A DNA stretch of 32,000 bases from Nitrososphaera viennensis EN76 (GCF_000698785.1 NZ_CP007536.1:390001-422000), one strand, 5' to 3'. Shown: positions 1 through 32,000, counted from the first letter of the stretch. Notes: a model not told the origin generated them from the sequence alone. Numbers and translations are program-made.

Positions 1-1362
1 GTGAGGGCGCACGGCTACGACGGCATCGTGGGCATCTCTGGCTGTGACAAGAGCCTGCCAGGAACGCTCATGGGGATGGCGCGCCTGAACCTGCCGTCGA
101 TATTCGTGTACGGAGGCACCATCATGCCTGGCGAGTGGAACGGCAAGCAGGTGACCGTGCAGGACGTGTACGAGGCTGTAGGTGCGTACGACGCTGGCAA
201 GATGACCTTTCAGGAGCTCATCAGCCTTGAAAACGTTGCCTGCCCCACGGCAGGCTCTTGTGCGGGCATGTACACGGCAAACACGATGGCGTCGATTAGC
301 GAGGCACTTGGTATGTCATTGCCGGGGAGCGCGTCACCGCCCGCTGAAAGCGACAGGCGCCACGAAATATGCTACAACACCGGCAAGGCCGTAATGAGCC
401 TTATAGACAGCAACATCCGCCCCCGCGACATACTCACCTACGAAGCTTTTGAAAACGCGATAATGATGGCAAACGCCATTGGAGGCTCTACTAATGCAGT
501 TCTCCACCTGCTTGCAATAGCAAGAGAAGCAGGGGTGAAGCTGAACCTCAACGACTTTGAGAAAATCCGCAAAAAGACGCCGCACATTGCAGACATGAGG
601 CCGGGAGGCACGTACGTCATGCTGGACCTTGACAAGATAGGGGGCGTTCCTGTCATAATGAACGCGCTCTTGAAGAAAGGCTTGCTCAACGCCGATGTCA
701 TGACCGTGACAGGCAAGACCATGAAGGAGAATCTTGCATCGATGACGTTTGACCTGAGCCAAGGCAAGGAAAAGGTGGTGAGGCGCCTTGAAGAGCCGAT
801 AAGCAGCGAGGGCACATTAAAGATATTGAAGGGCACGCTTGCGCCAGACGGCGCGGTGGTCAAGGTCGCAGGAGTAAAGAGCAAGAAATTCACTGGTAAG
901 GCCCGCGTCTTTGACAGCGAGGAAAAGGCGTTTGACGCAGTATCGCAGCGCAAAATAATCGAAGGCGATGTGGTGGTAATCCGCTACGAAGGTCCAAAGG
1001 GCGGCCCAGGCATGCGCGAGATGCTTTCAACCACAGCTGCAATAGTCGGCCAGGGCCTTGGCGAAAAAGTGGCGATGGTGACAGACGGCAGGTTCTCCGG
1101 CGCGACCCGTGGATTCATGATAGGACACGTGGCGCCGGAGGCGATGGTCGGAGGCCCCATAGCGCTTGTCAAGGAAGGCGACGAAATAGTCATCGACACT
1201 GCAACAAGCAGGATAGACCTGATGGTGTCAAAAGCCGAGCTTGCAAGGCGGGCAAAGAAATGGAAGCCTATCAAGCCGCACTACAAGTCCGGAGCGCTTG
1301 CAAAATACGCGTCTCTGGTCCAGTCGGCGTCAGAGGGCGCAATCACAGTCCCGAAACTTTAA
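1..1362 (+). CDS. ilvD: dihydroxy-acid dehydratase, 5'-truncated by window edge
   Basis: The frame is open from base 1 to TAA at 1360-1362. The translation shows IlvD/Edd hallmarks: GISGCDK, the [16 protein letters not shown] Cys region, [10 protein letters not shown] and [12 protein letters not shown]. Confidence 0.95.
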
Positions 1363-1416
1363 ATGCCCATCGAGGCGCATGACCCAGAGGCTAGAGAGAG
1401 GAGAGAATGAAACAGG

Positions 1417-2805
1417 GTGGTAGCTTTTGGCCGTCTCGATTTGGGCGGCAAGATAAGGATCACGCCCCTAACCACGACTGAAGACCAGTTTGCACTATTC
1501 AAGAAACTCTATTCTTCCTCTGACCGCGCATTCATTCTGGAATCACTAATAGGCCCAAAAGAGCTTGCCGAGATGTCCGTCATCGGCTTTGACCCAGAGG
1601 TCACGGTTACCTGCGACTCCAAAGCGTTTACTGTCGAAAGGCGCGGCAGGATAAGAAAGCAAAAGGTGACAGAGCCCTTGTCGCAGCTGCGCCAGCTCGT
1701 TCCCGAGGTAAAGGATGACACGTTCCGCTACATTGGAGGAGCGGTGGGGTACATCAGCTATGACGCAATAAGGTTCTGGGAAAGCCTGCCTGTGGACAAG
1801 CGCAAGGGCAAAAGCACGTTTCCCCTGATGGAATTTGGGATTTACACAGACGGCATACTGTACAACCACAAGGAAGGCCGAGCCTACTACTTTTACCTTG
1901 GCAAGTCGAGATTGAAGGAGATAAAGCGCAGGCTGGCAAAGGCGCCTGCAAAAAAGTCGGCTCCATTTTCGCACACCGAACCGCAGAGGAACATGACCAA
2001 GGAGCATTTCGTAGGCATGGTCAAAAAGGCCAAGAAATATGTCTACGACGGCGACACGTTTCAGGTGGTGCTTGCCAAGAACATCAAGTTTGACGTAAAG
2101 GGCGACCTTTTGCGCTTTTACGAAGCGCTCCGGGAGGTCAACCCGTCACCCTACATGTACCTCATGAAAATGGGTAAAAGGTGCATAATCGGCTCAAGCC
2201 CGGAGATGCTGGTACGCGTCACAAAGGGTCGCTATGTCGAGACGTTCCCGATAGCCGGTACGAGGCCGATAGTGGAAGACGAGCAAAAGAACGAGGATAT
2301 GCGCCAGGACCTCTTGAAAGACGAAAAAGAGCTTGCTGAGCACACCATGCTTGTAGACCTTGCAAGAAACGACATCGGCAGGGTATGCAGGTACGGCACG
2401 GTCAAGGTTGACGAGTTGATGACGGTCAAGCGCTTTAGCCATGTGCAGCACATCGTCTCGCATGTCACAGGCAACCTGCAAAAATCCTACGACTCGTACG
2501 ACGCGCTAAAGGCGGTATTCCCTGCAGGAACCGTGTCAGGCGCGCCAAAGGTGCGCGCGATGGAGATAATCGACGAGCTGGAACCTGACCTGCGCGGGCC
2601 CTATGCAGGCGCGCTCGGCTATTTCTCTTTCAACGGCTCGTGCGACTTTGCGATAACCATACGTTCGCTCTTTGTCGACAGGAACAAGGCCTACATCCAG
2701 TCGGGCGCCGGCATAGTCATGGACTCCAAGCCTGAAAAAGAGTGGGATGAAACGGAGCACAAGGCAAACGCCCTGCTCTCTGCGCTTCGCAAGGCCGCAA
2801 GCTGA
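1417..2805 (+). CDS. chorismate-utilising enzyme, anthranilate/aminodeoxychorismate synthase component I family (TrpE/PabB)
   Basis: 462-aa ORF with a GTG start and no nearby ATG. Motifs seen: FILESL, LAEHTMLVDLARNDIGRV, FPAGTVSGAPKVRAMEIIDELE, RGPYAGALGYF. No trpG/trpD neighbour is present, so TrpE versus PabB is left open. Confidence 0.85.
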   Translation: MVAFGRLDLGGKIRITPLTTTEDQFALFKKLYSSSDRAFILESLIGPKELAEMSVIGFDPEVTVTCDSKAFTVERRGRIRKQKVTEPLSQLRQLVPEVKDDTFRYIGGAVGYISYDAIRFWESLPVDKRKGKSTFPLMEFGIYTDGILYNHKEGRAYYFYLGKSRLKEIKRRLAKAPAKKSAPFSHTEPQRNMTKEHFVGMVKKAKKYVYDGDTFQVVLAKNIKFDVKGDLLRFYEALREVNPSPYMYLMKMGKRCIIGSSPEMLVRVTKGRYVETFPIAGTRPIVEDEQKNEDMRQDLLKDEKELAEHTMLVDLARNDIGRVCRYGTVKVDELMTVKRFSHVQHIVSHVTGNLQKSYDSYDALKAVFPAGTVSGAPKVRAMEIIDELEPDLRGPYAGALGYFSFNGSCDFAITIRSLFVDRNKAYIQSGAGIVMDSKPEKEWDETEHKANALLSALRKAAS

Positions 2806-2839
2806 CTTTTCGCTCAATTCCAGACTGCTTTCTAGGCCG

Positions 2840-2854
2840 TTTTTGCACCTTTTT
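2840..2854 (+). terminator. two T5 runs downstream of the TrpE/PabB-like gene (archaeal oligo-T terminator candidates)
   Basis: TTTTT occurs at 2840-2844 and 2850-2854, 35-50 nt after the stop codon. Archaeal termination typically uses oligo-T tracts. Confidence 0.3.
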
Positions 2855-3048
2855 CGTGCTTGGCAGATGCCAAAAACAAACCCTTGCTGGTAGTTGCCGG
2901 CTTTGCCGGTTAGAACAATGATATTATTAGTAATGCAACGATGTTAATAGTTGTAAATGGAAAGATATGGTATTATACTATTATTATAAGTTTGATATGA
3001 TATATACTATATAGTAGCAATCTACATGATTACACTATTAAAAAGAAT

Positions 3049-4389
3049 CTAGTGGCTTGTAGGCGGCCTTGCAAACATGTTGTCTGCATGCATATGGTAT
3101 TCCACCGCAAGCGACGGATCCTTTTGCCTGCCGGTGAGAATGCCGACAACCACGTCGTCTTTCTTTATCGTGCCTTCTTTTCGCAGCTTCCGCACGCCTG
3201 CCGGCACTGCGCCTGATGCCATTTCGCAGTCAAAACCATTCAGGCCGACTATTGACATGCCGTCGCTCATCTCCTTGTCGGTTGCCTGCACGACAACGCC
3301 GTTGGTAAAGTGGAGCGCCCTGAGTGCCTTGACGATGTTGGCCGGCCTCCCTATCTGGATTGCAGTCGCGTGCGTCTTGGGCCTTATTCCGCGCTTGTCA
3401 AGGTCTGCGTAATACCTGTCGACCATGCCAAGGTCTGGCCTGCCGTCGTTCCATGACAGTTTTTTGCCCTCGAACATGCCGTTGTAGAGCTCGTACAGCG
3501 TGTTCGCGCCCTCGGCGTTTACAACCGCAATCCTTGGGACCTTCTTTATCCAGCCCCATTCGTACAATTCGATTAGCGCTTTTCCGCAGCTGGAGGTGTT
3601 GCCCAGCGCGCCACCTGGATACACGATCCAGTCCGGCGGGTTCCAGTTCAACTGCTCCATCACCCTGTAGACTATGGTTTTCTGGCCCTCTATCCTGAAC
3701 GGGTTCACCGAATTTACGGTGTAGCCGCCTGTCTCCTTGGCGTTTTTGAGAGAGGTTGCAAGCGCGTCGTCAAAGTTGCCCTGCACCTGTATGACCTGCG
3801 CACCAAACTGGAACGCCTGGCCCAGCTTGCCTGGCGCAATCTCGCCTTTTGGTATGTAGACGTCGCACTGGATGTCCTCGTTTGCCGCGTACATTGCCGC
3901 AGACGCGGACGTGTTGCCGGTTGATGCGCAGATGATTTTCTTTACCTTGAGCATCTTGGCGTGCGTCACGGCAGTCGACATGCCGTTGTCCTTGAACGAG
4001 CCTGACGGGTTGTAGCCTTCGGGCTGGAGGAAAAAGCTATCGTGGTTCATGTCGGCATAGTCTGCCGCCTTGCTCATGTTGTATGGTTTTGAGAGCCTGC
4101 CTTCCGAGCCGTCAAGCGACACCAACGTGCGGGCGCACTCGTTGAAATCTTCCGTGTCAATGCCTGCAAAGTTTATCAGGTCACGAAAACGCCAGACGCC
4201 TGACTCGTTGTAGATGTTGCCTCCATGGTTGCGCCTCTGGTAAAACCTTTCAATGAGGTCGCGGCTTGGCTTTTTGCTGTATTGAATATCAAGAAGCGAG
4301 CCGCAGGTGCATCTGTAGGTGTCGTTGTCAATGCCATACGACTTGCCGCAGTCCGGGTTGATGCATTTTTTTACGGCGTGCTCGGCCAT
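3049..4389 (-). CDS. thrC: threonine synthase (long archaeal form with N-terminal zinc ribbon)
   Basis: 446 aa with an ATG start. The N-terminus carries a Cys4 ribbon (CINPDCGK...YRCTCG). GSFKDNG holds the PLP-lysine motif, and STGNTSASAA and ILTGRQKD are typical ThrC blocks. An A5 run on the plus strand at 3040-3044 reads as T5 on the gene strand just past the stop. Confidence 0.9.
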   Translation of the reverse strand: MAEHAVKKCINPDCGKSYGIDNDTYRCTCGSLLDIQYSKKPSRDLIERFYQRRNHGGNIYNESGVWRFRDLINFAGIDTEDFNECARTLVSLDGSEGRLSKPYNMSKAADYADMNHDSFFLQPEGYNPSGSFKDNGMSTAVTHAKMLKVKKIICASTGNTSASAAMYAANEDIQCDVYIPKGEIAPGKLGQAFQFGAQVIQVQGNFDDALATSLKNAKETGGYTVNSVNPFRIEGQKTIVYRVMEQLNWNPPDWIVYPGGALGNTSSCGKALIELYEWGWIKKVPRIAVVNAEGANTLYELYNGMFEGKKLSWNDGRPDLGMVDRYYADLDKRGIRPKTHATAIQIGRPANIVKALRALHFTNGVVVQATDKEMSDGMSIVGLNGFDCEMASGAVPAGVRKLRKEGTIKKDDVVVGILTGRQKDPSLAVEYHMHADNMFARPPTSH

Positions 4390-4431
4390 TATGTCCAGAA
4401 TGAGACGTTAGGACTTGCTATTTAGGTGTTT

Positions 4432-4695
4432 TTACTTTTTGATGCTCTTCTCGTACATCTTCAGGATCTGCTGGATTACGCCGTCCATGTCATCCTCGCG
4501 AACCTCCGGCGACGCCGCGTGCTTTAGCAAATTGCTGATGGTGGATGATATCTCGGAGCTGACCTCATCAAAACTGTCCATGTCGCTGTAGCTCTGCTGG
4601 TAAAGCCTTCGCAGTTTCATTGCATACATCTGCGTTTGCTCGTTCAGGCTAATATCATAGCTGCGATTGTTTACCTTTATCTTCTCCTTTATCAT
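4432..4695 (-). CDS. hypothetical small acidic protein (87 aa)
   Basis: ATG-initiated ORF, co-directional with and 66 nt downstream of the GNAT gene. The composition looks like coding sequence but I recognise no family. Confidence 0.45.
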   Translation of the reverse strand: MIKEKIKVNNRSYDISLNEQTQMYAMKLRRLYQQSYSDMDSFDEVSSEISSTISNLLKHAASPEVREDDMDGVIQQILKMYEKSIKK

Positions 4696-4761
4696 CCGCG
4701 CTTGACCGGGGTTCTGGGTGTTTAAAATACTTGTCTAATGAGGCGTGATGCATGTGTTGTT

Positions 4762-5223
4762 CTAGGTGCGCCTTGTCATCAGGTACCTGTCGTGGTCTAC
4801 AAAGCCGGCGCGCCTGTAAAACCCGATGACTGCGCTGTTGTGCTTTGTCACTTCAAGGTGCAGGGCGTTGACTCGCTGCTTTTTTGCCACTTTTTGTGCA
4901 TGCTCAAGGACTGCTTTTCCTATCCCCTTTCCGCGGTATTCTTCCATGATGAAAAACTCGTCAATGAATGCGTCGCGGCCGCCAAACTCTAGGCTGTAGC
5001 CAAATGCAAGCACGAGGTACCCGATAGGCTTGCCGTTGTTGTTGCTTCTAGCGTCAAGCGCTAAAAGTACCGAGCCAAGCCTGCGGTTCTCAAGCAGCCT
5101 GCGCATTGCGTTTCTGGCCTTTTTCCTGTCAAAATCATGGCGATCGTAATCATAGTATTTCTCCATGAGCGCCAACAGCGCGTCAAGATCGCCTGCGCGC
5201 GCCATTCGTATTCTGTACGGCAA
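4762..5223 (-). CDS. GNAT-family N-acetyltransferase
   Basis: 153 aa. The acetyl-CoA motif is YRGKGIGKAVLEHA, and the C-terminal FYRRAGF block is typical. A TTG start at 5223 preserves the N-terminal beta strand YRIRMA. An alternative ATG start lies at 5205. Confidence 0.85.
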   Translation of the reverse strand: MPYRIRMARAGDLDALLALMEKYYDYDRHDFDRKKARNAMRRLLENRRLGSVLLALDARSNNNGKPIGYLVLAFGYSLEFGGRDAFIDEFFIMEEYRGKGIGKAVLEHAQKVAKKQRVNALHLEVTKHNSAVIGFYRRAGFVDHDRYLMTRRT

Positions 5224-5391
5224 TACGCATACACACCACCACGCCCGCGCTCAAAACCGTTTCGCTGCATGAGGTGCATGCAAAAATTGTGTAACTGCCA
5301 AGCCTTGTTACCGCGGTTACAGCAGGCGTCGGTACAGCCGCTCTTTTACTCGATTGCCAGCAAAGCATTGCTAGGTGCCATCATAGTAAGG

Positions 5392-6042
5392 ATGTCGTTT
5401 GGTAACAAATGGGTAAAACCACAAGGAGAAAGCGTAGGACACAAGCTGATCGAAGGAATCAAGCCACAAACTCCTCTAAAACCGAGGATTGAAGAAGCAC
5501 AGAAGAAATTGCAGATGCAGATACAAAAGCTGGACGCGATAAACTCGCGCATCAACGAGAAGGATCAGGTGATCTTCAAGCGCGTCGTCCTTGCGATGCA
5601 AAGCCACGATGCCCAGCACGCACGCGTGCTTTCAGGCGAGCTCTCTCAGATCCGCAAGATGGGCAAAATGATAAGCTCTGCAAAACTTGCACTTGAGCAG
5701 ATCCAGTTGAGGCTAAACACAATAACAGAACTCGGCGACGTCGTGGTGACGCTGAGCCCCGCAATGTCTGTGATAAAGGGACTCCAGGGCGGCCTTTCAG
5801 GCATGATGCCCGAGGCGGACCAGTCCTTTGCGCAGATTTCAGACCTGCTTGGCAACATCATGACCGACTCGGGACAGATCCCGTCAGCCGAGATAGGCGG
5901 ATACACTGCAGTCAACGACGACACTGCGAGGATAATGGAGGAAGCAAGTGCGATCGTGGAAATGAACATGAAGAGCAAGTTCCCCGACCTTCCTTCGACC
6001 AGCAGCTCGCAGAGATCCGCGGCAGAGGCTTCAGGCTACTGA
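5392..6042 (+). CDS. cdvB: ESCRT-III / Snf7-family cell-division protein (CdvB paralogue)
   Basis: The first ATG that does not overlap the GNAT gene is at 5392, giving 216 aa. The long helical-hairpin pattern resembles crenarchaeal/thaumarchaeal CdvB as I remember it (ELSQIRKMGKMISSAKLALEQIQLRLNTITELGDVVVTLSPAMSVIKGL...GMMPEADQSF). The acidic, proline-containing C-terminal tail (KFPDLPSTS) could be a MIM-like motif. Confidence 0.75.
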   Translation: MSFGNKWVKPQGESVGHKLIEGIKPQTPLKPRIEEAQKKLQMQIQKLDAINSRINEKDQVIFKRVVLAMQSHDAQHARVLSGELSQIRKMGKMISSAKLALEQIQLRLNTITELGDVVVTLSPAMSVIKGLQGGLSGMMPEADQSFAQISDLLGNIMTDSGQIPSAEIGGYTAVNDDTARIMEEASAIVEMNMKSKFPDLPSTSSSQRSAAEASGY

Positions 6043-6072
6043 GAAGCCTCCACTCTCTCCTTCCATTTTTCT

Positions 6073-6405
6073 TTACTTTTTCCCCGCAGCGATTTTTTGC
6101 AGTTGCTTTTTTATCCTTGATATCGTCGGGTAGCTGTAGCCCTTTTCGCGGTACGTGCGTATCATCGTCTTCCAGTTGTTGAGGCGCCACTTGGCCTGGT
6201 CGGCACTGAGAAGGTGCGTCTCCCTCTTGACCATGCTCTTTCTCCCCGGCATCAGATAACCACCGCTTGCAGCCATGTAGCGTTTGTACGCAAAGCGAAG
6301 GCCAAATAGCACGTCGTCAGCCGGAAGCGAATTGAGGTACATCGCAAGTTCCCTTCCCTGCTCCTCTGTCAGTTTTACCCGAAAAGCAAACTCCCTTGCA
6401 GGCAT
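6073..6405 (-). CDS. hypothetical protein with possible C-terminal helix-turn-helix
   Basis: 110 aa with an ATG start. The C-terminal segment REKGYSYPTISRIKKQLQKI looks HTH-like. A TATA-like box lies about 30 nt upstream, with palindrome copy 1 directly beyond it. Confidence 0.5.
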   Translation of the reverse strand: MPAREFAFRVKLTEEQGRELAMYLNSLPADDVLFGLRFAYKRYMAASGGYLMPGRKSMVKRETHLLSADQAKWRLNNWKTMIRTYREKGYSYPTISRIKKQLQKIAAGKK

Positions 6406-6428
6406 GGTTCTTTTATTGCAGGCAGGTG

Positions 6429-6440
6429 TTAATTAACTTT
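6429..6440 (-). promoter_or_regulatory. TATA-like box for ORF 6073-6405
   Basis: The minus strand reads AAAGTTAATTAA, centred about 30 nt upstream of the ATG at 6405. This spacing suggests a leaderless or short-leader mRNA. Confidence 0.4.
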
Positions 6441-6464
6441 GTTTCTAAACTCGAATTTAGAAAT
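6441..6464. repeat. 24-bp near-palindrome, copy 1 (GTTTCTAAAC-TCGA-ATTTAGAAAT)
   Basis: Read directly from the sequence. It lies 3 nt beyond the bioF stop codon and abuts the TATA-like box of ORF 6073-6405. It is near-identical to the copies at 8659 and 17019. Confidence 0.85.
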
Positions 6465-6467
6465 ATA

Positions 6468-7634
6468 CTAGATTATGCCTGTCTTTCTGCCTGCTTTTTC
6501 AAAGGCAGCCGTAGCTGCGTCAATGTGCATTTTTTCGTGCATTGCCGTGAGCGAAACGCGCAGGCGCGCCGAGCCCCTCTTTACCGTCGGGTAGCGCACG
6601 GCCTGCGCAAACACGCCGTTTTTCAAGAGTTCCTCAGAGAACGTTACCGCTTTTTTCTCGTCTCCTACCATGACAGGCATTATCTGGCTTGACGAGTTGC
6701 CGAGGGTAAACCCATGCTTCTTCAACTGGCTGGAAAACTGCCTGATGTTTTCAAACAGCCTTTTTTGCAGGTTGCCTCTTTTCGCCAGAGGGACTGCGGC
6801 GACTGCCGCTGCACAGAGGTAGTCTGGAAGCGCGGAGGTATAGATGAACTGCCTTGAGGTGTTGACCAAAAGCTCGCGGATCTTGGCGCTTGTCGCCACG
6901 TACCCGCCAAAGCAGCCGAGGCCCTTGCTCATGCTGCTGATGTGTACGTCGACCTTGGCGCCAAACTTGGCAGGGACTCCTGCAAATTTCGGGCCAAAGA
7001 TAAAGTCGCCGTGCGCGTCGTCCACTATTGTCAGTGCGTCGTACTTTTCTGCAATCCTGCAAATTTTAACAATGTCGGCCGAGTCGCCGTCCATGCTGAA
7101 AATGCCCTCTGTTATCGCGATTTTCCTTCCAGCAGCCTTTGAGACGAGATTTTCCAAGTGGGCCGTGTCGTTGTGCGCAAACACCTCTATTCTGGCGCCG
7201 GAGAGCTTGCAGGCATCGATGATGCTCGCATGGTTCAGCTCGTCGCTGAAGATCGTGGTATTTTTGTCGGCAAGCGCGGTTACTGCACCCAGGTTTGCCG
7301 CGTACCCTGTCGGGTAGACAAGTGCAGACTCTGTTCTCCTGTGCCTTGCAAGCATGTCTTCCAGCTTTGTGATGAAAGGGTCGTTTCCTGCAATTAACCG
7401 GGAGCTGCATTGCGACACCTGCCTCAATGTTCTGACCGCTGCTTGTACGACTCTCTTGTCCTGCGACAGGCCGAGGTAGTCGTTTGAGCACAAGTGAATT
7501 GCTTTTCTGCCATTGACAGTGGCAAGCGGCCCGCTCACGCTCACTGTTTTTAGCGAGCGGTACAGGCCGTCCTTTTCAAGTGCGAGAAGTTTTTCGTCTA
7601 CAAAGAGAGTAGTCTTATTTTGCTTTGAGGCCAA
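6468..7634 (-). CDS. bioF: 8-amino-7-oxononanoate synthase
   Basis: 388 aa, class-II PLP enzyme. HISSMSKGLGCFGGY carries the PLP lysine and LEKDGLYR is an N-terminal motif typical of BioF/KBL. The TTG start overlaps the bioB stop by 20 nt, and the gene sits in a bio cluster. Confidence 0.9.
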   Translation of the reverse strand: MASKQNKTTLFVDEKLLALEKDGLYRSLKTVSVSGPLATVNGRKAIHLCSNDYLGLSQDKRVVQAAVRTLRQVSQCSSRLIAGNDPFITKLEDMLARHRRTESALVYPTGYAANLGAVTALADKNTTIFSDELNHASIIDACKLSGARIEVFAHNDTAHLENLVSKAAGRKIAITEGIFSMDGDSADIVKICRIAEKYDALTIVDDAHGDFIFGPKFAGVPAKFGAKVDVHISSMSKGLGCFGGYVATSAKIRELLVNTSRQFIYTSALPDYLCAAAVAAVPLAKRGNLQKRLFENIRQFSSQLKKHGFTLGNSSSQIMPVMVGDEKKAVTFSEELLKNGVFAQAVRYPTVKRGSARLRVSLTAMHEKMHIDAATAAFEKAGRKTGII

Positions 7635-8592
7635 TCTCTTTTATCATCGTGATGTCCCTGTTGGGCGCATTGCCGCCTGTTGTCAGGTAGCCGCCGGTGA
7701 TGATGCCGTTTGCGCCGGCCTTTAGCGCAAGCTTGTCCTTGTCCTTGAGGTGGACCTCGCGCCCGCCTGCTATTTTCAATATGGTCTTGGGCATAATAAA
7801 ACGCCACACTGCTATCGTCTTGATAGCATCAGTTGGCTCGATGAGGTCTTTGTAGCCGGCAAATGGCGTCCCTTCCCTGCCAATGAGTATGTTCATCGGC
7901 ACCTCATCAGGATCCAATGACGCGATTGAAAACGCAAGCTCTAGCCTCTGCCTCGGAGTCTCGCCCATGCCGATGATTCCCCCGCAGCACAGTTCCAGGC
8001 CGGCTTCTTTCACTATTCTTGCCGTGTTTACGCGGTCTGCAAAATCATGAGTGGTGCATATCTTGGAGAAATAACTTTCCGAGGCTTCGAGGTTGTGGTT
8101 GTAGCGCTTTACTCCAAGTTCTTTCAGGCGTCTTGCCCTTTCAAGGGTCATAAAGCCAAGCGAGACATTCACCTCCGTCCCCACCCGCTCTTTTATCGCG
8201 GTTATCGTTTCGCAGATCTGCTCAAAATCCTTTTCCGGAGGCGACCTGTACGCGCAGACAAGGCAGAAATTGGTGGCGCCTCCCGCCTTGGCAATTTCCG
8301 CCTGCTCCACGATTGTTTCTTTTGGCAGGAGCGGGTACTTGTTGATGCCTGTTTCGTAAAAGGTCGACTGGGCGCAAAAACTGCAGTCCTCCGGGCACCT
8401 GCCGGATTTTGCATTAATCAGGGCTTCAACATCCACGACGTCGCCGTTGAACCTGCGCGTTATTGTGTTGGCGCAGTCTGCAAGGGCCATGACGTCGTCG
8501 GTGGCAAGCAGCCTTTCGGCTTCGTCGATTGTTATCCTGCCGCCTGCAAGCACTTTTTCCATGCAAGCCCTGATAAAAGCCGCGTCGGACAT
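7615..8592 (-). CDS. bioB: biotin synthase (radical SAM)
   Basis: 325 aa with an ATG start. The radical-SAM triad is CPEDCSFC, and YNHNLE and ITGGYLTTGG are BioB-type blocks. Confidence 0.95.
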   Translation of the reverse strand: MSDAAFIRACMEKVLAGGRITIDEAERLLATDDVMALADCANTITRRFNGDVVDVEALINAKSGRCPEDCSFCAQSTFYETGINKYPLLPKETIVEQAEIAKAGGATNFCLVCAYRSPPEKDFEQICETITAIKERVGTEVNVSLGFMTLERARRLKELGVKRYNHNLEASESYFSKICTTHDFADRVNTARIVKEAGLELCCGGIIGMGETPRQRLELAFSIASLDPDEVPMNILIGREGTPFAGYKDLIEPTDAIKTIAVWRFIMPKTILKIAGGREVHLKDKDKLALKAGANGIITGGYLTTGGNAPNRDITMIKEIGLKAK

Positions 8593-8604
8593 TTTGGAAT
8601 CGAT

Positions 8605-8639
8605 GTTGTAAACTCGTAATTAAAAGTTTGGTTTACAAC
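8605..8639. promoter_or_regulatory. BirA-type bio operator centred on the bioB TATA box
   Basis: A perfect 9-bp inverted repeat, GTTGTAAAC (8605-8613) and GTTTACAAC (8631-8639), flanks a 17-bp AT-rich spacer. The spacer contains TAATTAAAAG (8617-8626), a TATA-like box about 30 nt upstream of the bioB ATG. The half-sites match the E. coli bioO half-sites as I recall them (TTGTAAACC / GGTTTACAA). Confidence 0.65.
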
Positions 8640-8658
8640 TGAGCCAAAAAATGTCAAT

Positions 8659-8682
8659 ATTTCAAAACTCGAATTTAGAAAT
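8659..8682. repeat. 24-bp near-palindrome, copy 2 (ATTTCAAAAC-TCGA-ATTTAGAAAT)
   Basis: Read directly from the sequence. It lies 67-90 nt upstream of the bioB ATG and 91 nt beyond the cupin stop codon. Confidence 0.85.
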
Positions 8683-8772
8683 GTTGCCTGAAATCGTGCT
8701 CAAAATCGCCTATCAATAACTGACAGGTTCTGGGCGCCTGCAGCGGGGGGTTTGCAGGCCGGTTTTGGTAAT

Positions 8773-9240
8773 TTATTGTCCCCAGTGCTTTAGCCCGTCC
8801 AGGAATTCCTGACCGTATTTTCCGGCGATTTCTTGTTCCAGCTCCCCCGTTATTAGCCGTTCTTTGAGCACGTCGGCCACGCCTGCAAAATACCTTTCAA
8901 GACCTGCCGGGGATATGACTAGGACCTTGCCACCTTCCGGGCCTGACTGGTAGTTGTGCGACATTCCCTTTGGAATAAATATGAAATCTCCCGCTTTGGC
9001 AATAACCGTCTTTTCGCCGTACCTGATAGAGTATTCACCTTTAAGCACATAGTATTCTTCTGGTGCTTTTGGATGGATGTGGAGCGCGGGTCCGACATTT
9101 GGCTGATGGGTCATTTCAAGCAGGGTGTATGCTCCTTCAGACCTTTCGCCGGAGGCCTTTACTACTATCTTGGTTCCGCGAAAGTTGATATGTGTCCCTT
9201 CGCCGTTTTTCAAGGCATACCCGCCGATATCGCTTTCCAT
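8773..9240 (-). CDS. cupin-domain protein
   Basis: Two cupin motifs are present (HIHPKAPEEYYVLKGE and GDFIFIPKGMSHNY). The first ATG is at 9240, giving 155 aa. The ORF-track start at 9279 is a TTG. Confidence 0.8.
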   Translation of the reverse strand: MESDIGGYALKNGEGTHINFRGTKIVVKASGERSEGAYTLLEMTHQPNVGPALHIHPKAPEEYYVLKGEYSIRYGEKTVIAKAGDFIFIPKGMSHNYQSGPEGGKVLVISPAGLERYFAGVADVLKERLITGELEQEIAGKYGQEFLDGLKHWGQ

Positions 9241-9625
9241 GCCTTGTATTATAACCTGTGGCCATATTTCTAGGTGCAAGCCTGCTTGTGCACATCTGGC
9301 AACAATTCGGCTTTTCTGGCCTTTCTAGGTGGGGGTCTGACGCCGATTTTCTGGCAGTTATGGCCCTTGCATTTTTTGAAGTTAACAATTTGCTTGTGGA
9401 AATGGTCTTTTGGCAGAAAACCGAAAATCGTCATCGCGGCGATATGCTCGGAACCGTTCAAAAAAGGGACCTTTCTTGCATGCCACTTTTTGAACGCCCA
9501 TTTTTTTACTCTTGTTTTGTCGGCACTTGTGTACAGATGGTTTAGAAACTGCCATTACCGTTTTTAAACACTTGATCGCACTTTTTTGACTAGCCTGCTG
9601 TTAAGCTAGGCCGGCAAGACAGGCC

Positions 9626-10228
9626 ATGAAAAAGTACGCATTTGCCTACCTGCGGGTCAGCACCGAAGAGCAGACCGTTCAGAACCAAAAGCTGGCGCTG
9701 GAAAAATGGGCCAATGACAACAACTTTCAGATCCTTGACTTTTTCGAAGATTCGGCCGTTTCCGGCAGGGTTCCGGCGATCCAAAGGCGCGGGTTTTCAG
9801 ACCTTATTGAAATGGTCAAAACCGCGCAGGTCGATGCGGTTCTTGTTTACGAGCTGTCGCGGGTTGGCAGGACCTTCTGGGATACCCTTGACGCCATCAA
9901 GGCTATTGAGCAATACGCGCCGCTGCTATCCTGTTCGCCTCGCGAGTCGTTTCTGCAGACGACGGAGCCAAGCGTACGGAAATTGATGATAGGCATACTG
10001 ACCTGGGTGGCAGAGCGCGAGCGCGAGATGCTCGTCCAGCGCACAAAAGACGGCATGGAGCGCGCAAGGGCCGCTGGCCGCAGCATAGGCAGGCCCCAAA
10101 AGGTGCTCGACAAGAATCGATTGATACTGATGCTTGCAGAAAACCGCTCAAAGGCAAGGATCGCAAGGGAACTGGGCGTTTCCAAAGCGACGCTCTACAA
10201 GGAACTGCGCCAAATAAGCCAGAAATAG
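9626..10228 (+). CDS. small serine recombinase (resolvase/invertase type)
   Basis: 200 aa with an ATG start. The catalytic-serine motif is YLRVSTEEQ. Also present are VYELSRVGR, the E-helix AEREREMLVQRTKDGMERARAAGRSIGRP and a C-terminal HTH (IARELGVSKATLYKEL). Its stop is 1 nt from the convergent bioA stop. Confidence 0.9.
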   Translation: MKKYAFAYLRVSTEEQTVQNQKLALEKWANDNNFQILDFFEDSAVSGRVPAIQRRGFSDLIEMVKTAQVDAVLVYELSRVGRTFWDTLDAIKAIEQYAPLLSCSPRESFLQTTEPSVRKLMIGILTWVAEREREMLVQRTKDGMERARAAGRSIGRPQKVLDKNRLILMLAENRSKARIARELGVSKATLYKELRQISQK

Positions 10229-10229
10229 C

Positions 10230-11600
10230 CTACAGCTTTTCCGCCTTTTTTGCCAGTTCCAGGTGGGCATCCATCATCTTTTCCAGGTCGTTTCGGCCGA
10301 TTGCAAGGGGCGGGATGACGACCATGACGTTGCCCAGGGCGCGCAGATGCACACCCATTGCAAGCGACTCCCTTGCCACGAAATAGTCGATGCGCTCCTT
10401 GCTCTTGAGGTGCATGAGTGGTTTGCCGTTTCTTGCAAGCTCTATTCCTGCCAGCATGCCACTGTGGCGTACGTCTGCTACAACGCCAATTTCTTCGAAT
10501 TCGCCAAGCCTCTGCTTGATGTACTGCGCATTTTTCTTAATCTGTTGCATAAGGTTGCGTTTTTCGTAAAGTTCAAGGTTTGCCAGTGCGGCGGCGCAGC
10601 CCACCGGGTGGCCGGTAAACGTGTGGCCGTGGTAGAAATGCTTGTTTTTCTCGTAGCTGCCAAGGAACGCGTCATAGATCTTTTCATGCGCCAGCGTGAC
10701 TGCAAGAGGAAAGTAGCCGGCGGCAAGCGCCTTTCCCATGCAGACAATGTCGGGTTTTGAATTTTGCGCCAAATATTCGACCATGTTGCCAAGCCTTCCA
10801 AAGCCAGTCGCGATTTCGTCAAGGATCAAAAGAGTGTCATACTTTTTGCATAGTTCTGAAATCTTCTGCTGGTATTTCTGGGGGTAGATGACGACGCCCC
10901 CTGCTATCTGGGCGCCGCTTTCCATGACGAGGCCGGCGCATTTCCCGTCCAGTTTTTTCAGTGTCTTTTCTGTCTGCTCCATGCAGTGCTCGACAAGGTC
11001 TTGCACGCTTTCGAACTTGCTTCCGTAGAAAAGAGGGCTTGGAACCCTGCTTACCTTGGCCAATAATGGCTTGTAGGCGCCAAAGAACTGCTCGATATAT
11101 CCAACAGACATGGCGCCGACCGTGTCGCCGTGGTATCCTCCCTCAAGCGACACGAACAACTTTTTTTCAGGCTTTCCGCGGTTCTGCCAGTACTGCAGGG
11201 CCATCTTTAACGCAGCTTCAATCGCCGTCGAGCCATTGTCAGTGTAAAATACGCGGTCCATACTGCCCCTTGCCAGTTTTATCAGCCGCTCTGCAAGGCG
11301 CGCGGACGGCTCGCTTGCAAGGCCAAACAGCGTGGAATGCTGCAAGTGTTTCAACTGCTCGCGCATCGCCTCGACTACCTCGTTTTGCCCGTGGCCCCAC
11401 ACGTTGCACCACATGCTCGCAGTCCCGTCAAGGTATCGCCGGCCCCTGTCGTCGACTAGGTAAAAGCCCTCGCCCCTCACGATGACCCTGTTGTCCTGCC
11501 TTTCCCAGTCCTTCATCTGGGTATAGGGGTGCCAGACAAAATTCCTGTCTCTGTCTGCGTCTTTGAGGCTTGGACGGCCGCTCATAGTAGTTAAATGCAA
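10230..11600 (-). CDS. bioA: adenosylmethionine-8-amino-7-oxononanoate aminotransferase
   Basis: 456 aa, class-III aminotransferase. Motifs seen: FVWHPYTQM, LILDEIATGFGRLG and MGKALAAGYFPLA with the PLP lysine. An alternative ATG at 11585 (MSGRPS...) fits the TATA spacing better. Confidence 0.92.
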   Translation of the reverse strand: MHLTTMSGRPSLKDADRDRNFVWHPYTQMKDWERQDNRVIVRGEGFYLVDDRGRRYLDGTASMWCNVWGHGQNEVVEAMREQLKHLQHSTLFGLASEPSARLAERLIKLARGSMDRVFYTDNGSTAIEAALKMALQYWQNRGKPEKKLFVSLEGGYHGDTVGAMSVGYIEQFFGAYKPLLAKVSRVPSPLFYGSKFESVQDLVEHCMEQTEKTLKKLDGKCAGLVMESGAQIAGGVVIYPQKYQQKISELCKKYDTLLILDEIATGFGRLGNMVEYLAQNSKPDIVCMGKALAAGYFPLAVTLAHEKIYDAFLGSYEKNKHFYHGHTFTGHPVGCAAALANLELYEKRNLMQQIKKNAQYIKQRLGEFEEIGVVADVRHSGMLAGIELARNGKPLMHLKSKERIDYFVARESLAMGVHLRALGNVMVVIPPLAIGRNDLEKMMDAHLELAKKAEKL

Positions 11601-11625
11601 CCCCCTGCTCTATCTAATTATTTCC

Positions 11626-12324
11626 ATGCGCGGCGTGTTTGTGACAGGCACGGACACTGGTGTCGGCAAGACCGCGGTCGCGGCAGGCATCGCGTGGCTC
11701 TTGAGGAAAAATGGCATAGACGTTGCCGCGATGAAGCCGTTTGCGACCGGCAGCAAGCCTTTTTCAAAGAAATTCAAGTCAGAAGACACTGCTATCCTTG
11801 CCGAAGCCACAAATGCCATCGAGACTGATGAAGAATTGAACCCTGTCTTTTTCAGGGTGCCTGCGTCTCCGCTCATGGCCGCGCAGATCTTGAACAAGAG
11901 TCCGCCGGACGTCCACGGCGCATTGTTCCAGCTGAAAAAACTTGGAATAAAGCACCAGTTTGTGGTGGTTGAAGGCATCGGGGGCCTGATGGTTCCCCTG
12001 ACAGAGCGCGAGTTTGTAGCAGATTTTGTACGGCTTGTAGACCTGCCTGTGGTGATAGTGACGCACCCGCGCCTTGGCACTCTGAACCACACGCTTCTCA
12101 CTGTACGCGTCTGCCGCGAATTTGGCCTCGACATCCTGGGAATAGTAGTCAACATGATGCCGAAAAAGCCGAGCGCGGTAGAAAAGAACGTTCCACGCGT
12201 CCTGCAGCGGCTTGCAGGTGTGCCTGTGCTTGCAGTTCTGCCGGAGATGAAAAACAAGCCTGACTACAAGGAGATAGGCAGGCTACTTGAAAAAACGAGC
12301 GTTGCAGAAAAGGTCCTTGCCTAG
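11626..12324 (+). CDS. bioD: dethiobiotin synthase
   Basis: An ATG at 11626 gives MRGVFVTGTDTGVGKT, the P-loop found at the extreme N-terminus of BioD. VVEGIGGLMVPL is also present. The upstream part of the track ORF overlaps bioA and is discounted. Confidence 0.9.
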   Translation: MRGVFVTGTDTGVGKTAVAAGIAWLLRKNGIDVAAMKPFATGSKPFSKKFKSEDTAILAEATNAIETDEELNPVFFRVPASPLMAAQILNKSPPDVHGALFQLKKLGIKHQFVVVEGIGGLMVPLTEREFVADFVRLVDLPVVIVTHPRLGTLNHTLLTVRVCREFGLDILGIVVNMMPKKPSAVEKNVPRVLQRLAGVPVLAVLPEMKNKPDYKEIGRLLEKTSVAEKVLA

Positions 12325-12905
12325 CCGTGCAGCATTTTCAGGCTGCTGACGCCCTTGCGCGCAAGGAACGCGCGAATGTCAGAAACCACCGATGAATATT
12401 GGAATTTTGCATTGCCAAGATGGTAATTCCTGCCTTTATAATCAACCTTTCTTGCAGAAATTATCCATAAATTTTCAATATTTTTTTGGACTGCCTGCGC
12501 CTGCTTTATCCTTGCCATGTCTGCATTTGCTTTTATCACTTGTATAACAAGAGTCTTGTCAGGGCTTTTTGCAAGGTTCTTTACGGATGGCACGACCACG
12601 TCAAGCTCCGTTCCATCCACAGTCACTTTTCTTTCTGATGGCAAAAGCGACGCGGTGAGCATGAAATGCAAGAGCGCCTCGCACAAGTTTCCAAGCGCCT
12701 CGTCGTCGTTTGCCTCGCCACCAAGGTCGTGCGTGCACCTGTCTACTATTTCGGCGCAGTATTTCCTTGACGATTCAATATTGGAACTGACGTCTGCGCG
12801 GATCCTTTCTCTGCCAATGTCGTCAATGACTGCATAGAGGACCTCTTTGATATCCTTGGGCACACCCTTGCAAACCCGGGTACGTTTATTAAATCTGATT
12901 GCCAT
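12321..12905 (-). CDS. hypothetical protein (weak PD-(D/E)xK-like pattern)
   Basis: 194 aa with an ATG start and a 4-nt overlap with the bioD stop. The segment GTELDVVVPS...TLVIQVIK loosely resembles a D...(E/Q)xK nuclease core. I recognise no family with confidence. Confidence 0.5.
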   Translation of the reverse strand: MAIRFNKRTRVCKGVPKDIKEVLYAVIDDIGRERIRADVSSNIESSRKYCAEIVDRCTHDLGGEANDDEALGNLCEALLHFMLTASLLPSERKVTVDGTELDVVVPSVKNLAKSPDKTLVIQVIKANADMARIKQAQAVQKNIENLWIISARKVDYKGRNYHLGNAKFQYSSVVSDIRAFLARKGVSSLKMLHG

Positions 12906-12919
12906 TTAATACAGAGAGA

Positions 12920-13342
12920 ATGGCAAAGGTCAAGATTGCAATCGGCCTGCTTGTCGCTTCGCTGGTGCTTTTGGTAATATACGGTGCAGATGCCGCGGTA
13001 GCTAGTTCCAGCCCAGACCGCCGGGGATTTCTCCCGTTTGACGAGTCAGTGAGGGGCAGCGGGTTTGGAGGAGGCGCTGTAATAATGTCGATAATTGCTT
13101 TTGTCATTGCAAGAAAAGAACCGTCAAGGGCGGTCATGGCGCTGCTCTTTGTCAACGGCGGCCTGATAATCGCCGGCATGCTTGCCCTCATTGCGCAGGG
13201 CGCGCTTGCCTCCGAGAACTCGTCAGGCGCAATGCGCACAATCGGTAGCACTATTGGCATGGGCGCAATCCTGGTGGGCCTTGGCGCCTGGAAGGCTGCA
13301 GGCGACAGGCGCATCGCGAGCAAGCCGCAGGCCTCGAGATAG
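12920..13342 (+). CDS. small integral membrane protein (about 4 TM helices)
   Basis: An ATG at 12920 (MAKVKIAIGLLVASLVLLVIYG...) is followed by four hydrophobic helices. A TATA-like TTTATTAAAT lies at 12883-12894, about 31 nt upstream. The antisense 196-aa ORF has junk-like composition. Confidence 0.55.
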   Translation: MAKVKIAIGLLVASLVLLVIYGADAAVASSSPDRRGFLPFDESVRGSGFGGGAVIMSIIAFVIARKEPSRAVMALLFVNGGLIIAGMLALIAQGALASENSSGAMRTIGSTIGMGAILVGLGAWKAAGDRRIASKPQASR

Positions 13343-13475
13343 TTTTGTTGCCTGTCTGCGCGCGCTGCAACTCGCACGCTGACAGGACGTACTCTTGCGT
13401 GCACACAGATGGCAAGGAAATGTGTACCGAATGCTACCAGGAAATACACTGGCTCCTGACGCAGCCTGGATGATA

Positions 13476-13487
13476 ACATTTTATACG
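13476..13487 (+). promoter_or_regulatory. TATA-like box for the 13509-17006 operon
   Basis: ACATTTTATACG is centred about 27 nt upstream of the ATG at 13509, a spacing consistent with a leaderless mRNA. Confidence 0.45.
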
Positions 13488-13508
13488 ATTGTACAGGAAT
13501 TCTGGGCT

Positions 13509-14195
13509 ATGAAAGCAGTAATCCTTGCAGGCGGCTTTGGCAAGCGTCTGAAGCCATTGACAGACCAGATACCAAAGCCCATGATCGAGGTGTCAAACCT
13601 CCCGATAATCGAGTGGCAGATAAAGTGGCTGGCCGGAAACGGCATAAAGGAGTTCATAATCTGCGTCGGCTACCTGAAAGAACAGATAATAAACCACATC
13701 GGGAGCGGGAGCAGGCTTGGCGTCAGGGTGGGCTATGCTGTCGAGGAAGAGCCACTTGGGACCGGAGGCGCTCTAAAGAATGCAGAGGGTCTTCTTTCCG
13801 GCCAGAGCGAGTTTTTCATGCTAAACGGCGACATACTCTCAAACCTTGATCCTTCAAAGTTGCGCGATGGCGGGGCGGCGCACTCGCTTGCACTTGTGCC
13901 GCTGCGCAGCCCGTACGGCGTAGTCGAGGTGGACAAGTCAAACAAGGTGCTCGGGTTCGTGGAAAAGCCCCGGATAAAGGACAGGTGGATAAACGCAGGA
14001 GTCTACCATTTCACGAGCGAGGTGTTTTCGTACCTGCCCGAAAACGGCAACATAGAGATGACCGCCCTGCCTGCACTGGCAAAGGAAGGGAAACTCAGGG
14101 CAACCACCTACGACAATGTTTTTTGGCGTTCCATTGATTCACACAAGGACATCGAAGAAGCCGCAAGGGAAATGCAGGCTGCAAACATCTCATGA
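13509..14195 (+). CDS. sugar-phosphate nucleotidyltransferase (NTP_transferase family)
   Basis: An ATG at 13509 gives MKAVILAGGFGKRLKPLT, the GxGxRLxPLT signature. EEEPLGTGGAL and FMLNGD are also present. The stop overlaps the next start (ATGATGA at 14192). Confidence 0.85.
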   Translation: MKAVILAGGFGKRLKPLTDQIPKPMIEVSNLPIIEWQIKWLAGNGIKEFIICVGYLKEQIINHIGSGSRLGVRVGYAVEEEPLGTGGALKNAEGLLSGQSEFFMLNGDILSNLDPSKLRDGGAAHSLALVPLRSPYGVVEVDKSNKVLGFVEKPRIKDRWINAGVYHFTSEVFSYLPENGNIEMTALPALAKEGKLRATTYDNVFWRSIDSHKDIEEAAREMQAANIS

Positions 14196-15166
14196 TGAAG
14201 ATCGGGTACAGCCTCGGGCCGCTCCTTTCAATGGAGGATGTGCTCCGGTGCGCAAGCCTTGCAGATGAGCAGAATAACGTCGACTCGGTATGGGTCCCGG
14301 AATCGTGGGGCCGCGAGTCGTTTTCAACGCTTGGAGCCGTGGCGCAGGCTACGAAAAGGGTAAGGCTTGGCACCTCAATAGTCAGCATTTTCTCAAGGAC
14401 GCCTGCCACAATAGCGATGGGCGCAGCCACGCTTGACATGATCTCTGGGAACAGGACAGTCATCGGCCTTGGCACGAGCACGGAAGCCATCGTCGAGAAC
14501 TGGCACGGGGCAGAGTTTGAGAAGCCCGCTTCTCGAATGAAGGAATACGTCGAATGCATCCGGCTCATGACTTCTGGCGAGAAGGTCAGCTATTCCGGCG
14601 AGTTTTTCAAGATAAACAATTTCAAGATGCTAAACGCGCCTCCTAGAAAGCATGTCCCTATTTTTCTTGCGGCCGTCAACAGGCGCATGCTTGCGCTTGC
14701 CGCGGAAAAGGCAGACGGCGTGATCCTTTACATGCGCCCCCTTGAAGAGCTGGAAAAAACAGTGCCCGAGCTAAAGGCAAGGGCCGCCGCGGACAACTTT
14801 GAAGTCGCGCTCTCGCTCATCTGCGCCGTGTCGGACAAAGAGCCGGAAAAAGCCAGGGCGCGGGCAGCAAAGACCCTTGCATTCTATGTTGCAGTCGGCA
14901 AGTATTACAGCAGGTTCCTTGCGGAAAACGGCTATAGCGACGAAGTGTCTCGCATTTCAGCCGAATATCAAGAGAGCGGTGGCGACGCGGCCGCAAAACA
15001 GGTCTCGCCAGAGATGCTTGAGGCGCTGACGGTCTGCGGCACAAAACAAGACTGCAGAAAGGCGCTTTTGCGGTTTTCTGATTCTGGTGTCACCCTGCCA
15101 ATTTTGCAGTTCAACCCTGTAGAGAGAGCAGAAAGTTCATTTAGGGAATTGTTGTCAACCTTTTAA
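14192..15166 (+). CDS. luciferase-like monooxygenase family oxidoreductase, probably F420-dependent
   Basis: 324 aa with the LLM pattern (DSVWVPESWGRE, LGTSIVSIFSRTPATIAM, IGLGTS..., FLAAVNRRMLALAAEKADGVIL). F420 dependence is inferred from the archaeal family, not demonstrated. Confidence 0.8.
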   Translation: MMKIGYSLGPLLSMEDVLRCASLADEQNNVDSVWVPESWGRESFSTLGAVAQATKRVRLGTSIVSIFSRTPATIAMGAATLDMISGNRTVIGLGTSTEAIVENWHGAEFEKPASRMKEYVECIRLMTSGEKVSYSGEFFKINNFKMLNAPPRKHVPIFLAAVNRRMLALAAEKADGVILYMRPLEELEKTVPELKARAAADNFEVALSLICAVSDKEPEKARARAAKTLAFYVAVGKYYSRFLAENGYSDEVSRISAEYQESGGDAAAKQVSPEMLEALTVCGTKQDCRKALLRFSDSGVTLPILQFNPVERAESSFRELLSTF

Positions 15167-15167
15167 A

Positions 15168-16265
15168 GTGCGCAAGGTAGCTATCTCGGCTGCAGCAACT
15201 TCAAAGTTCACAAAAGCAACCGAGAGGTCGATTTTTGACATCGCGCGCGAGCCCTGCATCGAGATTTTAAAAAGCCACGGCAGCAAGGATGTCGACGCCG
15301 TGCTCTTCTCGACGTGCGCAACAGAGCAGTACGGCTCGACAATAATTTCTGAAATGCTCGGGATAAAACCCAAGATGTCGCAGCGAGTCGACAACCTCTG
15401 CAATTCCGGGACAAACGCTATTGCTACCGCGTATTCGCTTATCGCGTCTGGCCTGTGCGACTCTGCACTTGTCGTCGGCGCGGAAAAAACACACAGCGAG
15501 GGAAACAGGCTTGTCTGGGACGTCACCCGGGGTTCGTTCAACTTTCCAGTCCACTGGGCATCAATGTTTGCGCGTTCGCACATGAGGCGATTTGGAACCA
15601 CGGAGGAGCAGATGGCCCAGGTGTCAGTAAAGAACCACAAAAACGCTGCAAAAAACAAGAACGCGCTCTTTCAAAAGCCTGTGACACTAAAAGAGGTGAT
15701 GGAGTCAAAAATGATAGCCGAGCCGGTAAAGCTGCTCGACTGCTCGGCGCCGTGCGACGGCGCCTCTGCCGTGCTCCTGCTCTCTGAGCAAAGGGCAAAG
15801 AAAAATGAAAACAGCCCTGTGTGGATAAAGGGCATAGGCCAGCAAACAAACGGCGCCAGCTTTGCAAGCATGGATGACCTGACCGCGCTTCAAACCGCCA
15901 GGCGGGCTGCGCATGACGCATACGAAATGGCCAATGTCAAGCCATCCCAGGTGGATGTCGCCGAGCTGCATGACGCTTTTACAATCCTTGAGATAATGGC
16001 GTACGAGGACCTCTGCTTTGCGCAAAAGGGCAAGGGGGGCAAGTTCGCTGAGCAACAGCAGCAGGAAATCGCGATAAACCCACGCGGCGGGATACTCGGG
16101 TGCGGCCACCCCGTGGGCGCCACCGGCGTGGCGCAGGTCGCCGAGATAACTCTGCAACTGTCCGGCAAGGCCGGAAAAAGGCAGGTCAAAGACTGCAAGA
16201 CTGGCCTCGTGCACAACCTTGCTGCCGCCGGCTCGTCAGCGACGGTGATGGTGCTTGGTACCTAG
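15168..16265 (+). CDS. thiolase-family acetyl-CoA C-acyltransferase (archaeal SCP-x type)
   Basis: 365 aa with a GTG start 1 nt after the preceding stop. NLCNSGTNAI contains the active-site Cys region, and GGILGCGHPVGATGV is the C-terminal thiolase block. Confidence 0.9.
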   Translation: MRKVAISAAATSKFTKATERSIFDIAREPCIEILKSHGSKDVDAVLFSTCATEQYGSTIISEMLGIKPKMSQRVDNLCNSGTNAIATAYSLIASGLCDSALVVGAEKTHSEGNRLVWDVTRGSFNFPVHWASMFARSHMRRFGTTEEQMAQVSVKNHKNAAKNKNALFQKPVTLKEVMESKMIAEPVKLLDCSAPCDGASAVLLLSEQRAKKNENSPVWIKGIGQQTNGASFASMDDLTALQTARRAAHDAYEMANVKPSQVDVAELHDAFTILEIMAYEDLCFAQKGKGGKFAEQQQQEIAINPRGGILGCGHPVGATGVAQVAEITLQLSGKAGKRQVKDCKTGLVHNLAAAGSSATVMVLGT

Positions 16266-16299
16266 TCTTTTTATCGAACACTTGAAAAAAGGGGAATTT

Positions 16300-16605
16300 A
16301 TGGTGCCAGTATGCACATTATGCGGGAAAAAGGCCTGGCCGCCGTCGCCTGCCTGCCCGAAATGCTTTGGCAGGACTGTGCTGAAAAAAGTTGAAAAAAC
16401 AGGAACGCTGGTAGAGTTTTCAAACTCGTACGTCCGGGGCCACGAAGGCGTCTTTGGCATCATAGAAATGGACGGCTTTAGGCTCGTTGGCTCGCTTGAC
16501 GATGACGGCAAGCTGCGCAAGGGCATGAAGGTCAAGATGGACAGTTGCGGCGTGAACGTAGAAGGCGCGCCGTTTTACCACTTTACTCCAGCAACAACAA
16601 AATGA
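16300..16605 (+). CDS. DUF35 zinc-ribbon/OB-fold protein (thiolase partner)
   Basis: An ATG at 16300 gives a CTLCGK...CPKCFG rubredoxin-like ribbon followed by an OB-fold-like segment. It sits immediately downstream of the thiolase gene, as is usual in archaea. Confidence 0.8.
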   Translation: MVPVCTLCGKKAWPPSPACPKCFGRTVLKKVEKTGTLVEFSNSYVRGHEGVFGIIEMDGFRLVGSLDDDGKLRKGMKVKMDSCGVNVEGAPFYHFTPATTK

Positions 16606-16643
16606 ATGCTTATTAATGATTGAGAGAGAACAGGAACAGGCTC

Positions 16644-17006
16644 ATGAGTTATGACAGGTTCGTTGATGAGAGGGTCCTGACAAGCAGGGATGCCCTCAAC
16701 CGTTTTCAGATCAAGATAAAACTCGTCGAAATCGACGAAGGCGCAAGAGACTTTTCCCGGCGCTTTGGCAACAGGGTCCTCGTCAGAAAGATCCTGCTTA
16801 CGATAAAGCACACCGAGACCCAGGAAGTGGAAGAAAGGGAGCTCAACGTCGAAGAGGTTGAAAAGAGGATGAAAAAAGAGCGCCTCTTCAGTTCCACGAA
16901 CAGGTGGGTCGCGTCGACTGACATCAAGAATGGCTACGTGGTCGCAAGCAAGCATCTTGACCTCCTTGCAGACGCAATAGCGCTGGACATCGTTCCGATC
17001 GGATAG
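16644..17006 (+). CDS. hypothetical protein (120 aa)
   Basis: ATG at 16644, with an upstream TTG at 16620 also possible. It is co-directional with and 38 nt after the DUF35 gene. The composition is charged and coding-like, but I recognise no family. Confidence 0.45.
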   Translation: MSYDRFVDERVLTSRDALNRFQIKIKLVEIDEGARDFSRRFGNRVLVRKILLTIKHTETQEVEERELNVEEVEKRMKKERLFSSTNRWVASTDIKNGYVVASKHLDLLADAIALDIVPIG

Positions 17007-17018
17007 ACAGACGGAGAT

Positions 17019-17042
17019 ATTTCAAAACTCGAATTATGAAAT
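17019..17042. repeat. 24-bp near-palindrome, copy 3 (ATTTCAAAAC-TCGA-ATTATGAAAT)
   Basis: Read directly from the sequence. It lies 13 nt after the stop of ORF 16644-17006 and overlaps the stop codon (17034-17036) of the convergent wHTH gene. Confidence 0.85.
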
Positions 17043-17489
17043 AGGGCGCTTTATCCACACCCTTAACGTTTCTACCCAAAAGGCTACGGCGCCGGCCACT
17101 GCAAAGCCTATGGCAAACACATCCAGGTTGTCAAAATTCAGGACGACGTACGCAATGAGCATCGTCGTAAAAAATGCCGCAAAGAACGACAGCCTCGGCA
17201 CCGCAAGCCCGCCAATGTTGACAAACGCCTGCAGCACCCCTACCTGCACCTTCTGGATGATATAGTACCGGCCGTACTCGTCCTGGCCCACGAGTGCAAG
17301 CTGCACTAGCTTGTCGATGTGATAGTTTGCAACGCTTGGGCTTGAAAAGTAGAGGTCGCGCTGCACCTCGCGCACCCCTACCGGCTCTTTTCGCTTTATC
17401 ATGTACATGTACACCTGCAGAGTCTTTCCCTTCAGCTGCTCCTCTATCTTGTCGTTGCTGCTGCCTGCCTGCTCGTTATCTTTGGACAA
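17034..17489 (-). CDS. winged-helix DNA-binding domain fused to C-terminal transmembrane helices
   Basis: 151 aa. The N-terminal wHTH pattern is LQVYMYMIKRKEPVGVREVQRDLYFSSPSVANYHIDKLVQLALV. Two hydrophobic helices follow (LSFFAAFFTTMLIAYVVL and FAIGFAVAGAVAFWV). A TTG start is required to include helix 1. Confidence 0.6.
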   Translation of the reverse strand: MSKDNEQAGSSNDKIEEQLKGKTLQVYMYMIKRKEPVGVREVQRDLYFSSPSVANYHIDKLVQLALVGQDEYGRYYIIQKVQVGVLQAFVNIGGLAVPRLSFFAAFFTTMLIAYVVLNFDNLDVFAIGFAVAGAVAFWVETLRVWIKRPIS

Positions 17490-17561
17490 CTCGGGTGTTC
17501 ACGTAATGATGAGGTGGAGCTACTCTGAAATGCTATAAAGCTATCGTAGAGAAATTATACA

Positions 17562-17671
17562 TGGCGCCGCTGACCAGACTCGAACTGGTGACCCACTGGT
17601 TAACAGCCAGTTAAGCTCCGAAGCACAATATTGCGCTTTGAATTTGCTCTACCATGCTGAGCTACAGCGGC
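17562..17671 (-). tRNA. tRNA-Asn(GTT): tRNA-Asn (anticodon GUU) with a 33-nt intron at a non-canonical position and an encoded CCA
   Basis: Hand-folded from the sequence. The arms are: acceptor GCCGCUG/CAGCGGC; D arm GCUC-AGCAUGGUA-GAGC; anticodon arm ACUGG-CUGUUAA-CCAGU; variable loop GGGUC; T arm ACCAG-UUCGAGU-CUGGU. The discriminator is G and CCA is encoded. A 34-nt stretch at 17612-17645 separates the D stem from the anticodon stem; one of these nucleotides is position 26. Confidence 0.8.
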
Positions 17672-17693
17672 GCAAGTATACGCAAATTCCATG

Positions 17694-17710
17694 CACAAAA
17701 TAAATGTTTT
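17694..17710 (-). promoter_or_regulatory. TATA-like box upstream of tRNA-Asn
   Basis: The minus strand reads AAAACATTTATTTTGTG, centred about 30 nt upstream of the tRNA 5' end at 17671. Confidence 0.35.
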
Positions 17711-17759
17711 GAGAGGATCGTTTTGCAAAAATTGCGTCAAGAAAAGTGGGGGAAAAACC

Positions 17760-18287
17760 TTACATGCCTTCTTCACGGGAGTAGACGTATAGCCCGTCGA
17801 GGAAGACACGCTGGTCTTTGTCCTTTATCTTTGTAGACTGCTCGATGTTTGCGGCCGTCTGCGAGACATCTTCAAGGCTTGGGCCCTTTACGACGACGTC
17901 CTCGCCCTGGACCTCTACCTTGGTCGCGTCGCCCTGGATCCTGGCAATGCGGGCAGAGCGCTCGCCGAAAAAGTTCTCTACGTGGACCTCTTTGCCCTTT
18001 ACCTTCACTGCAATTGGAAAGTGCGCAAAGATGATCTTGACCTTGTAAGTGTAGCCCTTTTCGACGCCTTTTACCATGCTTGTCACGATGCTCCTTGCGG
18101 TGTTGGTCACTGCAAGGTCGCGCTTTCTCGTGCCGTACGGCTTGATAACGACCTTGTTGCCCTCTACTGTTACCGTGGCAGGGAGCTTCAAGAAATCCTT
18201 CTTGACCGTGCCGAGCTTGCCCTTGACTGCAAGGAAGCTTCCTTCCTTTGTCACCTTGACGCTTGCAGGTATGGCGACTTCTGCCAT
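17760..18287 (-). CDS. rpl6: 50S ribosomal protein uL6
   Basis: An ATG at 18287 gives MAEVAIPASVKVTKEGSFLAVKGKLG, a typical archaeal L6 N-terminus. The track start at 18323 is a TTG that would overlap uS8. This is the last gene of the operon in this window. Confidence 0.93.
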   Translation of the reverse strand: MAEVAIPASVKVTKEGSFLAVKGKLGTVKKDFLKLPATVTVEGNKVVIKPYGTRKRDLAVTNTARSIVTSMVKGVEKGYTYKVKIIFAHFPIAVKVKGKEVHVENFFGERSARIARIQGDATKVEVQGEDVVVKGPSLEDVSQTAANIEQSTKIKDKDQRVFLDGLYVYSREEGM

Positions 18288-18306
18288 TATCTCTGCTGGT
18301 GCTTGC

Positions 18307-18699
18307 TCAGTAGACGTAGCCAACGAGAACTCCTCCTAATCCCTGTGCCTGCGCCTCGTGGTGGGACATGATGCCCTTGCTGGTCGAGACGAGCAGTATG
18401 CCCATGCTGTAGGCCGGCAAAAACTGCCTCTCCCAGTTAAAGTACGCGTCCTTTTTCACGGAAAAGCGCGGCGTGATAATGCCACACTTGTTTATCTTGG
18501 CCAGTAATTGTATGCGGAACTTGCCTGCCCTGCCGTCGTCTACCTGCTCGAATTCGCCGATGTAGCGGTGCTTTTGCATAACGCGAAGCACCTCACTTGC
18601 GAACTTGGACGATGGAAGCACGATGCATTCCCTCTTTCTCCTGGTCTCGTTGTTGTAGATGGTGGTGAACATGTTTGACAGAATGTTTAGCGCTGGCAT
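18307..18699 (-). CDS. rps8: 30S ribosomal protein uS8
   Basis: 130 aa with an ATG start. It ends in GGVLVGYVY, typical of S8, and sits at the expected position in the operon. Confidence 0.95.
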   Translation of the reverse strand: MPALNILSNMFTTIYNNETRRKRECIVLPSSKFASEVLRVMQKHRYIGEFEQVDDGRAGKFRIQLLAKINKCGIITPRFSVKKDAYFNWERQFLPAYSMGILLVSTSKGIMSHHEAQAQGLGGVLVGYVY

Positions 18700-18710
18700 C
18701 TATTCAACAC

Positions 18711-18890
18711 CTACTCGAATTTCTTGAATCCCAGGCTCTCAGCCACTTCCCTGAAGCACTGTCTGCAAAGCATCAGGTTGTATTTTCTGATGAGTCCGTT
18801 ATATGAACCGCACCTTTTGCACCAGCGCACTCCTCTTCCGTGCGCAAGCTGCTTGCGGCCCGTTGTCGCGTATTCTCTTGGTTTAGGCAT
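18711..18890 (-). CDS. rps14: 30S ribosomal protein uS14 (zinc-ribbon type, 59 aa)
   Basis: Absent from the ORF track because it is shorter than 60 aa. Hand translation gives [59 protein letters not shown], with the CxxC...CxxC motif. It lies at the canonical slot between uL5 and uS8. Confidence 0.9.
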
Positions 18891-18895
18891 GGTGA

Positions 18896-19417
18896 TTACT
18901 GTACCTCCGCTCCATACTGTTCCTTAAAGTATGCAATCGCGTCATCCTTGGTTATCCTGTGGCTCCTGCCAACCTTGGCGCGTTTTCTGCTCTTGCGCGC
19001 AATCCTGTATCCTGGCCTCACGAGGACGATGTTCACGTCCATGCCAAAGATGCCGATCTCCGGGTTGTATTTCGTGCCGGGGATGTCGATGTGCTCGTGG
19101 ATGCCTATTGAAAGGTTGCCGAAATTGTCAAACGAAGATTCTTTTAGCACGTTCTTTTTCGCTGCAATGACGCGCTTTAGGAACTCGATTGCTTCTTCGC
19201 GCCTCAGCGTCACCATCGCACCAATCGGCTCGCCCTGGTGGATGCCAAAGTCGCGCACTGTCTTTTTTGCACCCCTTATCGCCGGCTGGTGGCCCGTCAG
19301 TTCAGTGAGCGCTTTCTTGGCCTTTTCCATCGGCTCGCCGGATTTGCCGACTCCGATGTTGATGACCACCTTGTCGACCGCAATCCTCTTCATGCTGCTT
19401 TCCATAACTTGGCTCAT
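18896..19417 (-). CDS. rpl5: 50S ribosomal protein uL5
   Basis: 173 aa with an ATG start. Blocks seen: [12 protein letters not shown] and [17 protein letters not shown]. Operon position is as expected. Confidence 0.95.
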
Positions 19418-19422
19418 TCTAT

Positions 19423-20136
19423 CTAGTTCACCTTTATCACTGGCTTGTCCTTGCCAACAACCATGACCATTTCCACCGGGAGCTCTACCGTCTTGTCGCC
19501 AAACGACACGAATGCGCGGGTTGGAAGCGAGAAGAGTCCTTCACGGAAATCCTCTATCTTGCCTACATTGCCTGCGTTTTCGCCCGTGATGATGAGTGCC
19601 GTCGCGCCCTTTTCAAACTTGATGTGATCCTTTACTTTTGCGCCTGGAAGTTCGAGCAGGCACGTGTCTCCGACCTTCATCTTGGCATCGGTGATGAGCG
19701 TCTTGCCGTCGTGGAAGCCGTACTGTAGTTTCTTGCCCTTGGTTGTGACCTTGCTTGTTATCTTGGCTAGCTTTACTGCCTTTTCCGCGTCCTCCACTGC
19801 CACTGGCGCGAGTAGTTCAGAGTCCTTGGGAACGAGGCGGTATGCTTGGCCGTTTGCAAGCTCTACCACGTCCATCAGGCCAACTGCCAGGTTCGGGTCG
19901 CGCCTTACGATGCCGTCGACCTTGACCTTGCCTTCGTTGAGTATCAACTGCGATTCCTTGGCTGTGTGCGTCACCTTGACTGCGTCGCGCAGGACCATGC
20001 CGAGCGGATACGCGCTATTCTTCGGGTGCGGTCCCGGCTTGACCCTCATGACGAACTGGCTTTCCTTCCTTCTGATGTTCCAGAAGGTCGGCGCCATCTG
20101 TCTCTTTACTCTAGTTGCTCCACCTTTCTTTCCCAT
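19423..20136 (-). CDS. rps4e: 30S ribosomal protein eS4
   Basis: 237 aa. The S4e N-terminus is MGKKGGATRVKRQMAPTFWNIRRK...KPGPHP. The start overlaps the uL24 stop (TAATG). Confidence 0.95.
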   Translation of the reverse strand: MGKKGGATRVKRQMAPTFWNIRRKESQFVMRVKPGPHPKNSAYPLGMVLRDAVKVTHTAKESQLILNEGKVKVDGIVRRDPNLAVGLMDVVELANGQAYRLVPKDSELLAPVAVEDAEKAVKLAKITSKVTTKGKKLQYGFHDGKTLITDAKMKVGDTCLLELPGAKVKDHIKFEKGATALIITGENAGNVGKIEDFREGLFSLPTRAFVSFGDKTVELPVEMVMVVGKDKPVIKVN

Positions 20137-20585
20137 TAGCTAGTCTCCTCCTCTTTCTTCTCCTTTTTTGCTGCCTTGGCAGCCTTTGGCTTTGCTTCAG
20201 CTTCGGGCTTTGCCTCTGCTTTCTTTTCCTTCTTTGGCGCTGCCTGCTGCTTTTGGCCGCTGAGCATTGCCGACCTGTACTTGTCGTCCGTCTTGAGCCC
20301 TGTTATCATGACGTTTGAAGCGTGGATCGGGACCTTGACCTGGCCTCCGCGCACCTTTTCGCGCTGGATGCCTTCTATCTCGAGGGTGCCTTCGATTGTG
20401 TTGACCTTGTCGACCTTGCCCTCTACTCCCTTGTACTCGCCGCGCATGACCTTGACCGAATCGCCCTTGATTACGCGTGCGCTGCGCCTCTTGTACTGCT
20501 GGCGCAGGCTGTCAGACAAGGTCGCGCCGACCATGTTGTCGCGCTGGTGCTTTGGAACGTGCAAGAGTTTTGGATGTATTGTCAT
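20136..20585 (-). CDS. rpl24: 50S ribosomal protein uL24 with a Lys/Ala/Glu-rich C-terminal tail
   Basis: 149 aa. The KOW region is VIKGDSVKVMRGEYKGVEGKV. The roughly 40-aa low-complexity tail is APKKEKKAEAKPEAEAKPKAAKAAKKEKKEEETS. Confidence 0.93.
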   Translation of the reverse strand: MTIHPKLLHVPKHQRDNMVGATLSDSLRQQYKRRSARVIKGDSVKVMRGEYKGVEGKVDKVNTIEGTLEIEGIQREKVRGGQVKVPIHASNVMITGLKTDDKYRSAMLSGQKQQAAPKKEKKAEAKPEAEAKPKAAKAAKKEKKEEETS

Positions 20586-20601
20586 CTCTAATAAAACACC
20601 T

Positions 20602-21042
20602 CTAGACTATCATTCCCGCGAGGTTTGCAATCCTTGGCCACTTTTCTGCCGCCTCGCTTGCGACTGGGCCCTTGATGTCTGTTCCCTTGATCTCGCCTTC
20701 TGGAGTCACGAGCACCGCGGCGTTGTCTTCAAACGCGACGCGAATTCCGTTTGGCCTGCGTATCGGGTACTTTTGCCTTACGATCACTGCGCCGAAAATC
20801 TGCTTGCGAAGCTCCGCCGGGCCCTTTTTCACTGTAACTGTGACAAAGTCTCCGACTGCTGCCGCCGGCTGGCGCGAGTGCCTGCCCTTGTACCTTGTGA
20901 CTTGCGCGATGCGCAGCACCTTTGCACCTGTATTGTCAGCGCATACAAGCTCTGCAGTCACCGGCAGGGCCCTTGTGATGTACGGGCGGAATTCTTCTAC
21001 GCCCTTGGCTGAAACTGCTCTTGACTTAGCTCCTGCCGCCAT
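20602..21042 (-). CDS. rpl14: 50S ribosomal protein uL14
   Basis: 146 aa. L14 blocks seen: LVCADNTGAK and AFEDNAAVLV. Operon position is as expected. Confidence 0.95.
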   Translation of the reverse strand: MAAGAKSRAVSAKGVEEFRPYITRALPVTAELVCADNTGAKVLRIAQVTRYKGRHSRQPAAAVGDFVTVTVKKGPAELRKQIFGAVIVRQKYPIRRPNGIRVAFEDNAAVLVTPEGEIKGTDIKGPVASEAAEKWPRIANLAGMIV

Positions 21043-21367
21043 CCTTTGTGTTCACCTCGATCACTACGAACGAAACCGTCTTTGAAAGTGGCCTGCACTC
21101 TGCGATCTTGACCTCGTCGCCCTCCTTTACGTCCATGCAGGTCGGGAGGTACGCGTGGACCTTGGATCTGGACCTCTCGTATCTCTTGTATTTTTGCACT
21201 GGCCTCGGGTACTCTTGCGTGACCACGACCATCTTCTTGGCCTTGGCGCTTGCCACGATGCCTGTCAGCAGTTTGCCTCTCACCGGGAGCGTGCCGTGGA
21301 ACGGGCAGAGCTCGTCCTCGCACGTCTTGCGGGGGGCAATGACTGAAACACCAATGTTTCTTACCAT
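21026..21367 (-). CDS. rps17: 30S ribosomal protein uS17
   Basis: 113 aa. Blocks seen: CPFHGTLPVRGKLLTG.V and GDEVKIAECRPLSKT. It overlaps uL14 by 17 nt. Confidence 0.93.
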   Translation of the reverse strand: MVRNIGVSVIAPRKTCEDELCPFHGTLPVRGKLLTGIVASAKAKKMVVVTQEYPRPVQKYKRYERSRSKVHAYLPTCMDVKEGDEVKIAECRPLSKTVSFVVIEVNTKDGGRS

Positions 21368-21382
21368 TTCTATATCACTCTA

Positions 21383-21649
21383 TTATAATCGCGATATACG
21401 ATCCTCTGGCCTTGCTATCATCGAAGAACCACTTATAAAGCAAGCGCCATTTTGAGTTGCGATTTTGATTTTTTTCGCTGCTGCTTTTGGAATTATTTTT
21501 GTCGCGCTGCCGGACCTTATTGCAAGCGTGTTTTTCGTTTCAAAAACGATGGTGCCTGCTAGGCCTGAGAGCGCAGCGTTTGTTGTTTCAATTATTTTTG
21601 CGTCAAGGCCGATGAGCTCGTGCGCAAGAATGTTTGTCGCGGTTATCAT
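21383..21649 (-). CDS. rnp1: RNase P protein component 1 (Rpp29/Pop4 homologue)
   Basis: An ATG at 21649, 1 nt after the uL29 stop, gives an 88-aa Sm-like protein (LIGLDAKIIETTNAALSGLAGTIVFETKNTL). It lies between uL29 and uS17, the canonical archaeal position. Confidence 0.8.
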   Translation of the reverse strand: MITATNILAHELIGLDAKIIETTNAALSGLAGTIVFETKNTLAIRSGSATKIIPKAAAKKIKIATQNGACFISGSSMIARPEDRISRL

Positions 21650-21650
21650 A

Positions 21651-21860
21651 CTACTGCGCCTTGGCCTTCCTTTCGTTGAGTATCGTGAGTACGCGCGCAA
21701 TGTCGCGCCTCATGTACCTTATCTCGCCCGAGTGTTTTTTCAGCGTGCCTTTTGTCTGCTCCGACCTGACCTTTGCAAGGTCTGCCTTCATCTCTGCAAG
21801 CTTTTGCGAAAGGTCCGTGTCGTTCATTTCGCGAAGGGTCTTTAGCTTAAGCCTGGCCAT
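21651..21860 (-). CDS. rpl29: 50S ribosomal protein uL29
   Basis: 69 aa. The sequence LREMNDTDLSQKLAEMKADLAKVRSE is typical of L29. Confidence 0.9.
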   Translation of the reverse strand: MARLKLKTLREMNDTDLSQKLAEMKADLAKVRSEQTKGTLKKHSGEIRYMRRDIARVLTILNERKAKAQ

Positions 21861-22545
21861 TTGTCTCCGCTCCTGTTTGCGCCGCTACTGCTTCTCCCTC
21901 CGCCCCTCTTTCTGCGGCCGGTTCTTGCGCTGGCTGCTGTGCCGCTTGTGCTCCGCCTTCGACCATCTGGAATTCTTGCGGTAGCTCTGCCTTTGATGCG
22001 ATGCGCAGCTGTATGCCCATAAGGCCCATCTTTGTAAGCACGGATGAGACGCCTGTCTGGACAATCTTGCCTGCGACGTCGCCGCTCTTTGGCACCACGC
22101 CCACAGTGTGCTTTTCAAAGTGGGCGCGCTCTGTGCGCAGCTTGCCTGAAATGGTCACTTCCACGCCGAGTGCTCCTTGGCTCATTATCGTGTTGAGTGC
22201 CCACATTGATGCGCGCCTGAAAGCCGTTCCGCGCTCGATCAATTGTGCAATCCTGTTGCACATGATGTTCGGGTTCAGCTCGGGATTTGTTACTTCAAGT
22301 ACTGAAATCTGCGGGTTTGGAAAACCGAACTTTTGCTCTATCTTGGCCATAAGGTCCTTGATGCCCGTTCCCTTGCGGCCGATTACAAGGCCTGGCCTTG
22401 TCACAAAGACGGTTATCCTCGCGCCGACTGGCGTTTTCTGGATCTCGACTCCGCCATAGCCGGCGTCCTTGAGCTCGCTCCTGAGGAACTCGTCGATTTC
22501 CATGTTGCGGTACGTGTTCTTCATTACGTTCTTTACTGCGCTCAT
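21847..22545 (-). CDS. rps3: 30S ribosomal protein uS3 (with an Ala/Gln/Glu-rich C-terminal tail)
   Basis: 232 aa. The KH-domain region is ITVFVTRPGLVIGRKGTGIKDL. The low-complexity tail runs from GGAQAAQQPAQEP to the end. Confidence 0.95.
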   Translation of the reverse strand: MSAVKNVMKNTYRNMEIDEFLRSELKDAGYGGVEIQKTPVGARITVFVTRPGLVIGRKGTGIKDLMAKIEQKFGFPNPQISVLEVTNPELNPNIMCNRIAQLIERGTAFRRASMWALNTIMSQGALGVEVTISGKLRTERAHFEKHTVGVVPKSGDVAGKIVQTGVSSVLTKMGLMGIQLRIASKAELPQEFQMVEGGAQAAQQPAQEPAAERGAEGEAVAAQTGAETNGQA

Positions 22546-23024
22546 TCTGATGAGACCTCCTGTGCTACAAGCTCGACATGCACGAGCGTGTCGACCTTGG
22601 GGCTTGACCTGCCCATCGCCCTTGGGGTGAAGCGCTTTAGCTTTGTCCCCTTGTGGACGACTGCGCTCACTATGCGGAGGCGGTCAAGGTCCATGCCCTT
22701 GTACTCTGCGTTTGACTCAAGGTTGTCAAGAAGCCTGAGGAACTCGTTTGCCGCCTTTTGCGGGAACCTGCCTGCTGCAAAGCCGTCGCGGATGTTTGTC
22801 CTGTGCGCGACTTCGTTGTGGTACCTGCGGTATGGCACGGCAACCTTTTTGGCCACGACGTTTTCGAGGAACTCGCGGGCCTTTTCGATGGACATGCCCT
22901 TGATGGCGACTGCGATCTCGCGCGAGTGCTTGTGAGAAATGCTCTTTTCGCGGACCGCGGCACGCACGTGGCGGGCCTTGTCAAAGTTTTGGAAAGAATA
23001 AGAGAATTGTGGCATATGCATCAC
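22542..23024 (-). CDS. rpl22: 50S ribosomal protein uL22
   Basis: 160 aa. Blocks seen: ISHKHSREIAVAIKGM and PRAMGRSSPKVDTLVHVELV. GTG at 23024 overlaps the uS19 stop; ATG alternatives lie at 23021 and 23015. Confidence 0.93.
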   Translation of the reverse strand: MMHMPQFSYSFQNFDKARHVRAAVREKSISHKHSREIAVAIKGMSIEKAREFLENVVAKKVAVPYRRYHNEVAHRTNIRDGFAAGRFPQKAANEFLRLLDNLESNAEYKGMDLDRLRIVSAVVHKGTKLKRFTPRAMGRSSPKVDTLVHVELVAQEVSSE

Positions 23025-23428
23025 TTCAGCGGGACGTAGAGGCTGGACCTCGAAGCGCCGACACCTGGTGCGCCATGCTGGACTCTCTTGTTCGTTATCG
23101 CGTATTCGCCGAGGTAGTGTCCGACCATTTCCGGCCTGATTGCGACTGCCGCAAACTCTTTGCCGTTGTGGACGTTTATCGTGAGGCCGATCATGTCCGG
23201 CAGGATTATCATGTCGCGGATGTGCGTCCTTATTGCGCCCTTTAGCTTGCCGTCGCGTGCCAGCTTTATCTTTTCACGGAGTTTCCTCTTTTCGTCGTTC
23301 ATGTACGTGCCGACGCGCTTGTCAAGCGACCTGCGCTGCCGTGCGTTGAGAAGCGGCAAAAGGTTCTCTATAGACAGTGACTGTAACTGCTCGGGCGTAT
23401 AGCCCTTGAACTTGAATTCGCGTACCAA
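23021..23428 (-). CDS. rps19: 30S ribosomal protein uS19
   Basis: 135 aa. Blocks seen: IRTHIRDMIILPDMIG, NGKEF, PEMVGHYLGEYA, GAPGVGASRSS. The start must be TTG because an in-frame stop lies immediately upstream. Confidence 0.95.
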   Translation of the reverse strand: MVREFKFKGYTPEQLQSLSIENLLPLLNARQRRSLDKRVGTYMNDEKRKLREKIKLARDGKLKGAIRTHIRDMIILPDMIGLTINVHNGKEFAAVAIRPEMVGHYLGEYAITNKRVQHGAPGVGASRSSLYVPLK

Positions 23429-23495
23429 CTATATCACTCTCTCCTCGGTTGCTTTTCCATTTTTAAACCTAGCGAGCGTTATCATCATGCCGCTA

Positions 23496-23828
23496 TTACA
23501 CCAGTCCCAGCTTTGTCGCAAGGTTCCTTGCGCCTTCCGGCTCCTTGAACTTGATAAACGCCTTCTTGCCCTGTATTGTGCGCGCCGTGTTGACTTCTGA
23601 TGCCTCTGTCTCGTAGAGTATGCGCATCGCTTCAATTATCTGGTGCTTTGACGCGTGCTCTGCAACCATGAACGAGAGCTTGTTCTCCTTCTCTATCTGG
23701 TTGAACGTCTTTTCTGTGACGTACGGTGCCAGTATTATGACTGTGGCTTCTTCTGCCGTCATTGTGCTTGCCGGCGCAGCAGCCGCTGCTGCTGGCTTGG
23801 TGCTGTTGTTGTTTTCTGCCTTGCTCAT
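23496..23828 (-). CDS. rpl23: 50S ribosomal protein uL23 (Ala-rich N-terminal extension)
   Basis: 110 aa. Blocks seen: PYVTEKTFNQIEKENKLSFMV and KKAFIKF. The N-terminus is MSKAENNNSTKPAAAAAAPAS. Confidence 0.9.
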   Translation of the reverse strand: MSKAENNNSTKPAAAAAAPASTMTAEEATVIILAPYVTEKTFNQIEKENKLSFMVAEHASKHQIIEAMRILYETEASEVNTARTIQGKKAFIKFKEPEGARNLATKLGLV

Positions 23829-23829
23829 T

Positions 23830-24639
23830 TTATCTGACCATCTCCATTACCTTGTGCATCGGAGCCTTGACGTCTTTGAGCTGCTCAATTGCGTTCTGCG
23901 AAAACACTGCCAGCCTGATCGGCTTTGAGCCCGGAGCCAGATCCAGGACGCTGATTTCTCTTGCGGTCTTGACCTCGACACCCGGTATTGACTTTATTGC
24001 AAGAGCCTTGGCGTCGTTTCCAACGACCACGAGCGCGCTTGTGCCGACCCTTGCGGACCTGCCCCTGCGCCTTGCGGTGCCGGAGCGGACCTTGTGAGTC
24101 GAGCCTGCGCGTGCGAGATCGTCTGCGAGGCCAAGCGCTGAAAGCGTCTTTATCAGGTCTTTTGCCTTTGCGACGGATTCAATGTCGTTTGAAACGACTA
24201 TCGGCAGTTTGACATCTTTTGCGAGCTTGTGTCCGCGGCCCTCTACGAGGTCGCGCCTTGCAGTCGCCGCTATTGCGGAGCAGAGGCCAAGCTGCTTTTC
24301 CTTGTGGTTGATTTTCTTGTAAATGTGCTTCCATGACTCTGGCGGGTGCGCAACTCTGCCGTGCCTTACGCCTGCCACGCCTGCTGCCTGGCCTGCCCTT
24401 GGGAACCCTTCGCCCCGCGCCCTTGCAAGACGCGCAATGCCAAGGCCAGTGTTCCGGGATTCTGCAGAGACGTTCTCGCCTGCGCCGGGATAGCGACCCT
24501 GCCTCTGGTATGCGTGCGAAGCGAGGTTGACGTACACCTTGTGGATTACCTCCGGCCTGTACGGCGTGTCGAAAACAATTGGAAGCTCGATGCTTCCTGC
24601 GTCCTTGCCGTCAATGCCTGTTATTGTTGCCTTTGTCAT
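23830..24639 (-). CDS. rpl4: 50S ribosomal protein uL4
   Basis: An ATG at 24639, 1 nt after the uL3 stop, gives MTKATITGIDGKDAGSIELP. The track start at 24651 is a TTG. L4/L1e blocks are present (GRVAHPPESWK, RRGRSARVGTSALVV). Confidence 0.93.
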   Translation of the reverse strand: MTKATITGIDGKDAGSIELPIVFDTPYRPEVIHKVYVNLASHAYQRQGRYPGAGENVSAESRNTGLGIARLARARGEGFPRAGQAAGVAGVRHGRVAHPPESWKHIYKKINHKEKQLGLCSAIAATARRDLVEGRGHKLAKDVKLPIVVSNDIESVAKAKDLIKTLSALGLADDLARAGSTHKVRSGTARRRGRSARVGTSALVVVGNDAKALAIKSIPGVEVKTAREISVLDLAPGSKPIRLAVFSQNAIEQLKDVKAPMHKVMEMVR

Positions 24640-24640
24640 G

Positions 24641-25639
24641 TTATTGAACAACTACCTCCAGAACTTTTGGCTCCTGCACCTTCTTTGGAAGGTTGCGTAT
24701 GGGGTGCCTCATCTTTATCAGGCGCTTTGGAACGCCAGGCACCGAGCCCCGGACTACGATGTAATCGCCCTTGACCAGCCCAAAGTGCTTGAAGCCGCCC
24801 TTGGGGTTGATGGAGCTCTGGCCGTCCTTTTCAGTGTTTGACATTATCAAAATGCGCTTGTTGTACTCGGTCCTCTGGTGGAAGCCACGCTGGCCCTGCC
24901 TTGCGACCGTGTACATGACAACAGCCGGAGATATCGGGCCCAGCGTACCTACTGCGCGCACGCTCTTTCTCGACTTGTGCTGCTTGCGCTTGACGCCAAA
25001 CCTGGTGATTGGACCCTCGACACCCTTGCCGCGCGTTATGCCAAAGACGTCGACATTCTGGCCCGCCTGGAAAATGTCACTTGCCTTCATCTCCTTGCCA
25101 AGGATGCTCTTGACGTATTCAAACTGCGCTTTTGCGTCCTTGCCTGAAACTGCCAGCTCAAAGACAAACGGCTTTTTCTGAGAAATGCCGACCGCGCTTG
25201 GAGAAACTGCAACTATCGCCATGACGGAGCTTGCCTGCGCGACCTTGGCCTCGGCCTTTGCCATAGCGTCGTCGGCCTGCTTGATGTCGATTTTGCGCGA
25301 CATTTCTTTTGGCAGGTCCTTTGCATAGACGTCAAAGATTGCATGCTGCCCGTACAAGTCTGCCTTGTAGGCGCGAATGCCGATTATCTTCATCGGCGGA
25401 GTCGCAATGACTGTGGCAGCGTTTAGCAGCTGCTTGCCAAAGTTCGGAGTCTTTTCCCTGTCGTCGATGGTTAGAACGTGTATACCACCAGCCTTGAAAC
25501 CTGCAAATCCCAATAGGGAGCTCTTCTCTCCAGCCATTTCCGGCCAAGTGCGGACCCTCGCTTCGAGGCTTCTTGCCCTGGCCCTTGGGCGGAAGGCTAC
25601 ACTACCCCTTCTTGGGGCGCTATACTTACGATGACCCAT
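24641..25639 (-). CDS. rpl3: 50S ribosomal protein uL3
   Basis: 332 aa with an ATG start. The N-terminus MGHRKYSAPRRGSVAFRPR and the block FGVKRKQHKSRK are typical. This is the first gene of the operon. Confidence 0.95.
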   Translation of the reverse strand: MGHRKYSAPRRGSVAFRPRARARSLEARVRTWPEMAGEKSSLLGFAGFKAGGIHVLTIDDREKTPNFGKQLLNAATVIATPPMKIIGIRAYKADLYGQHAIFDVYAKDLPKEMSRKIDIKQADDAMAKAEAKVAQASSVMAIVAVSPSAVGISQKKPFVFELAVSGKDAKAQFEYVKSILGKEMKASDIFQAGQNVDVFGITRGKGVEGPITRFGVKRKQHKSRKSVRAVGTLGPISPAVVMYTVARQGQRGFHQRTEYNKRILIMSNTEKDGQSSINPKGGFKHFGLVKGDYIVVRGSVPGVPKRLIKMRHPIRNLPKKVQEPKVLEVVVQ

Positions 25640-25666
25640 AGGTAACGCATCAGTCTTGCGCTTCCT

Positions 25667-25677
25667 TTTATAAATTA
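25667..25677 (-). promoter_or_regulatory. TATA-like box for the uL3...uL6 operon
   Basis: The minus strand reads AATTTATAAAA, centred about 33 nt upstream of the rpl3 ATG at 25639, in the 52-nt gap after the SPOUT gene. Confidence 0.45.
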
Positions 25678-25691
25678 TTCAGTGAAAAAAG

Positions 25692-26531
25692 CTAGTTCTT
25701 GGACAAAATAGAGCTGTTCAGGATCGCAAGCGTGCCAAGGATCGCCTCCTCAAGTCGCACCGTTTCCGTGGCCTGGTTTGGAAACATGTTCACGACAAAC
25801 TCGGCACGCGCATTGGAGCCTTCTTTTGCAAGGATTTCATGCACGCCGTGCCTCGGCGCGCCAAACACGACAAGCACGTTTTCGCTTGCCTTGATGCGCT
25901 CGCCAAGCTTGGCCTCGACGTTCTTGAAGTAGCTGCCTTTTCTCGACGTGACAATGGCAACGGTCTTTTCCATGCTGCTCAGCAGCTTTACCACCGACGG
26001 CACCTCCTTGACCTCGTAGCCCCAGTACTCAAAGATGTCCTCTTCTGTGGCCTCCACTGCGCGCAGGTTCGGGTGCGGCTGCGTGAACTTGACGTTTACC
26101 TTCTTGCCCTCAAAGCCCTGCCCGTCAAACGGCACGAGCGCGCCAAGGCCCGCCTCCACAAACAGCGCGCCCTTTATCTTTACGATTACGCCAGTGCGCA
26201 CGTCGCCGGCCCTGACCGTCTTGATGTCCTGCGCGGGCTTGTGGTGCGGAGCCTTTATCGGGTGCAGTATACCTGCAAATTCCAGCTGGCTCATCTTTGG
26301 GTACAGGATCTTGCGCAGATATTGCGGCGTGTCAAGGTAGCGCAGCACCGTGCGCAGAAGAACAGGGTCCTCTTTCTCAAACTGTGACAGCGGGTCGTGG
26401 TAGATATAGATGCGCTTTACGCGAAAGATAGAGCAGGCGCGCGCAAACTGGGCTATCTTGACGCTCTTGTCGCGCTTGGTCTGCTCGTCTGACAGCGAAG
26501 AGTCGGGTATCGCCACCCAGAGGTCTTGCAT
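25692..26531 (-). CDS. putative SPOUT-class (alpha/beta-knot) RNA methyltransferase, DUF171/COG2106-like
   Basis: 279 aa. The N-terminus is WVAIPDSSLSDEQTKRDKSVKIAQFARACSIFRV. As I recall, the conserved position just upstream of rpl3 is typical for this archaeal family. The family call is from memory. Confidence 0.7.
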   Translation of the reverse strand: MQDLWVAIPDSSLSDEQTKRDKSVKIAQFARACSIFRVKRIYIYHDPLSQFEKEDPVLLRTVLRYLDTPQYLRKILYPKMSQLEFAGILHPIKAPHHKPAQDIKTVRAGDVRTGVIVKIKGALFVEAGLGALVPFDGQGFEGKKVNVKFTQPHPNLRAVEATEEDIFEYWGYEVKEVPSVVKLLSSMEKTVAIVTSRKGSYFKNVEAKLGERIKASENVLVVFGAPRHGVHEILAKEGSNARAEFVVNMFPNQATETVRLEEAILGTLAILNSSILSKN

Positions 26532-26544
26532 GATTTTTTTGCCT

Positions 26545-27204
26545 TTATTCTTTTAGGAGCTCTTCGACTATGGTTTCAAGGTATCCTGTCGCGCCAAAGA
26601 GGTTGTGGCGCAGGTTGCCCTTTTTGTCGATTACAAGCGAAGTCGGGGTGCCGCGCATGGCATATTCCTCAAACGTCTTGGCAGAATATTCCTTGCCCTG
26701 CAGGTACATCTTTACTCGCTCGATCATCACCCTCTTGTCCTTCTCGCTGTACGAGCGATAGTCCGGCACGTTTGCCTCAATCACGTCCATTATCTTGCTC
26801 TCGGTTATCTGTCCGTTTTCCTTTTTCAGCATGTCCATGCCCACCGGAAACGGTATCTTGTACGGCAGCTTGCCGCCTTTCAGCTGGCCGTACATCGACA
26901 ACGCTTTTTGCGTCTCGCCAATGACTTCGCCAGTCATCAACAATTTCTGCAGGTTTTCAAGCGTGTTCTTGTCATAGTCCTCAAACGCGGTAGCCATGCC
27001 AAGCACTGTCAAGCCGCTTTCTCTGTACTTGTTGTAAAGCTCTATTGCCTCCGGGATGCCGTACATAAAACAGCCGGGGCAGTTTACCTGAAATACCTCG
27101 ACAACTACAACGTTGCCCTTTTCCTGGTCGATGTTTGTGGGCTTGCCCTGCACCCATGTGGAAACGTGCAGGTTCGGAGCCTTTGCGCCTACTTTTACTG
27201 CCAT
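26545..27204 (-). CDS. thioredoxin-fold thiol-disulfide oxidoreductase (redoxin/AhpC-TSA-like)
   Basis: 219 aa. The CPGC active-site motif sits in VVVVEVFQVNCPGCF, and the C-terminal GTPTSLVIDKKG resembles a cis-Pro loop. Confidence 0.75.
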   Translation of the reverse strand: MAVKVGAKAPNLHVSTWVQGKPTNIDQEKGNVVVVEVFQVNCPGCFMYGIPEAIELYNKYRESGLTVLGMATAFEDYDKNTLENLQKLLMTGEVIGETQKALSMYGQLKGGKLPYKIPFPVGMDMLKKENGQITESKIMDVIEANVPDYRSYSEKDKRVMIERVKMYLQGKEYSAKTFEEYAMRGTPTSLVIDKKGNLRHNLFGATGYLETIVEELLKE

Positions 27205-27252
27205 ATGCAGTACGCTAATTCTTGTCTCGCTAAATTAACCTTACCGGGATTT

Positions 27253-27990
27253 TCAGGCCGGGTGCCTGCCAGCCTTTTCCTTGGCAGAAGCCGCGTACTT
27301 TTCCAGCTCTTCGTCCTCGACCTTGCGCATGGCCTTTGTCTTGGTGTCGATGATGGCCATCTTCATGTGCTTGGTGCTGGACTTGTCCTCGCTGACAAGG
27401 TAGATGCATTCAACGGCAAGCGAAGCCGCCTCTGCAAGCGAAATGTCCTGCTTGTATGACTTTTCGAGGAAGTCGGTGACCTGGTCGCTCCCTGCGCCTA
27501 TTGCCATAGCGTCATAGCCGATGTAGGTGCCCGACGGGTCTGTGAGGAACAGGTTTGCGCCGTTCTTGTCGACTCCTGCAAGCAAGAGCGCGACGCCAAA
27601 CGGCCTCACGCCTGCATACTGCGTGAACTGCTGGGCCATGTCGGCGATGTTCTTGGCAACGCCCTCGACGTCTACTGGCTCGTCGTAGATGAGCCTGTTG
27701 CTCTGCGCAAAGAACCTCGCGTGGTCCACCTGGGTCCTTGCGTCAGGGATGTAGCCTGCCGCAGCGACGCCAATGTGGTCGTCGACCTGGAAGATCTTTT
27801 GTGTGACGTTGTTAATCTGGAGCTTTCTCGTCTTCTCCTCCACTGCGAGGACGACGCCGTCCTTTGCCTTGATTCCTATGGCAAGGGTTCCGCGCCTTAC
27901 GGTTTCAATGGCGTATTCTACCTGGTAAAGCCTGCCGTCTGGCGAAAATACGGTAATTGCTCGGTCATAGCCTGCTGCTGCTGGTAACAA
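27253..27990 (-). CDS. psmA: proteasome subunit alpha
   Basis: 245 aa. The signature YDRAITVFSPDGRLYQVEYA is present. TTG is the only available start because an in-frame stop lies 3 codons upstream. Confidence 0.95.
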   Translation of the reverse strand: MLPAAAGYDRAITVFSPDGRLYQVEYAIETVRRGTLAIGIKAKDGVVLAVEEKTRKLQINNVTQKIFQVDDHIGVAAAGYIPDARTQVDHARFFAQSNRLIYDEPVDVEGVAKNIADMAQQFTQYAGVRPFGVALLLAGVDKNGANLFLTDPSGTYIGYDAMAIGAGSDQVTDFLEKSYKQDISLAEAASLAVECIYLVSEDKSSTKHMKMAIIDTKTKAMRKVEDEELEKYAASAKEKAGRHPA

Positions 27991-28012
27991 TTCGAGCTAA
28001 TTTGCTCCTCCC

Positions 28013-28024
28013 GTTTAATTTAAG
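28013..28024 (-). promoter_or_regulatory. TATA-like box for psmA
   Basis: The minus strand reads CTTAAATTAAAC, centred about 28 nt upstream of the psmA start at 27990. Confidence 0.4.
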
Positions 28025-28140
28025 TTTACCTCGTTTTTCGTGCAATTCATCTAATTGGATTCTTTAGAGCTTGGTACGCAGAAACTGGGCTATCTATAGC
28101 GGAAAACACGTGTACAGACAAAGAAGGTTGGAAGGGTTTT

Positions 28141-28359
28141 CTAGGCGTAAAGGCAACCCGGTTTTGCATCAGTAGCGGCGGAATGGAATGCAACTTGCGC
28201 GACGTCGTTGTGCACGTAATGCACGCCTGCCGCTCCAGCAGCAAATATCGAATAGGCAAATGCCAGGGCAGAGACAGCGGCCGTCGCAATGGCAAAGGCC
28301 ACAAGCGTCGGGTGATTGTACGCAAAGTCTTCCAGTCTTTGCTTGAACGACGTAGTCAT
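28141..28359 (-). CDS. possible small membrane protein (72 aa)
   Basis: ATG-initiated ORF with one clear hydrophobic helix (LVAFAIATAAVSALAFAYSIFAAGAAG). There is no other support. Confidence 0.3.
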   Translation of the reverse strand: MTTSFKQRLEDFAYNHPTLVAFAIATAAVSALAFAYSIFAAGAAGVHYVHNDVAQVAFHSAATDAKPGCLYA

Positions 28360-28440
28360 CCTACTGCGTAAAGGCGCATTCGGCTAAATAAGAATTGCTT
28401 ACTGCATTTCTAGCATTCACAAGATTGACTTTAATATCGC

Positions 28441-28881
28441 ATGAATAAACAAAGGCATGTCGTGTTGCAGGACGAGATCGCGTTCTTTGGACACCCAAAC
28501 GTCCAGTCGCTGCATGCAAGGACCGTCGAGATAACAAAAGAGGAGCACCTGACTCTGAGGGGCGACTGCATAATTGGCGTCAGGGCTGAAAAGGCGTGCG
28601 CCGACGTTGACGAAAAGATAAAGCGCAAGCTGGCAAGGAGCGGCTCGCATGTAAAAATAGAGATAATCGTGGGAAACGACGTCTGTGAGATAAGCGGCGC
28701 CGGCGACGAGCGCCTGACACTAGAGAACAAGCACGACATCGTGATCCGCAAGACAAATTTCGTCTGCCCGCGGACGCTTTCTGTCAGGTGCGACAAGGCG
28801 TCGTCTGACATACCGCGCGGCATGGTCAAGGCGCTCCAAGATCCTGGCACAAAGGGCATATTCCGAATAACAGTTGAATAA
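28441..28881 (+). CDS. DUF371-family protein
   Basis: 146 aa. The sequences FFGHPNVQSLHARTVEITKEEHLTLRGDCIIGV and IVIRKT match my recollection of archaeal DUF371. Confidence 0.7.
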   Translation: MNKQRHVVLQDEIAFFGHPNVQSLHARTVEITKEEHLTLRGDCIIGVRAEKACADVDEKIKRKLARSGSHVKIEIIVGNDVCEISGAGDERLTLENKHDIVIRKTNFVCPRTLSVRCDKASSDIPRGMVKALQDPGTKGIFRITVE

Positions 28882-29229
28882 AAAGTGTCATGTTGTCCGA
28901 AAAATAATAGTCATCCAACAATGCAACATCTGCATAGCCAGGTTTTTCGAGCGTGCATAAATGCATAATTTGAGCACGGCTGTGCATAATCGGGCTTTTG
29001 CATGGCAGGCAAGATCAAGTGCCGCACGCAGGATTCCACCGTATTGTGCATGTGTGCGTGGCTCTTGTACGTACACGTGGTCAAGCCTTAAAAGAAATAA
29101 TTAAATCATCATGTTCTTGTATTGCTTTTTGCAAGTCGCCGCATCAACCCTGTTCTATGCGGTAAATTGCTTTGAGGGCTTTGTGTGTATATGTCAAAGA
29201 AGTAATTTGCAGCAAAACCTGTCTGCCAG

Positions 29230-29763
29230 TTACTTCTTTTGACCTGCCGCCGTCAGTTCCTTGTATTCTGGCCTTTCCATCGCCCTTGCAAGCGCCGCGT
29301 TGATGATTTCAAGGGCGAGAAACTCCCGGCACTTGCCGTCCTTGTCAAGCGCCAAAAAGCGCTTGTCTTCGTGCACGCTCTTTAGCACCTTTGCCAGCTT
29401 GCCGCTCACATCGTCAATCAGCCGCAAAGCCTTGCTGTCAAGGTCTGCCGGCGCCTGGCAGTCAAACACGCGAAGCGTGGCAGAATAGTACTTCATCACC
29501 GCGCCCCTGACCTCGACCATCCTTGCCGCCTCTATCAGGCCCGCCTCCTTGAGCGCGTCAAGGTGGTGCCTGACCGTGGTCGTGGCCTTTTTGACGCCAG
29601 CGTTTCCAAGCGCTTTTGCGATTTCCTCTGCGTTCATGGGCTTGTGGCTTACAAGCTCCAGTATTCGCATTCTTGCAGGGTCGCTTAGCCCCTGCGCGGC
29701 CGCGTGGTTCAAGGTGGTCACGCGCCTTACTCTTACGTCCTTTTGGAACAGTGCATCTGCCAT
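29230..29763 (-). CDS. ArsR-family winged-helix transcriptional regulator
   Basis: An ATG at 29763 gives 177 aa; the track start at 29775 is a TTG. The HTH is LSDPARMRILELVSHKPMNAEEIAKALG...TTVRHHLDALKEAGLIE. Confidence 0.85.
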   Translation of the reverse strand: MADALFQKDVRVRRVTTLNHAAAQGLSDPARMRILELVSHKPMNAEEIAKALGNAGVKKATTTVRHHLDALKEAGLIEAARMVEVRGAVMKYYSATLRVFDCQAPADLDSKALRLIDDVSGKLAKVLKSVHEDKRFLALDKDGKCREFLALEIINAALARAMERPEYKELTAAGQKK

Positions 29764-29921
29764 ATGTGAGTACAAGATGATGTGTGCATAGTAAAGTGCG
29801 CTTGTCTGATTGTTTTGCCCTGCTGGTTAATTACAATCATGTCAATAGTTGCAATTCAGCATAGATAGTAGGGTTATCAACCCAATCGTCTTTAGTTCAT
29901 TGCAATGAAATGATACTATTG

Positions 29922-29942
29922 TTATGATAATGTTATGATAAG
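29922..29942. repeat. tandem direct repeat GTTATGATAA-t-GTTATGATAA
   Basis: Read directly from the sequence, with an 11-bp period. It lies in an AT-rich island about 160-180 nt upstream of the ArsR-family gene, and a third ATGATA occurs at 29911-29916. Confidence 0.8.
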
Positions 29943-30046
29943 TCATGTCGGCAGGCGCGCAAAAATGGCCCTGGCAGGCAATAGGGCCGCCTGCAAGCAC
30001 GCAGCATGTGCAAAAGGGTGCAAAAACAAGGTGGCGGATTGAGCGG

Positions 30047-30886
30047 TTAGAGCGTTCTGCCGCTTATGCGCTCGTACGCAAGTATGTAGCGCCTTGAAAG
30101 CTCGCCTGCTATTTCAGGCGCCACGGTGGGCGGCTCGGGCTTTTTGCCTTCCTTGGCAAGCCTGTCAATCTCTGCCTTGAATCCCGTCTTGATGAGCCAG
30201 TCGCGCAAAAGCTGCTTGTCGTACGCCTCCTGCATCCTGCCCGGCGAGTAATCCGCCTTGAGCCAGAGCCGGTATTCGTCAGGCCCAAGCGAGTCGCCAA
30301 GGACTATTCTGCCGCTTTCGTCGCGGCCAAACTCGAACTTGACGTCTGCGATGATAAAGCCTGCCTTCTCGACTATTGCACTCATCTTTTCATAGAGTAG
30401 AATTGACGTCTTTTCGAGGAATTCATAGTCCTCTTTTGATACGAGGCCCATAGAGATTGCCTGCTCCTTGTTGACTGGCATGTCGTGCTCCTCGGATTTT
30501 GTAGTCGGGTCAAATATCGGCCTTGGAAGCCTGCCGGCCATCACCGGCTTGTAATCTGCAGGGAGGCTCTTGCCGAGGTGGTCCTTGTAGCGGTCGGCAA
30601 AACTGCCGTAGAAATACCCACGCACCACGCACTCTACAGGAATCATGGCCAGTTTCTTTACCACCATCTTGTCCTTGTCCTGCACGCGCAGCATGTGGTG
30701 GGGCGTGCCAAGGGTGTTGAACCAGAACTCGCCAAACCTGCATAACACCTCTCCCTTTCTAGGTATGGGAGTTGCCATCTTGACGTCAAACGCCGACACC
30801 CTGTCTGAGAAATGGAAGAGGATATTGTTGCCGTCGTCGTCAAGCTCGTAGATGTCCTTGACCTTGCCCTTGCGGATGAGCCTCAA
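30047..30886 (-). CDS. purC: phosphoribosylaminoimidazole-succinocarboxamide (SAICAR) synthase
   Basis: 279 aa with a TTG start. Blocks seen: KGKVKDIY, FSDRVSAFD, IIADVKFEFG, LGPDEYRLW. Confidence 0.95.
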   Translation of the reverse strand: MRLIRKGKVKDIYELDDDGNNILFHFSDRVSAFDVKMATPIPRKGEVLCRFGEFWFNTLGTPHHMLRVQDKDKMVVKKLAMIPVECVVRGYFYGSFADRYKDHLGKSLPADYKPVMAGRLPRPIFDPTTKSEEHDMPVNKEQAISMGLVSKEDYEFLEKTSILLYEKMSAIVEKAGFIIADVKFEFGRDESGRIVLGDSLGPDEYRLWLKADYSPGRMQEAYDKQLLRDWLIKTGFKAEIDRLAKEGKKPEPPTVAPEIAGELSRRYILAYERISGRTL

Positions 30887-31004
30887 CGCCGGATTGTTGC
30901 GTGCTATGGCATATCTGCTTATCTGTCGTTGTTGTTTTTTGAAAGGCTTTTAACGGCGCCTGTACGAACCAACGGCGGGCTTGTTCAAGAGCGACGCGCT
31001 TTCT

Positions 31005-32000
31005 ATGGGACGGCAGACCTGCATCGGGATAATCGGCGGCGGGCAGCTTGGCAAGATGATAGCGCACGAGGCAAGGCGCATGTCGTTCAAGGTTATAGTG
31101 CTCGACCCGACCGAAGGCTGCCCCGCTTCAAAAATAGCCGACGAGCAGATCGTCGCCGACTTCAAGGACGAGGCCGCGATTATGAGGCTGGCAGAAAAAT
31201 GCGACGTGCTCACCTATGAAATCGAGCTGGCAAACTCCTCTGCACTCAAGCAGCTTGAGGAAAAAAGCTATCCTGTCAGGCCGGCCCCTGAGACCCTGCG
31301 CATCATCCAGAACAAGCACCGCCAAAAGTCGTTTTTGAAAGAGCACAGGATAGCAGTCCCAGACTTTGAGCTTGTAAAATCGGAGGAACACCTGCACGAA
31401 TTATGCAGGAAATTCGGGCTTCCCGCGGTGCTAAAGGCGACAGAGGACTCGTACGACGGCCGGGGCAACTTTGTGATAAAGTCCGGGGACGACGTGCACA
31501 GAGCCTACGAGTATTTCAAGGGCAGGCAAGTCATGCTGGAAAAGTTTGTCCCCTTTACAAAGGAAGTGTCGATAATGGTGGCAAGGAACCCTTCTGGGCA
31601 GATAGAGTCGTTTCCAGTCGTCGAAAACATACACAAAAACAGCATCCTTGACACCACGATTGCGCCGGCGCAGATCAGCCGCAAGGTCGAGCAGAAAGCG
31701 ATAAGGCTGGCAAAGAGGACGATGGAAGTGCTGCACGGCGCAGGCATCTTTGGCATCGAAATGTTTGTCACGAAAAAAGGCGACGTGCTGGTAAACGAGA
31801 TTGCGCCCCGCGTCCACAACTCGGGCCACTACACCAACGAGGCCTGCTCGGTCTCGCAGTTTGAGCAGCACTTGAGGGCGGTGCTTGACCTGCCGCTGGC
31901 AAAGCCGGAGCTGCTGTCGCCGGCGGTCATGATAAACATACTGGGCCCGGAGGGCTTTGACGGCGTGTACGCAGTTACCGGCCTTGACGCTATGATGAAG
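31005..32000 (+). CDS. purK: N5-carboxyaminoimidazole ribonucleotide synthase (ATP-grasp), 3'-truncated by window edge
   Basis: Absent from the ORF track. Hand translation from ATG 31005 gives MGRQTCIGIIGGGQLGKMIAHEARRMSFKVIVLDP...GLPAVLKATEDSYDGRGNF...LVNEIAPRVHNSGHYT... The frame stays open to base 32000. The gene is divergent from purC. Confidence 0.9.
   Translation, partial: MGRQTCIGIIGGGQLGKMIAHEARRMSFKVIVLDPTEGCPASKIADEQIVADFKDEAAIMRLAEKCDVLTYEIELANSSALKQLEEKSYPVRPAPETLRIIQNKHRQKSFLKEHRIAVPDFELVKSEEHLHELCRKFGLPAVLKATEDSYDGRGNFVIKSGDDVHRAYEYFKGRQVMLEKFVPFTKEVSIMVARNPSGQIESFPVVENIHKNSILDTTIAPAQISRKVEQKAIRLAKRTMEVLHGAGIFGIEMFVTKKGDVLVNEIAPRVHNSGHYTNEACSVSQFEQHLRAVLDLPLAKPELLSPAVMINILGPEGFDGVYAVTGLDAMMK

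Follow-up and report, generated by a model that had tools for sequence, protein, structure and literature searches.

The stretch of Nitrososphaera viennensis EN76 DNA analyzed here, 32 kb in full and referred to as the window, contains a biotin synthesis unit, a small serine recombinase gene and three copies of a 24-bp near-palindrome. The copies can be read directly from the sequence at positions 6441-6464, 8659-8682 and 17019-17042. A degenerate pattern allowing up to three mismatches finds only these three sites in the 32 kb and none in 100 dinucleotide-preserving shuffles, which confirms the three copies of the initial annotation against a chance expectation of none. Pairwise, they differ at 2, 2 and 4 of 24 positions, within the range of two to four given earlier, and their flanks are unrelated. 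The element is thus discrete and conserved, as had been proposed, and not part of a segmental duplication. Family-wide, conservation continues for 2-3 bp beyond the 24-mer on each side, making the unit a 28-bp palindrome with the consensus ATRTTTCTAAAY-TCGA-RTTTAGAAAYAT, apparently undescribed until now. A position-weight scan returned no weaker copies in the window. No further copies were found in about 18 kb of additional flank from the same genome, giving three sites in the roughly 50 kb covered.

Copies 1 and 2 enclose the biotin genes bioF (6468-7634) and bioB (7615-8592), which form a minus-strand unit at 6468-8592. This bracketing, already pointed out in the initial annotation, is real and is kept in at least six other Nitrososphaerales genomes. 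Copy 1 (TTGTTTCTAAACTCGAATTTAGAAATAT, 6439-6466) lies 1 nt past the bioF stop codon. Its other edge is 2 nt from the likely TATA box, TTAATTAA (6429-6436, minus strand, assigned from sequence geometry), of a 110-aa gene at 6073-6405 on the minus strand. The distance from the TATA centre to the ATG, 27.5 nt, would be consistent with a leaderless transcript, and copy 1 takes the BRE position beside the box. The 110-aa protein belongs to an AOA-wide, all-helical family (c6; AOA, ammonia-oxidizing archaea); its AlphaFold model is poor (pLDDT 63) and uninformative. Copy 2 (ATATTTCAAAACTCGAATTTAGAAATGT, 8657-8684) lies 88 nt past the stop codon of a cupin gene and 64 nt upstream of the bioB ATG. Between it and that ATG is an inverted repeat, TTGTAAAC-N17-GTTTACAA (8606-8638, minus strand), which encloses TTTTAATTA and surrounds the bioB TATA box. 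It resembles the BirA signal, and we take it to be a BirA-type operator-like element.

The serine recombinase gene, whose product combines a resolvase catalytic domain with HTH_7, is found at 9626-10228 on the plus strand. Copy 3 (ATATTTCAAAACTCGAATTATGAAATAG, 17017-17044) lies further along, 10 nt past the stop codon of a 128-aa gene of family c34 (16620-17006, plus strand). The winged-helix gene placed here earlier (16575-16955, minus strand) is a shadow ORF of this gene. Copy 3 is therefore located between two convergent genes, and overlaps the final codons and stop codon of the second (17034-17489, minus strand). That gene encodes a 151-aa protein, winged-HTH-like with membrane segments by sequence, which has no Pfam or NCBIfam match. 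It is inserted in this lineage between the palindrome and its ancestral upstream neighbor, a tRNA-Asn(GTT) gene whose non-canonical intron is about 33 nt long (17562-17671, minus strand). By orthology, copy 3 corresponds to the ancestral site that follows this tRNA. In other Nitrososphaerales, 5 of 9 c34 loci have the palindrome between a 1-bp overlap with the stop codon and 10 bp from it.

To our knowledge, almost nothing is known of gene regulation in AOA, whose numbers in soils and oceans place them with the most abundant microbes, and a literature search found no cis-regulatory element common to all of them. Scanning prokaryotes at one genome per species gave at least 120 stretches matching the pattern of the palindrome. 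Among the matches listed, 118 of 120 are from AOA and cover all major lineages, and the two bacterial ones lack the conserved flanks. Across the AOA lineages sampled, Nitrosocaldus through Nitrosopumilus, the sequence hardly varies. Its consensus is perfectly palindromic, and in both AOA orders the information content remains symmetric as far as 14 bp on either side of the centre. Such dyad symmetry, with equal information in both half-sites, is what an operator would display. Site scores in the position-weight scan are sharply bimodal, with about 225 sites and none in shuffles, ruling out a degenerate promoter or terminator consensus.

The initial annotation had described the copies as lying in the same orientation, on the basis of a C...A pair around TCGA. 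This holds for the three window copies and is not a property of the family. Over 173-176 sites, a total that like the tallies varies by a few sites between counts, the central pair is T..A in 93-94, C..G in 33-34, C..A in 23-26 and T..G in 22. The asymmetric forms are unbiased relative to the direction of transcription (T..G 16 versus C..A 14). Sites are more alike within one genome than between genomes (43% versus 15% identical), and this likeness fits co-evolution with one putative binding protein. The palindrome is low-copy, about ten orthologous contexts accounting for nearly all sites, where copies per genome are read from contexts recurring among the matches listed rather than counted. 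REP- or MITE-like repeats would instead be numerous, dispersed and at non-orthologous positions.

All of the roughly ten contexts are intergenic and lie close to where the large ribosomal-protein operon ends. Among them are both flanks of the biotin unit, upstream of bioB and past bioF, the position that immediately follows tRNA-Asn, and the one next to the TATA box of the 110-aa gene. The palindrome occupies 36/41 loci past tRNA-Asn and 19/20 past a PNPOx-like gene; upstream of genes, it occupies 23/24 loci for a DUF2299 gene, 31/36 for a Zn-ribbon gene, 17/28 for the 110-aa gene and 9/20 for bioB. Divergent, co-directional and convergent gaps all contain the palindrome, and in divergent host regions it is roughly midway between the two gene starts. 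Convergent gaps hold 27 sites, about a quarter, with no annotated promoter there; these include copy 3 and a highly conserved site 9 bp past the PNPOx-like gene. In the 17 of 28 loci where it precedes the 110-aa gene, at about 31 nt, the arrangement is the palindrome, then 2-5 nt, then TTAATTAA, with the ATG about 27 nt past the TATA centre. At bioB, DUF2299 and the Zn-ribbon gene it is 35-50 bp upstream of the TATA box, so that contexts differ in this spacing, with values of 2 to about 50 bp.

The same sequence is carried by approximately 48 virus-like circular contigs, each about 4.2 kb long, with one copy apiece. These contigs form a previously undescribed episome family with no recognizable replication, integration or partition genes, and the palindrome ties these orphan elements to AOA hosts. 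In each, it fills an 86-bp gap between divergent genes, and the start codons are 30-31 nt from each edge of its 22-bp core. Larger non-coding gaps exist elsewhere in the elements, yet the palindrome sits between the divergent genes.

The lead reading of the initial annotation was that the copies are crossover sites of the adjacent resolvase. In such a Mpi- or Hin-like system, the product of the gene at 9626-10228 would bind the palindrome and invert or excise the segments between copies. The architectural likeness on which this relied is genuine. The 12+4+12 layout, conserved to 14 bp from the centre and A/T-rich inside, is that of crossover site I of small serine recombinases, as in gamma-delta/Tn3 res. 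In res site I and in the hix/gix sites of Hin and Gin, as in the palindrome, a short core separates two inverted half-sites of about 12 bp, the span is about 26-28 bp, the inner half is A/T-rich and the outer half more specific, and a resolvase-type gene is close by here. The recombinase retains the catalytic Ser and Arg residues and a GR arm motif. In 25 Nitrososphaerales loci it keeps synteny with the bio/palindrome region. Its gene and bioA are always convergent in this order, and it is more conserved than bioA, bioB and bioF. Moreover, the palindrome borders evolutionary inversions. In two loci (L017 and L124) bioBF lies inverted exactly between two sites, with inner and outer spacings kept, and other blocks bounded by the palindrome are inverted or permuted between lineages.

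In the loci and contigs covered, the distribution of the palindrome does not follow that of the enzyme. The same consensus occurs in 67 Nitrosopumilales-type loci that contain no recombinase gene, and none of the roughly 48 viral contigs encodes one, so the element is kept across AOA loci and viral contigs where the recombinase is absent, an outcome that the initial annotation had itself named as fatal to its lead reading. In a search of 1.84 billion representative proteins, relatives from outside Nitrososphaerales were rare and formed only small clusters. A locus titled Nitrososphaera sp. (L054) carries the palindrome but lacks the recombinase in the interval from bioB to bioA. Resolvase homologues of viruses reach at most 38% identity, and the palindrome is absent from their vicinity. 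Inversions are seen between species, while the 15 contigs of this species show a single arrangement with no rearrangement at the palindrome, a difference from res site I and hix/gix. Accessory sites are lacking as well, and the core dinucleotide CG is symmetric, so the site cannot carry direction. In the enzyme itself, the equivalent of gamma-delta D67 is Ser. Its upstream region has different conserved A-tract repeats, three copies of GTTCAAAAANGG, which are the more plausible cognate sites. The recombination-site idea as stated is largely refuted, and we regard a crossover function as very unlikely. Some link between the two may nevertheless exist, given the resolvase-like layout of the palindrome, the unusual conservation of the enzyme and the inversions bordered by the palindrome. 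The analysis nonetheless flags this recombinase as exceptionally conserved in soil AOA and probably domesticated.

Positions just past genes raise another alternative, also mentioned in the initial annotation, in which the palindrome acts as RNA. It would form a 3'-end hairpin that serves as a terminator (with a U-run) or a stabilizer, read by a hairpin-specific protein. The palindrome is within about 19 bp past tRNA-Asn, bioF, PNPOx, c34 and Trx377, and copies in tandem come after the highly expressed ribosomal-protein operon and tRNA. A four-T run is present within 20 nt downstream in 33/109 cases in the sense direction versus 14/109 antisense, and there is some covariation, positions 9/14 forming 126 Watson-Crick pairs against 97 expected. 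These T-runs double as TATA-like boxes, however, and the counts are inflated by orthologous sites. The predicted stem is weak, folding at -3.0 to -6.8 kcal/mol (window copies in the sense direction, -3.0 to -5.5), with z-scores of -0.9 to -3.0 for the window-copy hairpins. On the transcribed strand G.U is not preferred over A.C, and the flank pair runs opposite to the G.U wobble expectation. Across the AOA lineages sampled the sequence itself is conserved, beyond pairing, and it has no Rfam match. A terminator would show a stable stem and U-tract, orientation and restriction to 3' ends, whereas a four-T run follows 30% of sites, strand bias is absent, and in hosts and all viral elements the palindrome also occurs between divergent promoters, hence at no 3' end. 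Its low copy number argues against a general terminator. REP/BIME palindromes and intrinsic terminators likewise often lie just past stop codons, but the palindrome differs from them in being low-copy and at orthologous positions, in its weak A/U-rich stem without a consistent U-tract, and in its occurrence between divergent promoters. We give the RNA reading very little credence.

The proximity to core promoters could also mean that the palindrome is itself a specialized bidirectional core promoter. Each half, CGAA plus TTTAGAAA, would serve as BRE and TATA for a TFB/TBP paralogue and fire outward. Each half does resemble a BRE-plus-TATA string, AOA have many TFB paralogues, and the DUF2299 promoter has a half-like ATTTAGAAT beside its TATA box. 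The distance from core edge to start codon is 30-37 nt at the 110-aa gene and on either side in the viral elements. On the other hand, the 110-aa gene and bioB have their own conserved TATA boxes outside the palindrome at the ideal leaderless distance. At many sites neither side has a gene start, or the start is only 50-90 nt away. The inner AAAYTCGARTTT is far stricter than a BRE would require, and ordinary promoters in the same loci do not look like the palindrome. This makes a core promoter highly improbable.

A protein-binding site need not act on transcription. The palindrome might be comparable to parS, with a centromere/partition, chromosome-organizing or replication-linked role. It would then need only to lie between genes, and small episomes would carry it to hitch-hike on the host system. 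Consistent with this, it is a near-invariant, low-copy palindrome in the AOA lineages sampled, with copies clustered beside the ribosomal-protein operon and in convergent, co-directional and divergent gaps. Tiny circular elements without replication or partition genes hold exactly one. Bacterial parS is likewise a short perfect palindrome, widely conserved and present in few copies in one region. Unlike parS, which is often inside genes, this archaeal element is essentially never intragenic and is tied to promoter edges. Its spacing to downstream promoters is conserved, and the viral copy is squeezed between two core promoters rather than located in the larger non-coding gaps. No ParB-, SegB-, SMC- or ParA-type gene was recognized beside it among the annotated minority of flanking families, and the clustering is deduced from 8-kb stretches, not whole genomes. 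A non-transcriptional role seems unlikely on balance. Quite unlikely, too, is a more specific version in which a putative AOA-specific protein lands on the palindrome to organize or partition the domain by the ribosomal-protein operon, the 4.2-kb episomes carry it to hijack this system, and the soil-lineage recombinase by bioA might act on it.

Tentatively, and with somewhat less than even confidence, we favor the palindrome as the operator of a putative dimeric DNA-binding regulator. This role was a secondary suggestion of the initial annotation, made from copy 1 abutting the TATA box of the 6073-6405 gene. It is favored because of the AOA specificity, perfect symmetry and low-copy orthologous positions of the sites, the promoter geometry at the 110-aa gene and in the viral divergent gap, the absence of strand bias relative to transcription, and the likeness of sites within a genome. 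A symmetric, sequence-specific protein conserved in AOA would recognize the palindrome on double-stranded DNA, at a handful of copies per genome at transcription-unit edges in one neighborhood by the end of the ribosomal-protein operon. Where the site abuts a core promoter, as at copy 1 and both divergent promoters of the 4.2-kb elements, its outer bases take the BRE position next to the TATA box. A protein bound there would directly govern how TBP, TFB and RNA polymerase assemble. Where it is 35-50 bp upstream of TATA, as at copy 2 and, in other lineages, at the genes for DUF2299, an 82-aa Zn-ribbon protein and a CdvB-like protein, it may be an upstream regulatory site alongside gene-specific operators. 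The bound protein would activate or repress these promoters.

Such an arrangement has precedents. Some archaeal transcription-factor operators overlap or abut BRE/TATA, and archaeal viruses borrow host factors, for example Sta1 on SIRV1 promoters. The palindrome resembles these in its dyad symmetry, its position directly upstream of a TATA box, its conservation at orthologous promoters and the host-type site on viral promoters. It differs in being 28 bp, long for a typical archaeal operator, near-invariant across the AOA sampled, clustered in a single neighborhood, and convergent in about a quarter of cases. The convergent sites, this length, the variable spacing to TATA and the confinement of all sites to one 10-20 kb neighborhood, unusual for a regulon, count against an operator, as does the lack of an obvious common physiological theme among target genes.

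Candidate binders are the 110-aa c6 protein, an ArsR-type protein (HTH_5/HTH_20, family c17), the Zn-ribbon protein and the recombinase. The c17 gene is conserved in the neighborhood of the palindrome in both AOA orders. ArsR/SmtB-type operators are long A/T-rich inverted repeats of similar span, but their 12-2-12 layout has a 2-bp spacer versus 4 bp here, and no palindrome was found upstream of the nearby c17 gene, a further point against the operator reading. The palindrome provides a direct handle for fishing out its putative binding protein, and it marks a small conserved set of loci that comprises biotin synthesis, a CdvB-type division protein and several small proteins.

The three near-palindromes described in the initial annotation are present in the window with exactly the sequences claimed. 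They belong to a 28-bp palindrome with a TCGA center, here called M (copy 1, 6439-6466; copy 2, 8657-8684; copy 3, 17017-17044). A degenerate-pattern search allowing up to 3 mismatches returned 3 sites in the window and 0 in 100 dinucleotide-preserving shuffles. A separate mismatch scan and a later position-weight scan detected no weaker relatives in the 32-kb window, and a scan of ~18 kb of additional flank from the same genome found no further copies. The window matches the Nitrososphaera chromosome CP103305.1, and its recombinase carries an annotation in N. viennensis. Pfam, NCBIfam and public gene calls give the gene order as a CdvB-like gene, a 110-aa orphan gene (6073-6405, minus strand), bioF, bioB, cupin, a small serine recombinase (9626-10228, plus), bioA, bioD, a block of NTP-transferase, F420-type LLM oxidoreductase, thiolase and DUF35 genes, a 128-aa gene of family c34 (16620-17006, plus), a gene for a 151-aa protein (17034-17489, minus), and a large ribosomal-protein operon. 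The 128-aa protein is highly conserved, with 70-82% identity across the order. The 151-aa protein looks like a winged HTH with membrane segments and has no Pfam or NCBIfam match. A minus-strand "wHTH" ORF (16575-16955), earlier read as a gene, shadows the 128-aa gene on the plus strand. This places copy 3 in a convergent gap of 27 bp, where it provides the final codons and the stop of the 151-aa gene.

We then scanned one genome per prokaryotic species with the pattern TTTCWWAAYTCGARTTWWGAAA, which gave at least 120 stretches. Among the matches listed, 118 of 120 stretches come from ammonia-oxidizing archaea (AOA), among them the genera Nitrososphaera, Nitrosocosmicus, Nitrosopumilus, Nitrosarchaeum, Nitrosotenuis, Nitrosotalea, Nitrosopelagicus, and Nitrosocaldus. 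The two bacterial matches in this set lack conserved flanks and look like chance matches. The consensus of the 173-174 instances among the matches listed is a perfect palindrome, and conservation reaches ATR...YAT, defining the 28-bp unit ATRTTTCTAAAY-TCGA-RTTTAGAAAYAT. Its information profile is identical in soil-type and marine-type lineages. A weight-matrix scan of ~800 kb of loci gave sharply bimodal scores, with ~225 sites above 27, very few intermediate, and 0 in shuffles. Searches by sequence and by topic turned up no earlier account of M in the literature that could be searched. A diverged variant, ATTGCACAATTCGAATTCTG..., occurs ~75 bp from canonical M in Nitrosocosmicus-like lineages (host loci L105:2524, L106:338 and 6095, L042:425).

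Genes in the M-bearing loci were predicted from codon bias, by a method whose calls in the window agreed with the public ones, and their proteins were clustered. Among the matches listed, M almost never falls inside genes, lying in 109 co-directional, 27 convergent, and 13 divergent gaps, and about 10 orthologous contexts cover nearly all sites. It lies 0-6 bp past the 3' end of tRNA-Asn (36/41 loci listed), where a second or third copy frequently follows after 60-82 bp; 9 bp past the stop of a PNPOx-like gene (19/20); and 2 bp past bioF (11/22). Upstream positions are 87-88 bp before an 82-aa Zn-ribbon gene (31 of 36 loci listed), ~64 bp before a DUF2299 gene (23 of 24), ~31 bp before the 110-aa gene (17 of 28), ~63 bp before bioB (9 of 20), and ~77 bp before a CdvB-like gene (7 of 25). 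All listed contexts form one syntenic neighborhood around the end of the ribosomal-protein operon. Since one small set of contexts recurs across ~105 genomes, the copy number of M per genome must be small, as judged from the matches listed. A REP-like or general terminator family was ruled out because the scores are bimodal and the positions orthologous.

Copy 3 corresponds by orthology to the ancestral site beside tRNA-Asn; insertion of the 151-aa gene has moved it 522 bp away from the tRNA. The tRNA-Asn(GTT) gene (17562-17671, minus) has a non-canonical intron of ~33 nt and an encoded CCA end; ARAGORN did not call it, and it was recognized once aligned with tRNA-Asn genes from other loci. 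Two further features of the neighborhood were seen. The first is an invariant ~88-nt leader between M and the Zn-ribbon gene (L011, L016, L077, and others), with boxes ATTAGAC-N6-GATCTAAT and GCAGGAGG. This leader is retained even in Nitrosopelagicus, where M at that position is lost; Rfam and consensus RNA folding gave no known family and no covariation-supported structure. The second is a gene for a repetitive Lys/Arg/Ala-rich protein (APKRKAAKRRA repeats) opposite the PNPOx-like gene (L010, L011, L043, L055, and others). This small gene runs toward M from the opposite direction, carries an oligo-T stretch of its own, and may encode a chromatin-type protein.

The same pattern search of IMG/VR returned 51 contigs. 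About 48 of these fall into a single family with lengths of 4.1-4.6 kb. Several members have terminal repeats, as circular genomes would, and these elements are probably episomes or viruses of marine AOA. Every member has one copy of M, placed in an 86-bp gap that separates two divergently transcribed genes. The start codons are 30-31 nt away from either edge of the 22-bp core, and a TATA-like sequence abuts M directly on both sides. We consider the reading of M as a specialized bidirectional promoter quite improbable, on a par with an RNA element. In L139 (1-4206), the sole element examined in detail, larger non-coding gaps occur elsewhere than at M; its ORFs have no Pfam or PHROGs match, and no recombinase, Rep, or integrase was found. 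Small Zn-ribbon, RHH-like, and Lys/Arg-rich proteins are among these orphans. We rejected a provirus or attachment-site origin, as the viral contigs have no protein-level similarity to the 120 host loci. Profile comparison likewise found no viral homologues of host M-adjacent proteins, and the viral contigs with a gene for a resolvase relative were all devoid of M.

We asked whether M is read as DNA or as RNA. The initial annotation had offered an RNA hairpin or terminator as an alternative, which did not hold up and which we likewise rate as quite improbable. Hairpins formed by the window copies have low stability (-3.0 to -5.5 kcal/mol, sense strand), and M has no Rfam match. Reading the C..A asymmetry common to the three copies as a U.G pair on the transcribed strand was rejected, since asymmetric central pairs do not prefer U.G (16 vs 14 family-wide), and the flank pair favors A.C over G.U. 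Where M lies between divergent promoters it cannot be a 3'-end element. T runs downstream of M are modestly enriched (33/109 vs 14/109, counts that orthologous sites inflate) and can equally be read as TATA-like boxes. Symmetric positions of M covary somewhat, independently of GC content, which was ruled out as the cause at positions 9/14 because the covariation persists within GC classes. Sites of one genome are also more alike than sites of different genomes. Both features fit a putative symmetric protein co-evolving with its sites. From the weak hairpins, the lack of wobble preference, the divergent sites, the covariation, and the within-genome likeness, we take M to be a site that such a protein reads on DNA. 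A protein roadblock terminator is unlikely by inference, because a tight block 0-6 bp past the tRNA-Asn end and 1-9 bp past stops would yield truncated products.

The lead reading of the initial annotation was that M is the crossover site of the neighboring serine recombinase. In this protein a complete resolvase catalytic domain is combined with an HTH_7 domain. It keeps the catalytic Ser, conserved Arg residues, and GR arm; the equivalent of gamma-delta D67 is Ser throughout the subfamily. Blocks bordered by M vary in orientation between lineages, and in L017 and L124 the inversion of bioBF runs exactly from one M site to another, which favors a recombination site. However, the M consensus is unchanged in those marine lineages and viral contigs where no recombinase is seen, relatives of the recombinase are rare outside Nitrososphaerales, and no rearrangement at M was seen among 15 contigs of this species. 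The gene also has its own upstream elements, different from M: three GTTCAAAAANGG-like A-tract repeats within 9450-9600 (9456+, 9484-, 9558-), conserved across the order, which may be the recombinase's binding sites. We therefore hold a recombinase site to be improbable. The recombinase is convergent with bioA in all 25 Nitrososphaerales loci and is 67-96% identical across lineages where bioA is 51-91% and bioF 49-73% identical, and the sequence clusters that share at least 82% identity with it number more than 120. Judged by sequence identity, this conservation is housekeeping-like, unlike that of a mobile-element gene. Three relatives (P0121, P0123, P0125) lie on short contigs only and were uninformative. 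Upstream of the recombinase, 9540-9549 holds a single M half-site, which was dismissed because it is not conserved past the closest relative.

The geometry at promoters would be compatible with an operator. At the 110-aa gene, a conserved TTAATTAA follows M by 2-5 nt and its center is 27 nt from the ATG, the distance expected of a leaderless archaeal mRNA. These spacings place M in the position of the BRE, the element beside the TATA box. The structure model of the 110-aa protein was too poor for use as a search query. At bioB, a TATA-like TTTTAATTA lies 33 nt before the ATG within an inverted repeat, TTGTAAAC-N17-GTTTACAA (8606-8638), which we take to resemble a BirA operator; M is ~34 nt further upstream than the TATA-like box. 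The repeat is missing from the bioB promoters of L017, L100, and L124, where the TATA box is retained. At the DUF2299, Zn-ribbon, and CdvB-like genes, separate promoter boxes or palindromes occur 35-50 nt past M. Immediately ahead of the start codon, CdvB-like (ESCRT-III) genes of marine lineages (L040, L051, L056, L087, L121, L125) carry the 16-bp palindrome TGTAACTGCAGTTACA, likely a separate operator. A related GTTACCGCGGTTAC occurs at 5307-5320, upstream of the CdvB-like gene of the window.

The most likely explanation, which we hold tentatively at somewhat under even chances, is that M is an operator for a putative AOA-wide DNA-binding regulator. At copy 1 and in the viral elements, the operator would work directly on the core promoters next to it; copy 2 would serve as an upstream site. 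The operator model does not account for copy 3 or the other convergent sites. The main rival, a non-transcriptional, parS-like site, is unlikely but ranks second, ahead of the recombinase site and then the bidirectional promoter and RNA element. A candidate M-binding protein is an ArsR-type (HTH_5/HTH_20) regulator of ~170-180 aa, encoded at 29230-29775 (minus). Its gene is conserved in the M neighborhood in both AOA orders, and in marine lineages it and the PNPOx-like gene share an apparent operon, the end of which lies at M.
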